Shown here: piece after piece, positions 1-8,341 of the stretch | How positions within the stretch are numbered: position 1 is the stretch's first letter | How the letters are laid out: every line of letters starts with the position of its first letter | Origin: a virus | Taxonomy: Duplodnaviria > Heunggongvirae > Uroviricota > Caudoviricetes | Virus record (IMG/VR): IMGVR_UViG_2681813265_000006 | DNA length: 8,341 bases | Direction: 5' to 3' (one strand) | Notes under the pieces: generated by a model | Database searches by the model: none | Told to the model about the DNA's origin: nothing | What the model saw: the letters and a program-made list of their open reading frames with translations, nothing else | Translations under genes and position numbers: made by a program

Positions 1-37
1 AACAAATGGTAGTGTCCGCTATTGCCAGTACACCTCA
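1..37. repeat. IR-L: left arm of a 37-bp perfect inverted repeat (partner at 8298..8334)
   Basis: Positions 1..37 are the exact reverse complement of 8298..8334. Each arm carries 5 nt of leader, an ATG and the first 10 codons (MVVSAIASTP) of an ORF reading into the window. Identity breaks at 38 / 8297; the arms may extend beyond the window edges. Confidence 0.9.
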
Positions 38-122
38 GGGTATAAGGGGTTATGGCCACCGGACTACCAAACGGCTGCCAGCCCTCTTTCAGTTTATGTG
101 TCAGCTTTTCCGCAAGATCTGA
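6..122 (+). pseudogene. Short ORF (38 aa, MVVSAIASTPQGIRGYGH...) that shares its first 10 codons with gene A (8099..8329) and then diverges; probably a truncated or recombinant remnant
   Basis: ATG at 6..8 inside IR-L, stop TGA at 120..122. Divergence from the gene A sequence begins exactly at the IR boundary (codon 11). Followed by a 12-bp perfect palindrome GGCGGCGCCGCC at 124..135. Confidence 0.3.
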
Positions 123-357
123 CGGCGGCGCCGCCCTGACAACATCATAGTGTTTAAATGCCATGGTTCTTTCCACCATCTGAAAAATAATTCTTTAAAA
201 TACCTGACATGTAATACAGAAAAAACACAAAACCATACCTTAAATAAAAACCTGATTATCAAGCAGATATGCATGGATAAACTACAAGACGAGATATAAA
301 CCACCCTGCATTTAAATAAACAATAAACAACATCAGAAAAATAATTCTGCTCTATGG

Positions 358-384
358 TTTACATTCAAAAATATCATTTATACT
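358..384 (+). promoter_or_regulatory. Putative sigma70 promoter for the ORF at 425..760
   Basis: TTTACA (358..363), 15-nt spacer, TATACT (379..384). An AAGGA Shine-Dalgarno lies at 414..418, 6 nt before the ATG at 425. The region is AT-rich, so promoter-like hexamers are expected by chance. Confidence 0.25.
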
Positions 385-424
385 TTTCAGAACATCACCA
401 GCAAGGCATAAACAAGGAAACTAA

Positions 425-760
425 ATGAAGTGGATTGTGATTGATACAGTTATCCAGCCATCATGCGGAATATCTTTTTCAGTCATATGGAGTAAAATAA
501 AATTAATAATCTGGTATCAATCGGATGCTTTCTTACCTCCTGAAAGTATATTTACACTGACTCACACAGGCATCATGCTCAATAACAAAGTGCTACCTGT
601 AACCATTTACAACGTAGTACCATTCAATAAAACATTCTGGAATTCAATCAAAAATAGCCAGGAATGCCCTACAAATACAGATAACGTATTGAATGAATGC
701 TTTAATAACCGTTGCACTCTGCAAATATGTCCTTATGGACTAAAACAACAAAGTCCATAA
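425..760 (+). CDS. Hypothetical 111-aa Cys-containing protein encoded in an AT-rich island, on the strand opposite to all phage genes
   Basis: 111-codon open frame in markedly AT-rich DNA (where stop codons are frequent), with a good SD (AAGGA, 6-nt spacer) and a candidate promoter. No family recognised by eye. Confidence 0.35.
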
Positions 761-794
761 GGAGTTTACTCACATCTGACAAAATCAATATAAA

Positions 795-816
795 CAGCCC
801 CTCCGGAGAGGGGCTG
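795..816 (-). terminator. Perfect 9-bp-stem hairpin (CAGCCCCTC-cgga-GAGGGGCTG), terminator-like for minus-strand transcripts
   Basis: Stem 795..803 / 808..816, loop CGGA. On the minus strand it is followed by a U-rich stretch (GUUUAUAUUGAUUUUG); on the plus strand no U tract follows. The 3' arm is the first bases of repeat R2 copy A. Confidence 0.35.
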
Positions 817-1022
817 GAGAGTGGCGCTATGTGCCATTGCATGGTGCCGGGTGCCTCCCGGTGAATTCAGTACCAGCACCTGAATCCGCGATTATCCCAT
901 ATACCTACTCGCTGATTGCCCCTCCGCACAGGGGGATTCACCATGCCAGTTTCTTTTAACAAACTCCCCGCAAACCAGACAACAGTCAACCGCCTGAATT
1001 GTGAAGTATTTAAAAATTTCTC
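811..1022. repeat. R2 copy A: ~212-bp direct repeat (partner at 2136..2347)
   Basis: Offset of exactly 1325 bp between copies. One mismatch in the first ~175 bp, about 6 mismatches in the last ~40 bp. Contains hairpins and a conserved SD + ATG (943). Confidence 0.85.
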
Positions 1023-1207
1023 CCGCTAACTGATACCCGGCTAACAGTCTGGCGTTTTCTTTTTCAGCAACGGGAAAGCAACAACCACCACACCCGCCAC
1101 CAGCACACCGTCAGCCAGCACTGACATTATCCGGCTGCTGCAATGCCATTCACAAAAACAGTAAGCAATCACTTTTTACCGTAACAGGTGATAATCCAGA
1201 TATGTAT

Positions 1208-1534
1208 CTACCCCAGATGAGTAATCCGAAGTTCATCCATACCACAGGTCCTGGCTATTCTGTTGTACTCCTGAACAAGAGCAAATAATTCTGAATTAGC
1301 AACCATGAACTCATCGCAAACCCTCTGTATAGCATCACTATTCAGAATAATAACGTCTCTTCCCGAAAGACGATCAGGAGTACAGAACAAAACTGTCAAA
1401 CGGCTGAAGGCCTTTGCTCGTGCTGCATTGACTATATCAATACGCTGCCTAAGGATGAAACACCCCGACGCCTCATCAATATTCACTCTACCCACACCAT
1501 ATGAATGATAAATATTTAATGCTGAAAAAACCAT
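1208..1534 (-). CDS. Hypothetical protein, 108 aa from ATG 1534 (117 aa if the TTG at 1561 is used); unrecognised cargo ORF downstream of tRNA copy 1
   Basis: Longest ORF in the 650-bp block (1023..1671) that is absent from the second module copy. Weak SD. The TTG-start version has a hydrophobic N-terminus (IECLLYGLMVFSALNIY). No family recognised. Confidence 0.3.
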   Translation of the reverse strand: MVFSALNIYHSYGVGRVNIDEASGCFILRQRIDIVNAARAKAFSRLTVLFCTPDRLSGRDVIILNSDAIQRVCDEFMVANSELFALVQEYNRIARTCGMDELRITHLG

Positions 1535-1671
1535 TAGACCGTATAACAAACACTCAATCAATACTTAACAGAACTTTTATTTTTGACAAACATAAAATAT
1601 TTTCAACAATATCCTGAGCCAGGTATATTTCAGTATAAGGCTCTGCCGGAAGGAATCTGGAAGAATGAATA

Positions 1672-1748
1672 TGGCGCGCTGTACTGGATTCGAACCAGTG
1701 ACCGATTGCTTAGAAGGCAATTGCTCTGTCCGGCTGAGCTAACAACGC
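1672..1748 (-). tRNA. argO: tRNA-Arg (anticodon UCU), copy 1
   Basis: Reverse complement folds as a cloverleaf: acceptor GCGUUGU/ACAGCGC (U4-G69 wobble), anticodon loop CUUCUAA, T-loop UUCGAAU, 3' GCCA. Third gene of an ileZ-argN-argO-type cluster as in Stx phages. Confidence 0.85.
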
Positions 1749-1761
1749 TGAATACCGATAA

Positions 1762-1842
1762 TGGACCGCCATCGGGGACCCGCCCCCGCACCAACAACCC
1801 TGTTATCGTGTCGTCTGCTCTTCCTGATAAGCTAATGGCGGT
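1762..1842 (-). pseudogene. Degenerate tRNA-Arg(UCG)-like gene (argN remnant), copy 1
   Basis: The 5' acceptor/D-arm and the 3' acceptor end match the intact copy at 2467..2543, but the central ~35 nt (anticodon arm, variable region and T-loop) are replaced by unrelated sequence. No canonical anticodon stem or T-loop can be drawn. Confidence 0.55.
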
Positions 1843-1848
1843 TTGTGA

Positions 1849-1924
1849 TGGTGGCCCTTGCTGGATTTGAACCAGCGACCTGGCGATTATGAGTCGCTCG
1901 CTCTCACCACTGAGCTAAAGGGCC
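1849..1924 (-). tRNA. ileZ: tRNA-Ile2 (anticodon CAU, ileX-like, lysidine type), copy 1
   Basis: Cloverleaf with anticodon loop CUCAUAA and T-loop UUCAAAU. Near-identical in sequence to E. coli ileX/ileY as I remember them. Identical to copy 2. Confidence 0.85.
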
Positions 1925-1961
1925 GGGAGCAGAATAATAACGGTCCGTAATTAATTCCGCA
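1925..1961 (-). promoter_or_regulatory. Putative promoter of tRNA cluster copy 1
   Basis: Minus strand: -35 TTGCGG (1957..1962), 17-nt spacer, -10 TATTAT (1934..1939), about 8 nt before the tRNA-Ile 5' end. Homologous to 2627..2664 upstream of copy 2. Confidence 0.4.
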
Positions 1962-1962
1962 A

Positions 1963-1987
1963 TAAAAAACCCGCTCGGCGGCGGGTT
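1963..1987 (-). terminator. Duplicate copy of the late terminator tR'
   Basis: Minus-strand hairpin AACCCGC-cgccga-GCGGGUU followed by U6; same sequence as 4193..4217. Confidence 0.7.
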
Positions 1988-2034
1988 GTAGAAACTCTTC
2001 TAACGTCAGGCATAAAACGCCCATAGTTATGACG

Positions 2035-2062
2035 AATTTACCACAGATTCCGGAAAAATCAA
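2035..2062 (-). promoter_or_regulatory. Duplicate copy of the late promoter PR'
   Basis: -35 TTGATT (2057..2062), 16-nt spacer, extended -10 TGGTAAATT (2035..2043). The initial transcribed sequence has AACTAT where the genuine copy has AACGAT. Confidence 0.6.
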
Positions 2063-2135
2063 CCTAGTTACCTTTTTTAACTGCCGCTCAGCCCATGCTT
2101 CTTCAATATCAAACCGAGTCACCAGCGCATCATAA
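2063..2135 (-). pseudogene. Fragment of the Q 3' end (last ~24 codons) fused to R2; remnant from recombination or duplication
   Basis: About 97% identical to 4301..4373 (Q C-terminal codons plus stop region). It lacks the 8-bp tandem duplication present in the intact gene. Homology ends abruptly at 2135/2136 where R2 copy B begins. Confidence 0.8.
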
Positions 2136-2347
2136 GGGCTGGAGAGTGGCGCTATGTGCCATTGCATGATGCCGGGTGCCTCCCGGTGAATTCAGTACCA
2201 GCACCTGAATCCGCGATTATCCCATATACCTACTCGCTGATTGCCCCTCCGCACAGGGGGATTCACCATGCCAGTTTCTTTTAACAAACTCCCCGCAAAA
2301 CAGACAACTGTCAACCGTCTGAATTGTGAGACATTTAAAAAAAAGGC
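2136..2347. repeat. R2 copy B (partner at 811..1022)
   Basis: See copy A. Begins at the junction with the Q fragment; its other end overlaps the tRNA-cluster terminator. Confidence 0.85.
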
Positions 2348-2362
2348 CCGCAAAAGCGAGCC
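2337..2362 (-). terminator. Rho-independent terminator downstream of tRNA cluster copy 2
   Basis: Minus-strand RNA GGCUCGC-UUUU-GCGGGCC (7-bp stem with one U-G pair) followed by U8. The plus-strand equivalent would have a C-A mismatch and no U tract. Confidence 0.7.
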
Positions 2363-2376
2363 AGGGAAAATAAGTG

Positions 2377-2453
2377 TGGCGCGTTGTACTGGATTCGAAC
2401 CAGTGACCGATTGCTTAGAAGGCAATTGCTCTGTCCGGCTGAGCTAACAACGC
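2377..2453 (-). tRNA. argO: tRNA-Arg (anticodon UCU), copy 2
   Basis: Same cloverleaf as copy 1 but with U4-A69 Watson-Crick instead of U4-G69. Confidence 0.85.
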
Positions 2454-2466
2454 ATGATGCAGATAA

Positions 2467-2543
2467 TGGACCGCCATCGGGGACTTGAACCCCGCGCAGC
2501 CAGCTTCGAAGGCTGGCGCTCTTTCCTGATGAGCTAATGGCGG
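2467..2543 (-). tRNA. argN: tRNA-Arg (anticodon UCG), intact
   Basis: Acceptor CCGCCAU/AUGGCGG, D-stem GCUC/GAGC, anticodon stem CCAGC/GCUGG with loop CUUCGAA, T-arm CGGGG-UUCAAGU-CCCCG, 3' UCCA. Confidence 0.8.
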
Positions 2544-2550
2544 TATGTGA

Positions 2551-2626
2551 TGGTGGCCCTTGCTGGATTTGAACCAGCGACCTGGCGATTATGAGTCGCT
2601 CGCTCTCACCACTGAGCTAAAGGGCC
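2551..2626 (-). tRNA. ileZ: tRNA-Ile2 (anticodon CAU, ileX-like), copy 2
   Basis: Identical to 1849..1924. Confidence 0.85.
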
Positions 2627-2664
2627 GGGAGCCGCATAATAACGACGCGTAATTAATTCTTCAA
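2627..2664 (-). promoter_or_regulatory. Putative promoter of tRNA cluster copy 2
   Basis: -35 TTGAAG (2659..2664), 17-nt spacer, -10 TATTAT (2636..2641); directly abuts the methyltransferase stop codon. Confidence 0.4.
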
Positions 2665-2666
2665 TA

Positions 2667-3725
2667 TCATCCGTTCTGGCTGACTAAATCCTGTACTTCC
2701 CGAACCGTCTGCTCAAAACGTTCAGTCTCCAGCTCAACGCCAATTGCACGACGCCCGAGCGCCAGTGCCGCTTTCACTGTCGAACCCAACCCCATGAAAA
2801 AATCTGCAATCAGGTCACCCGGACGACTGCTAGCGCTGATTATCTGCTGCAGCATTTCTGCCGGTTTTTCGCACGGATGTTTCCCGGGATAGAACTGCAC
2901 CGGTTTATGCGTCCACACATCGGTATACGGCACCTGCACCGTCACGCCAAAATACCGCCGCAGATGTTTATATTCACTCAGCAGCTCCGCATACTGCCGG
3001 TTCAGTGAGGTATACGTATCCACCAGCTGGTGGTGGAGCTTTTCCAGTTCACCACGCCGATGCTTCTCTTCTGCCACCCGGGCAAACAGCGCCTGTAATT
3101 TCAGATAATCGCTTTCATTCGGCAACTGCCACTGACCGGCACTGAACCAGTGCGACACCATGTTTTTCTTTCCTGTGGCATCTGCAATCTGTTTTGCCGT
3201 TATCCCCAGGGCAGCTCGCGCATCACGAAAGTAAGAAATCAGCGGGGCCATCACATGCTGTTTCAGTGCACTGCCCTTCGCCGCATACCCGGCATCTTTC
3301 GGACGATACGGCCCCTGATAATGTTCCGCGAACAGAATGCGCTCTGTGGCGGGGAAATACGCCCGCAGGCTTTCCTTGTTGCATCCGTTCCAGCGTCCGG
3401 ACGGCTTCGCCCAGATAATATGGTTCAGCACACTGAAGCGTTCACGCATCATGATTTCGATATCAGATGCCAGGCGATGACCACAGAACAGGTAAAGACT
3501 TCCGGCAGGTTTCAGCACCCGCCAGAACTGCGCCAGACACTGGTCCAGCCACTTCAGGTAATCATCGTCGCCCTTCCACTGGTTATCCCAGCCCTCAGGC
3601 TTCACTTTAAAGTACGGCGGGTCCGTGACTATCAGGTCAACAGAATTTTCGGGTAACGACCGGATAAATTCCAGGCAGTCGGCGTTGATTAACTCACAAC
3701 TGGATATTTTTACAGTATTAAGCAT
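2667..3725 (-). CDS. Orphan DNA N6-adenine methyltransferase, beta class, prophage-encoded (352 aa)
   Basis: DLIVTDPPYF (motif IV, DPPY) near the N-terminus and FFMGLGSTVKAALALGRRAIGVE (FxGxG motif I, SAM-binding) near the C-terminus; the order IV then I indicates the beta class. The central region has an HTH-like segment (GITAKQIADATGKK...). No restriction endonuclease partner is present in the window. Confidence 0.8.
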   Translation of the reverse strand: MLNTVKISSCELINADCLEFIRSLPENSVDLIVTDPPYFKVKPEGWDNQWKGDDDYLKWLDQCLAQFWRVLKPAGSLYLFCGHRLASDIEIMMRERFSVLNHIIWAKPSGRWNGCNKESLRAYFPATERILFAEHYQGPYRPKDAGYAAKGSALKQHVMAPLISYFRDARAALGITAKQIADATGKKNMVSHWFSAGQWQLPNESDYLKLQALFARVAEEKHRRGELEKLHHQLVDTYTSLNRQYAELLSEYKHLRRYFGVTVQVPYTDVWTHKPVQFYPGKHPCEKPAEMLQQIISASSRPGDLIADFFMGLGSTVKAALALGRRAIGVELETERFEQTVREVQDLVSQNG

Positions 3726-3818
3726 GGATCATTAAGCCTGTCTCTGATAGGCTCATTCTGCTTTTGCGCAAAGCAGTGGGCCTGAGGTTTGCTTGTGAAC
3801 CCAACGCATGAGCAGATG

Positions 3819-3847
3819 GCTGGTGGGTGCCCCTAACACCCACCAGC
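3819..3847. other. Perfect 11-bp-stem palindromic hairpin (GCTGGTGGGTG-cccctaa-CACCCACCAGC) in the methyltransferase leader
   Basis: Seen directly in the sequence; no U tract on either side. A second near-perfect palindrome lies at 3758..3776 (CTGCTTTtgcgcAAAGCAG). Confidence 0.6.
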
Positions 3848-3860
3848 CGCCCATTTACCA

Positions 3861-3889
3861 CAAATAAAAAAGCCTTCACTGCGGAAGGC
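3861..3889 (-). terminator. Rho-independent terminator downstream of the small HTH ORF
   Basis: Minus-strand RNA GCCUUC-CGCAGU-GAAGGC followed by UUUUUUAUUU. The HTH ORF stop codon lies inside the hairpin. Confidence 0.6.
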
Positions 3890-4073
3890 GTCTGTAACAA
3901 CCGAACTGATAGTCTGCCAGACCCGCCATAACCAGCTGGGTCAGTATTAACTGGCAGCGTTCGCGTGAAAGGTAAGTATTCTGCGCTATCTCCCCGACTG
4001 TCGCCGGTTCGGTAACGCTTAATTCATTAAACACCACTCTGGCGGTTTCTGTCATATCCTGCTGTTTTAGCAT
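3876..4073 (-). CDS. Small (65 aa) putative winged-helix / HTH DNA-binding protein
   Basis: Good SD (AAGGA, 6-nt spacer). The segment TVGEIAQNTYLSRERCQLILTQLVMAGLADYQ resembles the recognition helix and wing of small wHTH regulators. First gene of the HTH-methyltransferase cassette. Confidence 0.45.
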   Translation of the reverse strand: MLKQQDMTETARVVFNELSVTEPATVGEIAQNTYLSRERCQLILTQLVMAGLADYQFGCYRRLPQ

Positions 4074-4192
4074 GTCTTTTCCTTTTCCGGTTAACGTGAC
4101 ACACCAATAACTCTTGTCGAAAAAGCCAGCAAGCTGAAAGACAGGTATTCACCGCCACCAGCGCGTTTACTGTACTGACGCGATTTCAGTCA

Positions 4193-4217
4193 TAAAAAAC
4201 CCGCTCGGCGGCGGGTT
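4193..4217 (-). terminator. tR' late terminator ending a short PR' transcript of about 65 nt
   Basis: Minus-strand hairpin AACCCGC-cgccga-GCGGGUU followed by UUUUUUAU, about 40 nt downstream of the predicted PR' start. Confidence 0.75.
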
Positions 4218-4252
4218 GTAGAAACTCTTCTAACGTCAGGCATAAAACGCCC

Positions 4253-4292
4253 ATCGTTATGACGAATTTACCACAGATTCCGGAAAAATCAA
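4253..4292 (-). promoter_or_regulatory. Late promoter PR' with sigma70-dependent pause element (qut region)
   Basis: -35 TTGATT (4287..4292), 16-nt spacer, extended -10 TGGTAAATT (4265..4273), then AACGAT at about +1..+6 (4253..4258). This is the same -10-like pause-inducing hexamer as in lambda PR'. Located immediately downstream of the Q stop codon. Confidence 0.7.
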
Positions 4293-4297
4293 CCTTG

Positions 4298-5119
4298 TTA
4301 CCTAGTTACCTTTTTTAACTGCCGCTCAGCCCATGCTTCTTCAATATCAAACCGGGTCACCAGCGCATCATAAAATTTCTTAACTGTTTTTTCCCATGAC
4401 GCGCGTGTTATCTGGTTTGTCACCTCGCATATAGCATTAAATGCCTCCGTTGATGGTAGTCTTTCATAGCCACGACCACCACAACGCTGGCAGTCTCTGA
4501 TAACAGGCATACCACGTTTTACCGACTCTTCACGATGAATGGCGACACCACGCCCACGGCAATCCTTACAGGCGGTGGAAACCTCACCCTTTCCGCCACA
4601 CTCCGGACAGGCAACTTTTACCACCTCCCTGACTTTTTTCCATTCTTCCCAGTAAGACGGATACACACCTTTCGTACACTTTGCCCATACCGGCGGCTTA
4701 CCATCCGGATACTGGATCTTGTTTGTAAAAACCTCGCTTTCAATAAATTTTTTTCCGTGACAGCAGGGGCACTGTTTTTTGCTCGCCGCGCTACGGGCAT
4801 AATCTTCAAACGCATACGAAGCCATAATACGCATCACTGCCGGTTTTATTTCTGCCGGGAGTTTTCTTAACGCCGCCACGCGATCACACCGACTGAGTGC
4901 ATATTCTGTCAGCAATTCTGTTGCCCGCTCTCTGTCATTCATACTAATGCCCATTTTCCCAAGGAACGCAGAAACCCCCATCTCAGCCCGATTCTGTGTC
5001 ATGCCCTGCGCGGCCATCACATCAGTGATACTCAGCGCATCTTTCGACGTTGAGGCCGATGCATCAGTCAGGCCGGGGGATTTTGGGGAGTAGTATTTCG
5101 GTAAATCTTCCAGTTTCAT
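4298..5119 (-). CDS. Q: Late-gene antiterminator Q (273 aa)
   Basis: Position immediately upstream of a lambda-like PR'/tR' unit. Several CxxC pairs (CPCC, CPEC, CKDC, CQRC) consistent with Q-family zinc fingers. ATGA overlap with rusA. Confidence 0.8.
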   Translation of the reverse strand: MKLEDLPKYYSPKSPGLTDASASTSKDALSITDVMAAQGMTQNRAEMGVSAFLGKMGISMNDRERATELLTEYALSRCDRVAALRKLPAEIKPAVMRIMASYAFEDYARSAASKKQCPCCHGKKFIESEVFTNKIQYPDGKPPVWAKCTKGVYPSYWEEWKKVREVVKVACPECGGKGEVSTACKDCRGRGVAIHREESVKRGMPVIRDCQRCGGRGYERLPSTEAFNAICEVTNQITRASWEKTVKKFYDALVTRFDIEEAWAERQLKKVTR

Positions 5120-5496
5120 TTTTTGACCTGCCCTTCAAGCATTATGGGATAAATCTTCACCCCCAGACGTCCACCAGATACTGGCTGAGCACGAACGATA
5201 TTGATTTCATCAAACTGCTCATCGTCCATTAGCAACCCCGCATGCGTCAGCGCATCCAGCGGCGCTTTCAGAATATTGTCCAGGTCACGGCGGCGCTTAT
5301 CCGGTGGTTCTGCAATAATTTTTATTGCCAACCTTCCGGACAGGCTTAATTTCAGCCGCTGCTGGCGAACAATAAGCGCCACTGCCCGGCGATAACGCTC
5401 CCCGGCTTTTGATACAAAATATGTGCTGCCACGACGACGCCAGTAAGTGTTCACCGTCGGCGGGTAAGGTAAAACAAATTCTATGCGCTCGGTCAT
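5116..5496 (-). CDS. rusA: Holliday-junction resolvase RusA (126 aa)
   Basis: N-terminus MTERIEFVLPYPPTVNTYW and the acidic catalytic region RRRDLDNILKAPLDAL...LLMDDEQ match RusA. Its start abuts the stop of the upstream ORF (TAAATG). Confidence 0.85.
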   Translation of the reverse strand: MTERIEFVLPYPPTVNTYWRRRGSTYFVSKAGERYRRAVALIVRQQRLKLSLSGRLAIKIIAEPPDKRRRDLDNILKAPLDALTHAGLLMDDEQFDEINIVRAQPVSGGRLGVKIYPIMLEGQVKK

Positions 5497-6555
5497 TTAT
5501 GCTTTCCACTTCAGAACACCCGAATTTCTCGCGTGCATTAAAAAACGAATCAGCAACAACAGCTGACTGCCGTGTTTCTCTTCAAAATCTTTTACTCCGG
5601 CATGTAGTTCGTTACGGCATTTACGGCATAACGGAATAACAAACAAATCATCAGCCTTTGTTCCCATCCCTCCCAGTCCATGACCAATGATGTGATGCGG
5701 ATCATCTGCCTGATTGCCACACGTCATGCATTTCTGCGTTTTTACCCAGCGCGTGTATACAGGCATCTCTTCCCGTTGTGATTTCTGGCGCTGGAGATAC
5801 TGAGCCGGTGACTCCGGATCAACGGCAATGCTGACCACCGTCTTTTCCTGTGGTGGGTTCTGTTGCTGGTGGACGTGAGGCAGTAACGCAATATTTTTTG
5901 TGCGCTGCTTCAGTATGCTGGTGGCTGTCTGCTCTCCCGGTATGATGTCGCTTTCACTGTACACAGAGCGAATTTTTTCCGCACGCAACCCCAGCGAACG
6001 ACGTAATACCGCTTCCGGTAGCGCGTCCGCCACCTGATTGCGGACCGCCCACCAGGATAATTCAGCCAGAGATAATTCACGCTCCTGCGTACCGCTTATT
6101 GCGTGACCGATGACGTCAATCATCCATGCTGACAGGTTTTGATGAGCAAGTTGCTCGAGTGATTCGGATGTCTGGTCACGCAGCTGGTTGTCGCAGTGCC
6201 AGCACAACACCATTGCGCCGGTACCATAACGGTGAATGACGGTTTCGCTGTGATGATAATCGCCGTGTGGCCACTGGCAGGATTTAATATGGCGCAACAG
6301 CCAGTCAGACAATGCACCAGCACCACCAGCAGCACGAATCACCCGTGCGTTACTGAAAAACGGCAGCAATGTTTTGTCTTCCACCAGCGGCTGGCGAGCG
6401 GCAGGAACGACCCCGGACGGCAGATTACGCATGCTTTTTGGTTCCGGCTCCACCAGTATTCTGCCGTTATGGAATGCTGACATTGATTCACGGCCTGGCT
6501 TAACGATAACCAGACCGAGTTCCGGTACCAGAACAGGTCGAAGTAATACCCGCAC
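5497..6555 (-). CDS. Prophage nin-region protein, YdfU-like (DUF968) with a C-terminal Cys/His-rich HNH-like motif
   Basis: Synteny hokD-rem-(this ORF)-Q as in the Qin prophage. C-terminal CMTCGNQADDPHH...CRKCRNELH resembles NinG/HNH zinc motifs. The start is ambiguous: GTG 6555 has GGAGG 4 nt upstream; the alternative ATG at 6483 gives 328 aa. Confidence 0.55.
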   Translation of the reverse strand: MRVLLRPVLVPELGLVIVKPGRESMSAFHNGRILVEPEPKSMRNLPSGVVPAARQPLVEDKTLLPFFSNARVIRAAGGAGALSDWLLRHIKSCQWPHGDYHHSETVIHRYGTGAMVLCWHCDNQLRDQTSESLEQLAHQNLSAWMIDVIGHAISGTQERELSLAELSWWAVRNQVADALPEAVLRRSLGLRAEKIRSVYSESDIIPGEQTATSILKQRTKNIALLPHVHQQQNPPQEKTVVSIAVDPESPAQYLQRQKSQREEMPVYTRWVKTQKCMTCGNQADDPHHIIGHGLGGMGTKADDLFVIPLCRKCRNELHAGVKDFEEKHGSQLLLLIRFLMHARNSGVLKWKA

Positions 6556-6630
6556 ATTACCTCCAGATCCGTTGCTGGAATGTGCGGGACGGACGCGTTG
6601 GCCGTTCGGAGTAAGGGAGCCTGACGGAGA

Positions 6631-6912
6631 TTATCCAGTGACGGTAGTCGAGGCTAAGGGCTTTTTTAACCTCGCATCCGCGCCTGCGGTAACACTGAAT
6701 GAGCCATTCGGCCTGTTCTTCAGTGCATGGGGGATGCTGGTACCAATCAGATTTAAATGCGTGAGAGCGCCGCCCGTGCCTGCTGGCAAAGACGGCTGAA
6801 TTATCAGAATTGTGTAGTCTGGAAGGCAGTGGCTGACAATAGCGCCATTCTCAACGCGCACAGTATAGAGGCCATCTTCACTAAAAATTTCACGTAATTC
6901 TTCGATTTTCAT
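6631..6912 (-). CDS. Rem-like small ORF (93 aa) at the position of Qin rem
   Basis: ATG at 6912 preceded by GGAAGGA with an 8-nt spacer. The N-terminal 25 residues look protein-like; the remainder is low-complexity and overlaps a long stop-free alternative frame (see findings). Confidence 0.4.
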   Translation of the reverse strand: MKIEELREIFSEDGLYTVRVENGAIVSHCLPDYTILIIQPSLPAGTGGALTHLNLIGTSIPHALKNRPNGSFSVTAGADARLKKPLASTTVTG

Positions 6913-7033
6913 CAACAGAATCCTTCCAGATAAATAGCACTCCCCTGTTCGGGGTCCATCCCTCTTCTCCCTGCGCGCTACTTAAGTATTTTTGATTCTA
7001 TTCCGGCACCATCTAAAACTTCAAACGCGTTGA

Positions 7034-7064
7034 AAATAAAAACAAAAACCCGCCGAAGCGGGTT
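7034..7064 (-). terminator. Rho-independent terminator of the hok transcript
   Basis: Minus-strand AACCCGC-UUCG-GCGGGUU followed by UUUUGUUUUUAUUUU. A GAAA-tetraloop stem-loop (plus coordinates 7104..7125) lies just after the hok stop. Confidence 0.75.
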
Positions 7065-7132
7065 AAGTGTGGGTGCATTGAGGATGCCTGACCCATCAGA
7101 GGTGGCGAGGGATTTCTCCCCCGCCTGGTCTC

Positions 7133-7288
7133 TTACTCCTCAGGTTCGTAAGCTGTGAAGACAGCGACCTCCGTCTGGCCGGTTCGAATTCGTACCTCGC
7201 AGAGGTCTTTCCTCGTTACCAGTGCCGTCACTATGACGGTTAAACAGATGACGATCAGGGCGATTAACATCGCCTTTTGCTGCTTCAT
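7133..7288 (-). CDS. hokD: Hok-family type I toxin, HokD/RelF-like (51 aa)
   Basis: Translation MKQQKAMLIALIVICLTVIVTALVTRKDLCEVRIRTGQTEVAVFTAYEPEE matches HokD as I remember it. SD AAGGAG lies 9 nt upstream. The ORF-track version (7133..7345) adds an in-frame 19-codon extension. Confidence 0.85.
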   Translation of the reverse strand: MKQQKAMLIALIVICLTVIVTALVTRKDLCEVRIRTGQTEVAVFTAYEPEE

Positions 7289-7499
7289 AGCCTGCTTCTC
7301 CTTGCCTTTCGGCACGTAAGAGGCTAACCTAGATTTGCCGTTCATAGATTGAGCCTCAGATTAATGTTAAGCGTCTTGCCGGACGCGTAATGTTAACTGG
7401 GGCTTTTCTCTATCTGCCTTTTGGTGTTCATGCCTGAGACAGATAGCCTCAAGCACCCGCTGCAATTCTACTTAACTCTCCTTTTCCCGCAAACCGTTT

Positions 7500-7583
7500 T
7501 TATCCCCAGCGGCAAATCGAATACACCACCAGCGCCACCGCCATCGCAATTCCTACCGTTGTTAATGCTTCAGGCCAGGTCAT
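7500..7583 (-). CDS. 27-aa hydrophobic peptide ([27 protein letters not shown]), translationally coupled to gene C
   Basis: Its ATG overlaps the gene C stop (ATGA). A single predicted transmembrane helix. Below the ORF-track size cutoff, found by manual translation. Confidence 0.4.
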
Positions 7584-7924
7584 CGTAAAATATCCTCCAC
7601 GCTTATCAGTCCGTTCCGCTCCAGATAACTCATCGCCTTATCCGGTAATTTGCAGTCTGGCTTCGCTTTCCTCAGTTGCCAGGTTAACTGCTTTACCAGC
7701 ATGGTTAACTCATCGACCAGACGCTGATATCCCACTGGTTTGTATTCATGCAATTTACCGGCTGGCTCTGCTGCCAGCGATACCAGTGCGATTTCCAGAA
7801 CAGCAATATCCATCTTATATGTGCGGATGATGTCATGGTCGATTGTGCCCGGTATGCACAGTCTCTGTGCTTCAATAGTCTCCTCTGCGTGAGCTATTAA
7901 CTGCTCTCTGGTAAAAGTCGTCAT
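7580..7924 (-). CDS. Hypothetical nin-region protein C (114 aa), paralogous to gene B
   Basis: Its ATG overlaps the gene B stop (ATGA). Shares MTTxTxE at the N-terminus and an A(L)xSLxAEP motif with gene B. Confidence 0.6.
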
Positions 7925-8088
7925 GCCGTAGCCCCTTCTTGATATTTTTCAAACCAGAACACAACCGGCTCTGCTTCCAGCGATGCCAGCGCAATCCGTG
8001 CCAGTTCCATTTGTTCACCACGGGTAAGCCCGTTTTCAAGCGGGTTTTTAATGAACAATTCAATACGTTCTTTGGTAATAGTGGTCAT
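7921..8088 (-). CDS. Hypothetical nin-region protein B (55 aa), short paralog of gene C
   Basis: ATG at 8088 preceded by AAGGAG (6-nt spacer), which overlaps the gene A stop. Translation [55 protein letters not shown]. Missed by the ORF track because it is under 60 aa; the track's 7872..8063 ORF is the wrong frame. Confidence 0.55.
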
Positions 8089-8098
8089 GTGTTACTCC

Positions 8099-8329
8099 TT
8101 AACCCGCAGTGCTTTCAACTGATGAGGGGAACAAAATCTTTTCATCAAACCCTGCATTCATATCATGAACAGCAACACACCAATCCATCGACGAACGATT
8201 ATCAAGAGCCTCCATGATTTCATCCATGCGGCGTAGGTCATACAGGTAAATGCTTTTATCGCCAATGGTGTAAAAGCCAATTTTTTTCGGTGATGGATGA
8301 GGTGTACTGGCAATAGCGGACACTACCAT
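8099..8329 (-). CDS. Hypothetical protein A (at least 76 aa), first gene of the coupled A-B-C-D operon; its start lies within IR-R
   Basis: The ORF reads from the ATG at 8329. There is no in-frame stop in the 4 codons upstream before the window edge, so the true start may lie outside the window. No family recognised. Confidence 0.45.
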   Translation of the reverse strand: MVVSAIASTPHPSPKKIGFYTIGDKSIYLYDLRRMDEIMEALDNRSSMDWCVAVHDMNAGFDEKILFPSSVESTAG

Positions 8330-8334
8330 TTGTT
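8298..8334. repeat. IR-R: right arm of the 37-bp perfect inverted repeat
   Basis: Exact reverse complement of 1..37; contains the ATG (8327..8329, minus strand) of CDS 8099..8329. Confidence 0.9.
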
Positions 8335-8341
8335 CTTTTTT

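Follow-up and report, generated by a model that had tools for sequence, protein, structure and literature searches.

Results and Discussion

The two ends of the DNA analysed here carry the same short sequence in opposite orientation, which raises the question of what this repeat is and whether it allows the 8.3 kb in between to be inverted. The window (the whole stretch of 8,341 nt) begins with 37 nt that are the exact reverse complement of positions 8298-8334. The arms are 100% complementary, and each strand of the window has exactly one copy of the 37-mer, in agreement with the original prediction of a perfect terminal inverted repeat. Chance does not explain the repeat, since the 37-mer was found in none of 200 dinucleotide-preserving shuffles, even with 3 mismatches allowed. 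The suspicion that it extends further was correct as well: the seven bases at 8335-8341 also match the insertion sequence IS600, giving a right arm of 44 nt. All features are compiled in Table 1.

Table 1. Features of the 8,341-nt window
Feature	Position	Strand	Evidence or remark
IS600 copy a, last 37 nt, IRR end past transposase stop	1..37	+	identical to L002 3001-3037 and L022 9577-9613
Spurious 38-codon ORF	6..122	+	10 IS600 codons, then antisense of DUF1737 fragment
DUF1737-SASA-DUF6645 gene, 5' fragment, 43 codons	38..164	-	Pfam DUF1737, E = 1e-15
111-aa IraM/PmrD-like protein gene, low G+C	425..760	+	L001 homologue annotated as anti-adapter protein IraM
sRNA STnc100, full copy, module B	786..975	-	Rfam RF02076, 132 bits vs gathering score 47
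tRNA-Arg(TCT) and tRNA(CAT), module B	1672..1924	-	ARAGORN; Rfam tRNA
Q_B, second antiterminator Q gene, last ~180 nt	1955..2134	-	rest of gene absent
Non-homologous junction of two blocks from different S. sonnei loci	2134..2135	.	exact matches either side
sRNA STnc100, second copy, module A	2136..2300	-	Rfam RF02076, 104 bits
tRNA-Arg(TCT), tRNA-Arg(TCG), tRNA(CAT), module A	2377..2626	-	ARAGORN; Rfam
N6/N4 DNA methyltransferase	2667..3725	-	Pfam PF01555, E = 8e-42
Antitermination protein Q (Q_A)	4298..5119	-	Pfam PF03589, E = 2e-53
RusA Holliday-junction resolvase	5116..5496	-	Pfam PF05866
DUF968/HNH-like protein	5497..6555	-	Pfam PF06147, E = 3e-62
hok/sok type I toxin-antitoxin locus	7133..7458	-	Pfam HOK_GEF, E = 3e-23
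76-aa fusion ORF	8099..8329	-	8099-8297 phage gene 3' part (phrog_1714), 8298-8329 IS600
IS600 copy d, last 44 nt, IRR end, inverted vs copy a	8298..8341	-	identical to L003 9989-10032

The repeat arms are ends of two IS600 copies

Almost certainly, the arms represent the same IRR terminus of two separate, oppositely oriented copies of IS600 (IS3 family, known from E. coli and abundant in Shigella), each cut by a window edge. Both are 100% identical to the IRR of annotated elements (37/37 and 44/44), without any sequence difference. The left arm equals the end of an element that RefSeq lists as "IS3-like element IS600 family transposase", noting a programmed frameshift (locus L002), and the end of a full 1,264-bp IS600 in locus L022. 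The right arm is matched without difference by IS600 copies of 2,714 E. coli genomes, where the features are annotated as IS600 transposase, and altogether by thousands of IS600 copies. A single genome has up to 43 occurrences of the 37-mer and 44-mer, which lie on chromosomes as well as on plasmids. This insertion-sequence identity is missing from the original prediction.

IS600 has the imperfect terminal inverted repeats of the IS3 family with a 5'-TG start and a CA-3' end. Its IRL reads TGAGGTAGCC... and the reverse complement of its IRR TGAGGTGTAC..., with agreement at only 24/45 positions. The 37/37 match of the arms is therefore IRR against IRR, and two copies are involved. An explanation of the arms as IRL and IRR of one inward-facing element was rejected, since the arms are both IRR and the two IS bodies lie on their outer sides.

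These junctions are shared by 20 S. sonnei chromosome loci, in which a full 1,264-bp IS600 adjoins window position 38 (copy a) and 8297 (copy d) exactly. The complete reference copies at both sites encode an orfAB transposase with programmed frameshift and carry HTH_Tnp_1 and rve (DDE) domains. Copies a and d differ from each other at 0-2 positions over the full 1,264 bp in S. sonnei genomes. Just 37 and 44 nt of IS600 are visible in the window; judging from these and the reference genomes, both IS bodies are presumably present outside it. The true inverted repeat is thus 1,264 bp, the length of IS600. When 5,426 complete E. coli genomes and every phage and plasmid record were compared, matches to the interior ended at 35 and 8297, marking the arms as foreign to the prophage.

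IS600 produces a 3-bp target duplication, and a clean one (TCC-IS-TCC) surrounds the neighbouring third copy b. It is absent from both copy a (TAG-IS-GGG) and copy d (TTT-IS-TCC), as is to be expected after recombination or rearrangement. This indicates rearrangement after insertion, with copies a and d as the breakpoints. Both halves of the split 87-aa phage gene at the right end carry GGA.

Recombination between the inverted copies

RecA-dependent homologous recombination can use inverted IS copies as its substrates and then inverts the sequence between them; this is the usual way in which Shigella genomes are rearranged. In S. sonnei CP022457.1, the one reference with both copies placed, copy a lies on the + strand and copy d on the - strand, 734 kb apart. 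The complete genome CP045932.1 (L011) instead joins the outer flank of copy a (8.3 kb, 99.9% identical) to the inner flank of copy d. Compared with other S. sonnei genomes it is recombinant across copies a and d, and recombination rather than misassembly probably lies behind its arrangement. IS-mediated inversions in S. sonnei are documented (PMC12795559).

The two inverted IS600 copies each mark a breakpoint of the decayed lambdoid prophage, where a DUF1737-SASA gene is truncated by the left copy and the start of an 87-aa phage gene is removed by the right one. According to the mechanism we propose, RecA-dependent recombination between them would invert the intervening DNA. The arms had been predicted to be the inner edges of a longer inverted duplication able to invert the segment. 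Structurally this was right and it holds in principle, given the inverted orientation of the 1,264-bp copies in S. sonnei and the CP045932.1 recombinant, but the reference spacing is 734 kb and not 8.3 kb. The window is colinear with no reference, owing to the junction at 2134/2135, and its 8.3 kb is a putative interval between the copies in the source.

Genes and RNAs between the arms

The interior is the late-regulatory region of a decayed lambdoid prophage, and its blocks are 100% identical to S. sonnei chromosomes. The 111-aa protein has a precomputed Pfam assignment (PF11183, PmrD), whereas our own Pfam scan gave no match at E ≤ 0.01. The Q_B fragment shares 96-99% identity with the 3' end of Q at 4185-4373, and in L022 this sequence runs on into a full 284-aa Q gene. 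In the STnc100 copy of module A the 3' terminator hairpin is cut by the internal junction, compared with an intact copy in L003. The sok RNA at 7283-7458 reached 112 bits (Rfam).

Window positions 1-2134 are an exact match to L022 9577-11710, and positions 2135-8341 to the reverse complement of L003 9989-16195. In CP022457.1 these blocks lie 726 kb apart in the same orientation, and they are unjoined in all 20 S. sonnei loci fetched. Neither IMG/VR nor the JGI metagenomes or GTDB representative genomes contain a 32-mer spanning the junction, and a 200-nt query across it returned split matches only in the 5,426 complete E. coli genomes. The junction-spanning 46-aa ORF has no record. Furthermore, no colinear record covering arms and interior was found among complete E. 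coli genomes, phages and plasmids. As a cause of the junction, a k-mer fork was rejected, because a 17-nt exact match exists on one side only and there is no shared sequence. An origin by homologous recombination of the paralogous modules (Q, tRNA or STnc100) was discarded, since the join lies outside the homology. A hairpin-induced assembly break is unlikely with a terminator stem of only ~7 bp.

Spacing of the two copies

We see an even chance that the window is an assembly or concatenation artefact, in which two pieces ending in collapsed IS600 were joined; the repeat would then be real, but not its spacing. The window consists of blocks 1 and 2 in succession without overlap, and each matches an S. 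sonnei locus of its own at 100% identity. This fits such a join, as do the outer ends, both of which stop just inside IS600, and the restriction of the junction to this window in the collections searched. Short-read assemblies do break here, and the block 1 and block 2 proteins are mostly found on 2-10 kb contigs. However, the inner block ends differ from usual contig ends: typical contigs would reach an IS21 (~3.8 kb) and the third IS600 copy (~6.45 kb). The one-sided 17-nt match without a shared k-mer does not fit an artefact either, and the entry into IS600 by 37 nt at one end and 44 nt at the other is unlike a fixed k-mer overhang.

Alternatively, and with somewhat lower probability, the window might be a faithful contiguous piece, i.e. 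an 8.26-kb prophage remnant between inverted IS600 copies, which can flip by IS-IS recombination and might move as a composite transposon. Both IS600 junctions are genuine S. sonnei junctions, and de Bruijn graph assemblers make no junction like that at 2134/2135 without spanning reads. The arrangement could result from a balanced inversion that broke Q_B and the STnc100 of module A, and S. sonnei inversions without flanking IS copies have been reported (PMC12795559). The reciprocal junction predicted by this inversion model is, however, absent from the GTDB representatives, and a simple join would amount to a 726-kb deletion, as the blocks have the same orientation in CP022457.1. The lack of the junction and its ORF in all collections named above, the unjoined state of the 20 S. 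sonnei loci and window edges that resemble contig ends just inside IS600 argue against a faithful piece, too. In a moving unit both outer ends would be IRL. The reference outer flanks are TAG and AAA without target duplication.

It is a tentative and rather doubtful idea that a non-homologous fusion in one S. sonnei-like strain linked the stretch from the Q_B 3' end to the DUF1737' tail of one prophage with the late-regulatory region of another, inside the STnc100 terminator. If the arrangement were true, two inverted IS600 copies would lie within 8.3 kb and bound a new small module carrying hok/sok, Q, the methylase, five tRNAs, two STnc100 copies and the iraM-like gene. Such an IS600-bounded module could flip or conceivably transpose. 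The internal junction is the sole loose end, and it concerns how sound the source assembly is and not new biology.

Open reading frames across the IS600 ends

An ATG at 6-8 (+) and at 8329-8327 (-) opens the sequence MVVSAIASTP in each arm, and the two ORFs then diverge (QGIRGYGH... left, HPSPKKIGF... right) as described in the original prediction. These codons are not a duplicated gene start but a frame that is open by chance through the IS600 end, so that the same ten codons become fused to whatever adjoins each copy. The frame stays open for 34 further codons upstream inside IS600.

At the left end, the ORF continues to a stop at 122. It is antisense noise that is never called as a gene, and for its 38-aa product there is no gene on record. 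The gene truncated there lies on the opposite strand: the DUF1737 fragment covers profile positions 1-46 of 53 and is identical at 39/43 positions to the N-terminus of an intact 658-aa protein in L017. It is cut after codon 43 by the left IS600 copy, and the E. coli matches all stop at 35. The predicted breakpoint on the left thus exists, but the truncated gene is that for DUF1737 and not the chimeric ORF.

At the right end, the IS600 copy has cost the 87-aa phage gene its first 22 codons. Residues 10-76 of the 76-aa fusion ORF align to positions 21-87 of the 87 in the PHROG profile phrog_1714, and over residues 12-76 its product matches residues 23-87 of WP_000224216 (L001), the intact 87-aa protein, at 100% identity. 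The intact homologue has a different 22-residue N-terminus, and MVVSAIASTP has no place in the conserved family start. Gene calls of exactly this fusion ORF exist in 795 blocks of public assemblies, and in the loci shown it always follows directly after an IS600 transposase.

That recombination duplicated a gene start (the ATG and 10 codons) and produced a chimeric truncated ORF is very improbable. The same codons do open ORFs at both ends, and many public assemblies list the right ORF as a gene, but the codons occur in thousands of IS600 copies whatever the neighbours. The alignment of phrog_1714 from residue 10 only, without the first 20 profile positions, and the antisense position of the uncalled left ORF speak against it as well. 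The IS600 identity of the codons together with the phrog_1714 and 87-aa protein alignments refutes a gene-start duplication, and the claim that the repeat includes the start codon of a gene found no support.

Comparison with known systems

Large IS-mediated inversions in S. sonnei and other IS-rich pathogens resemble the present case in using inverted IS copies as portable homology, with an interval of 734 kb in CP022457.1 compared to 8.26 kb in the window. Composite transposons (Tn10, Tn5) share the two inverted copies of one IS around a cargo, and the same IS does flank the segment here, as far as 37 and 44 nt allow. A single target duplication and varied contexts were not found (outer flanks TAG and AAA), and neither the whole unit nor the internal junction was detected in the E. 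coli, phage, plasmid, IMG/VR, JGI and GTDB collections. The cargo is a broken prophage without a selectable module or evidence of the unit moving.

Prophage DNA between inverted repeats is also typical for the phage invertible segments G of Mu, C of P1 and P of e14. These have 26-34-bp sites and an adjacent serine invertase and switch tail-fibre genes, whereas the window lacks an invertase, its repeats are IS ends and its cargo is the Q/late-regulation region. Although short perfect inverted repeats bound prophage DNA here as well, the probability that the arms are crossover sites of a site-specific invertase switch (Hin/Gin/Cin/Pin or Fim type) is negligible and the idea is contradicted by the data, as a scan of 13 window proteins against Pfam and PHROGs gave no recombinase, the arms are ends of a 1,264-bp IS instead of 26-34-bp sites, and they are absent from all related prophages.

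Conclusions

The explanation of the inverted repeat by IS600 is an ordinary and already known one; IS600 copies, the resulting gene truncations and IS-mediated inversions are well documented in Shigella. Where a perfect inverted repeat occurs at both ends of a window or contig, IS termini should be checked first. ORFs that apparently start inside IS ends are artefacts of read-out, but annotation nevertheless passes them on. The 76-aa fusion ORF is such an artefact, called in hundreds of assemblies.

The inverted repeat represents IS600 ends

The left arm, AACAAATGGTAGTGTCCGCTATTGCCAGTACACCTCA, is located at positions 1-37 and its exact reverse complement at 8298-8334. This 37-mer occurs only twice within the window, and none of 200 dinucleotide-preserving shuffles contained it with up to 3 mismatches allowed. 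Exact complementarity and shuffles thereby confirm the original prediction of a perfect 37-bp terminal inverted repeat with an ATG in each arm; common to both arms is ATG GTA GTG ... (MVVSAIASTP).

Whole-window matches among 5,426 complete E. coli genomes, phages and plasmids span only positions 35 to about 8297, ending at the inner arm edges. When the ends were searched separately, the interior parts led to prophage genes. The arm parts behaved as a mobile repeat does, with as many as 43 matching places in a genome and hundreds of plasmids among the records matched. The right-end 44-mer (8298-8341) was found with 100% identity in 2,714 genomes, where the overlying features carry the annotation "IS3-like element IS600 family transposase". 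At an E. coli IS600 locus (L002, NZ_CP074946) the element comprises 1,264 bp, starting with TGAGGTAGCCTGAG and ending with GCTGCTTAAAAAAAGAACAAATGGTAGTGTCCGCTATTGCCAGTACACCTCA. Its transposase carries an annotated programmed frameshift, and the stop codon is the TAA immediately ahead of the A-run. The IS600 termini match each other at just 24 of 45 positions. The 37/37 match of the arms is therefore one of IRR against IRR, and thus indicates two separate, oppositely oriented IS600 copies whose bodies both lie beyond the window edges. The 7 bases past the right arm are still IS600; on the left side the window ends at the arm. The arms are the IRR terminus of IS600, contributed by two inverted copies (copy a, left; copy d, right) that the window edges cut off; the repeat is genuine, but nothing out of the ordinary.

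Truncated genes at the window ends

The interpretation of the arms as a duplicated gene start was wrong. The MVVSAIASTP codons are IS600 sequence, in which their frame has 34 further open codons upstream, and are carried by every IS600 copy regardless of its neighbour. The 76-aa ORF at the right end is a fusion whose match to phrog_1714 begins only at residue 10, aligned with profile position 21 of 87. From residue 12 to residue 76 it shows 100% identity to residues 23-87 of the intact 87-aa protein encoded by a related E. coli prophage. The N-terminus of that protein, 22 residues long, is unrelated (MATLTKKEQAWLNELQDVLDRC). This fusion ORF was called in 795 blocks of public assemblies and always directly follows the IS600 transposase in the loci shown. 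The plus-strand ORF at the left end has no record as a called gene and is antisense to a DUF1737 gene fragment, the 43 N-terminal codons (Pfam E = 1e-15 over profile positions 1-46 of 53). At 39/43 positions this fragment is identical to the N-terminal end of a DUF1737-SASA-DUF6645 protein of 658 aa; IS600 cuts the gene after these 43 codons.

In S. sonnei genomes, the 22 N-terminal codons lost from the 87-aa gene were located 3.4 kb from copy d (6543-6609 of the chromosomal locus L003). There, this 5' end stands in inverted orientation as a fusion with a truncated integrase adjacent to ompW, and GGA is present on either half of the break. The split gene suggests that an older local inversion took place in connection with the IS600 insertion.

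Features of the window, listed from right to left, and the adjoining IS600 copies
Feature	Position	Strand	Basis or remark
Right fusion ORF, 76 aa	8099-8329	-	ORF call
Three small phage ORFs	right of hok/sok	-	
hok/sok type I toxin-antitoxin locus, complete	7133-7458	-	Pfam HOK_GEF; Rfam sok, 112 bits
DUF968, then RusA, then antiterminator Q		-	
65-aa ORF and N6/N4 methyltransferase		-	
Three tRNAs	2377-2626	-	
sRNA STnc100, second copy	2136-2300	-	Rfam RF02076; without 3' hairpin
Second Q gene (Q_B)		-	last 180 nt
Two tRNAs	1672-1924	-	
117-aa ORF		-	
sRNA STnc100, other copy	786-975	-	Rfam RF02076
iraM-like gene	425-760	+	
DUF1737 fragment	leftmost	-	
Left ORF	6-122	+	antisense to DUF1737 fragment
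IS600 copy a	CP022457.1 3,361,287-3,362,550	+	
IS600 copy d	CP022457.1 4,096,952-4,098,215	-	

Prophage interior

The interior derives from a lambdoid, Stx-phage-like prophage and constitutes its late-regulatory region. All of its genes are encoded on the minus strand, except for the iraM/PmrD-like gene, and their order from right to left is the direction of transcription. The layout of tRNA genes downstream of Q is the same as in Stx-type phages, and one STnc100 copy lies downstream of each tRNA block. Direct repeats with 91-99% identity (811-1029 / 2136-2354, 1659-1964 / 2364-2666 and 1955-2135 / 4185-4373) correspond to STnc100, the tRNA block and the Q 3' end, paralogous modules of the late region that stem from two different lambdoid prophages and are now in tandem.

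The five phage-borne tRNA genes downstream of Q comprise Arg-TCT (two), Arg-TCG (one) and CAT (Met or Ile2, two). For the 111-aa product of the iraM-like gene, the homologue in an E. coli prophage (L001) is named IraM in RefSeq and precomputed tables give Pfam PmrD; our own Pfam scan of the protein yielded no match at E <= 0.01. The two labels are a minor annotation discrepancy. At 6824/6825 some S. sonnei genomes contain an extra 250 bp with the rem gene (11505-11756 in loci L004/L009). This stretch is deleted in the window and in most other genomes, leaving a 94-aa ORF with a PHROG family match over its first 30 residues only.

The internal junction

Chromosomes of 4.8-5.0 Mb carry the exact 76-aa ORF and the 111-aa protein, among them HE616528.1, which belongs to Shigella sonnei 53G (PMC5447701). 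The same loci bear ipaH-type genes (LRR_TTSS and NEL domains). Window positions 1-2134 show 100% identity to 9577-11710 of the S. sonnei locus L022, and positions 2135-8341 to the reverse complement of 9989-16195 of L003. The coordinates of IS600 copies and blocks in CP022457.1 were derived from the loci found, both copies being placed in that genome; here the two blocks have the same orientation and lie 726 kb apart.

The blocks meet at 2134/2135 (CATCATA/AGGGCTGG), where the Q_B 3' end meets the STnc100 copy of module A, the late-region module in the right block, inside its terminator hairpin. The two sides have no homology in common. Their counterparts in the reference genomes are uninterrupted, one belonging to a full-length Q gene and the other to a complete hairpin. 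None of the 5,426 E. coli genomes contained the junction, nor did IMG/VR, JGI metagenomes or GTDB representative genomes. Furthermore, no junction-spanning ORF occurred among records of called genes, and the predicted reciprocal junction was absent from the GTDB representatives. The junction is either a strain-specific rearrangement, which would then need to be a balanced inversion, a deletion of 726 kb being implausible, or an artefact of assembly or concatenation. For an artefact, the window edges just inside IS600 do resemble contig ends, but the inner block ends differ from usual contig ends and no k-mer is common to both sides of the join.

Probable recombination between IS600 copies in S. 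sonnei

A full 1,264-bp IS600 adjoins both outer edges in those S. sonnei genomes, copy a on the side of the truncated DUF1737 gene and copy d on that of the 76-aa ORF. The two copies differ from each other at 0-2 positions and are found on opposite strands of CP022457.1, i.e. they are inverted, 734 kb apart. Neither has matching 3-bp target duplications, whereas a third nearby IS600 (copy b) is flanked by TCC/TCC, indicating that copies a and d are old rearrangement breakpoints. Rearrangements mediated by IS elements are a well-documented phenomenon of S. sonnei (PMC12795559).

In the complete S. sonnei genome CP045932.1 (L011, 1-10032), compared with L021 and L003, an IS600 connects the outer flank of copy a (8.3 kb, 99.9% identical) with the inner flank belonging to copy d. 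The suggestion that the arms might be the inner edges of a longer inverted duplication through which the segment could invert was thus right in kind, given this natural recombinant across both copies; the invertible interval may span 8.3 kb in the source, as in the window, but measures 734 kb in a reference genome. The arrangement in CP045932.1 is the product expected of recombination between exactly copies a and d, and implies an inversion of about 734 kb.

Follow-up and report, generated by a model that had tools for sequence, protein, structure and literature searches.

[quoted passage not shown]

The closest described system is IraL of the uropathogenic Escherichia coli strain CFT073 (Hryckowian et al. 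2014, mBio, PMC4045071), which elevates σS in unstressed log-phase cells. Deletion of iraL lowers log-phase σS in both CFT073 and Shigella sonnei, whose own iraL copy was studied directly in the same work, and shortens the half-life of σS from 5 to 2.5 min, an effect that is rescued by iraL supplied with its promoter region from −100 to +33. [quoted passage not shown] IraL has also been reported to rise in a fur mutant (PMC7157518). For IraM, the residues that touch the RssB receiver domain (cluster I) are I4, I6, W22, K26, and I42, and residues 1–78 alone are sufficient for RssB binding (PMC10844676). The C-terminal tail was removed for crystallography, and the IraM structure paper describes it as flexible and less conserved.

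Here, we analyzed a window of 8,341 nucleotides (the whole stretch of DNA under study), which comes from a lambdoid prophage and is read on its minus strand. The original prediction, made from the sequence, was that an AT-rich island at 170–790 with an opposite-strand gene for a 111-residue protein is a moron, a term used here in the Hendrix/Juhala sense. [quoted passage not shown] The features of the window are as follows.

1..37, no strand: end of an IS3-family element, which cuts DUF1737 (inverted partner end at 8298–8334)
38..164, minus: first 42 codons of DUF1737, a truncated late gene (Pfam PF08410, E = 1e-15; homology to CFT073 ends at 38)
about 165..794, no strand: AT-rich iraL cassette (moron), 630 bp, GC about 0.32, from composition and alignment
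174..194, plus: 21-nt direct repeat CAnCATCnGAAAAATAATTCT, copy 1, from a repeat search
328..348, plus: 21-nt direct repeat CAnCATCnGAAAAATAATTCT, copy 2, at −64 to −44 of the iraL transcription start site (TSS), conserved in the Stx2c-phage cassette
358..363, plus: −35 hexamer TTTACA, from the sequence, which fits the RACE TSS and is identical in CFT073
379..384, plus: −10 hexamer TATACT, after a 15-nt spacer and 7 nt before the TSS
392, plus: iraL TSS, the published 5'-RACE end, giving a 5' UTR of 33 nt
414..419, plus: Shine–Dalgarno (SD) sequence AAGGAA, 5 nt before the ATG
425..760, plus: assigned iraL coding sequence (ORF calling, NCBIfam, PDB, CFT073 comparison, AF2/Foldseek); protein residues 1–79, PmrD-like β-barrel; residues 80–111, Cys4 tail
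665..733, plus: codons of the tail motif C81-P82 ... C92 ... C97 ... C102-P103, from family conservation (pLDDT below 50)
786..975, minus: STnc100 sRNA gene, convergent with iraL (Rfam RF02076, 132.4 bits against a gathering cutoff of 47, model positions 1–206)
795..816, minus: GC-rich 9-bp hairpin, the intrinsic terminator of STnc100, with the T-run TTTATATTGATTTT on the minus strand
1041..1172, minus: DUF3927 gene
1672..2626, minus: five tRNA genes
2667..3725, minus: DNA methylase
4298..5119, minus: Q-type antiterminator
5116..5496, minus: RusA
5497..6555, minus: DUF968

The composition of the island is as extreme as proposed. By direct count, the GC content is 0.322 at 170–790, against 0.515 at 1–169 and 0.498 at 791–8341, that is, 32% in the island and 50% elsewhere. 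When the whole sequence is scanned in sliding segments of 621 nt, GC reaches its minimum (0.320) in the segment starting at position 174, compared with a mean of 0.491 (sd 0.044) for all such segments and 0.401 for the next lowest that does not overlap. The codon-usage check that had been called for agrees with this, as the GC3 of the ORF at 425..760 is 0.33, compared with 0.47–0.60 in the Q, RusA, DUF968, and methylase genes. This ORF starts with ATG on the plus strand and encodes 111 amino acids followed by a stop codon; it is present as claimed, together with its SD sequence, the promoter elements at 358–384, and the 9-bp hairpin at 795–816. The description of it as the only substantial plus-strand ORF needs qualification, since two ORFs exceed it in length, 3150..3656 (168 aa) and 6374..6799 (141 aa), although each of them lies antisense within a bigger minus-strand gene.

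The protein, described as unrecognized in the original prediction, is in fact readily identified, and the homology and structure searches suggested there place it in the IraM/IraL family, with abundant homologs. The NCBIfam model NF007393 ("anti-adapter protein IraM"), whose cutoff is 121 bits, recognizes it at 162 bits, with residues 1–110 of 111 aligned to model positions 1–113 of 114, and a sequence search matches it to IraM(1–78) in PDB entry 8TWD (E = 6e-31). Compared with IraL of CFT073 (WP_000871291.1), 110 of the 111 residues are identical, the sole change being L74S. The work that described IraL set a subtype threshold of at least 95% nucleotide identity to CFT073 iraL across the full coding region (PMC4045071); the gene in the window shows 99.4%, with 2 differences in 336 nt. 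For the upstream region, where at least 96% identity to the CFT073 promoter region and presence of the TSS sequence are expected, we found 4 differences in 165–424 and the TSS sequence in place. K-12 IraM is more distant, at 61% identity over 107 residues. Based on these sequence comparisons, ORF 425..760 is the characterized prophage gene iraL, a member of the IraM/IraL family of RssB anti-adaptors.

The gene is thus of an already known kind, described in 2014 and annotated as IraM in thousands of genomes. The exact protein is the standard Shigella allele, deposited at NCBI as "MULTISPECIES: anti-adapter protein IraM [Shigella]" and found on at least 999 contigs. Among 5426 complete E. coli genomes, 2210 have a match, 1429 of which span 80% or more of the query with an identity of 90% or higher, and the RefSeq name for iraL DNA in E. 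coli genomes (approximately 2200) is IraM. Other resources are less informative. A search of ORF 425..760 against current Pfam-A gave nothing significant (a sub-threshold chance match to Nairovirus NSm had E = 0.056), the precomputed annotation of the sequence collection gives PF11183 (PmrD), and PHROGs lists the family as phrog_4407, "unknown function," which means that a phage-centred annotation would have missed the gene.

The AF2 model of the protein has pLDDT values of 72–90 for residues 1–79, which form a β-barrel plus a helix, with predicted strands at residues 2–11, 16–22, 26–33, 42–45, 49–52, and 55–66 and a helix at 69–77. In Foldseek, the best match of this model is 8twd_A, the IraM chain of the IraM–RssB complex (TM 0.89, rmsd 1.3 Å), and the next is PmrD (4HN7; TM 0.74, rmsd 1.9 Å). 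The model thus predicts for residues 1–78 the PmrD-like antiparallel β-barrel with C-terminal helix that characterizes the IraM/IraL family. All five receiver-domain contact residues of IraM (I4, I6, W22, K26, and I42) are identical in the window protein. Contacts to the C-terminal domain and linker of RssB differ from those of IraM (T13S, L75I, H63N, and I64V), and these changes would fit the reported binding of IraL to the RssB N-terminal domain only. Other authors demonstrated RssB binding and σS stabilization experimentally with the near-identical protein of CFT073 and provided genetic evidence in S. sonnei; judging from the sequence, the L74S allele in this genome is presumably active as well.

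The promoter that had been proposed at 358–384 stands up well against published data. The 5' end of iraL mRNA in CFT073, determined by 5'-RACE, is ACATCACCAGCAAGGCATAAACAAGGAAACCA (PMC4045071). This sequence corresponds to window positions 392–423 with one mismatch (31/32) and is exact in CFT073. The RACE end therefore maps to position 392, seven bases past TATACT, which shows that the proposed promoter is real. A simple promoter scan missed it because the spacer is 15 nt. In CFT073 ΔiraL, σS stability was restored by the gene together with the −100 to +33 fragment (PMC4045071), which corresponds to window positions 292–424 and stops at the ATG. The −35 hexamer varies, reading TTTATA in phage 640R1 and carrying a 1-bp deletion in L012, and the −10 hexamer reads TATAAT in the diverged Stx2c-phage cassette; the SD sequence is conserved in all cassettes, including the latter, which is 69% identical. 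The 21-nt direct repeat (174–194 and 328–348) is specific to iraL cassettes, and no such repeat is expected by chance. The expectation that the gene would be expressed from the prophage in growing lysogens also holds, as shown by the 5'-RACE data for CFT073 and the ΔiraL σS phenotype in CFT073 and S. sonnei (PMC4045071).

Other regulatory sites were sought upstream of the gene. For Fur, the best site in 165–424 matches 11 of 19 positions, a score equalled by 95% of shuffles, and no site exceeds chance, so that the rise of IraL in a fur mutant is probably indirect. A PhoP-box candidate, TGTTTA-N5-TATTTA at 313–329 on the minus strand, matches 11 of 12 positions, and is matched by 6% of shuffles; it was not counted as evidence.

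Alignment with related phages defines the cassette. In PhiR5_1 and the Stx2a phage TL-2011c, which have the flanks and lack iraL, homology extends up to the DUF1737 start codon (162–164) and resumes exactly at the hairpin, placing the cassette at approximately 165–794; in both phages, it is replaced by an unrelated spacer of approximately 230 bp with normal GC. Related phages thus have the same two genes on either side, with or without the cassette, which has its own promoter, with a TSS, and a deviant composition (GC 0.32 versus 0.50). A terminator of its own is seen only in part, as the hairpin is shared with STnc100 and is not followed by a U-tract in the iraL direction. The iraL cassette is a textbook moron, horizontally acquired, and the moron reading of the original prediction was right: the gene is AT-rich, self-promoted, and on the opposite strand.

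The hairpin at 795–816, CAGCCCCTC-CGGA-GAGGGGCTG, has a perfect 9-bp stem and a 4-nt loop. It is the sole hairpin downstream of iraL, and it is perfectly conserved both in the 69%-identical Stx2c-phage cassette and in the iraL-less phage PhiR5_1. The original prediction took it as the right-hand boundary of the island; the perfect stem is there, but the element is primarily the terminator of the convergent STnc100 gene and not a boundary element of the island's own. Published STnc_100 primers (PMC12370729) match window positions 854–873 and 927–946, and in Stx2 phages STnc100 lies just downstream of stx2B (PMC12370729; bioRxiv 10.64898/2026.05.13.724894). The iraL gene therefore fills, on the opposite strand, the space between the STnc100 gene and DUF1737, which is the first of the late genes. 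The main effect of the hairpin, we infer, would be to halt minus-strand transcription that lacks Q modification, so that it does not run into iraL in the antisense direction; Q-modified late transcription would pass the hairpin. iraL and STnc100 may form one two-gene regulatory unit with a shared terminator, in which antisense read-through by Q-dependent late transcription would silence iraL upon induction, a reading that we grade as weaker than the one proposed below for the cysteine-rich tail.

The surrounding prophage has been rearranged considerably. In the original prediction, the left edge of the island was formed by a truncated ORF associated with an inverted repeat. Both are present, the ORF being the first 42 codons of the DUF1737 gene (DUF1737 is the N-terminal domain of NanS-p-type esterase genes) and the repeat consisting of two IS ends: positions 1–37 and 8298–8334 are perfectly complementary, as IS3-family ends in inverted orientation, with the cut at 37/38. 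The iraL slot lies between the Q/tRNA region and the lysis genes, and the stx genes hold the same slot in Stx phages. A shared gene order of Q, tRNAs, DUF3927, STnc100, iraL (on the opposite strand), DUF1737, holin, and lysozyme is found in CFT073, E. coli 042, and phage vB_EcoS-640R1. In the window, the region downstream of Q occurs twice in tandem, with five repeat families over the Q 3' end, the tRNAs, and STnc100. Positions 1–2134 are 99.95% identical to S. sonnei chromosomes, which match only up to 2134 and then continue with a full Q gene; hence, the junction at 2135/2136 is a scar where two prophages meet. Only a remnant is left, in which DUF1737 is cut by an IS element, the lysis genes are gone, and iraL is intact.

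Purifying selection on iraL is shown by dN/dS values of 0.08–0.17 between IraL, the Stx2c-phage homolog, and the IraM clades, where dS is near saturation in distant pairs, and of 0.13–0.25 among close IraL alleles. The ORF is intact at 111 residues in all 12 iraL loci sampled. Three findings had been named beforehand as speaking against the moron reading, namely a lack of expression, a lack of homologs, and a broken ORF; none of these was observed, as the gene is expressed, homologs are abundant, and all 12 copies are intact. Some of the searches were limited in scope. A scan of species-representative genomes gave 6 loci, as such representatives collapse E. coli and Shigella, and a word-indexed protein search reached Escherichia clusters only, whereas a full HMM search reached relatives in Citrobacter, Salmonella, and Enterobacter. 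Many long proteins (approximately 250–1900 aa) that the HMM search hit in 3–9 short stretches were treated as repeat-driven noise.

The C-terminal tail shows a conservation pattern of its own; the original prediction had already pointed out that the protein contains cysteines. The family motif C-P...C...C...C-P is present in the window protein, and none of C81, C92, C97, and C102 varies among 10 Escherichia clusters. A set of 31 distant family members, from Citrobacter, Salmonella, Enterobacter, and elsewhere and with identities as low as 20%, retains C81, C97, C102, and P103 without exception and C92 at a conservation of at least 90%; apart from these, only M1 and W72 never change. In these alignments, conservation across the Enterobacterales family peaks at the four tail cysteines and the prolines beside them. 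Such conservation is left unexplained by the RssB-binding model because IraM 1–78 alone binds RssB. The papers on IraM that we searched contain no mention of its cysteines or of zinc. AF2 leaves the tail (residues 80–111) unfolded, with pLDDT below 50, and so provides no structural argument for a metal site. As a tentative suggestion, to which we give appreciably less than even weight, residues 80–111 might be more than a dispensable flexible end and act as a module that binds metal or senses redox state through its conserved Cys4 set, thereby governing the stability or activity of anti-adaptors of the IraL/IraM type.

Three other readings of the locus were weighed. The gene product passes the same NCBIfam model as K-12 IraM and bears its RefSeq name, and the PhoP-box-like site at 313–329(−) falls within the −100 to +33 promoter fragment; one could thus regard the protein as functionally equivalent to the IraM of K-12, with induction by PhoP/PhoQ in Mg2+-starved cells, and not as a constitutive log-phase factor. 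We consider this very improbable, as iraL and K-12 iraM have unrelated DNA upstream, protein identity is just 61%, an equally good PhoP-like site occurs in 6% of shuffles, and IraL raises σS in unstressed log phase and binds RssB differently (PMC4045071). The state of the prophage suggests another possibility, namely that iraL is an inert leftover of a decaying element, neither expressed nor selected in this genome: the prophage is defective (IS3-family cut at 37/38, lysis genes missing, scar at 2135/2136), and one E. coli strain carries a frameshift in the related gene iraM. The ORF, SD sequence, −10, −35, and TSS region are, however, intact and identical or nearly identical to those of the expressed CFT073 locus, the exact protein is fixed across Shigella assemblies with dN/dS of about 0.1–0.25, and deletion of iraL in S. 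sonnei has a σS phenotype (PMC4045071), which makes this reading highly improbable.

A role in phage defence, superinfection exclusion, or classical virulence, as the original prediction had raised for such a moron, would suit the position, which is that of other morons (stx, bor), the AT-rich composition, and the separate promoter, and the PHROGs family phrog_4407 is listed without a function. This role has next to no probability in our assessment. The protein has a defined target, RssB, with a crystal structure of the complex, its known function is the control of host σS stability, and any effect on phages or virulence would be indirect, via σS. A comparison of the window protein with the PADLOC defence models gave 0 families at E ≤ 1, and the defence reading was dropped for this reason.

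For the preferred reading of the cassette, a self-promoted iraL moron, the following sequence of events can be proposed. Constitutive σ70 transcription from its own promoter would supply IraL apart from the late operon of the prophage, from the opposite strand. IraL would bind the response-regulator-type adaptor RssB on the N-terminal receiver domain, occupying the σS-binding face, and RssB blocked in this way would not deliver σS (RpoS) to the ClpXP protease. As a result, σS would be stabilized during exponential growth and the general stress regulon would be pre-armed. The analysis adds nothing new on iraL itself; it matters as a correct moron call from raw sequence. It also shows a Shigella prophage remnant that keeps a single host-regulatory gene raising σS in growing cells, a trait linked to the stress tolerance of uropathogenic E. 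coli and Shigella. Side points of use are the PHROGs family label, the unannotated Stx2-phage homologs, and the invariant Cys4 tail.

The locus most similar to the window is that of CFT073 IraL (Hryckowian et al. 2014, PMC4045071), with which it shares the promoter, TSS, and SD sequence as well as the flanks, in the order DUF3927, STnc100, iraL, DUF1737, in a lambdoid prophage (phi-potB). Window positions 38–1040 are approximately 99.4% identical to the phi-potB locus. The differences are L74S and 6 base differences over 38–1040, including those at 391, just upstream of the TSS, and at 422, in the 5' UTR; moreover, unlike the CFT073 prophage, the window prophage is truncated by an IS element and fused to a second prophage module.

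K-12 IraM (YcgW/ElbA), the Mg2+-starvation anti-adaptor seen with RssB in 8TWD, shares with IraL the family, the fold, the five receiver contacts, and the four tail cysteines. It differs in that the DNA upstream of iraM is unrelated and PhoP-controlled in K-12, with similarity confined to window positions 423–744, and in that the iraM locus adjoins e14. IraL has four extra C-terminal residues compared with IraM and changed contacts to the RssB C-terminal domain and linker (T13S, L75I, H63N, and I64V), and is reported to bind the RssB N-terminal domain only. PmrD, the connector that protects phospho-PmrA, is likewise a small β-barrel that binds a response-regulator receiver domain, but its identity to the window protein is 14%, its target is PmrA and not RssB, and it has no Cys4 tail.

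An IraL-like ORF in Stx2c/Stx2a phages (e.g., phage 2851, NC_049943) has the same slot, orientation, hairpin, SD sequence, and −10 position, with 74% protein identity and 69% identity over the whole cassette. It differs in encoding 107 residues and in lying directly downstream of stx2B. This homolog is present behind stx2B and STnc100 in approximately 40 Stx2c/Stx2a phage records, most of which leave it unannotated, and we found no study of it in the papers searched. Hryckowian et al. (PMC4045071) noted Shiga toxin-producing strains (STEC) with high log-phase σS yet no iraL, which makes this third, Stx2-phage clade one of interest.

Compared with other lambdoid morons (lambda bor and lom, and stx of Stx phages), the iraL cassette is likewise an independent transcription unit of deviant GC that has been inserted between two genes of the phage and is expressed by lysogens. 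In contrast to these, iraL is transcribed in the direction opposite to the late operon, the hairpin downstream of it also serves a convergent sRNA gene, and the IraL protein acts on the control of host proteolysis, not on the cell surface or on eukaryotic cells.

The segment carrying iraL, the 111-aa RssB anti-adaptor gene of the IraM/IraL family, contains several other small genes and repeats. The features outside the iraL region are:

1-37 and 8298-8334, perfect 37-nt inverted repeat, formed by the inward-facing termini of two IS3-family elements
786-975, minus strand, prophage sRNA STnc100, copy 1 (Rfam RF02076, 132 bits)
2125-2300, minus strand, STnc100, copy 2 (Rfam RF02076, 104 bits)
1041-1172, minus strand, DUF3927 membrane peptide of 43 aa (match to phrog_1470)
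7133-7458, minus strand, type I toxin-antitoxin system hok/sok (112 bits against Rfam sok)
7133..7345, minus strand, Hok-family ORF of that locus

Because the inverted repeat represents two inward-facing IS3-family ends, IS copies in inverted orientation bracket the entire 8.3 kb, and the left element truncates DUF1737. STnc100 copy 1 terminates in the 9-bp-stem hairpin at 795-816. The repeat common to both copies ends at 2136, which corresponds to position 811 within this hairpin, so that copy 2 seems to be missing the greater part of the terminator. The DUF3927 gene, which matches phrog_1470 (annotation [quoted passage not shown]), is a further small moron-type gene adjoining STnc100.

The region downstream of Q is tandemly duplicated, with five direct-repeat families (1659-2666 and 4185-4373); among the repeated parts are the 3' end of Q, of which a 74-nt copy occupies 2062-2135, and the genes for tRNA-Met and tRNA-Arg. 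Shigella sonnei chromosomes match the window only as far as 2134, and for this reason the junction 2135/2136 resembles a scar left by recombination of two lambdoid prophages.

Within and upstream of iraL, three features stand out:

665-733, plus strand, tail codons 81-103 of the iraL ORF, with C81, C92, C97, and C102
174-194 and 328-348, plus strand, 21-nt direct repeat CAnCATCnGAAAAATAATTCT (chance expectation, none)
313-329, minus strand, PhoP-box-like TGTTTA-TTGTT-TATTTA within the iraL promoter fragment

The four cysteines and their adjacent prolines are the most conserved positions of the IraM/IraL family across Enterobacterales. This tail is missing from the crystal structure and unfolded in AF2, and no discussion of it was found in the IraM literature searched.

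Phage 2851 (NC_049943; 6001-6324 of the fetched locus L003) carries an intact 107-aa IraL-like ORF that is 74% identical, and such an ORF also occurs in about 40 other Stx2c/Stx2a phage records, in most of which it is not annotated. Its orientation is opposite to that of the late genes, and it is flanked by stx2cB with an STnc100-like region and by a DUF1737 esterase gene, and may represent a third anti-adaptor clade, in O157:H7. In E. coli ECGI0523, the K-12-type iraM beside mcrA (L016 3001-3330) is a frameshifted pseudogene.

The 21-nt repeat is present in the fetched iraL cassettes and in none of the compared loci without the gene. Copy 1 lies immediately upstream of the DUF1737 start and copy 2 at -64 to -44 relative to the iraL transcription start; the repeat may be a regulator site. 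The PhoP-box-like site upstream of iraL is regarded as a weak lead, because 6% of shuffles of the same AT-rich stretch score equally. The iraL -35 hexamer in the window is TTTACA, the type found in uropathogenic E. coli CFT073. It varies naturally: E. coli ECMA0423 has lost 1 bp there (L012, about 2935-2940), and phage vB_EcoS-640R1 has TTTATA (L004, about 5934-5939), the latter being of the same kind as the change reported for iraL2 of JJ1886.

Follow-up and report, generated by a model that had tools for sequence, protein, structure and literature searches.

Late-control modules of two Shigella sonnei lambdoid prophage remnants joined head to tail in a single sequence window

The 8,341 nucleotides analysed here (hereafter the window, meaning the whole stretch at its full length) carry the late-control region distal to the antiterminator gene Q in two related versions lying head to tail. 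The question raised by this arrangement is whether the two versions descend from one another or were brought together from different prophages, and, if the latter, whether the join exists in the organism or only in the contig. A preliminary description of the sequence had recognised two diverged tandem modules at 809-4373 and had left the choice between a hybrid formed from two related late regions of lambdoid type and a tandem duplication of old date that later gained and lost cargo.

The two modules themselves are readily recovered. BLAST of the window against itself and a repeat finder give three collinear blocks of similarity between module 1 (811-2135) and module 2 (2136-4373), corresponding to the sRNA STnc100 (811-1016 and 2136-2341, 96.6% over 206 nt, E 2e-97), the tRNAs (1659-1964 and 2365-2666, 87.7% with gaps, E 4e-100) and the 3' end of Q with PR' and tR' (1962-2135 and 4192-4373, 94.5%, E 8e-77), the last of these differing by 2 mismatches and one 8-bp indel. 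Pairwise alignment, which the preliminary description had named as a check, thus finds likeness reaching beyond the tRNA genes into STnc100 and the Q 3' end/PR'/tR' block, and the exact-repeat map gives runs of up to 130 nt common to both halves. The identity of 96-100% first stated for the copies is too high, and becomes 88-97% with the 8-bp indel and the degenerate argN included.

Feature calls agree that module 2 is complete and that module 1 opens with a 3' fragment of Q, and place the genes and signals of both on the minus strand. Module 2 is headed by Q_A (4298-5119), a full-length late antiterminator of 273 aa in the Q-lambda family (Pfam Antiterm PF03589, 1.6e-53; PDB 7UBM, of Q-lambda complexes, 3.5e-41, and 4MO1, 3.5e-28). 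Next to it lies a PR'/tR' unit at 4198-4292, with a -35 at 4292-4287, the -10 TAAATT at 4270-4265, the pause element AACGAT at 4258-4253 and, in a terminator scan, the tR' hairpin and T-run at 4198-4217. The assignment of PR' is based on its position and on a comparison of motifs with the lambda sequence; a simple sigma-70 scan of the window did not flag it (8/12 matches). Two features follow that are confined to module 2, a small ORF of 65 aa (3876-4073) with a weak winged-helix match (TrmB, 0.0026) and a 352-aa N6/N4 DNA methyltransferase (2667-3725; Pfam N6_N4_Mtase, E 8e-42), for which the NCBIfam adenine-methyltransferase matches fall below cutoff. The tRNA operon at 2345-2664 has a promoter-like site (2636-2664) and a terminator (2345-2362; terminator scan) and comprises ileZ (CAU, 2551-2626), argN (UCG, 2467-2543, the sole Arg-UCG called in the window) and argO (UCU, 2377-2453), all called by ARAGORN and Rfam. 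This cluster order of CAU, UCG and UCU downstream of Q is found in module 2 and is broken in module 1 by a degenerate argN.

In module 1, the Q_B fragment (2027-2134) consists of the last 24 shared codons and an 11-codon extension, has no start codon of its own and is identical to the 3' end of the complete 284-aa Q in one of the two S. sonnei loci described below (locus B). A Q homologue therefore stands directly upstream of the late leader in module 2, and a Q 3' fragment only in module 1. The PR'/tR' unit at 1968-2062 (-35 TTGATT at 2062-2057, -10 TAAATT at 2040-2035, pause-like AACTAT at 2028-2023, tR' hairpin and T-run at 1968-1987 by terminator scan) is likewise identical to locus B, and matches that of module 2 save for the 8-bp indel, located upstream of the -35, and a single base of the pause element. 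Both modules thus have motif-level matches to a -10-like pause element and an intrinsic terminator. Beyond tR' lie an ileZ-type tRNA(CAU) at 1849-1924 (ARAGORN and Rfam; the homologue is named tRNA-Ile by PGAP), which sits within an 87-nt run identical to module 2, the degenerate argN at 1760-1843 and an argO-type tRNA-Arg(UCU) at 1672-1748 (ARAGORN; Rfam tRNA, 68 bits). The degenerate argN was delimited by alignment with module 2 and is called by neither ARAGORN nor Rfam; its acceptor and T-arm ends are kept and its middle is scrambled, with the anticodon-arm region replaced. With five tRNAs called in the window, both the two PR' units and the two tRNA sets described earlier are present. The remainder of the module up to STnc100 is the previously noted "650-bp unique block" (1017-1658, G+C 0.42), made up of a gene for a DUF3927 small membrane protein (1041-1172; Pfam, E 1.7e-27) and AT-rich DNA without a supported gene; the 117-aa ORF at 1208-1561 has no family match in Pfam or NCBIfam. 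This block occurs in S. sonnei locus B and in the same module of E. coli 042 and others.

The element called R2 in the preliminary description is the Rfam sRNA STnc100 (RF02076), and both copies, again on the minus strand, score above its gathering threshold of 47 bits. The copy at 786-975 reaches 132.4 bits over the full model with the terminator stem aligned (hairpin at 795-816 in the terminator scan). In the copy at 2136-2300 (Rfam match 2125-2300, 103.7 bits), 11 unaligned bases stand in place of model positions 176-200, which hold the 9-bp terminator stem. The first copy therefore has an intact Rho-independent terminator and the second does not, its stem having been removed by the junction between the modules. 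STnc100 is a known prophage sRNA adjoining sialic acid esterase-holin-lysozyme genes (bioRxiv 10.64898/2026.05.13.724894).

Outside the modules, an iraM-like anti-adapter gene of 111 aa lies on the plus strand at 425-760 (NCBIfam PRK09919 IraM, 162 bits against a cutoff of 121; its homologue in E. coli strain 131 is annotated IraM), and the 5' fragment of a DUF1737 gene (1-164, minus strand; the N-terminus of a nanS-p-type esterase) is cut by an IS600 insertion; S. sonnei locus B has a called gene with Pfam DUF1737 in the corresponding position. The window begins with the terminal 37 nt of the IS600 right inverted repeat (IRR; 1-37, minus strand), from an element running leftwards out of the window, and ends with the terminal 44 nt of the IRR side of a second, inverted copy (8298-8341, plus strand) that runs out to the right; positions 1-37 are a perfect inverted repeat of 8298-8334. 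Both ends equal the IRR of an element in two S. sonnei reference records that is 99% identical to IS600 of E. coli, which is annotated there as "IS3-like element IS600 family transposase."

It is clear from comparison with these references, a check likewise proposed in the preliminary description, that each module has its own separate and distant counterpart. Positions 2135-8341 match five S. sonnei records without a mismatch (100%), and the locus concerned, locus A, is a defective lambda-like remnant on the ompW side, in the order IS600, hok/sok, DUF968, RusA, Q_A, PR', tR', methyltransferase, ileZ-argN-argO, STnc100, with its IS600 at the same place as window positions 8298-8341. Positions 1-2134 match two other S. 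sonnei records, again with 0 mismatches (100%), and these represent a second defective lambda-like remnant near cmoA/cmoB, locus B, in the order Q_B, PR', tR', ileZ, degenerate argN, argO, DUF3927, STnc100, IraM, the cut DUF1737 gene, IS600. HE616528.1, among the reference records, is S. sonnei 53G. In the four complete genomes that carry both loci, 662-780 kb separate them and their relative orientation is the same, and the contigs retrieved, which came from among the longest, all have the loci normal and separate. The two module types also stand alone in 1,179 and 1,699 of 5,426 complete E. coli genomes.

We therefore read the window as the late-control modules of two different defective S. 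sonnei lambdoid prophages, fused head to tail, and give this a probability of roughly 0.93. The hybrid proposed in the preliminary description is borne out in that each half matches a locus of its own at 100%; since, in addition, the junction is unique, the modules would have diverged in separate phage lineages and been joined very recently, with no substitution accumulated in either half since. On this reading, the differences between the modules were inherited from the two lineages and are not the outcome of a duplication. The modules are not each other's closest relatives (88-97% mutual identity vs 100% to the separate loci), and the junction does not join the end of one unit to its own start, its partners being the locus-A STnc100 and the locus-B Q.

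Three-way comparison with both reference loci puts the junction between positions 2134 and 2135, where the minus strand reads ...CTCCAGCCCT from locus A on the left, directly followed by TATGATGCGC... from locus B on the right; reference locus A continues past this breakpoint as ...CAGCCCTCTCCGGAGGGGCTTTT. The preliminary description was right that a Q fragment abuts R2, and its position of 2135/2136 is one base off. The join is blunt, with no microhomology and no base common to both sides, and the nearby base 2117, 17 nt away, is specific to locus B. Lost at the join are the STnc100 terminator of locus A and the first 249 codons of Q_B. A 301-nt junction probe has no single-piece crossing match in the 5,426 complete E. 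coli genomes, where its matches come in two pieces that correspond to the normal order of Q, tRNA and R2. The junction 29-mer was not found in species-representative genomes, viral contigs or metagenome contigs, an 18-mer gave 17 and 19 matches, all in unrelated taxa and at about the chance rate, and the 46-aa ORF across the junction is not on record.

That this junction was present in the source DNA seems to us only slightly better than an even bet. Counting against it is that, without a second sequence carrying it, the junction rests on one window. The strongest rival explanation accepts the same composite origin and holds that the contig is chimeric, whether from the library, from amplification, from the merging of contigs or closing of gaps, or from an error in the consensus, and that loci A and B are ordinary and separate in the isolate; we take this seriously, at less than even odds. 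It would account for a junction seen in no other collection searched, for two halves that are exactly standard S. sonnei sequence, for a blunt join lacking microhomology, and for a window that ends 37 and 44 nt into IS600 copies, as a short-read contig would. The region is also hard to assemble because of the exact repeats that the halves have in common. False joins in an assembly graph, however, come via common k-mers; since the two sides of the join have none, repeat-driven misassembly cannot yield it, and the graph would presumably have needed junction-spanning reads. Chimeric reads that arise at random are seldom numerous enough to be assembled, and would have to compete with the true continuations. 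The exact-repeat map further places the breakpoints off the repeat boundaries, where de Bruijn contigs of neither native locus would end, so plain concatenation of two contigs is unlikely too.

The geometry of the join weighs on both sides of this question. In the reference layouts it is deletion-type and spans the 662-780 kb that separate the surroundings of ompW from those of cmoA/B, an interval which we take, from the E. coli map, to contain the replication terminus and essential genes; a simple deletion would lose the terminus and be inviable, and inversion is set aside since the loci lie in direct orientation. The lack of a simple viable rearrangement favours a chimeric contig, and if the event is real it must instead have copied locus B. 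The most workable route would be a copy-type ectopic event anchored in IS600, an anchoring that the sequence context suggests. A break near the STnc100 terminator of locus A would be repaired from an IS600 202 bp downstream in this lineage (references with a locus A identical to the window already have a correctly oriented IS600 202 bp past the breakpoint); that end would invade the co-oriented IS600 of locus B and copy outward through 2.1 kb of locus B; and the copied end would then be sealed to the other without homology. E. coli-type cells are without classical end joining, so such blunt joins are rare. The IS600 ends suggest that the window is a whole short-read contig, in which case, with 2.1 kb of locus B duplicated, a contig break would be expected at the junction; this expectation clashes with the copy model unless native locus B was lost too or the assembly was long-read. 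The window by itself cannot choose between an IS600-anchored ectopic copy event and a chimeric assembly.

A variant of this route is one-ended transposition of IS600 with a surrogate end, by which 2.1 kb of prophage DNA (PR'/tR' unit, two tRNA genes, DUF3927, STnc100 and iraM) would have been carried from one remnant into the STnc100 terminator of the other; we consider this unlikely. One-ended (surrogate-end) transposition is reportedly known for the IS3-family element IS911 from work by Polard et al. in 1994. The moved block would resemble that case in being bounded by IS600 on one side and by IRR-like sequence on the other, the B-side junction end agreeing with the IS600 IRR at 8/13 positions (top 0.6% of window positions). 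The resemblance is weak (4% over 20 nt, 3% over 28 nt), and unlike IS911 the canonical terminal TG is missing here; the far side of IS600, where a target-site duplication would be expected, lies outside the window. If this reading were true, IS elements could shuttle phage regulatory and tRNA/sRNA cargo between Shigella prophages.

It is very improbable that the source strain was lysogenised by a lambdoid lineage natively carrying two PR'/tRNA/STnc100 modules. The mosaic cassettes, in which the methyltransferase, an intact or degenerate argN and DUF3927 come in varied combinations, would allow for such a phage, but no phage record covers at least 80% of the window, the junction is in no viral contig, and both flanks agree at every base with the degraded S. 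sonnei remnants delimited by IS600. Least credible of all is that the Q-distal module was duplicated in tandem, in place and long ago, with later divergence, cargo gain and loss and argN decay: the collinear head-to-tail block order and the duplication-like Q fragment opening module 1 recall one, but each copy matches a different distant locus better than its neighbour, the supposedly later changes (methyltransferase block, DUF3927 block, degenerate argN) are already present where the loci stand alone and each occur in over 1,000 E. coli genomes, a structure of that age would be expected in relatives and is present in none searched, and the separate S. sonnei loci, with a complete Q_B and a complete locus-A STnc100 terminator, cannot derive from the fusion.

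If the fusion is real, it would make a small natural experiment, with an sRNA deprived of its terminator and an orphan PR' served by a heterologous, near-identical Q. Each module may work as in lambda, with a constitutive PR' and RNA polymerase halted at tR' unless modified by Q; downstream of tR' lie rare-codon tRNAs, predicted to have their own promoter, and STnc100, an sRNA of the Hfq type. Q_A and Q_B are 96% identical, and because their last 130 residues are the same and the two PR' are nearly so, Q_A should act on the orphan PR'_B as well as on PR'_A. The locus-A STnc100, being without its terminator, would be expected to read on for about 170 nt as far as the locus-B tR'. The join may also exemplify IS600-anchored movement of prophage cargo. 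The biological weight is small, mosaic prophage remnants being routine in Shigella, and there is a caution in the locus, as paralogous prophage modules side by side in a contig can mimic an ancient duplication when they result from a one-off fusion or chimera.

Every part of the window is already of a known kind (Q-lambda-type late leader, Stx-phage-type tRNAs, STnc100, IraM, IS600). Module 2 resembles the lambda late operon in having the promoter right after Q, TAAATT followed after 6 nt by AACGAT-GGG, and an intrinsic terminator next. Unlike in lambda, Q_A is extended by an internal insertion of about 70 aa that carries CxxC zinc ribbons, the leader, at about 70 nt between the -10 and the T-run of tR', is much shorter than 6S, and the unit occurs twice in the window, the second time without its own Q. 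The Q-distal moron region of Stx and other lambdoid phages has the same order, with ileZ-argN-argO, a DNA methyltransferase and STnc100/PasD, there standing upstream of stx or a nanS-p esterase, and records of Stx2a phages match positions 918-4217, with "DNA methylase," "tRNA-Arg x2" and stx under the match; the window differs in lacking stx, in its esterase gene cut by IS600, in one degenerate argN and in one lost STnc100 terminator. Phage mEp460_ev081, considered as a second double module from its "antitermination protein Q (x2)," was rejected, the extra "Q" being a mis-named DUF968 gene. Rearrangements known between prophages go through stretches of homology or copies of an IS, unlike the join here, which is blunt, non-homologous and seen once. 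In its wider setting, the window is like the mosaic and recombinant lambdoid prophages of E. coli and Shigella and the genome decay that IS elements drive in Shigella, with two co-resident related remnants, bounded by IS600, and cassettes shuffled among more than 1,000 genomes.

Each half of the window has a stand-alone counterpart in Shigella sonnei. Exact-sequence look-up of the Q protein (273 aa) of module 2, the late module at 2136-4373, and of the IraM-like protein to the left of module 1 (811-2135) returned one shared set of complete genomes of approximately 4.8-5.0 Mb, in which the two proteins lie at different sites; one member of this set, HE616528.1, is S. sonnei 53G. Positions 2135-8341 match locus A, a prophage remnant adjoining ompW whose Q-proximal side is bounded by an IS600, with 0 mismatches in five genomes, and positions 1-2134 match locus B, a remnant adjoining cmoA/cmoB, with 0 mismatches in two genomes and one difference in seven others. 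Judged from sequence, the window thus unites two related lambdoid late regions in a hybrid, which was one of two readings offered in the preliminary description. In three S. sonnei genomes (locus copies L006, L009 and L010, 53G among them), locus A carries an extra 250 bp at window position 6824/6825, in the Rem/hok-proximal region, and these genomes have no IS600 downstream of STnc100_A (suffixes _A and _B denote copies from locus A and locus B).

The halves meet in a blunt join at 2134/2135, where STnc100_A abuts a 3' fragment of Q_B. On the minus strand the junction reads CTCTCCAGCCCT followed directly by TATGATGCGCTGG. Native locus A passes across the breakpoint from CAGCCCT into CTCCGGAGGGGCTTTTCTG, the locus-A tail beginning CTCCGGAGGGGC, and native locus B passes from AAGAAATTC into TATGATGCG, AAATTC directly preceding TATGATG there; no bases are shared across the window's join. 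What was lost is the 9-bp terminator stem of STnc100_A, a gene that runs into its normal terminator in stand-alone locus A, and all of Q_B save the last 24 shared codons and an 11-codon extension. No single-piece alignment crosses the junction in 5,426 complete E. coli genomes, and every phage record covers less than 80% of the window. The junction 29-mer GCCACTCTCCAGCCCTTATGATGCGCTGG is absent from species-representative genomes, IMG/VR and JGI metagenomes, and an 18-mer finds matches solely in unrelated taxa, at the rate expected by chance.

We put the probability that this junction is real at about 0.55. That it is instead a chimera, and so an artefact, is a substantial possibility short of an even chance, given that the junction has been sighted only once. 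In the four returned genomes with both loci, the breakpoints lie 662, 668, 726 and 780 kb apart (by arithmetic on the coordinates), and the order and orientation in all four make the join a deletion-type junction; such a deletion in the reference layouts would cost the cell the terminus region lying between ompW and cmoA/B, a loss that, judging by the E. coli map, it could not survive. Had the event been of the copy type, 38-2134 would be present twice, and a short-read contig would be expected to end at the junction. Against a chimera, false joins by graph assemblers need shared k-mers, of which this junction has none. Exact repeats common to both loci do exist (130, 87, 69, 63, 55, 40 and 33 nt), but the breakpoints are not at their boundaries, so neither mis-resolution of a repeat nor abutment of two native contigs explains the join. 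A real junction can, moreover, be accounted for by a workable single-event mechanism.

That mechanism involves IS600. The same end of IS600 (IRR) closes the window at both sides, the two being inverted relative to one another and measuring 37 nt (left) and 44 nt (right); 1-37 forms a perfect 37-nt inverted repeat with 8298-8334 (of 8341), and the IS600 copies point outward. The window therefore spans precisely the DNA between two IS600 copies, and could be a complete short-read contig broken at IS copies. Where locus A of a reference genome matches the window without any difference, an IS600 stands 202 bp past the breakpoint, co-oriented with the one ending locus B, which makes an IS600-anchored repair route possible. 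After a break near the STnc100_A terminator, repair would begin with invasion of the IS600 in locus B, 2.1 kb of locus B would be copied outward, and the other end would be sealed without homology. One-ended IS600 transposition would be a variant of this route: on the locus-B side, the 13 nt next to the join (TATGATGCGCTGG; window 2110-2134, minus strand) match the IS600 IRR (TGAGGTGTACTGG) at 8 positions, placing them in the top 0.6% of window positions. This end is without the terminal TG and the match fades with length; the resemblance may mark a surrogate transposase end or may be fortuitous.

The anatomy of the two modules had been correctly described at the outset, as self-BLAST blocks, tRNA calls, STnc100 and tR' hairpins agree, and the element then termed R2 is the Rfam sRNA family STnc100 (786-975, 132 bits; 2125-2300, 104 bits). 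Three direct, collinear self-BLAST blocks link the modules: 811-1016 with 2136-2341 (96.6%, E 2e-97), 1659-1964 with 2365-2666 (87.7% with gaps) and 1962-2135 with 4192-4373 (94.5%, comprising 2 mismatches and one 8-bp indel). Similarity therefore extends beyond the tRNA genes, since STnc100 and the Q 3' end/PR'/tR' region are also alike. ARAGORN calls five tRNA genes, all on the minus strand: tRNA-CAU (ileZ) at 1849-1924 and 2551-2626, tRNA-Arg-UCU (argO) at 1672-1748 and 2377-2453, and tRNA-Arg-UCG (argN) at 2467-2543 only. The module-1 argN, which keeps both ends with its middle replaced, is called by neither ARAGORN nor Rfam. A promoter-like site precedes ileZ (2636-2664) and a terminator follows argO (2345-2362). 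The sole polymorphism relative to most S. sonnei locus-B sequences is at 1880, within the module-1 ileZ: with C at this site, as in the window and two genomes, ileZ_B and ileZ_A are identical, and the T carried by five genomes is a substitution within the tRNA gene. One S. sonnei genome (CP022672.1, locus copy L011, 12641-13976) has an insertion of approximately 1.3 kb in the locus-A argN, corresponding to window 2480-2492, with a 13-bp target duplication and ends (CATAAGCGCTAACTTAAGGGTTG) that we take to be those of IS186.

The alternative reading in the preliminary description, an old tandem duplication with divergence and later gain and loss of cargo, is excluded: each copy has a closer relative than the other copy, there are 0 substitutions between either half and its stand-alone locus, and the methyltransferase block, the DUF3927 block and the degenerate argN all pre-exist in the stand-alone loci. 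With at least 80% of the query covered in one piece, the module-1 type occurs in 1,179 of the 5,426 E. coli genomes (e.g., E. coli 042 at 98.9%) and the module-2 type in 1,699, and E. coli strain 131 has another cassette combination, the methyltransferase followed by a module-1-type tRNA set. These combinations, together with the stand-alone loci, place the origin of the divergence among phage lineages.

Other elements lie on either side of the junction. Between DUF3927 and argO, the AT-rich region 1173-1658 (G+C of approximately 0.42, measured for 1017-1658) is without annotation in RefSeq E. coli and contains an internal terminator-like hairpin (1354-1372) and a 117-aa ORF with no family match. 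A prophage-borne iraM, encoding an anti-adapter that stabilises RpoS, scores above the NCBIfam cutoff at 425-760 (plus strand), between STnc100_B and the IS600-cut esterase gene. In the locus-A half, a hok/sok-type type I toxin-antitoxin module (7133-7458, minus strand) combines an Rfam sok match (7283-7458, 112 bits) with a 70-aa mok/hok ORF that it overlaps; in strain 131 of E. coli the annotation is hokD.

Q_A is a member of the Q-lambda family (PDB 7UBM, 3.5e-41; 4MO1, 3.5e-28; Pfam Antiterm) and has an inserted CxxC segment. Q_B is complete in stand-alone locus B (284 aa, 96% identical to Q_A); an 8-bp deletion (TAACAAGG; 2064-2092 vs. 4290-4330) removes the Q_A stop codon and lengthens Q by 11 residues, and the extended frame runs through the PR' -35 and -10. 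Only two differences separate PR'_B from PR'_A, namely this 8-bp indel, which lies upstream of the -35, and AACTAT where PR'_A has AACGAT. The last 130 residues of Q_A and Q_B are the same; from these sequences, PR'_B should respond to Q_A. In the fused arrangement transcription of STnc100_A should continue as far as tR'_B. Since IS600 interrupts the esterase gene at the left end, no lysis genes are driven by either PR' unit inside this segment. Every component is of a type already described. The architecture shows no sign of being selected or of recurring, and the join is either a chimera or a recent event that happened once. Directly 3' of Q_A come TTGATT, 16 nt, (TGg)TAAATT, 6 nt and AACGAT-GGG, followed after approximately 35 nt by a hairpin and T-run, and terminator-like hairpins occupy the expected tR' positions (1968-1987 and 4198-4217), an arrangement that, by analogy with lambda, would yield a short terminated RNA from PR' unless Q modifies the polymerase. 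The layout of the unit after Q is the same as that of lambda PR' with its pause-inducing element, as given in the lambda record.

Follow-up and report, generated by a model that had tools for sequence, protein, structure and literature searches.

Among the annotated sRNA families STnc100 ranks with the most abundant, and some of its copies adjoin Shiga toxin genes. In strain EDL933, RNA-seq reads were reported for 11 STnc100 copies, one of which was confirmed by northern blotting (PMC5331693). The copy downstream of stx2B, the best-studied member of the family, is identical to EcOnc27 and sRNA103; transcripts of fimZ and espA were elevated upon overexpression of EcOnc27, a finding presented without a mechanism (PMC7873438), and SNPs in the stx2-linked copy have been reported as predictors of HUS (PMC12711010). 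EcOnc05, encoded in prophage Sp4 of strain Sakai, was described as an Hfq-crosslinked RNA (CRAC cluster) with a northern band of approximately 222 nt (Tree et al., 2014; PMC4104026 supplement). PasD, known from EPEC E2348/69, is an Hfq-dependent RNA with a terminator and many RIL-seq partners, and both its RIL-seq chimeras and its predicted seed lie in the 3′ part. Surveys based on Rfam give no function for STnc100 (PMC9029176).

The window analyzed in this study is a stretch of 8,341 nucleotides of viral DNA (IMG/VR record IMGVR_UViG_2681813265_000006). It contains a direct repeat, R2, with copy A at positions 811-1029 and copy B at positions 2136-2354 (219 nt per copy, 94% identity, 13 differences). 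A scan against all Rfam families matched RF02076 (STnc100) to copy A at 975..786 on the minus strand with 132.4 bits (E 9e-30) and to copy B at 2300..2125 on the minus strand with 103.7 bits. Both copies thereby exceed the curated gathering score of 47 bits, and both matches span the full model (1-206). The consensus helices of the family, i.e., the closing helix, CCCCU/AGGGG, the variable hairpin(s) and CCGGG-AGGCA-CCCGG, are found in both copies, while the last helix of the model, the 3′ intrinsic terminator, is present in copy A and absent from copy B. From approximately 994 to 797, copy A has the same sequence as the Sakai Sp4 locus which holds EcOnc05 (argO, terminator, element). The published northern probe for EcOnc05, AATCCGCGATTATCCCATATACCTACTCGCTGATT (PMC4104026 supplement), fits the plus strand of the window without any mismatch at 883-917 and at 2208-2242. 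In the same table, the oligonucleotide given for AsxR has the reverse-complement sequence of that RNA. The listed oligonucleotides are therefore antisense, which places the EcOnc05 RNA on the minus strand of the window.

The match to RF02076 and the identity to a published RNA mean that the element is already known. Judged by its sequence, R2 is a catalogued prophage sRNA gene, STnc100 (EcOnc05 in E. coli O157), which is present in two copies and reads on the strand opposite to the one considered in the first-pass annotation. With its minimal 5′ end at G946, the sRNA gene of copy A comprises core, linker and terminator at 786..946 (minus strand), as delimited by RF02076, the Sakai Sp4 identity, the probe and the minimum free energy (MFE) fold. 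Expression and Hfq association of copy A are presumed by analogy to the identical Sakai sequence, which belongs to another strain. Taken as a whole, a minus-strand STnc100 sRNA gene that occurs twice in a lambdoid late-gene leader, with a folded core and a putative Hfq-linked mechanism, is very probably the correct explanation of R2.

When read on its reverse strand, the window proves to be the late-gene leader ("moron") region of a lambdoid prophage. Along this strand the gene for antiterminator Q (PF03589; 5119..4298) is followed by a DNA methylase gene (3725..2667) and by a first tRNA cluster (tRNA-Ile2, tRNA-Arg, tRNA-Arg), which lies between the methylase gene and copy B. The terminator of this phage tRNA cluster (ileZ-argN-argO; 2345..2362, minus strand) is located just upstream of copy B, which is also the arrangement in Sakai Sp4. 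Copy B is followed by a duplicated 3′ end of Q with its downstream segment, by further tRNAs, by a DUF3927 gene (1172..1041, minus strand) between these second tRNAs and copy A, and by copy A itself. An iraM-like gene (425-760, plus strand) is convergent with copy A, and past this gene the lysis cassette starts along the minus strand. The same order recurs in other genomes, where Q is followed by tRNAs, stx2B or DUF3927, then by STnc100 and then by a convergent partner or by lysis genes.

Some further features of the window were recorded. The second tRNA cluster contains two tRNAs according to ARAGORN and Rfam, compared to three in the first cluster, with the middle argN (anticodon tcg; 1779-1849, minus strand) being missing or degenerate. 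A hok/sok type I toxin-antitoxin locus is present at 7283-7458 on the minus strand (sok: 112 bits), and just downstream of it, at 7043-7124 (minus strand), lies a weak isrK-like match of 25.7 bits, which does not reach the cut-off of 50. Positions 1-37 and 8298-8334, at either end of the window, are perfect inverted copies of each other over 37 nt. Among the best-matching complete genomes listed (approximately 95% identity), the alignments cover only 35..8297, with different sequence at both ends. The terminal inverted copies could have arisen at the end-point of an inversion or as a fold-back artefact of the assembly.

For a closer view of the RNA, relatives were gathered with the exact 19-mer CACCGGGAGGCACCCGGCA (863..845), which was found in at least 120 stretches of GTDB species genomes and in at least 120 stretches of viral contigs from IMG/VR. 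Keeping only elements in which the outer helix has at least six of eight pairs yielded 235 unique elements; a set of 142 non-redundant representatives was used as well, and for covariation 66 sequences representing many genera were aligned with MAFFT. Of the cells of this alignment, 85.5% are paired under the named structure, compared to 41-48% with the partners slid. Changes on both sides of a pair occur in 268 cells versus 97 in shuffles, and none of 500 shuffles reached 268. The core of approximately 110 nt consists of four helices, P1, P2, P4 and P5, and a pseudoknot, and the support from covariation is strong for P1 and P4. The closing helix P1 (GCAUGGUG at 946..939 with CACCAUGC at 846..839, minus strand) occurs in 95 different 8-bp strand pairs among the 235 unique elements, shows double-sided changes in six of its eight pairs and is paired in 92% of the cells. 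The P4 hairpin (GGAUUCAG at 887..880 with CUGAAUUC at 870..863, minus strand), which also appears in the MFE fold, has double-sided changes in seven of eight pairs, with 84% of the cells paired. P2 (CCCCU at 934..930, loop GUGCGG, AGGGG at 923..919, minus strand), known from both the Rfam match and the MFE fold, is mostly invariant, being 85% paired with a double-sided change in one of five pairs. As the P5 hairpin (847..861, minus strand; CCGGG-AGGCA-CCCGG, a consensus helix of the Rfam model) lies within the 19-mer used as search key, its covariation is uninformative. The consensus helices recur in the MFE fold predicted for copy A (z = -2.66).

In addition to these helices, a pseudoknot was identified in the STnc100 core, which joins the stretch following P2 with the loop of P4 (AUCAGCG at 916..910 with UGCUGGU at 878..872, minus strand, in copy A). 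Its 5′ strand begins at a consistent offset of two to four bases past P2. On the MAFFT alignment all five pairs show double changes, with only 58% of the cells being paired. As this count is noisy, an alignment-free complementarity test was used. Across 140 elements, the longest complementarity between the two stretches had a mean of 5.59, compared to 4.15 with the element's own loop shuffled, 4.32 with its own loop reversed and 4.46 with the loops of other elements. At least 6 bp were reached by 87 of these elements, and by 26 with the loop reversed; the pairings were of 80 distinct kinds. The structure line of the Rfam match does not include this pseudoknot and a recent preprint on Pas and STnc100 RNAs does not mention it.

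The first-pass annotation had described R2 as a structured element with a conserved Shine-Dalgarno (SD) sequence and a short open reading frame on the plus strand. The sequence details behind this description are all present. Next to the 219-nt two-copy repeat itself, these are GGGGGA (931-936 in copy A), followed after 6 nt by the ATG at 943 on the plus strand, with the same SD-like layout in both copies, as well as the inverted repeat CCCC-TCCGCACA-GGGG (920-935 in copy A) and five differing codons among codons 1-22, three of which are synonymous. The suggestion that R2 is a structured and possibly regulatory RNA was borne out too, by the STnc100 match and the covariation of the helices, albeit for the minus strand. 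The conserved frame, in contrast, does not hold outside close relatives. Among the 235 unique relatives, an ATG occupies the homologous position in no more than 52; in about 20 of these 52 the frame stops after 2, 5, 10 or 13 codons, and in one it is frameshifted. For the member downstream of stx2B the homologous frame amounts to a mere 10 codons (MRNFFNKCSV). The annotation itself had named a lack of ATG or frame conservation among homologs as the outcome that would speak against it, and on this point its reading fails. Moreover, the peptide of the ORF at 943..1029 has no match in Pfam. The excess of synonymous differences may be due to chance: with 23% of the possible single-base changes being synonymous, at least three of five are expected with P = 0.086, based on few events. 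That both copies share a frame is expected from any recent duplication.

All apparent plus strand signals have a counterpart in the minus-strand RNA. The ATG is the complement of CAU in P1 (ATG at 943-945), whereas GGGGGA and the "SD hairpin" are P2, CCCCU-GUGCGG-AGGGG (934..919), read on the opposite strand; of these two helices P1 is strongly covarying and P2 near-invariant. Of the 13 positions at which copies A and B differ, 12 are located within 947-1029, i.e., upstream of the structured RNA, and the sole difference in the RNA body, at 844, falls in the closing helix, where G-C becomes G-U. SD, ATG and ORF on the plus strand are by-products of the sRNA helices and of the upstream region. 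Neither ORF is a gene: the one in copy A (943..1029, plus strand, 28 codons) is antisense to the 5′ end of the sRNA and to the upstream region, and the one in copy B (2268..2447, plus strand) extends in antisense orientation over the tRNA terminator and into tRNA-Arg(tct) (2377-2453). A plus strand leader or regulatory element with a hairpin-masked SD and the conserved frame MPVSFNKLPA..., or else the remaining 5′ part of a gene that both copies have lost, could in principle receive a transcript by read-through from the convergent iraM-like gene, and the frame is open in both copies. With the published RNA being located on the opposite strand, this explanation is nevertheless hardly tenable. 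The idea of a lost gene or of a late-gene 5′ UTR is furthermore contradicted by copy A and 58 of the 142 representatives ending in a terminator of their own.

The case illustrates that a structured sRNA gene and the region upstream of it can, on the opposite strand, mimic an SD sequence, a hairpin and an ORF, and automatic annotation errs in the same way. PGAP places a pseudo "hypothetical protein" on the plus strand over copy A (831-959 in the window) and likewise at 9072-9197 of a related stretch (L001), and a 399-nt CDS is annotated antisense over most of PasD1 (1101-1499, minus strand, of L244). Such antisense coding features over STnc100 and PasD1 are probably spurious and of the same kind as the plus strand ORF.

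At the 3′ side, the core of copy A is followed by a linker (838..817) and by an intrinsic terminator identified in a terminator scan, with its stem-loop at 816..795 and a U-rich tail at 794..786 (minus strand). A strict terminator within 110 nt downstream was found for the 58 non-redundant relatives mentioned above, compared to 14 in the reverse-complement control and nine in the upstream control. At the 5′ side, the region 947..1009 (minus strand), which aligns with the upstream region of PasD1, may serve as promoter and/or as 5′ leader. It includes the candidate sigma-70 elements TTGTCT (982..977) and TAAAAG (958..953), which are separated by an 18-nt spacer, and also TTGACT (989..984). A promoter scan upstream of P1 yielded no consensus site, and the positional profile of the 142 elements exhibits a weak AT-rich, -10-like signal at this place. 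A sigma-70-type promoter of copy A is therefore to be regarded as a candidate.

For the 5′ end of the RNA there are two estimates, which differ by approximately 60 nt. By alignment with PasD1, whose RNA-seq 5′ end is the G of GCAUGGUG, position +1 would correspond to G946 in copy A and to G2271 in copy B. The EcOnc05 band of approximately 222 nt would instead place the 5′ end near 1009, just past the argO terminator. The RNA of copy A would thus start between G946 and approximately 1009, and in either case the plus strand ORF is antisense to the 5′ part of the RNA or to its promoter. A start near 1009 would provide the RNA with the G/U-rich leader GGUUGACUGUUGUCUGGUUUGCGGGG (947-1009, minus strand), which may resemble the G/U-rich seed of GcvB.

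The position of the longer 5′ end right behind the argO terminator would also fit with processing of a read-through transcript, i.e., with R2 being a cis-acting processing or termination module of the phage late transcript which closes the tRNA/moron segment and is not an independent gene. The terminator at its end and the invariable co-orientation of the element with Q, tRNAs and late genes are in agreement with this idea. However, STnc100 is abundant in uninduced cultures, and copies exist outside late operons. In addition, the 5′ end of PasD1 coincides with P1 and lies downstream of -10/-35-like hexamers, and TATAAT-like hexamers stand a few bases upstream of P1 in many relatives from other genera, as seen by eye and with a weak positional signal. 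A purely cis-acting role therefore appears improbable, and an sRNA gene with its own promoter is the preferred reading of copy A.

Copy B (2136..2271, minus strand) has its upstream region, core and linker intact and has lost its terminator. In place of the terminator, the junction 2135/2136 leads into the 3′-terminal 74 nt of a Q gene and its downstream segment (together 1955-2135). This stretch corresponds to 4185-4373, which reveals a tandem unit composed of the Q 3′ end, tRNAs and STnc100. As a consequence, 25 positions of the RF02076 model are replaced, with the alignment diverging past ...CCAGCCC. The next terminator on the minus strand is located at 1987..1968. Copy B is probably a 3′-truncated gene, which would yield a read-through transcript or none. 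In its lost terminator it is similar to the variant PasA-3, which is described without a terminator in the Pas preprint. The junction could not be found in one piece in any of 5,426 complete E. coli genomes, which suggests a rare rearrangement or an assembly artefact.

A rearrangement junction inside the element, together with the occurrence of STnc100 at up to 12 places per E. coli genome, would also be compatible with R2 acting as a repeat at the DNA level, i.e., as a recombination patch between prophages that is kept by copying and not by virtue of any RNA. This is very unlikely, as compensatory changes keep four helices intact across genera, the enrichment of terminators is strand-specific and the RNA itself has been detected.

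Not all members of the family adhere to the structure described for copy A. In 23 of the 142 representatives P2 is swapped wholesale, with UGCG/CGCA in place of CCCCU/AGGGG, and the outer helix of this divergent "type 2" sub-family is much longer, reaching up to approximately 18 bp. Examples are L004:842-973, L018:2314-2445, L019:4083-4216, L026:1785-1923 and L144:9760-9901, among others. Several type 2 copies are followed, at a distance of 20-60 nt, by a small ORF that has an SD-like sequence. When seven type 2 loci were scanned with Rfam in gathering mode, only the one in L019 reached the cut-off (47.8 versus 47), so that this sub-family appears to be mostly missed by Rfam. Tandem arrays of three to five STnc100-like elements, with a spacing of approximately 250 nt (568 nt in L076), were observed in five stretches from IMG/VR and GTDB (L141, L154, L191, L079 and L076). 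No mention of the pseudoknot, the type 2 sub-family or the tandem arrays was found in the papers considered.

The identity of R2 as STnc100 does not by itself explain how the RNA acts. Hfq crosslinking, a published dependence of RNA stability on Hfq, the RIL-seq partners of PasD and the effects of EcOnc27 overexpression point to an Hfq-associated, trans-acting sRNA. By analogy with these relatives, the RNA of copy A would be transcribed from its own sigma-70-type promoter in the lysogen and bound by Hfq at its U-tail. The single-stranded parts outside the core, that is the 3′ linker and, if present, the 5′ leader, may then pair with target mRNAs, as RIL-seq suggests for PasD, on which this step is modeled. 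The folded core, in turn, may stabilize the RNA or dock a partner.

The conservation of this core across genera is unusual for a base-pairing sRNA and hints at a function beyond or besides seed pairing. The main rival to the model outlined above is accordingly an unusually conserved, pseudoknotted core with a partner of its own. In this case the core would be a folded RNA domain which binds a protein or a small molecule, or which serves as a decoy, with the Hfq-linked flanks being secondary. The 19-mer and the near-invariant GGUGAAUCCCCCU..GCGG..GGGGC are shared by many genera of the Enterobacterales, including Kosakonia, Pantoea, Erwinia, Rahnella and Klebsiella, while the flanks and the internal insert vary freely. 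The pseudoknotted fold is about the size of a riboswitch aptamer, and both the tandem arrays and the copies adjoining core genes, away from any obvious prophage, would suit such a domain. On the other hand, no partner is known, members of the family have Hfq crosslinking and RIL-seq targets, and no riboswitch or ribozyme model of Rfam matches the window. Moreover, selecting the relatives by the 19-mer makes the conservation look higher than it is. A folded domain as the primary function is a possibility to be taken seriously, but it is considerably less probable than the Hfq-associated model. About the same, rather limited probability is given to a related idea, according to which prophages carry the core of approximately 110 nt, whose loops and junctions are nearly invariant among many Enterobacterales genera, as a functional module, with variable seed flanks linked to Hfq being attached to it.

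A further option is a dual-function sRNA which also encodes a peptide on the sense strand, with an AUG at +3 (MVNPPVRRG...). An AUG or GUG is found at the start of P1 in 101 of the 142 representatives, and some STnc100 copies of EDL933 exhibit footprint-to-RNA ratios of 2-3, whereas others have ratios of only 0.04-0.6 (PMC5331693). However, 41 of the 142 representatives have no start codon at this place, the frame can be as short as 5 or as long as 76 codons (median 18.5) and similarity is confined to the part that is fixed by the RNA sequence. It is thus most doubtful that such a peptide is produced, and an Hfq-associated, trans-acting RNA is still the favored model for STnc100.

Beyond the sRNA families discussed so far, three other types of element were compared with R2 and rejected. 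A decoy of the CsrA type, as might be suggested by the GGA in P2 and in P5, does not fit with the GGA of P2 not being conserved (variants GCGGC and GCGGU). A tRNA-like fold with P1 stacked on P5 is contradicted by a 5-nt loop that is not a T-loop, by the absence of a CCA and by negative results of both ARAGORN and the Rfam tRNA model. The third is an anti-sRNA similar to AsxR or AgvB on the plus strand of R2, a review speaking of sRNA "dyads". AsxR and AgvB (RF02703 and RF02702) are neighbors in the moron region and the sole plus strand RNAs known beside STnc100 genes. They are not homologous to STnc100, are convergent with it and lie past its terminator (2390-2442 versus 2444-2649 in the Stx2 phage), so that AsxR of this phage does not overlap the STnc100 gene. 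Neither RF02703 nor RF02702 matched the window at E up to 1, while the Stx2-phage positive control gave 88.1 bits. The convergent partner of STnc100 in the window is iraM, a position that is held elsewhere by AsxR, AgvB or EcOnc08.

Compared to the described members of STnc100, the findings on R2 are additions to a known family and do not constitute a new kind of element. These additions are the pseudoknot, the type 2 sub-family and the wide spread across the Enterobacterales; the structural details among them offer experimental handles and leave the identity of the element unchanged. With EcOnc05 and EcOnc06 (Sakai Sp4 and Sp17) and with EcOnc27, the window copies share the helices, the slot that extends from the late promoter or tRNAs to the lysis genes, and the orientation with respect to the late genes. 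In comparison to the STnc100 copy of the Stx2 phage (207.7 bits), the internal variable hairpins are partly missing from them, and their 3′ linker is a different one. PasD1 and PasD2 of EPEC E2348/69, the homologs of EcOnc13, occupy the same slot as R2, in the order DUF3927, sRNA and holin, and PasD shares with R2 the upstream TTAAAA box, P1 (GCAUGGUG), a P2-like hairpin and P4. The likeness is, however, restricted to the 5′ half. PasD1 has a degenerate P5/19-mer (GCGGGAGGCGCCAUGCG) and a linker with a UGUGAG seed that is absent from the window copies, so that R2, differing in P5 and 3′ linker, is related to PasD and not PasD itself. In line with this, PasD1 reaches 37.7 bits against RF02076, which is below the cut-off of 47, whereas both copies in the window are canonical STnc100.

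Follow-up and report, generated by a model that had tools for sequence, protein, structure and literature searches.

In lambdoid prophages the slot behind the antiterminator gene Q and the phage tRNA genes carries the strongest host-changing genes, among them stx, acid-resistance regulators and small RNAs. In Stx phages stx is expressed by read-through of Q-modified RNA polymerase, and the block described below occupies the slot in which such phages (phage 933W, Sp5) carry stx. A second described system that bears on the block is the tciA–tciB gene pair, which is intact in JLK-2012, in P1 and in Citrobacter; in JLK-2012 Q and the tRNAs are followed by tciA (TerB-like, 143 aa), by tciB (54 aa), which overlaps it, and finally by the STnc100 region. 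The label "tellurite/colicin/cell division" attached to Tci stems from homology only, according to the P1 record, and a literature search for "DUF3927" or "TciB" found no functional study. The third system consists of the protein families PHROG 2873 and PHROG 4827, which are phage families without assigned function, with Sb55 of Salmonella phage ST64B as a member. Finally, the STnc100 family, one of whose genes forms the downstream boundary of the block, has been linked to the PasD sRNAs of EPEC prophages (2026 preprint, bioRxiv 10.64898/2026.05.13.724894).

The window analyzed here, a stretch of 8,341 nt of a virus of the class Caudoviricetes, reads on its minus strand as the late-regulatory region of a Qin-like lambdoid prophage (Table 1). 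The block between its tRNA-Arg(UCU) gene and its STnc100-family gene had been described, in a reading based on the letters alone (the sequence-only reading), as an unrecognised cargo at the stx-equivalent position, made up of a minus-strand ORF of 108 or 117 codons and a 28-codon ORF for a hydrophobic peptide. The block is instead a common accessory cassette and not a new toxin locus: its one gene is a member of an existing, uncharacterised phage protein family, and it stands next to the remnant of a known family.

Table 1. Features of the window and of the block, in the order of the minus-strand reading
Feature	Coordinates	Strand	Evidence or remark
hokD/sok	7133-7458
DUF968 gene	5497-6555
rusA	5116-5496
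Q-type antiterminator gene, 273 aa	4298-5119
PR'-like region and terminator tR'			after Q in minus-strand order
65-aa ORF	3876-4073
N6/N4 DNA methyltransferase gene	2667-3725
tRNA cluster 2	2626-2377
Repeat R2, module 2 copy	2136-2354		terminator 2362-2345 at the junction with the tRNA-Arg copy
Second copy of Q 3' end, PR'-like promoter region and tR' terminator (1987-1968)	1955-2135	minus
tRNA cluster 1	1924-1672	minus
tRNA gene with CAT anticodon, ileZ/Ile2 type (PGAP: tRNA-Ile)	1849-1924	minus	first gene of cluster 1; ARAGORN, Rfam
tRNA-Arg(UCU) gene, argO type	1672-1748	minus	upstream boundary of the block; ARAGORN, Rfam tRNA 68 bits
AT-rich spacer between tRNA-Arg and gene	1562-1671	minus	with 1487-1561 a 185-nt upstream region, ~34% G+C
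In-frame extension (ATG 1534 = 108 aa; TTG 1561 = 117 aa)	1487-1561	minus	likely 5' leader
92-aa protein gene, PHROG 2873 family	GTG 1486 to TAG 1208-1210	minus	conservation, dN/dS, profile match, Shine-Dalgarno (SD) pairing
Residual 3' end of tciA (TerB-like gene), ~28 nt	1173-1200	minus	alignment to JLK-2012
DUF3927/TciB remnant ORF	1041-1172	minus	43 aa from GTG 1172 or 28 aa from ATG 1127
Repeat R2, module 1 copy	811-1029
STnc100-family sRNA gene, core of R2	786-975	minus	downstream boundary of the block; terminator 816-795
iraM paralogue, convergent	425-760	plus

Location of the block in the prophage late region

The window holds two modules, and the repeat analysis shows how they differ. 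In module 1 the tRNA-Arg gene with its flank (1659-1779) and R2 are 629 nt apart; the copies of the same two elements in module 2 (2364-2484 for tRNA-Arg and flank) are separated by only 9 nt. The proposal that a block is inserted in module 1 and absent from module 2 is borne out by this difference in spacing (~630 bp versus 9 nt), and the accessory status of the block is further reflected in neighbours that vary between the clades described below. The claim of an stx-equivalent accessory site likewise holds, in that the block lies downstream of a Q-type gene, a PR'–tR' leader and tRNA genes of the ileZ/argN/argO type (the tRNAs were identified as Met/Ile2-CAT, Arg-TCG and Arg-TCT). The leader copy immediately upstream of tRNA cluster 1 and the block is formed by the direct repeats D3 and D5, which are 96-99% identical to positions 4185-4373 just downstream of the intact Q gene. 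On the other side, the STnc100 gene scores 132.4 bits against Rfam RF02076 (gathering score 47) and its second copy, at 2125-2300, 103.7 bits; the Rfam matches are confined to such flanks, with no known RNA family inside the block. Both ORFs of the sequence-only reading exist, the larger at 1208-1561 on the minus strand and the smaller ending at 1041.

In E. coli K-12 MG1655, where two regions were read, the iraM region matches the window over iraM only (70% identity); the annotated Qin table of K-12 lists cspB/cspF at the equivalent site, an assignment read from the table and not from an alignment to the block.

Distribution and annotation

The full block is found at at least 95% identity in 1,183 of 5,426 complete E. 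coli genomes, and in all it is carried by roughly 1,200-1,300 of them. Three E. coli clades of the larger ORF can be told apart: clade A, to which the window belongs, occurs in ~1,185 complete genomes, and clades B and C are present in 80 and 51, respectively. Among the carriers of the block are E2348/69, 55989 and O104:H4, as well as one deposited phage, mEp460_ev081. Annotation differs from clade to clade. In clade A, RefSeq is blank under the large ORF in every genome row listed; the clade B form (57-61% amino acid identity), which lies 90 nt behind an AraC-type regulator gene, is never annotated; and in clade C (63% identity) PGAP annotates the 92-aa form as hypothetical protein WP_001017777.1. 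GenBank submitters often call the large ORF as a 108-aa hypothetical protein. Clades A and B together leave the ORF unannotated by RefSeq in ~1,260 genomes, about a quarter of complete E. coli.

Gene model of the larger ORF

The reading frame was evaluated by comparing the three clades. In the DNA alignment they share 279 nt without any indel from the same GTG start (GTGAATATTGATGA), and similarity fades ~10 nt past the stop codon and 30-80 nt ahead of the start. Pairwise nucleotide identity is 68-72%, with dN/dS of 0.25-0.27 and no stops; the changes are distributed over the three codon positions as ~24, 22 and 44, a twofold excess at the third, and in the same comparison the other reading frames give ratios of 0.9-1.4 or contain stops. 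Polymorphism within clade A, sampled in 73 full-length copies from IMG/VR and genomes, has the same character: of the changes in the 92-aa coding sequence 6 are synonymous and 5 non-synonymous, with neither stops nor indels among them (binomial P = 0.023 versus neutrality), and polymorphism is lowest there, at 3.6 per 100 nt versus 10.3 upstream (Fisher P = 5e-5 versus all flanks). The clade A copies are at least 99% identical, and conservation inside clade A alone says little.

That near identity, together with the missing PGAP annotation, would be expected if the ORF were a chance open frame in non-coding filler, conserved merely through recent spread of the segment. On the comparative evidence this explanation is refuted and has next to no probability left, as the clades are 28-32% apart in nucleotides with the frame open, no indels and the third-position excess, and profile searches recover full-length homologues down to ~21% identity in five other genera. 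The larger ORF, which the sequence-only reading was prepared to give up if related prophages held no homologues with a conserved frame, is not refuted on that count: such homologues exist.

The conserved unit is shorter than the ORF. Pairing of the Shine-Dalgarno region with the 16S rRNA tail amounts to -5.3 kcal/mol at GTG 1486 and to -3.0 and -0.9 kcal/mol at the other two starts; for most homologues the corresponding values are -5.1 to -6.9 kcal/mol. The SD at GTG 1486 is only moderate, though the best of the three candidates. The distant homologues (91-99 aa) all start at the same M-x-I-N-[FI]-[DE] motif. The segment between this start and TTG 1561 behaves differently: it is out of frame in locus L003, the commonest clade B form, where the 92-aa frame stays intact; it is replaced by unrelated sequence in clade C; and none of the distant homologues has it. 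Within clade A it has collected 1 synonymous and 4 non-synonymous changes and, in one copy, a 1-nt deletion that shifts the frame. These comparisons indicate that the segment is most likely a 5' leader and not coding, and the best-supported conserved coding unit is the 92-aa protein from GTG 1486 and not a protein of 108 or 117 aa.

The longer protein of the sequence-only reading, in which a hydrophobic N-terminal extension would serve as a membrane anchor, has some points in its favour, since clade A and some clade B variants (P0014, P0015) have the extension in frame, products of 108-118 aa are called in many GenBank and Logan records, and the PHROG 2873 profile is itself 108 positions long. 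However, the extension is frameshifted in part of clade B and missing from clade C and from the distant homologues, it shows the excess of non-synonymous changes noted above, and its starts have weaker SD pairing; the longer form is decidedly unlikely to be the real product. With the 92-aa model from GTG 1486, an ORF of ~1,300 of 5,426 complete E. coli genomes, well-studied pathogens among them, becomes visible to transcriptomic, proteomic and genetic screens.

A degraded tciB downstream of the gene

The small ORF, which the sequence-only reading did not recognise, is readily assigned: it scores 95.6 bits with Pfam PF13064 (DUF3927), for which the cut-off is 25 (E 1.7e-27; residues 2-43 correspond to positions 7-53 of the 53-position profile), and it also matches phrog_1470, "TciB-like". 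Relative to tciB of JLK-2012 it has deletions of 11, 4 and 5 nt, of which the 11 nt include the start codon and the 4 and 5 nt shift the frame of the first hydrophobic segment, giving IAYCFCEWHC in place of VALLLFLVVMVD. The window thus lacks a complete DUF3927 protein of ~50-54 aa with two hydrophobic segments, and it lacks an overlapping upstream TerB-like tciA, of which ~28 nt of the 3' end are left; in the alignment to tciA–tciB of JLK-2012 (TCTGGATTATCACCTGTTACGGTAAAAA versus TCTGGAGAATCATCTGTGACGGTAAAAA) there is no similarity further upstream. The only ancestral portion of the small ORF is the second (C-terminal) hydrophobic segment, which is the 28-aa peptide of the sequence-only reading. 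In the population sample 6 of the changes in the small ORF are synonymous and 6 non-synonymous, and 3 copies have a premature stop; PGAP calls it as 43 aa in strain 64 and as 28 aa in E2348/69. Judged by these alignments the DUF3927 ORF is a relic of a degraded tciB, and the "DUF3927 family protein" widely annotated at this site is probably a relic as well. The notion of a purpose-built two-gene cargo is not supported by this result, the small ORF being a fragment of a disrupted gene. Taken jointly, the 92-aa gene model and the interpretation of the small ORF as a relic are held with high confidence.

A functional two-gene cassette, for example a soluble regulator with a membrane effector, or possibly a minimal system of the 92-aa protein with TciA and TciB, would account for the adjacency of the two ORFs in ~1,200 E. 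coli genomes with no terminator between them, for the position of the Citrobacter homologue immediately upstream of tciA–tciB, and for the 28-aa core of the peptide, which has no frameshift in the 73 copies. It is nevertheless highly unlikely. The expected co-occurrence of the two ORFs fails, as DUF3927 is absent beside the homologue in clades B and C, Morganella, Serratia, ST64B and the plasmids, and intact tciA–tciB pairs stand without the 92-aa gene in JLK-2012 and P1; moreover, the peptide has lost its first hydrophobic segment through out-of-frame deletions, its partner tciA has been deleted, and a premature stop segregates in the population.

With a relic tciB, the history of the block can be outlined. 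Since the junction lies only ~10 nt beyond the stop codon of the 92-aa gene, one deletion probably removed the terminator of the gene, the spacer and most of tciA from a layout like that of Citrobacter. The ancestral layout is drawn from one distant lineage (Citrobacter) and the tciA remnant. Two IMG/VR loci whose homology ends at the stop codon were considered as an intact ancestral form in E. coli and were rejected, as they carry an IS3-family insertion and not tciA.

Protein family and predicted fold

Residues 10-117 of the 117-aa ORF align to positions 1-108 of phrog_2873 with an E value of 3.8e-70, and PHROG 4827 gives a weak match (E 4e-5). An exhaustive profile search, whose hits served as the seed for a second one, yielded homologues of 91-99 aa; they are found in prophages of Citrobacter, Salmonella (sb55 of ST64B), Morganella, Serratia and Xenorhabdus and on E. 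coli plasmids. P1 TciC was considered as a homologue and rejected, being only 35 aa long and unrelated. The 92-aa protein has a mass of 10.4 kDa, a pI of 5.7 and no hydrophobic segment. AlphaFold2, run with an 11-sequence alignment, returned a model with pLDDT 88.6 and pTM 0.75 in which helices at residues 3-34 and 50-81 are joined by a loop with the conserved TPDR-x-SG motif; R23, N64 and N75 do not vary among 21 diverse members. The fold is predicted with confidence to be a soluble antiparallel two-helix hairpin.

No consistent match was obtained in Pfam, NCBIfam, PADLOC or the PDB sequences, whether the queries were single sequences or the full set of 21 aligned members, and the best PDB profile hit, GapR/UPF0335, is not significant (E 0.06). 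In PADLOC-DB 2.0 no anti-phage defence match was obtained for the window protein or for four of the five homologues tested; the only match of the fifth, P0038, is a weak one (E 9e-4) to part of a model of 562 positions. A relation to StxA or StxB finds no Pfam, NCBIfam or PDB match, and the predicted fold is a helical hairpin; a toxin locus was rejected, as nothing points to a toxin function. The 92-aa protein shows no catalytic, DNA-binding or membrane features. By shape it resembles hairpins of the TraM and prefoldin types, a resemblance in which hundreds of unrelated hairpins score equally; the Foldseek match to the TraM anti-activator (2q0o_D), for instance, has a TM-score of 0.74 at ~10% identity and is not significant (E 0.41). 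As regards a TraM-type comparison, an AraC-type gene adjoins the homologue in clade B only.

Because the predicted hairpin is soluble, has no catalytic, DNA-binding or membrane features and has no obligate partner gene, the best guess for its role is a non-enzymatic, protein-binding one, as an inhibitor or adaptor. The protein would most likely act alone, as a small coiled-coil molecule that binds another protein. This mode of action is put forward tentatively, with a probability well below even. It is rather unlikely, though worth stating, that the 92-aa hairpins make up a new family of phage protein-binding regulators, expressed late under Q or from a weak promoter of their own, each neutralising a specific host or phage protein. 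Possible targets include components of defence systems and factors that set the time of lysis; in clade B the PatE/Psr-type AraC regulator encoded next to the gene would be a further candidate, bound in a TraM-like manner.

Genomic contexts and expression

The homologues occur in varied surroundings. In Citrobacter the homologue lies ~4.5 kb downstream of Q and is followed by TerB/tciA, DUF3927 and holin genes; in Morganella the order is Q, a 64-aa ORF, a methyltransferase gene, the homologue and holin, and in Serratia it is Q, tRNAs, the homologue and lysis genes. The ST64B homologue comes after the lysis genes and before HNH and terminase genes, and on the E. coli plasmids the homologue stands beside a tRNA-Thr remnant. 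No neighbour is conserved across these lineages. Several candidates for a conserved partner were considered, none of them universal: an AraC-type regulator (clade B only), KilA-N (ST64B only), the methyltransferase (several lineages, as part of a common backbone) and tciAB (Citrobacter, and as the relic here). IMG/VR context scans with the distant homologues P0031 and P0035 found nothing. A consensus scan places an intrinsic terminator after the stop codon of the homologue in clade C, Morganella and Serratia, and reading of the downstream sequence by eye adds Citrobacter and ST64B; three of these five terminators are visibly homologous. Upstream of the homologue a terminator is found in Morganella and Serratia by the scan and in Citrobacter by eye. 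In sequence layout, then, the homologues are stand-alone units inside late operons.

In the window the terminator scan finds none between tR' and the STnc100 terminator. By analogy with stx, expression of the gene is inferred to depend on read-through: Q-modified RNA polymerase would pass tR' and transcribe, in lytic growth, the tRNAs, the 92-aa gene, the tciB relic and the STnc100 sRNA. The gene would then be reached ~500 nt downstream of the second PR'–tR' leader copy, behind two tRNA genes. For the lysogen to express the gene, the AT-rich stretch of 185 nt ahead of it would have to contain a weak promoter. Weak sigma-70-like hexamers are present in this region, namely TTGAAA-16-AAAAAT at 1606-1579 (the one consensus hit) and, by eye, TTGATT-17-TCTAAT at 1561-1533. 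Weak consensus matches, here as in clade C, Morganella and Serratia, are no more numerous than in shuffled sequence, and the scans of the window and of Morganella gave no promoter above shuffled expectation. The plasmid homologues argue for expression outside a Q-dependent late operon in at least some members and suggest that some members have a promoter of their own.

A gene of lysogenic conversion, a "moron" in the strict sense, would be expressed from such a promoter in the repressed prophage and would benefit the host. Several features of the family fit this description: the bracketing by terminators in Morganella and Serratia and (by eye) in Citrobacter, the terminator after the clade C stop, a TATAAT/TACAAT-like element that Serratia and Morganella have in common (by eye) ~35 nt upstream of the start, the maintenance of intact homologues on non-phage plasmids, and the AraC regulator gene ahead of the clade B copy, which is of the PatE/Psr type, a type of regulator active in lysogens (PMC10877973). 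Other observations speak against it. The window copy stands straight behind the PR'–tR' leader with no intervening terminator and has no terminator of its own between 1208 and 816; the scans gave no promoter above chance in the window or in Morganella, and in Citrobacter the upstream terminator stands only ~50 nt ahead of the start codon. Lysogenic conversion is considered unlikely, and Q-dependent read-through remains the preferred reading for the window.

Comparison with known systems

The explanation that accounts best for the block as a whole, and is given somewhat better than an even chance, is that it is a mosaic which would have arisen by recombination and deletion at an accessory-gene hot-spot of a lambdoid prophage, the stretch that separates Q from the lysis genes. 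Citrobacter prophages still have the layout of hairpin gene, tciA, tciB and holin, and in this E. coli lineage deletion would have taken away the terminator of the hairpin gene and nearly all of tciA. What the analysis offers for further use is a corrected gene model, the scale of an annotation gap and the diagnosis of a relic.

Set against Shiga toxin, the window gene has no relation in sequence or fold and no signal peptide, and it encodes a single small cytoplasmic protein. Its relatives are the members of PHROG 2873 and PHROG 4827, with which it shares length class, N-terminal motif and late-region setting; unlike most of them, the gene in the window is no longer followed by a terminator, and RefSeq leaves it unannotated. 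The small ORF compares with tciA–tciB(–tciC) of P1 and JLK-2012: its DNA is 93% identical to the 3' part of JLK-2012 tciB, and the neighbourhood of tRNA genes and a DNA methyltransferase gene is the same, whereas the window retains tciA as ~28 nt and has the start and first segment of tciB destroyed. In position, finally, the block is like stx and the other genes of the slot between Q and lysis (stxAB, PatE/Psr, a TolA-like gene, nanS-p, iraM and lpxR), which it shares with them downstream of Q, PR'–tR' and the tRNAs and upstream of the STnc100/PasD sRNA, esterase and holin genes (bioRxiv 10.64898/2026.05.13.724894).

Organization of the window

The entire late leader is present in the window as two tandem copies of 91–99% identity, the duplicated parts comprising the 3' end of Q, a PR'-like region, tR', the tRNA cluster and the STnc100 sRNA. 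As a result, two PR'-tR' units accompany a single intact Q gene in this prophage. Cluster 2 retains its middle tRNA, an intact Arg-TCG of the argN type (2467-2543); the central part of cluster 1 (1749-1848) has been replaced, and no Arg-TCG tRNA was detected there. In line with this, PGAP annotates only two tRNAs at the cluster 1 site in strain 64 and E2348/69.

A perfect 37-nt inverted repeat occupies both ends of the window (1-37 and 8298-8334). In each arm lies the start of an ORF whose first residues are MVVSAIASTP, and a minus-strand 5' fragment of a DUF1737 gene, annotated as truncated by PGAP in a near-identical genome, adjoins the left arm; together, these features suggest an inversion or recombination junction.

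The iraM paralogue lies within the prophage, convergent to the late operon, and is 70% identical in DNA sequence to K-12 iraM. The 64-65-aa ORF and the N6/N4 DNA methyltransferase gene look like a conserved gene pair, and they are also paired in E. coli loci from clades B and C of the 92-aa gene, in E2348/69 and in Morganella (L003, L010, L032, L025). Adjoining hokD/sok is an isrK-like match (7043-7124) that is sub-threshold, scoring 25.7 bits where the gathering score is 50.

Coordinates of features in the window and in compared loci
Feature	Position	Strand	Remarks
ORF beginning MVVSAIASTP	6-122	plus	opened by left inverted-repeat arm
iraM paralogue	425-760	plus	NCBIfam anti-adapter IraM, E 5e-48
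Late-leader copy pair	786-975 vs 2125-2300
Late-leader copy pair	1659-1964 vs 2364-2666
Late-leader copy pair	1955-2135 vs 4185-4373
N6/N4 DNA methyltransferase	2667-3725	minus
64-65-aa ORF	3876-4073	minus	upstream of N6/N4 DNA methyltransferase gene
hokD/sok type I toxin-antitoxin locus	7133-7458	minus	Rfam sok 112 bits
ORF beginning MVVSAIASTP	8099-8329	minus	opened by right inverted-repeat arm
Plasmid homologue of 92-aa protein	L022-L024, 6001-6276
Phage P1 module (L113)	16412-21008		dmt (DNA methyltransferase), tRNA-Asn, tRNA-Thr, tciA, tciB, tciC, tRNA-Ile2, in order

The cassette and its relatives

IS3-family elements lie at the very edges of the cassette in two clades, about 10 nt upstream of the 92-aa gene start in clade B (L005-L009) and directly after its stop, at window position 1206, in the window's own clade A (L044, L064); in both, the coding frame is undisrupted by the insertions. 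Rep3-type plasmids (E. coli plasmid contigs L022-L024) encode a homologue with 34% identity to the 92-aa protein; its gene has a K88-like fimbrial operon on one side and a cation-efflux gene on the other, with a tRNA-Thr remnant ~580 nt upstream, and looks like a plasmid-captured phage fragment.

In phage P1, the order of the module is that of the lambdoid late regions, which points to a mobile 'tRNA plus tci' module common to unrelated phage types.

Follow-up and report, generated by a model that had tools for sequence, protein, structure and literature searches.

The 1525-bp block at positions 2667-4191 of the window, the 8,341-nucleotide stretch of Caudoviricetes DNA that we analysed (IMG/VR record IMGVR_UViG_2681813265_000006), is likely to be a three-part lambdoid late-operon cassette made up of a winged-helix gene, a leader RNA and an M.EcoGII-type methyltransferase gene, whose expression would depend on Q and be gated at translation and whose role would be anti-restriction. 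Judged by its sequence, the enzyme itself is already known, an M.EcoGII-type non-specific adenine methyltransferase, and the cassette is a common, known prophage add-on. What looks new is a strongly conserved folded leader that, with a winged-helix partner gene, may gate translation of the methyltransferase. All coordinates refer to the + strand of the window; the genes read on the minus strand (Table 1).

Table 1. Features of the cassette and its surroundings, in order of transcription, with the empty junction of module 1 last.
Feature	Coordinates	Strand	Basis
PR'-like late promoter just past the Q stop: TTGATT (4292-4287), 16-nt spacer, TGgTAAATT (extended -10, 4270-4265)	4265..4292	-	read from sequence
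tR'-like intrinsic terminator, AACCCGCCGCCGAGCGGGTT then T run (scan site 4217-4198)	4192..4217	-	terminator scan; copy at 1968-1987
Promoter-like conserved element 5' of small ORF: TTGCTG, 17 nt, TATTGG; core AGAGTTA	4097..4133	-	16-locus alignment
65-aa winged-helix protein gene (phrog_331); good Shine-Dalgarno AAGGAA, ~4078-4083	3876..4073	-	homology and structure prediction
Intrinsic terminator overlapping small ORF stop (scan site 3889-3872)	3865..3889	-	terminator scan
Conserved structured leader RNA of the methyltransferase (~135 nt)	3726..3862	-	alignments, folds, covariation
Leader segment 0, AUGGGC	3849-3854	-	alignment and folding
Leader P2 hairpin	3818-3848	-	alignment and folding
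Leader segment 1, UGCUCAUG	3807-3814	-	alignment and folding
Leader segment 2, UCACAAGCA	3790-3798	-	alignment and folding
Leader P1 3' strand, GCCCA	3777-3781	-	alignment and folding
Leader P4 hairpin	3758-3776	-	alignment and folding
Leader P5	3750-3755 with 3733-3738	-	alignment and folding
GCUUAAUGAUC, directly 5' of the methyltransferase AUG	3727-3737	-	alignment and folding
352-aa beta-class N6-adenine DNA methyltransferase, M.EcoGI/M.EcoGII family	2667..3725	-	Pfam and sequence comparison
tRNA promoter-like site, TTGAAG-17-TATTAT; -35 hexamer at the cassette's downstream edge	2636..2664	-	promoter scan and junction alignment
Three tRNA genes that follow the cassette: anticodon CAT, Arg-TCG, Arg-TCT	2377..2626	-	tRNA prediction; terminator 2362-2345
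Empty-site junction, module 1: TAT between tR' T tract and tRNA promoter -35	1962..1964	-	repeats and junction alignment

Comparison of the window with itself delimited the block. Positions 1821-1964 are repeated at 2523-2666 (94%) and positions 1955-2073 at 4185-4303 (96%); since these repeats bracket both junctions, block 2667-4191 is the sole difference between the empty junction in module 1 and the occupied junction in module 2. On the minus strand it runs from the terminator after the Q antiterminator gene, abutting the T tract of that tR'-like terminator, exactly to the tRNA promoter-like site, whose counterpart in module 1 is TTGCGG, 17 nt, TATTAT at 1934-1962. In the junction alignment (minus strand, a slash marking the junction) the empty sites in module 1 and in E. 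coli 042 read ...GGGTTTTTTAT/TGCGGAATTAATTAC..., and the occupied sites in module 2, an ST131 prophage and the Stx2a phage EH1910 read ...GGGTTTTTTAT/GACTGAAATC...[cassette]...GGATGATAT/TGAAGAATTAATTAC..., with the ambiguity of the cassette boundary limited to the shared TAT. The earlier note had placed the insertion precisely between tR' and the tRNA promoter, and this alignment of occupied with empty junctions bears it out. The comparison of methyltransferase-bearing and methyltransferase-lacking relatives that it proposed (EH1910 and the ST131 prophage versus E. coli 042) confirms the boundaries, and the methyltransferase stop codon (2667-2669) does lie at the cassette edge, 0-3 nt from it. 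The second-module join in the window (a truncated Q 3' end plus an STnc100 copy, 2135/2136) was absent from 5,426 complete E. coli genomes and from IMG/VR; because E. coli 042 has the identical empty junction, the empty-site comparison is independent of this join.

The cassette is annotated in hundreds of phages, among them hundreds of Stx2 phages together with P27, SfV, mEp460 and ST131 prophages. The gene order in Stx2 phages is Q, small ORF, methyltransferase, tRNAs and stx2AB; in SfV, mEp460, cdtI and phiNP the cassette lies directly before the lysis genes (the holin gene where annotated). An equivalent terminator is found 5' of it in every related locus. The unit stands behind Q genes of at least three lengths and annotations and before either tRNAs or a holin gene, and so the cassette moves as a module. 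At this site the block was probably gained and not lost from an empty junction, in a comparison of gain with precise loss that is unrooted. That the empty junction of module 1 and E. coli 042 is instead a derived precise deletion, not the ancestral state, seems rather unlikely to us, although losses do occur: PhiR5_1 and L016 lost the methyltransferase and tRNAs through GCTGGTGG(C)GGGTG microhomology with a DUF3927 gene, the methyltransferase is replaced in L033 and has an internal deletion in L032, and the cassette ends have TAT in common and a weak TGAA similarity. In every documented loss, however, something of the cassette stays behind, be it the small ORF, a piece of the leader or the 3' end of the methyltransferase gene. 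The empty junction retains no such remnant, and its terminator T tract and -35 hexamer are both undamaged; the occurrence of the unit behind at least three Q types and before tRNAs or a holin gene also argues for a moving module.

The methyltransferase matches PF01555 with 144.1 bits (cutoff 26.7, E 7.9e-42) over profile positions 1-219 of 221, and it carries TDPPYF at residues 34-39 and FFMGLG at residues 309-314. This is the beta-class motif order, so the earlier assignment to beta-class N6-adenine methyltransferases is upheld by the Pfam match together with an N-terminal DPPY and a C-terminal FxGxG. Its relatives in the PDB are RsrI, CcrM, MboIIA and DpnA; M.EcoGII is absent from the PDB, where the nearest solved relatives are distant beta-class enzymes. 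Against M.EcoGII, 324/349 residues are identical, a figure of about 93% that is approximate because the M.EcoGII sequence (PMC11551740 Table S1) was machine-read from a PDF and contains visible reading errors. One substitution, S313L, falls in motif I and changes FMGSG to FMGLG, which formally keeps FxGxG; among the homologues in the fetched loci this position is Ser in 193 of 194 and Leu in one. Lying inside the SAM-binding motif, S313L could weaken or kill the enzyme.

The M.EcoGII work describes methylation of adenine in any sequence context, no detectable methylation by M.EcoGI or M.EcoGII in lysogens and toxicity of M.EcoGII when expressed, and it points to phage 1720a-02 as encoding a highly similar enzyme (PMC5778455); we found this phage to be 94.8% identical to the cassette at the DNA level. 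Homologues at about 93% similarity have been catalogued as non-specific, with no methylation attributable to them detected in lysogens (PMC6602927), and a review groups M.EcoGII with Mom, both being silent and toxic (PMC12707154). Given methylation without regard to context by an enzyme about 93% identical, the methylome experiment suggested in the earlier note is not expected to reveal a target motif. A restriction endonuclease partner was found neither in the window nor in the related loci that we examined in phages and genomes, in agreement with the description of the methyltransferase as solitary.

The small ORF had been described as a wHTH gene with its own terminator, and both parts of this description hold: AlphaFold2 predicts a winged helix (pLDDT 90.7, topology H-H-H-beta-beta), and a terminator overlaps the stop codon. 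Among phages, the stem of that terminator shows covariation, UA being replaced by GC or CG; an equivalent hairpin was not evident in the Proteus and Providencia loci. We collected 334 homologues of the 65-aa protein. Its helix 3 (RCQLILTQL) does not vary between genera. In NCBI the homologues carry the name of TrmB family regulators; the match of the window protein to Pfam TrmB (PF01978) reaches 18 bits (E 0.0026), below the cutoff of 25.6, and NCBIfam gave no match. PADLOC likewise gave no match to the small protein. Fold searches of PDB and BFVD for a specific function returned generic winged helices, all with E > 1e-3: IclR DNA-binding domains with TM-scores up to 0.84 and, also among the Foldseek matches, MarR DNA-binding domains, O-methyltransferase dimerisation domains, RNA-binding SelB domains and Z-alpha domains. 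The net charge calculated from the sequence is about -1, atypical of a nucleic-acid binder, and only two Cys are conserved in close relatives.

Small ORF and methyltransferase occur together in 32 of the 34 species-level loci retrieved through the small protein alone, with the methyltransferase about 150-190 nt downstream. Two scans of IMG/VR found the pair in 80/85 and 76/76 loci, the methyltransferase-based scan covering close relatives only (93-100%) and thus adding linkage counts but no diversity. Leader and methyltransferase are present without the small ORF in about 5% of loci, so the small protein is not strictly required.

The region between the two genes is the best conserved part of the cassette, with a median nucleotide identity to the window of 81%; the corresponding value of the methyltransferase gene is 72% and that of the small ORF 68%. 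It contains one inverted repeat with perfect 12-nt arms and a 7-nt spacer (3818-3829/3837-3848; 0 matches in 200 shuffles) and another with perfect 7-nt arms and a 5-nt spacer (3758-3764/3770-3776). These had been reported as two long perfect palindromes; the arms are indeed perfect, but both are stem-loops with loops and not strict palindromes, and the stem of the second has only 7 bp. In structure A, to which the alignment had been fitted, 84% of cells are paired compared with 32-46% in slid controls, and 19 pairs changed on both sides compared with 5-9, the phylogenetic relatedness of the leader sequences inflating shuffle statistics. In structure B, 89% of cells are paired. Compensatory changes between E. 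coli, Proteus and Plesiomonas support two mutually exclusive predicted pairings, one of which covers the methyltransferase start. The start-occluding helix changes from AAGC/GCUU in E. coli to GGGC/GCCC in Plesiomonas and GGAC/GUUC in Proteus.

The methyltransferase start has no Shine-Dalgarno sequence. In minimum-energy folds of single sequences the UGAUC 5' of the AUG is paired in 6/6 diverse homologues, its partner being segment 2 in five of them and an upstream segment in Plesiomonas; the alternative fold lies 1-6 kcal/mol above the minimum, where unconstrained minimum-energy folds (B-like) are compared with constrained A folds. All-against-all column covariation within the close-relative alignment A4 was dominated by clade structure, with pair 54:78 alone standing out, so sequences from Proteus, Providencia and Plesiomonas were needed. 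We also considered a known RNA family for the leader: Rfam 15, run on the whole window and in a permissive scan of 3690-3900, gave nothing credible on the sense strand (nothing at E < 0.5), with no gathering score on either strand and a best match, P26 on the opposite strand, of 24 bits where 36 are needed. A literature search found nothing on a leader or regulator of this cassette, and the passages of the published M.EcoGII work that were consulted (PMC5778455) say nothing of a conserved leader or of the small ORF 5' of the gene.

Upstream of the cassette, Pfam identifies Q (PF03589), RusA and DUF968. The PR'-like promoter has an identical copy in module 1 (2035-2062); it scores below the 9/12 threshold of the promoter scan, and we infer its function from its place after Q. 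Given the Q gene, the PR'-like promoter and the tR'-like terminator upstream, Q-dependent late expression and anti-restriction are the natural reading. Within the cassette, the element 5' of the small ORF keeps TTGC and CAGAGTTA in an alignment of 16 loci spanning E. coli, Proteus and Plesiomonas; it is without a canonical -10 and was not called by the promoter scan. The leader 5' end has another conserved promoter-like element, TGTGnnAAAT. Such elements could give transcription independent of Q. Candidate promoter elements within the cassette include TTGCTG-N17-TATTGG and TGTGGTAAAT. No terminator 3' of the methyltransferase was found in the window; SfV has one annotated there. Of the tRNA genes that follow, the one with the CAT anticodon is annotated in relatives as tRNA-Ile, ileZ.

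Q antitermination is an established mechanism in lambdoid phages, and by analogy with it we propose the following course of events. In the lysogen, PR'-like transcripts would end at the tR'-like terminator, and any read-through would be stopped by the second terminator, behind the small ORF. On induction, Q-modified RNA polymerase would pass both terminators and transcribe the methyltransferase, the tRNAs and beyond. In the most stable predicted fold of the leader, the UGAUC and GCUU directly 5' of the AUG form base pairs with the upstream G(G/A/U)UCACAAGC, a segment that has NGCUCAUG as an alternative partner, and covariation backs both pairings; the leader would then act as a translational gate that is off by default. 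A trigger might open this gate, restricting synthesis of the toxic enzyme to a late stage and a limited amount; speculative candidates are the co-inherited 65-aa protein, or translation from the invariant AUG of segment 0. Once made, the enzyme would methylate the adenines of replicating phage DNA without sequence preference, if the activity can be transferred at about 93% identity, and the outcome may be broad protection from restriction in the next host. The methyltransferase probably shields phage DNA from restriction enzymes. More tentatively, and with a fair amount of doubt, the leader may be an undescribed cis-regulatory RNA switch that closes the SD-less start by pairing UGAUC with a GGAUCAC resembling the 16S rRNA 3' end, and that the 65-aa protein opens. 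Alternatively, the 65-aa protein could sense m6A or RNA and provide feedback. The leader and the protein would then make up a self-contained timer that controls when a toxic anti-restriction enzyme is translated, and lambdoid prophages across Enterobacterales would share it.

The 65-aa protein might instead be a DNA-binding transcription factor, a C protein or a repressor or activator of a cassette-internal promoter, with the stem-loops or the TTGCTG...AGAGTTA element as operators. Its winged helix is predicted with high confidence and has IclR and MarR DNA-binding domains among its top structural matches, the NCBI name points the same way, helix 3 and the promoter-like element 5' of its own gene are invariant across genera, and linkage to the methyltransferase is tight. 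We nevertheless consider this unlikely. The TrmB score stays under the Pfam cutoff, the Foldseek matches all have E > 1e-3 and extend to winged helices without a DNA-binding function (the O-methyltransferase, SelB and Z-alpha domains), the net charge is slightly negative, and there is no endonuclease for a C-protein circuit to time. The hairpins, moreover, are maintained in relatives with bulges and by G-U wobbles that are valid only in the sense RNA, so that DNA dyad operators are not favoured, and the leader stays with the methyltransferase where the small ORF is missing, as in Flotzy. The candidate dedicated regulator of the earlier note therefore keeps the support of its tight linkage as a partner of the methyltransferase, but we do not favour the palindromes as its DNA targets. 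That the leader is conserved for a DNA-level reason (a recombination joint between mosaic modules or a protein-binding site) or because it encodes a small peptide, and not as a regulatory RNA, we think improbable. Mosaic breakpoints do lie inside the leader, at the P2 left arm, and a short ORF (MGGWW...) starts at the invariant ATG. Its frame is not maintained, however: Klebsiella-type leaders have a stop after 7 codons, a frameshift disrupts it in Flotzy and in P27-type leaders, and the Proteus version differs. The helices are held by compensatory and G-U changes, many of the G-U pairs being possible on the sense strand only.

Orphan methyltransferases such as Dam and CcrM regulate gene expression, and promoter-like elements in the cassette could give some Q-independent expression; the methyltransferase might on these grounds act epigenetically in the lysogen, as an orphan enzyme regulating genes of the host or the prophage. 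This is very improbable in our judgement, as a non-specific enzyme cannot write a site-specific code, M.EcoGI, M.EcoGII and the ~93%-similar homologues give no detectable methylation in lysogens, M.EcoGII is toxic, and two terminators and a start that is SD-less and predicted to be occluded precede the gene. The earlier note had offered an anti-restriction or an epigenetic module expressed from PR' under Q; anti-restriction and Q control stand as the natural reading of the context, and the epigenetic role is unlikely, given the lysogen-silent homologues and, in this cassette, the two terminators and the predicted occluded start.

M.EcoGII is a widely used reagent, and many Shiga-toxin phages carry a gene of its family a short distance 5' of stx2. 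Little has been reported on how phages express such an enzyme without killing the host early, or on the real protection of virion DNA. Translational gating by the leader and the small protein, if real, would account for the silence in lysogen methylomes. It would also bring a regulatory RNA motif new to phage biology, perhaps together with a winged helix that binds RNA, and would point to a module with the potential to broaden the host range of Stx-converting and other lambdoid phages. Without such gating, the cassette is an ordinary, well-annotated prophage methyltransferase.

Among known systems, the closest are M.EcoGI and M.EcoGII from prophages of E. coli O104:H4 C227-11, as described by Murray et al. 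2018 (PMC5778455), which share with the window enzyme about 93% identity over the full length, the beta-class motif order and the prophage setting; M.EcoGII has 349 aa, whereas the window enzyme has 352 aa with another C-terminal tail and S313L. Like the lambdoid morons (stx and the tRNA genes of Stx phages), the cassette occupies the slot from Q/tR' to the lysis genes in the same orientation, is present or absent with a clean junction and lies behind differing Q types. Classical morons, however, have their own promoter and terminator, whereas the terminator of the cassette is internal, after the small ORF, and no strong promoter is seen in it, Q read-through being most likely. With C-protein type II restriction-modification systems it shares a small HTH-like gene ahead of a type II-like methyltransferase; it differs in that no endonuclease occurs in the related loci examined, the fold is a winged helix and not an Xre-type HTH, and a conserved C-box dyad was not found in the cassette.

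The translation start of Mu mom is sequestered in an RNA structure. The Mu com-mom operon resembles the cassette in this respect, computed only for the cassette, and in having a small protein gene directly upstream of the gene for a toxic adenine-modifying enzyme that is silent in lysogens and gives broad anti-restriction, a role that the cassette would share. The two are not homologous: Com is a zinc finger, and the cassette protein has a winged-helix fold and lacks a Cys4 site; Mom does not belong to the SAM-dependent methyltransferases; the two cassette genes have a terminator between them; and the cassette would be under Q antitermination, unlike Mu, which relies on C and Dam/OxyR. As an opener of the leader, the 65-aa protein would be a functional analogue of Mu Com on an unrelated fold, and the resemblance, taken as an analogy, is one of logic and not of membership.

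The window represents late-regulatory DNA of a lambdoid prophage, whose genes are read on the minus strand. Listed from the right-hand end, these are hok/sok, a DUF968/HNH-like gene, rusA and the Q antiterminator gene (273 aa; PF03589, E 1.6e-53); a short intergenic region separates Q from the cassette. Then come three tRNA genes and a copy of the STnc100 sRNA, and beyond these the truncated module 1, in which only the last 74 nt of Q remain, together with the same promoter and terminator, two tRNAs and a third that has decayed. Left of module 1 are a DUF3927 ORF, another STnc100 copy and an iraM-like gene on the opposite strand. The junctions of both window modules were aligned with those of E. 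coli 042, which lacks the methyltransferase, and of two cassette carriers, an ST131 prophage and Stx2a phage EH1910. In minus-strand orientation, GGGTTTTTTAT is followed directly by TGCGGAATTAATTAC at empty sites, and occupied sites read GGGTTTTTTAT, then GACTGAAATC, 1.5 kb ending in GGATGATAT, and then TGAAGAATTAATTAC; only TAT and a faint TGAA are common to both cassette ends. Direct repeats flank the cassette, and the tRNA promoter-like site starts at the junction with its -35 hexamer. The earlier note was accurate in placing this block precisely between tR', the terminator-like site after Q, and the tRNA promoter, with the methyltransferase stop codon at the cassette edge.

Positions of features in the window
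Feature	Position	Strand	Basis or detail
Tandem late-regulatory modules 1 and 2	1580-2135; 2136-4373		
STnc100 sRNA (RF02076), two copies	786-975; 2125-2300	minus	Rfam, 132 and 104 bits vs gathering score 47
Terminal inverted repeat, 37 nt	1-37; 8298-8334		perfect
Arg-TCG tRNA of module 2; module 1 counterpart	2454-2550; 1749-1848		
hokD-type toxin gene with sok antisense RNA, and adjacent isrK-like match	7133-7458; 7043-7124	minus	Rfam, 112 bits for hokD/sok
Direct repeats flanking the cassette	1821-1964/2523-2666; 1955-2073/4185-4303		94%; 96%
Terminator-like sites	4217-4198; 3889-3872	minus	scan
Promoter-like site (-35 hexamer)	2664-2636 (2664-2659)	minus	scan
Methyltransferase stop codon	2667-2669	minus	
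Methyltransferase codon 313	2785-2787	minus	
TTGCTG-N17-TATTGG element	4097-4133	minus	core AGAGTTA
Leader inverted repeats	3818-3848; 3758-3776		
Hairpin left arm; DUF3927 counterpart	3836-3848; 1095-1107		
GATC at methyltransferase start; pairing partner	3723-3731; 3795-3802		

Where the tandem modules meet, at 2135/2136, the 74-nt Q remnant runs straight into an STnc100 copy. No match to this junction was found among 5,426 complete E. coli genomes or in IMG/VR; it therefore reflects a rare rearrangement or else an assembly join. One STnc100 copy lies downstream of each tRNA cluster, the pair forming a 219-nt direct repeat, D1. The middle tRNA of module 2 has a diverged remnant as its module 1 counterpart, where ARAGORN found no tRNA; E. 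coli 042 and the ST131 prophage have only tRNA-Ile and tRNA-Arg annotated in this cluster. A weak isrK-like match (25.7 bits, under the gathering score) lies beside hokD/sok. Each arm of the terminal repeat is the 5' end of an ORF starting MVVSAIASTP, and E. coli genome matches end exactly within these arms (35-8297), suggesting a contig-end or repeat-boundary effect.

The methyltransferase matches PF01555 (E 8e-42) and has the beta-class motif order, with DPPY N-terminal and FxGxG C-terminal. It shares 324 of 349 residues with the M.EcoGII sequence printed in the supplement of PMC11551740, an identity (93%) that is approximate because that text was machine-read with a few reading errors. According to PMC5778455, M.EcoGII comes from a prophage of E. 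coli O104:H4 and methylates adenine non-specifically; it is silent in the lysogen and harmful if constitutively expressed. The authors name phage 1720a-02 as having a very similar enzyme. That phage shows 94.8% DNA identity to the cassette. Homologues in O111 STEC (~93% similarity) are listed as non-specific, and methylation due to them was not detected (PMC6602927). No endonuclease gene lies beside the cassette in the window or in any relative examined, and PADLOC detected only a type II methyltransferase, which upholds the view of a solitary enzyme. The accompanying proposal of a beta-class adenine methyltransferase, expressed late and acting against restriction, is right in outline, but missed the known M.EcoGI/M.EcoGII family. 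Because members of this family are non-specific, the target motif that was to be sought by methylome analysis is not expected, and the enzyme is unlikely to act epigenetically in the lysogen. At codon 313 the window copy has TTG (Leu) instead of the family-invariant TCG (Ser), changing FMGSG to FMGLG in the SAM-binding motif; among 194 homologues in the fetched loci, one other (L167) shares Leu-313, and judged by this substitution the enzyme of this copy may be impaired.

The methyltransferase is closely linked to the small ORF. A search using the small protein alone as query, with one genome per species, gave 34 loci from Escherichia albertii, Salmonella, Klebsiella, Citrobacter, Enterobacter, Mangrovibacter, Mixta, Proteus, Providencia and Plesiomonas. 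The methyltransferase (59-96% identity) begins ~150-190 nt downstream of the small ORF in 32 of them, the two exceptions being a locus truncated by a contig end and one that has lost the enzyme. Both genes are present in 80 of 85 IMG/VR loci selected by leader and in all 76 close methyltransferase relatives in IMG/VR; a few phages, e.g. Flotzy, have leader and methyltransferase with the small ORF absent.

The 150-nt spacer between the two genes is better conserved than either, its median nucleotide identity to the window being 81%, where the methyltransferase has 72% and the small ORF 68%. No Rfam family matched it, and a conserved ORF in the spacer was rejected from leader alignments. Two long perfect palindromes had been described here, with the 65-aa protein as candidate regulator to be assayed for binding to them, which amounts to reading them as operators. 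The inverted repeats are real, the one at 3818-3848 having 12-nt perfect arms and a 7-nt loop (0 matches in 200 shuffles) and the one at 3758-3776 having 7-nt arms and a 5-nt loop, but they are stem-loops, not strict palindromes, and the hairpins belong to the RNA: many leader pairs are G-U, possible in the sense-strand RNA only.

From 42 diverse leaders we derived a covariance model, to which 82 hits, 75 of them distinct, were realigned. Structure A consists of P1 (UGGGC/GCCCA), the 12-bp P2 hairpin, P3 (NGCUCAUG/CACAAGCN', with N:N' being U:A, C:G or A:U), P4 and P5. In this alignment of related sequences, which was also model-fitted, 84% of cells are paired versus 32-46% with partners slid, and two-sided changes occur in 19 pairs versus 5-9 in slid controls. 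P2 is rebuilt nearly base for base in Proteus (GACUGUAAAAGUG/CACCUUUACAGUC) and also in Plesiomonas. Structure B, which played no part in building the alignment, pairs AUGGGC (segment 0) with GCUCAU, and G(G/A/U)UCA-C-AAGC with GCUUAnUGAUC immediately before the AUG; 89% of its cells are paired, with the compensatory series AAGC/GCUU (E. coli), GGGC/GCCC (Plesiomonas) and GGAC/GUUC (Proteus). One segment covarying with two partners points to alternative pairings, of which such covariation is the signature. In single-sequence minimum-energy folds the UGAUC before the AUG is paired in six of six diverse homologues, with the start-occluding segment 2 (form B) in five and with an upstream segment in Plesiomonas; form A lies 1-6 kcal/mol above the minimum-energy fold. 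The methyltransferase start is without a Shine-Dalgarno sequence, but at -6 to -2 it has the invariant UGAUC, complementary to GAUCA of the 16S rRNA 3' end, a stretch that the start-occluding segment resembles. Comparison of these related leaders gives the helices good support, and from them we infer a switch function. In nearly every homologue seen, the methyltransferase ATG has a GATC (Dam) site 1 nt upstream, and GATCAC also occurs in the pairing partner in many relatives.

The small ORF, which has a good Shine-Dalgarno sequence, falls in phrog_331 (E 1e-37); 334 homologues, spread over the Enterobacterales, are named by NCBI as TrmB family or DprA-like winged helix; its match to Pfam TrmB is under cutoff. 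AlphaFold2 predicts a winged helix with three helices and two strands (pLDDT 90.7), and a terminator-like site is present, as expected of the winged-HTH ORF with its own terminator in the earlier note. Foldseek returned only generic winged-helix matches, all with E >1e-3: IclR and MarR DNA-binding domains, O-methyltransferase dimerisation domains, the SelB RNA-binding domain and viral Z-alpha domains. Comparison across genera shows an invariant third helix, RCQLILTQL(V/A)MAGL, and divergence of the remainder to 41% identity.

The cassette matches 292 phage records, often with tRNAs after it; these phages are mostly Stx2a/c/d-converting, with stx2AB after the tRNAs. The small ORF, spacer and methyltransferase stand immediately before the lysis genes (holin where annotated) in SfV, mEp460, cdtI and phiNP, and before tRNAs and stx2e in P27. 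The preceding Q genes are of about 120-126, 230-250 and 273 aa, and homology between loci often starts at the terminator hairpin. An extra gene lies between Q and the cassette in mEp460 and P27, followed by a second tR'-like terminator copy before the cassette (3522 and 4175-4238 in the mEp460 locus, L006; about 3490-3520 in the P27 locus, L011), which suggests that terminator copies are recombination joints for stacking modules in this slot.

The empty arrangement is common among E. coli genomes. Where the cassette was lost, remnants are left: in PhiR5_1 and L016 the small ORF survives with the leader's first 25 nt, fused into the DUF3927 gene via GCTGGTGG(C)GGGTG microhomology, another locus (L033) has the methyltransferase replaced and another (L032) has an internal deletion. 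Unlike these losses, the empty junction has no remnant, so that gain at this site is favoured over loss as the probable direction. The leader hairpin left arm, GCTGGTGGGTG, resembles GCTGGTGGCGGGTG within the DUF3927 gene, and in several phages (loci L003, L016) a deletion joins these two sites, removing methyltransferase and tRNAs and leaving the small ORF stranded.

The block is most economically read as an anti-restriction cassette that is expressed late, depends on Q and has three control layers. Transcription would reach it solely via antitermination through two terminators, the leader would hold off translation of the toxic enzyme until opened, and the enzyme would then methylate adenines of phage DNA with no sequence preference. 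Opening of the leader could be due to the small protein, or to a ribosome initiating at the invariant segment 0 AUG. The small protein could instead regulate by binding DNA at the TTGCTG...AGAGTTA element, which is conserved upstream of its own gene. This element is kept from E. coli to Plesiomonas, always directly after an intrinsic terminator, and could be a non-canonical promoter or binding site; cassettes of the SfV and Klebsiella types have CAGAGTTAC again in their methyltransferase leader.

As a widespread, annotated feature of Stx phages, a point that the earlier note missed, the cassette is itself ordinary, and the parts worth following are the conserved leader and the small partner gene. 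Although the cassette has no homology to Mu com-mom and its small protein differs in fold, and it is therefore not a member of that system, com-mom is the closest analogy to the late anti-restriction cassette in logic.

What the first reader, a model, noticed from the sequence alone, without database searches (positions are those of the whole stretch)
4193..4292. Two copies of a lambda-like PR' to tR' short-transcript unit (StxS-like sRNA candidate)
PR' has -35 TTGATT, an extended -10 TGGTAAATT, and AACGAT at about +1..+6, the same pause-inducing hexamer used at lambda PR' for Q engagement. tR' follows about 40 nt later, predicting a constitutive transcript of about 65 nt. In Stx phages the equivalent short PR' transcript has been reported as a functional sRNA (StxS). 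A second copy lies at 1963..2062, downstream of only a Q fragment, with the pause hexamer changed to AACTAT. It could express the short RNA and would sit ahead of tRNA copy 1 and the cargo block.
Basis: partly seen in the sequence, partly recalled or inferred. Interest (0 to 1): 0.45.

Follow-up and report, generated by a model that had tools for sequence, protein, structure and literature searches.

The report
Lambda-type late promoter-terminator unit, twice
Both copies are the standard switch that a lambda-type prophage places after its Q gene (late promoter, pause signal, terminator); it should release a 65-base RNA like lambda 6S RNA, which is unrelated in sequence to StxS and has no shown function.

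Summary
Directly after a 273-aa Q gene lie -35 TTGATT, 16 nt, TGG-TAAATT, 6 nt, AACGAT-GGG and a TATG pause site. An intrinsic terminator follows, predicting a 63-66 nt RNA. A second unit, 2230 nt downstream, differs by one base (AACTAT) and follows only the last 24 codons of Q.

Q belongs to the lambda Q family (PF03589; PDB 7UBM, E 3.5e-41). StxS belongs to the Q21-family cassette (PF06530). The RNA shows no similarity to the 74-nt StxS and lacks its rpoS seed. It is also not the 66-nt HnrS. The closest known relative is the lambda PR'/6S RNA cassette.

The unit occurs in 2439 of 5426 complete E. coli genomes and in Sakai Sp6. The same layout follows Q relatives of about 40% identity, including K-12 Qin. 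Sequence diversity is low exactly on the predicted functional elements. AACTAT is a natural allele.

The second copy comes from a unique, homology-free join of two known prophage late regions. A trans-acting role for the RNA is untested. Conserved 5' stem-loop, A-rich linker and U-tail keep that role possible.

Verdict: an ordinary, very widespread cis-regulatory module, a new member of a known kind, of low to moderate interest.

The parts
4298..5119 (-). Q antiterminator gene, 273 aa, lambda Q family, with a roughly 68-aa extra zinc-ribbon insertion
   Evidence: PF03589 at 1.6e-53. PDB 7UBM lambda Q at E 3.5e-41, matching residues 1-113 and 182-273. Alignment A1.
4265..4292 (-). PR' copy 1 core promoter: -35 TTGATT, 16-nt spacer (candidate Q-binding element), extended -10 TGG-TAAATT
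   Evidence: Diversity pi is 0.000 for -35, 0.028 for the spacer and 0.024 for -10, against 0.161 at Q third codon positions.
4241..4258 (-). Sigma-dependent pause element AACGAT (+1..+6), GGG (+7..+9), and TATG at +15..+18, which matches the T-N-Y-G pause-site consensus one base downstream of lambda's
   Evidence: Exact AACGATGGG shared with lambda in the same register. Hexamer positions 2, 5, 6 and the GGG are invariant; positions 3 and 4 are hypervariable. Consensus from PMC9191641.
4193..4258 (-). Predicted 63-66 nt PR'-tR' RNA, copy 1: 5' stem-loop +1..+27, A/G-rich linker, terminator hairpin, U6 tail
   Evidence: Fold -21.4 kcal/mol, z -2.24. The same architecture appears in 16 of 17 relatives folded.
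4194..4217 (-). tR' copy 1 intrinsic terminator
2135..2136 (.). Homology-free joint between two prophage late regions. STnc100 is cut before its terminator hairpin and joined to the 3' end of Q.
   Evidence: Window 8341->2135 is 100.000% identical to four complete chromosomes. Window 2134->1 is 99.95% identical to an unrelated IMG/VR contig. The joint is absent elsewhere.
2063..2134 (-). Q fragment: last 24 codons, YDALVTRFDIEEAWAERQLKKVTR
   Evidence: repeat D5.
2035..2062 (-). PR' copy 2 core promoter, identical to copy 1
2011..2028 (-). Pause element copy 2, allele AACTAT, with GGG and TATG
   Evidence: The allele is found next to intact Q genes in at least 10 loci.
1963..2028 (-). Predicted 63-66 nt RNA, copy 2
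   Evidence: -19.0 kcal/mol; the outer AACG/CGUU pairs are weakened by the G4U change.
1964..1987 (-). tR' copy 2 intrinsic terminator

Best explanation
Each unit is the Q-utilisation cassette of a lambda-Q-family lambdoid prophage. RNA polymerase with sigma-70 is expected to start at PR' in the lysogen. Sigma region 2 then re-binds the -10-like AACGAT/AACTAT at +1..+6, helped by the GGG. The polymerase pauses by scrunching at the TATG site (about +17). Without Q it terminates at tR', releasing a roughly 65-nt RNA. When Q is made after induction, it binds the conserved -35/-10 spacer and loads onto the paused complex. That makes the polymerase read through tR' and everything downstream.

Copy 2 has an identical spacer, so Q made from the single intact gene can load there in trans. 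Polymerase already modified at copy 1 would ignore the copy 2 terminator anyway. Copy 2 is therefore redundant for late-gene control. Its only likely net effect is a second source of the short RNA.

Shown here: sequence anatomy, Q homology, and the conservation and diversity pattern. Inferred: promoter activity, pausing, Q binding, termination, RNA length.
For: Q is homologous to lambda Q. GGTAAATT-N6-AACGATGGG is identical to lambda PR' in the same register and is not a chance match. The layout matches the published cassette of Q gene, PR', pause element, terminator and late genes, and Pfam PF03589 is the lambda Q family (PMC9388147). TATG at +15..+18 fits the T-N-Y-G pause consensus (PMC9191641).

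In 68 distinct sequences, diversity is 0.000 at -35 and GGG, 0.024-0.028 at -10 and spacer, and 0.007-0.013 at the 3' stem and T run. It is 0.161 at Q third codon positions, 0.290 in the discriminator and 0.220 in the terminator loop. Hexamer alleles vary only at the tolerated positions.

The same architecture, with 54-71 nt from +1 to the T run, follows Q relatives of about 40% identity in ten genera and in K-12 Qin. The spacers differ by Q subtype. Holin and lysozyme genes lie downstream in single-copy relatives. The unit is present in 2439 of 5426 complete E. coli genomes.
Against: No transcript, pausing or Q-binding data exist for this unit. The generic promoter scan did not call it (8 of 12 hexamer matches). 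No orphan Hfq peak was listed at the homologous Sakai Sp6 site, although peaks within 100 nt of a gene were excluded there by design. In complete genomes that carry the identical Q, the prophage is riddled with IS elements, so Q may never be expressed. The -35-like element that sigma region 4 uses in lambda (TTGACT) is not conserved here (sequence).
Confidence: 0.85

Rival explanations
1. Beyond its cis role, the roughly 65-nt RNA is a stable, Hfq-associated, trans-acting small RNA made in lysogens. This is the functional analogue of StxS that the first reader proposed. The duplication would double its dose. This reading is compatible with the best explanation rather than exclusive of it.
For: There are two precedents: StxS (PMC7547250), and lambda 6S RNA, which is Hfq-bound, present in lysogens and has RIL-seq partners (bioRxiv 10.1101/2024.10.31.621285).

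The RNA has a family-wide sRNA-like build: 5' stem-loop, single-stranded A-rich linker (AGAAGAG here, AAGAAAAAGUAGAAA in Qin), then a terminator with a U tail of 4-7. Positions +10..+41 are less diverse (pi 0.047-0.081) than synonymous sites (0.161). An invariant CGTT island at +24..+27 is not explained by the pause paradigm.
Against: There is no similarity to the 74-nt StxS or its seed. No target could be predicted, and duplex tests had no power even for the positive controls. No compensatory changes occur in the 5' stem. There is no Rfam family and no EcOnc call in Sakai. The A-tract before a terminator is also a generic terminator feature. The linker differs completely between Q subtypes, which argues against a shared seed.
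Confidence: 0.22
2. The second copy is not a biological duplication but an assembly or read chimera that joins two separate prophages of one sample.
For: The joint at 2135/2136 is found in none of 5426 complete E. coli genomes. It is absent from 10 complete chromosomes carrying the identical Q. No second copy occurs in the first 80 IMG/VR loci, fetched with 3-kb flanks. The two halves match two different public contigs at 100% and 99.95%. The window looks like a whole short-read contig, with ends in a shared inverted repeat and at an IS boundary.
Against: The two sequences share no homology at the joint, so a repeat collapse or a k-mer graph walk cannot produce it. A deletion that fuses two neighbouring prophages, or an illegitimate recombination, gives exactly this structure. 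Both units are intact natural alleles.
Confidence: 0.18
3. The unit is a leader-peptide attenuator. The ATG at +5 would open a 22-codon ORF (MGVLCLTLEEFLQPAAERVFYD) that runs through the terminator.
For: Weak Trp_leader matches cover both copies (25.7 and 21.8 bits, E 0.08 and 0.87). An ORF is listed at 1887-2024.
Against: The matches are below the gathering score of 41. A 4-nt leader leaves no room for a Shine-Dalgarno sequence. The ATG is part of the invariant AACGATGGG pause element. ORF length and end differ between copies and relatives.
Confidence: 0.02

Closest known systems
Phage lambda PR'-qut-tR' cassette and its 6S RNA
   Same: Same Q protein family (PF03589; E 3.5e-41 to PDB 7UBM). 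Same position directly after Q. Same TAAATT -10 with upstream TG. The same AACGATGGG sits 6 nt after the -10. A T-N-Y-G pause site is present. The 5' end of the RNA can fold back on itself in both.
   Different: The terminator lies 65 nt from the start rather than 194 nt, and no orf-64 equivalent overlaps the RNA. The spacer (candidate Q-binding element) is unrelated in sequence and 16 nt rather than 17 nt. The pause site is shifted by one base. Q carries a roughly 68-aa extra zinc ribbon where the lambda Q arm begins. Beyond the first 9 nt the RNAs are unrelated.
StxS (EcOnc15) of Stx1/Stx2a phages
   Same: It is also the product of the constitutive late promoter stopped at tR' in lysogens. 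It is followed by the same ileZ-argN-argO tRNA block. The window terminator is 21/24 identical to a hairpin at +24..+48 of the long StxS precursor.
   Different: StxS belongs to the Q21-family cassette (144-aa Q, PF06530). It has a 258-nt precursor processed by RNase E to 74 nt. There is no sequence similarity to the 74-nt RNA and its rpoS seed is absent here.
Unannotated unit downstream of ydfT/quuQ in the K-12 Qin cryptic prophage
   Same: Q is 42% identical and carries the same kind of insertion. The layout is -35, 17 nt, TGn, -10, 6 nt, AACGATGGGC, with TAT at +15..+17 (TATA here; TATG in most relatives) and CGTT. The predicted RNA is 63 nt with the same three-part fold.
   Different: The spacer and linker sequences differ. 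Cold-shock genes rather than tRNAs and a methylase lie downstream.
HnrS (EcOnc10-12), 66-nt multicopy prophage sRNA
   Same: Same size class, prophage-borne, multicopy, with an intrinsic terminator (PMC13502914).
   Different: It is a different locus and strand: between the Rz and HNH/terminase genes, antisense to the late operon in Sp12. It carries CUACCCAAUCAGUAC, complementary to the end of mazF. The window has no such sequence (best 11 of 15).

Membership tests
Lambda-Q-family late regulatory cassette (Q gene, PR', sigma-dependent pause element, terminator, late genes) | An adjacent upstream Q gene of the lambda Q family | tested here: met
   PF03589 at 1.6e-53. PDB 7UBM/4MO1 at E 3.5e-41. 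Copy 2 has only a 24-codon remnant.
Lambda-Q-family late regulatory cassette (Q gene, PR', sigma-dependent pause element, terminator, late genes) | A sigma-70 promoter directly after Q | tested here: inconclusive
   Sequence is TTGATT/16/TGG-TAAATT. The elements are invariant across 68 variants. Activity is not testable here, and the generic scan scores it 8 of 12.
Lambda-Q-family late regulatory cassette (Q gene, PR', sigma-dependent pause element, terminator, late genes) | A -10-like pause element in the initial transcribed region, with a discriminator-like GGG and a T-N-Y-G pause site | tested here: met
   AACGAT/AACTAT at +1..+6, GGG at +7..+9, TATG at +15..+18. Only the tolerated hexamer positions vary. 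Pausing itself was not tested.
Lambda-Q-family late regulatory cassette (Q gene, PR', sigma-dependent pause element, terminator, late genes) | A Q-binding element between -35 and -10 | not testable with these tools
   The spacer is conserved within each Q subtype (pi 0.028) and differs between subtypes. That pattern fits a Q-binding element, but binding was not shown.
Lambda-Q-family late regulatory cassette (Q gene, PR', sigma-dependent pause element, terminator, late genes) | An intrinsic terminator before the late genes | tested here: met
   Hairpin plus U6 in both copies. Different hairpin sequences are kept in relatives. Lysis genes lie downstream in relatives.
StxS | Sequence homology to the 74-nt StxS | tested here: not met
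   Local alignment score 13 against a shuffle mean of 12.5; 125 of 300 shuffles score as high.
StxS | Seed pairing with the rpoS leader at the DsrA/ArcZ/RprA site | tested here: not met
   The StxS seed UGUAACGAA pairs at -115. The window RNA has none; its best stretch lies inside the terminator stem.
StxS | Encoded after the 144-aa Q, as a 258-nt precursor cut by RNase E | tested here: not met
   Q here is 273 aa and PF03589, against PF06530 for the StxS-linked Q. The unit is only 65 nt long.
StxS | Hfq binding and accumulation in lysogens | not testable with these tools
   No expression data can be read here.
Lambda 6S RNA | A transcript running from PR' to tR' of a lambda-Q-family cassette | tested here: met
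   Met by position and by the shared first 9 nt. Length (65 vs 194 nt) and the rest of the sequence differ.
HnrS | [quoted passage not shown] | tested here: not met
   Best match in the window is 11 of 15. There are no hits with up to 3 mismatches. HnrS maps elsewhere in Sp12.
Any Rfam 15 family | Covariance-model match at or above the gathering score | tested here: not met
   Only Trp_leader matches at 25.7 and 21.8 bits, against a threshold of 41. Rfam also has no model for StxS or lambda 6S RNA.

The most novel reading that the evidence does not exclude
The 63-66 nt PR'-tR' transcript of this lambda-Q-subfamily cassette may be an unnamed family of constitutively made, Hfq-associated prophage small RNAs. 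The cassette is present in about 45% of complete E. coli genomes, in IS-rich complete chromosomes carrying the identical Q (at least one is Shigella sonnei 53G, from my own knowledge of the accession), in Sakai Sp6 and, in a variant form, in K-12 Qin. Under this reading, the conserved 5' stem-loop, the CGUU island at +24..+27 and the A-rich linker are RNA-level features rather than DNA signals. Copy number, here two in one late region, would set the dose.
Probability: 0.2. Interest if true: 0.6.

Novelty: new member of a known kind. Interest (0 to 1): 0.3.

Why it matters
The cis function is textbook, so the unit itself changes nothing. It is, however, one of the commonest non-coding modules in E. 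coli prophages, present in 2439 of 5426 complete genomes with up to four copies per genome. Two other late-promoter by-products, StxS and lambda 6S RNA, have turned out to bind Hfq. If this RNA acts in trans it would be a widespread, dose-variable prophage regulator. It could be checked at once in existing Sakai and K-12 data sets.

The natural allele series at hexamer positions 3 and 4 is also a ready-made set for studying how pause strength tunes Q loading.

Tried and rejected
1. Identity with HnrS, suggested by the matching 66-nt size, was rejected by locus, strand and sequence.

2. Homology with StxS was rejected.

3. Rfam search at a permissive E-value gave nothing relevant. Rfam lacks StxS and lambda 6S models, so that negative carries little weight.

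4. Duplex-energy tests against the rpoS and hha leaders had no power. The true pairs StxS/rpoS and HnrS/hha did not beat shuffles either, so the test is uninformative.

5. Covariation in the 5' stem: 94.7% of cells pair, against 26-42% when the partner is slid. There are no double-sided changes, and the column shuffle is not exceeded, because the 5' side is frozen by the pause element. The result is inconclusive.

6. The leader-peptide reading was rejected.

7. Searches for the duplication joint in E. coli genomes, IMG/VR loci and genomes with the identical Q found nothing.

8. An alignment-based scan of viral contigs returned only close relatives (at least 92% identity), so diversity came from the genome scan instead.

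9. Literal sequence search of the paper library gave no hits. Searches on ydfT/quuQ gave no transcript report.

10. Supplements with the Sakai transcription-start table are not held.

Full report
**Context.** Read on the minus strand, the window is the right-hand regulatory region of a lambdoid prophage. The gene order is:
- three small ORFs, then hok/sok, DUF968 and RusA;
- a 273-aa Q gene (5119-4298) and unit copy 1;
- a 65-aa ORF and an N6/N4 DNA methylase;
- tRNA-Ile(CAU), tRNA-Arg(UCG) and tRNA-Arg(UCU);
- an STnc100 sRNA gene that has lost its 3' hairpin, a 24-codon Q remnant and unit copy 2;
- a second, partly degenerate tRNA set, two small ORFs and a full STnc100;
- an IraM-like gene on the other strand, and the start of a DUF1737 ORF.

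**Observation.**
- Copy 1 has -35 TTGATT (4292-4287), a 16-nt spacer, TGG-TAAATT (4273-4265), CGTCAT, AACGAT (4258-4253) and GGG.
- Its terminator AACCCGC-CGCCGA-GCGGGTT (4217-4198) has a T run ending at 4194.
- The distance from the predicted start to the end of the T run is 65 nt.
- Copy 2 lies 2230 nt downstream and is identical from -35 to the T run except G to T at +4.
- The composite motif is expected 0.00 times by chance and occurs twice.

**What it is.** The Q protein is a true homologue of lambda Q.
- It matches PDB 7UBM at E 3.5e-41, over residues 1-113 and 182-273, and Pfam PF03589.
- It carries a roughly 68-aa insertion with extra CxxC pairs. The insertion sits where the zinc-ribbon 'arm' of lambda Q begins.
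- Against lambda PR', the unit shares GGTAAATT, a 6-nt gap and AACGATGGG exactly and in register.
- The published cassette for this family is a Q gene, PR', a sigma-dependent pause element, a terminator and late genes (PMC9388147).
- In lambda the pause is at +16/+17 on a T-N-Y-G site (PMC9191641). Here TATG occupies +15..+18.

**Comparative evidence.** The unit is very common and its layout is shared well beyond close relatives.
- It is present in 2439 of 5426 complete E. coli genomes, with up to four copies per genome.
- It follows ECs_1524 in Sakai prophage Sp6.
- It is 100% identical in several complete, IS-rich chromosomes that carry the same Q. One of these is HE616528, which I know as Shigella sonnei 53G.
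- Downstream of Q relatives of only about 40% identity, in ten genera and in K-12 Qin (ydfT/quuQ), the layout recurs: -35, 17 nt, TGn, -10, 6 nt, AACGATGGG, then a terminator 54-71 nt from the start. The -35/-10 spacer differs by Q subtype.

**Diversity pattern.** I compared 68 distinct sequences of the close group.

| Element | Diversity (pi) |
|---|---|
| -35 | 0.000 |
| GGG | 0.000 |
| T run | 0.007 |
| 3' terminator stem | 0.013 |
| -10 | 0.024 |
| Spacer | 0.028 |
| Q third codon positions (neutral benchmark) | 0.161 |
| Terminator loop | 0.220 |
| Discriminator | 0.290 |

- The hexamer has eight alleles: AACGAT, AATGAT, AACTAT, AATAAT, AAAGAT, AACAAT, GACAAT and GATGAT.
- Positions 2, 5 and 6 never change. 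That is what a site read by sigma region 2 should show.
- AACTAT is thus a normal allele, found next to intact Q genes.

**Relation to StxS and other named RNAs.**
- StxS comes from the cassette of the 144-aa Q, which is PF06530, the Q21 family. Its 258-nt transcript is cut to 74 nt.
- The window RNA shows no similarity to that 74-nt RNA. It lacks the seed UGUAACGAA, which I recovered pairing at -115 of the rpoS leader.
- Only the terminator resembles a hairpin at +24..+48 of the StxS precursor (21 of 24 bases).
- The 66-nt HnrS was checked because of its size. It lies between the Rz and HNH genes, antisense to the late operon. It carries a mazF complement that the window lacks.
- Rfam has no family for this unit, nor for StxS or lambda 6S RNA.
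- The nearest known RNA is lambda 6S RNA. A preprint reports it as Hfq-bound and present in lysogens.

**The RNA itself.**
- In 16 of 17 relatives folded the RNA folds the same way: a 5' stem-loop over +1..+27 (AACG with CGUU, UGGG(C) with (G)YCY), an A-rich single-stranded linker, and a terminator with a U tail.
- The stem pairs in 94.7% of cells, against 26-42% when the partner is slid. It shows no double-sided compensation, because its 5' half is the pause element.
- The invariant CGTT at +24..+27, and the low diversity of +10..+41, are not explained by the pause paradigm.
- This keeps a trans-acting role possible but unproven. No target could be predicted with any power.

**The second copy.**
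- Window 8341->2135 is 100.000% identical to complete chromosomes, and 6824->2135 to IMG/VR contig 2531839193_000006.
- Window 2134->1 is 99.95% identical to a different contig, 2734482560_000006, in which a full Q precedes the AACTAT unit.
- The joint at 2135/2136 has no shared homology and is found nowhere else.
- The 'duplication' is therefore the head of one late region joined behind another, by illegitimate recombination or by a deletion that fused two prophages. An assembly chimera is less likely but not excluded.
- Functionally, copy 2 keeps an identical spacer, so it can be served in trans by the one Q gene. It is redundant for late-gene control.
- The tRNAs behind it have their own promoter-like site (TTGCGG-17-TATTAT).

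**Verdict.** The PR'/tR' reading is right, and the StxS analogy holds for position only. This is an ordinary, extremely widespread cis-regulatory module, with an open and cheaply testable question about its RNA by-product.

Noticed in passing
window 2135/2136; halves 2135-8341 and 1-2134: The window is a mosaic of two known prophage late regions, 100% and 99.95% identical to different public sequences. They are joined without homology. The joint cuts STnc100 before its terminator hairpin.
   Followed up: yes
window 786-975 (-) and 2125-2300 (-): Two copies of the Rfam sRNA STnc100 (132 and 104 bits); the second lacks its 3' hairpin. In Sakai Sp5 the same family starts just after stx2B. By my own coordinate arithmetic its 3' end coincides with the EcOnc27 Hfq peak.
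   Followed up: partly
window 1-37 and 8298-8334 (extends to 8341): A perfect inverted repeat brackets the whole block. It is really at least 44 nt long, because a related contig continues with the same CTTTTTTT beyond window position 1. The right end abuts an IS element in complete genomes. The window therefore looks like one whole short-read contig.
   Followed up: partly
window 4298-5119 (-), residues 114-181: Q carries a roughly 68-aa insertion with extra CxxC pairs at the start of the lambda Q zinc-ribbon arm. That arm contacts the Q-binding element and sigma region 4. The insertion is shared with K-12 QuuQ and other relatives and is absent from lambda Q.
   Followed up: partly
window 4232-4235 (-) and 2002-2005 (-): An invariant CGTT island at +24..+27 of the predicted RNA is conserved across Q relatives of about 40% identity. 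It is unexplained by the known pause elements. It can pair with AACG at +1..+4.
   Followed up: partly
L001 1369-1395 (Sakai Sp5, +24..+50 of the StxS precursor): A terminator-like hairpin with a U7 tail sits only 24-50 nt after the mapped Stx2 phage PR' start. The transcript is nevertheless reported to run 258 nt. A shorter, roughly 48-nt species may have gone unprobed.
   Followed up: no
window 425-760 (+): An IraM-like anti-adaptor gene (NF007393, E 4.7e-48) lies in the cargo region, on the opposite strand. IraM is annotated as an RpoS stabiliser, a theme shared with StxS, which activates rpoS.
   Followed up: no
window 7133-7458 (-): A hok/sok-type toxin-antisense module: Rfam sok at 112 bits, plus a 70-aa Hok-family ORF.
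   Followed up: no
window 1935-1963 (-) and 2636-2664 (-): Promoter-like sites TTGCGG/TTGAAG-17-TATTAT sit directly in front of each tRNA-Ile. The first starts within the end of the tR' T run. This matches the separate tRNA promoter reported in Stx2 phage.
   Followed up: no
window 1749-1848 (-): The middle tRNA (Arg-UCG) of the downstream tRNA set is degenerate. ARAGORN finds it only in the upstream set, at 2467-2543.
   Followed up: no
window +3, +4 and +11 of the RNA (4256, 4255, 4248): Three positions are hypervariable, with several recurrent alleles on different backgrounds. The rest of the unit is nearly frozen. This may tune pause strength.
   Followed up: partly

Follow-up and report, generated by a model that had tools for sequence, protein, structure and literature searches.

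What occupies the stretch immediately upstream of hokD in a lambdoid prophage region where the Qin prophage of Escherichia coli K-12 carries the relB-relE pair? The window analysed here, a stretch of 8,341 nucleotides taken at its full length, has in this position four small genes on the minus strand, called A, B, C and D in the order of reading, which are packed so closely that a first-pass annotation had described them as an unrecognised operon of the toxin–antitoxin or defence kind. It turns out that a plainer explanation is the most probable one, and we would give it a probability of roughly 0.7: the region would be the distal end of an 'ea-type' accessory array in a Qin-like lambdoid prophage, truncated by an insertion sequence, together with a conserved membrane micro-gene, D. 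The families to which A, B and C belong are already known and remain uncharacterised, and it is D that has been overlooked by annotation.

Gene layout and the IS600 boundary

The features at the upstream side of the region and the four genes themselves are as follows.

8298–8341, minus strand: terminal ~44 nt of IS600 (IS3 family), in the same orientation as A–D, inserted in gene A
8099–8329, minus strand: the A open reading frame, 76 aa, from the open reading frame list
8099–8297, minus strand: gene A, 5'-truncated, comprising native codons ~23–87 and the stop codon of an 87-aa protein
7921–8088, minus strand: gene B, 55 aa (WP_000207997)
7580–7924, minus strand: gene C, 114 aa (WP_000206826)
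7500–7583, minus strand: gene D, 27 aa, its ATG overlapping the TGA of C

Direct reading of the sequence places the TAA of A within a TAAGGAG sequence, 7 nt ahead of the ATG of B, and finds an ATGA overlap at both the B/C and the C/D junction. Shine–Dalgarno sequences are present at the two overlapping starts, GAAGGGG preceding C and GGAGGA preceding D, the latter 9 nt upstream. The junctions are thus exactly those of the first-pass annotation (a Shine–Dalgarno sequence over a stop codon, followed by two ATGA overlaps), and its lengths of 55, 114 and 27 codons for B, C and D also stand, but its open-ended '76+' codons for A do not, because that reading frame is a chimera of insertion sequence and gene. 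A promoter and terminator scan of the gene strand from A to D found no internal promoter and no convincing terminator. The overlaps, visible in the sequence, suggest translational coupling at the A–D junctions. Stoichiometric co-translation, which had also been claimed, is more than they can carry, since overlapping stops and starts indicate coupling only, and in relatives such overlapping starts are the norm across arrays of this type.

The upstream end of the array is formed by IS600. In the best E. coli relatives the match to the window stops at 8297, and the IS600 sequence begins with TG at 8298. With a 52-nt query covering 8290–8341, matches were obtained at 5451 places that bear the annotation 'IS3-like element IS600 family transposase', up to 43 of them in one genome and 875 on plasmids; identity to annotated IS600 ends is 96% across the 52 nt. 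The transposase coding sequence of IS600 is on the same strand as A–D and ends where the match begins. Both the identity of the terminus and its multicopy distribution are those expected of an IS600 insertion. Both the start codon at 8329 (ATG) and the opening ~11 codons of the 76-aa reading frame come from the element, while the intact A protein has 87 aa (WP_000224233, phrog_1714) and starts MATLTKKERAWLNELQEVLDRCPSPKK.... The 76-aa chimera (P0217) occurs in identical form on 832 contigs bearing the name Shigella sonnei, and exact copies of B and C likewise carry S. sonnei locus tags. To judge by these source names, S. sonnei is the most probable origin of the window. In the window IS600 has inactivated A and cut the array off from its native upstream operon, and expression of the array in the window could come only from IS600 read-out, or be lacking altogether.

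The A family itself is non-mosaic, with 87 aa, and is found in Escherichia, Salmonella, Klebsiella, Enterobacter, Edwardsiella, Pectobacterium and Serratia. A is an autonomous alpha/beta protein and represents an independent family across the Enterobacterales. Its homologues in Salmonella and Klebsiella are members of arrays of small early genes, in which the neighbours are Ead_Ea22, DUF551, PAPS reductase and DUF3850 genes.

The native setting of the array can be read from intact relatives, in which the small genes follow the replication genes in head-to-tail order, and the array lies between the replication/DUF977 genes and the hokD-DUF968-RusA-Q genes (hok-rem-ydfU-rusA-Q). In such intact prophages the array would be read, after induction, from the delayed-early (pR-side) polycistronic transcript, as is suggested by the order of the genes, by their common orientation and by the absence of promoters or terminators inside the array. 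With each start codon placed at or over the preceding stop codon, ribosomes would pass from one gene to the next by termination and re-initiation.

Mosaic construction of B and C

B and C had been called paralogs in the first-pass annotation, and this has been confirmed: their N-termini contain a common module (BLASTP, 33% identity over 54 aa, E=1e-5) and both match PHROGs 60, 660, 3323 and 5117. The assignments include phrog_3323 (E=1.3e-19) and phrog_60 (E=4.3e-18) for B, and phrog_660 (E=8.2e-43) for C; the PHROG families of A, B and C are all annotated as of function unknown. Residues 1–44 of B are 86% identical to the N-terminus of EaA of phage P22 (E=3e-17) and 93% identical to HkaE of HK620 (gene hkaE). 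This N-terminal module of the EaA-type family is a two-helix hairpin that starts MTTxTKE, and homology to it places both B and C with the EaA/'Eaa' proteins. The source annotations of relatives include 'Eaa protein', 'EaA protein' and 'DUF551 domain-containing'. The full-length EaA architecture, a long body that often ends in a C-terminal DUF551 domain, is absent from B and C; DUF551 appears in their longer relatives.

The two modules of C have the following positions.

7763–7924, minus strand: N-terminal helical hairpin of C, EaA-type, residues ~1–54
7583–7717, minus strand: near-invariant C-terminal module of C, residues 70–114

They are separated by a disordered linker. In the AlphaFold (AF2) model of C, helices H6-26 and H30-51 have pLDDT of ~90, the linker covers 55–63, and helices H66-87, H95-103 and H109-113 follow; the C-terminal module, of 45 aa and starting ELTMLVKQL, is thus modelled with three helices. 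An alignment of C relatives shows that E72-R114 is nearly invariant. These relatives have many variants of the N module, variable middles split by proline-rich linkers, and at the C-terminus either DUF551 or the near-invariant 45-aa module.

B is shorter, and comprises an EaA-type N-terminal module (residues 1–41) and a 14-aa tail bearing the ribosome-binding site of C. The same 14-aa tail forms the end of the HNH endonuclease gp11, which lies directly ahead of C in the Stx2 phage ArgO145. It would seem, then, that B consists of an EaA hairpin to which the junction sequence with the ribosome-binding site of C has been attached. B is essentially the hairpin alone, and is probably a product of recombination. 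Exchange within the family is seen in a natural recombinant (P0031) that consists of B(1-37) and C(52-114), with the crossover in the ASLxAEP motif, and B and C are also found fused by a frameshift (P0001). Such modular shuffling at the ASLEAEP motif provides an example of how recombination builds new small phage genes.

Compared with P22 EaA and HK620 HkaE, to which B is 86–93% identical over residues 1–44, C has a 33%-identical version of B's EaA-type hairpin, with an IALxSLxAEP end. EaA/'Eaa' proteins and B and C are alike in being encoded by small early genes in head-to-tail arrays and in being strongly mosaic. They differ in that B ends after the hairpin, whereas in C the long EaA body and DUF551 are exchanged for the 45-aa module. 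By sequence comparison, B and C are members of a heavily mosaic family linked to EaA, 'Eaa' and DUF551 (PHROGs 60/660/3323). Its hairpin is probably an oligomerisation or adaptor element to which effector modules can be attached and exchanged.

Ea22 of lambda and Ead of P22 (PF13935) also resemble A–C in being early genes of similar arrays, themselves non-essential, often adjacent in related loci, and Ea22 is like the B/C family in being modular, with portable C-terminal domains that include DUF551. The Ea22 family is reported to favour lysogeny and to be mosaic in construction, its C-terminal domains, DUF551 among them, being portable (PMC10834534, PMC7093339). However, PF13935 (Ead_Ea22) matches none of A, B, C and D at E<=1 and is found only in neighbouring genes of related loci, so that Ea22 is regarded here as an analogue of B and C rather than as a demonstrated homologue; nor was a core for coiled-coil tetramerisation like that of Ea22 identified in A–D. 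If Ea22 and other accessory genes of the early region are a guide, the soluble proteins A–C may be non-essential and modulate host physiology or the lysis–lysogeny decision.

Scans of A–D against Pfam, NCBIfam and PADLOC gave no significant match, and the profile of the C family, when searched against PDB sequences, matched designed coiled coils only. When a contig collection with one genome per species was scanned with C, the single match was on a mis-binned MAG contig.

The micro-gene D and the adjacent hok/sok locus

D is the shortest of the four genes, and it is widely distributed. It is present in 95 phage records, including 933W, VT2-Sakai, Min27 and ArgO145, and also in lytic Vequintavirinae such as the rV5-like phage Av-05. 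Among complete E. coli genomes it was found in 1325 of 5426, in up to five copies per genome. RefSeq/PGAP leaves it without annotation, with only the overlapping upstream gene beneath the match, and a few GenBank records name it a hypothetical or bacteriophage protein. The peptide was not found in the full-text literature, nor in the supplementary material of the Ribo-seq study of small genes in Sakai.

The sequence of D varies in the manner of a protein-coding gene. It has 27 codons in ~108 of 114 distinct sequence contexts, and 46 intact alleles are known. The most diverged of these, that of Av-05, has 12 synonymous against 6 non-synonymous differences; within codons 12–27, the part not fixed by the search pattern, pS is 0.81 and pN 0.14 (pN/pS ~0.17), and for the pooled codon variants pN/pS is ~0.44. 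The amino-acid replacements are hydrophobic-for-hydrophobic. In every context the ATGA of D contains the TGA of the preceding gene, and a GGAGG-type Shine–Dalgarno sequence 6–9 nt upstream is conserved across all contexts, although D is preceded by at least four unrelated gene ends, such as those of DUF551 (...PEPPQEVNQ*), the zinc-ribbon/coiled-coil gene of 933W (...NIEQEVNR*) and the gene of Av-05 (...KKGMNQ*). Mosaic breakpoints lie directly after the D stop codon. About 8 of 84 C-linked loci, including that of phage vB_EcoS-689R5, have a frameshifted or nonsense D. The synonymous excess, the fixed length and the Shine–Dalgarno sequence are those of a coding gene under selection, and on these comparative grounds D is a genuine gene under purifying selection, which is conserved widely and hardly ever annotated.

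The peptide has an acidic N-terminus (MTWPEA), a core of 18 hydrophobic residues (7–24, mean Kyte–Doolittle value 2.18) and RWG at the C-terminus, and is predicted to be a single-pass inner-membrane peptide with the C-terminus inside. The suggestion in the first-pass annotation that D is a transmembrane peptide thus agrees with the hydrophobic core and its conservation, membrane insertion being predicted. Matches to profiles were all below threshold (DUF883_C, E=0.029; KdpF, E=0.12). Like the small single-pass membrane proteins Hok, TisB and DinQ, D would have a single hydrophobic helix and a C-terminus that is basic, and as a small hydrophobic peptide it conforms to the type I toxins of the Hok kind. 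It differs from Hok, TisB and DinQ in lacking sequence similarity to them, its own promoter and a detected antisense RNA, and its synthesis would depend on ribosomes re-initiating where another gene ends. The promoter scan of A–D and the Rfam search found no promoter, structured 5' UTR or cis-antisense RNA belonging to D, and the Rfam hok/sok element is located only downstream of it, at 7283–7458.

Two other assignments for D were considered and rejected. As a C-terminal anchor added by -1 frameshifting, D would be an extension of the preceding protein; however, the bases before the ATGA vary (…TTTTACGATGA, …GTGAATCAATGA), there is no canonical slippery heptamer in any context, and each context has a Shine–Dalgarno sequence for independent initiation. 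D was also grouped with a 'DUF551 domain-containing' protein cluster, but five retrieved members of that cluster do not contain the D sequence; DUF551 genes are a common upstream neighbour of D.

In the array reading preferred here, D would be inserted in the inner membrane and act there during lytic development, closing such arrays whichever gene comes before it. It is unlikely, on present evidence, that one should go further and regard D as the type of a widespread family of 27-residue phage membrane micro-proteins that have a specific function and are made only by re-initiation at array ends. In that equally unlikely extension, D would counter or time the neighbouring Hok toxin, or target some other inner-membrane host factor, in lytic growth. 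If true, this would account for the retention of D in temperate Stx and Qin-like phages, where hok lies beside it, as well as, without hok, in lytic rV5-like phages. In any case, D is the only element of the cluster worth following up. It is an inexpensive and well-defined target for small-protein studies, and could reveal in what way the membrane is affected by the early arrays of phages.

The features downstream of D are as follows.

7465–7492, minus strand: putative hok promoter, with -35 TTGCGG (7492–7487), a 16-nt spacer and -10 TAGAAT (7470–7465)
7283–7458, minus strand: hok/sok region (RF01794; cmscan 112.4 bits, E=1.2e-25, full-length model)
7133–7345, minus strand: mok-like leader open reading frame, 70 aa, which contains hokD (51 aa, 7133–7288)
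7047–7064, minus strand: intrinsic terminator after hokD, a 7-bp GC-rich stem and a T run

The promoter, which begins 8 nt after the D stop codon, was read by eye and is below the threshold of the consensus scan; its position appears to agree with the Rfam hok/sok match, which starts at 7458. The toxin gene is named 'type I toxin-antitoxin system toxin HokD' by RefSeq in one relative (L001), and PF01848 is found in relatives. With a Hok reading frame, a mok leader and the sok/hok RNA element, the locus has all the parts of a hok/sok type I toxin–antitoxin system. Beyond hok there is a small open reading frame, annotated 'toxin to Rem' or hypothetical in relatives, followed by DUF968/YdfU, RusA, Q, a DNA methyltransferase and a tRNA array. 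The order is that of a Qin-like lambdoid prophage in reverse.

A hok gene lies no more than 700 nt downstream of D in 50 of 83 contexts (~60%), which were sampled independently of C, and this frequency hints at a closer link than would be expected if D were merely the last gene of an array. D might then modulate or antagonise Hok in lytic growth, or its translation might insulate the hok promoter. In addition to the frequency of the pair, such a link would be consistent with the D stop codon being 8 nt from the putative hok -35, with the occurrence of several distinct D-to-hok junction sequences, and with the order of D and then hokW in 933W, where an unrelated gene lies upstream. However, one inherited junction (AAACGGTTTGCGGG...) dominates, with 43 contexts, so that the linkage may be by descent; 40% of the contexts have no hok after D, including those of the lytic phage Av-05, in which no hok motif was found within 600 nt downstream of D, and of ArgO145; and D and Hok have no sequence similarity to each other. 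A functional tie between D and the downstream hok/sok is, all considered, rather improbable.

The relBE position and the question of a single unit

The order relB-relE-hokD in K-12 Qin has been verified, and relB-relE is directly upstream of hokD there, as the first-pass annotation had stated. K-12 Qin and the window have the same backbone of hokD, rem, ydfU and Q, and in both there are genes directly upstream of hokD. Homology between the two stops at window position 7302, 14 nt before the hok ATG, which indicates that in K-12 relBE has replaced the hok/sok leader and everything upstream of it. The view that A–D occupy the same slot as relBE is accordingly right as to the nin-equivalent position upstream of hok, but otherwise holds only roughly. 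The K-12 relBE genes are a type II toxin–antitoxin pair beside which the hok/sok leader has been lost, whereas the window has an intact leader, and upstream of hokD it has EaA-type accessory genes and D, without a toxin–antitoxin signature.

The surroundings of D are remarkably varied, with 44 architectures among ~140 distinct contexts. They include DUF4014-A-B-C-D-hok, which is the commonest, as well as HNH-C-D, B-D, DUF551-D, C-module-D, DUF4014-D and D alone. The A-B-C-D haplotype accounts for ~27 of the ~140 contexts and is the most frequent single one, in a sample partly chosen through C; among complete E. coli genomes, 315 contain the full A–D block with coverage of >=80%. In the Stx2 phage ArgO145, C-D is located in the early-left 'ea' region, with the HNH gene ahead of it and, behind it, a terminator and a toxin–antitoxin pair on the reverse strand.

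It is very unlikely that A-B-C-D form a dedicated operon of the toxin–antitoxin, defence or anti-defence kind, with fixed ratios set by coupled translation, in which C would act as effector, its paralog B would neutralise it, and D would serve as a membrane partner. The start/stop overlaps, the N module common to B and C, the adjacent hok/sok, the location at roughly the relBE site of K-12 Qin, the frequency of the A-B-C-D haplotype and the toxin–antitoxin pair directly downstream of C-D in ArgO145 could all be taken in its favour. However, overlapping starts are normal throughout these arrays, and profile searches for type II (RelBE-like) toxin or antitoxin domains in Pfam, NCBIfam and PADLOC gave no match, with 0 defence families in PADLOC-DB v2 for all four proteins at E<=1. 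The fold of C is a generic helical hairpin without a nuclease-like or toxin-like match, and B is a truncated EaA N-terminus. Nor are B and C inherited as an obligate pair: C follows B, HNH or other genes, B stands directly before D without C, and B/C recombinants exist. The genes reassort freely, as HNH-C-D, B-D, DUF551-D and the recombinant P0031 demonstrate, and A has other partners in other genera.

The first-pass annotation's idea of one toxin–antitoxin- or defence-like unit is therefore unsupported, the profile searches having given no match, the genes reassorting freely and IS600 having separated the array in the window from its upstream operon. The expected co-occurrence of A, B, C and D proved not to be obligatory, related loci having HNH-C-D, B-D, DUF551-D, C-module-D or D alone. 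That annotation had also named what would overturn it, namely profile hits assigning A–C to ordinary conserved phage proteins of known function, together with a D that is not conserved. A–C do fall into ordinary conserved phage families, though ones without known function, and half of the objection thus applies to them as ordinary accessory families; D is conserved, contrary to the other half. A new toxin–antitoxin or defence operon is not supported, and the 'unrecognised four-gene operon' appears to have been a false lead, what is found in its place being phage accessory DNA of the ordinary mosaic kind, part of which an insertion sequence has destroyed. Neighbouring genes of A–D may still interact functionally, given that A-B-C-D is the commonest haplotype and occurs in 315 complete E. 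coli genomes.

Least probable of all is that D encodes no protein and is a conserved DNA boundary, a linker or an upstream element of hok, open only by chance: RefSeq/PGAP does not call it, it is found exactly at mosaic junctions and a few of its alleles are frameshifted, but synonymous changes prevail in diverged alleles (12 against 6 in Av-05, pN/pS ~0.17), replacements exchange one hydrophobic residue for another, the length is constant at 27 codons, a Shine–Dalgarno sequence is set at the proper distance inside three unrelated upstream coding sequences, and conservation persists where no hok follows.

Mobile junctions and variant alleles among genes A–D

In the Stx2 phage ArgO145, the position 5' of C is taken by an HNH endonuclease gene (4639-5004 of that locus), the last 14 residues of which are identical to those of the B product. 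Because the two ends are identical, the terminal ~45 nt of whichever gene precedes C constitute a junction cassette that moves with C and bears its ribosome-binding site. Two relatives of the window region 7580-8088 join B to C: P0031 is a natural B/C hybrid of 101 aa, with the crossover located within the shared ASLxAEP motif, and P0001 is a natural B/C frameshift fusion of 167 aa. These two proteins exemplify recombination between paralogous modules that gives rise to new small genes.

Gene A is interrupted by the end of an insertion sequence:
8298-8341, same orientation as genes A–D, end of an IS600 element (IS3 family)
The 76-aa IS/A chimeric ORF created by this insertion is recorded on 832 contigs under the name Shigella sonnei, which suggests that the insertion is fixed in that lineage.

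In phage vB_EcoS-689R5 (4342-4452 of its locus), gene D lacks one nucleotide of codon 2, and the region is annotated out of frame as a 36-aa 'hypothetical protein'. The deletion allele is common to five IMG/VR loci. When it is read in D's undisrupted frame, its remaining substitutions are mostly synonymous. D may have been inactivated recently here, or the loci may have a sequencing error in common.

The hokD leader

The hokD copy at 7133-7458 comes with a mok-like ORF of 70 aa and with a complete hok/sok leader, which matches Rfam RF01794. The K-12 copy of hokD is missing both. Homology between the window and K-12 ends 14 nt upstream of the hok ATG, the point at which relBE starts in K-12.

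Repeats and ORFs downstream of Q

Two kinds of RNA gene occur twice in the window:
786-975, minus strand, sRNA STnc100 (132 bits)
2125-2300, minus strand, sRNA STnc100 (104 bits)
1672-1924, tRNA-Met(cat)/tRNA-Arg(tct) block
2377-2626, tRNA-Met(cat)/tRNA-Arg(tct) block
As these paired genes and the direct repeats among them show (repeat length 121-219 nt, 91-94% identity, spacings of about 700 and 1325 nt), the region downstream of Q contains an old tandem duplication.

Beyond the tRNA array are two ORFs:
425-760, plus strand, ORF of 111 aa
1208-1561, minus strand, ORF of 117 aa
Both occupy the position of the toxin cargo in Stx phages.
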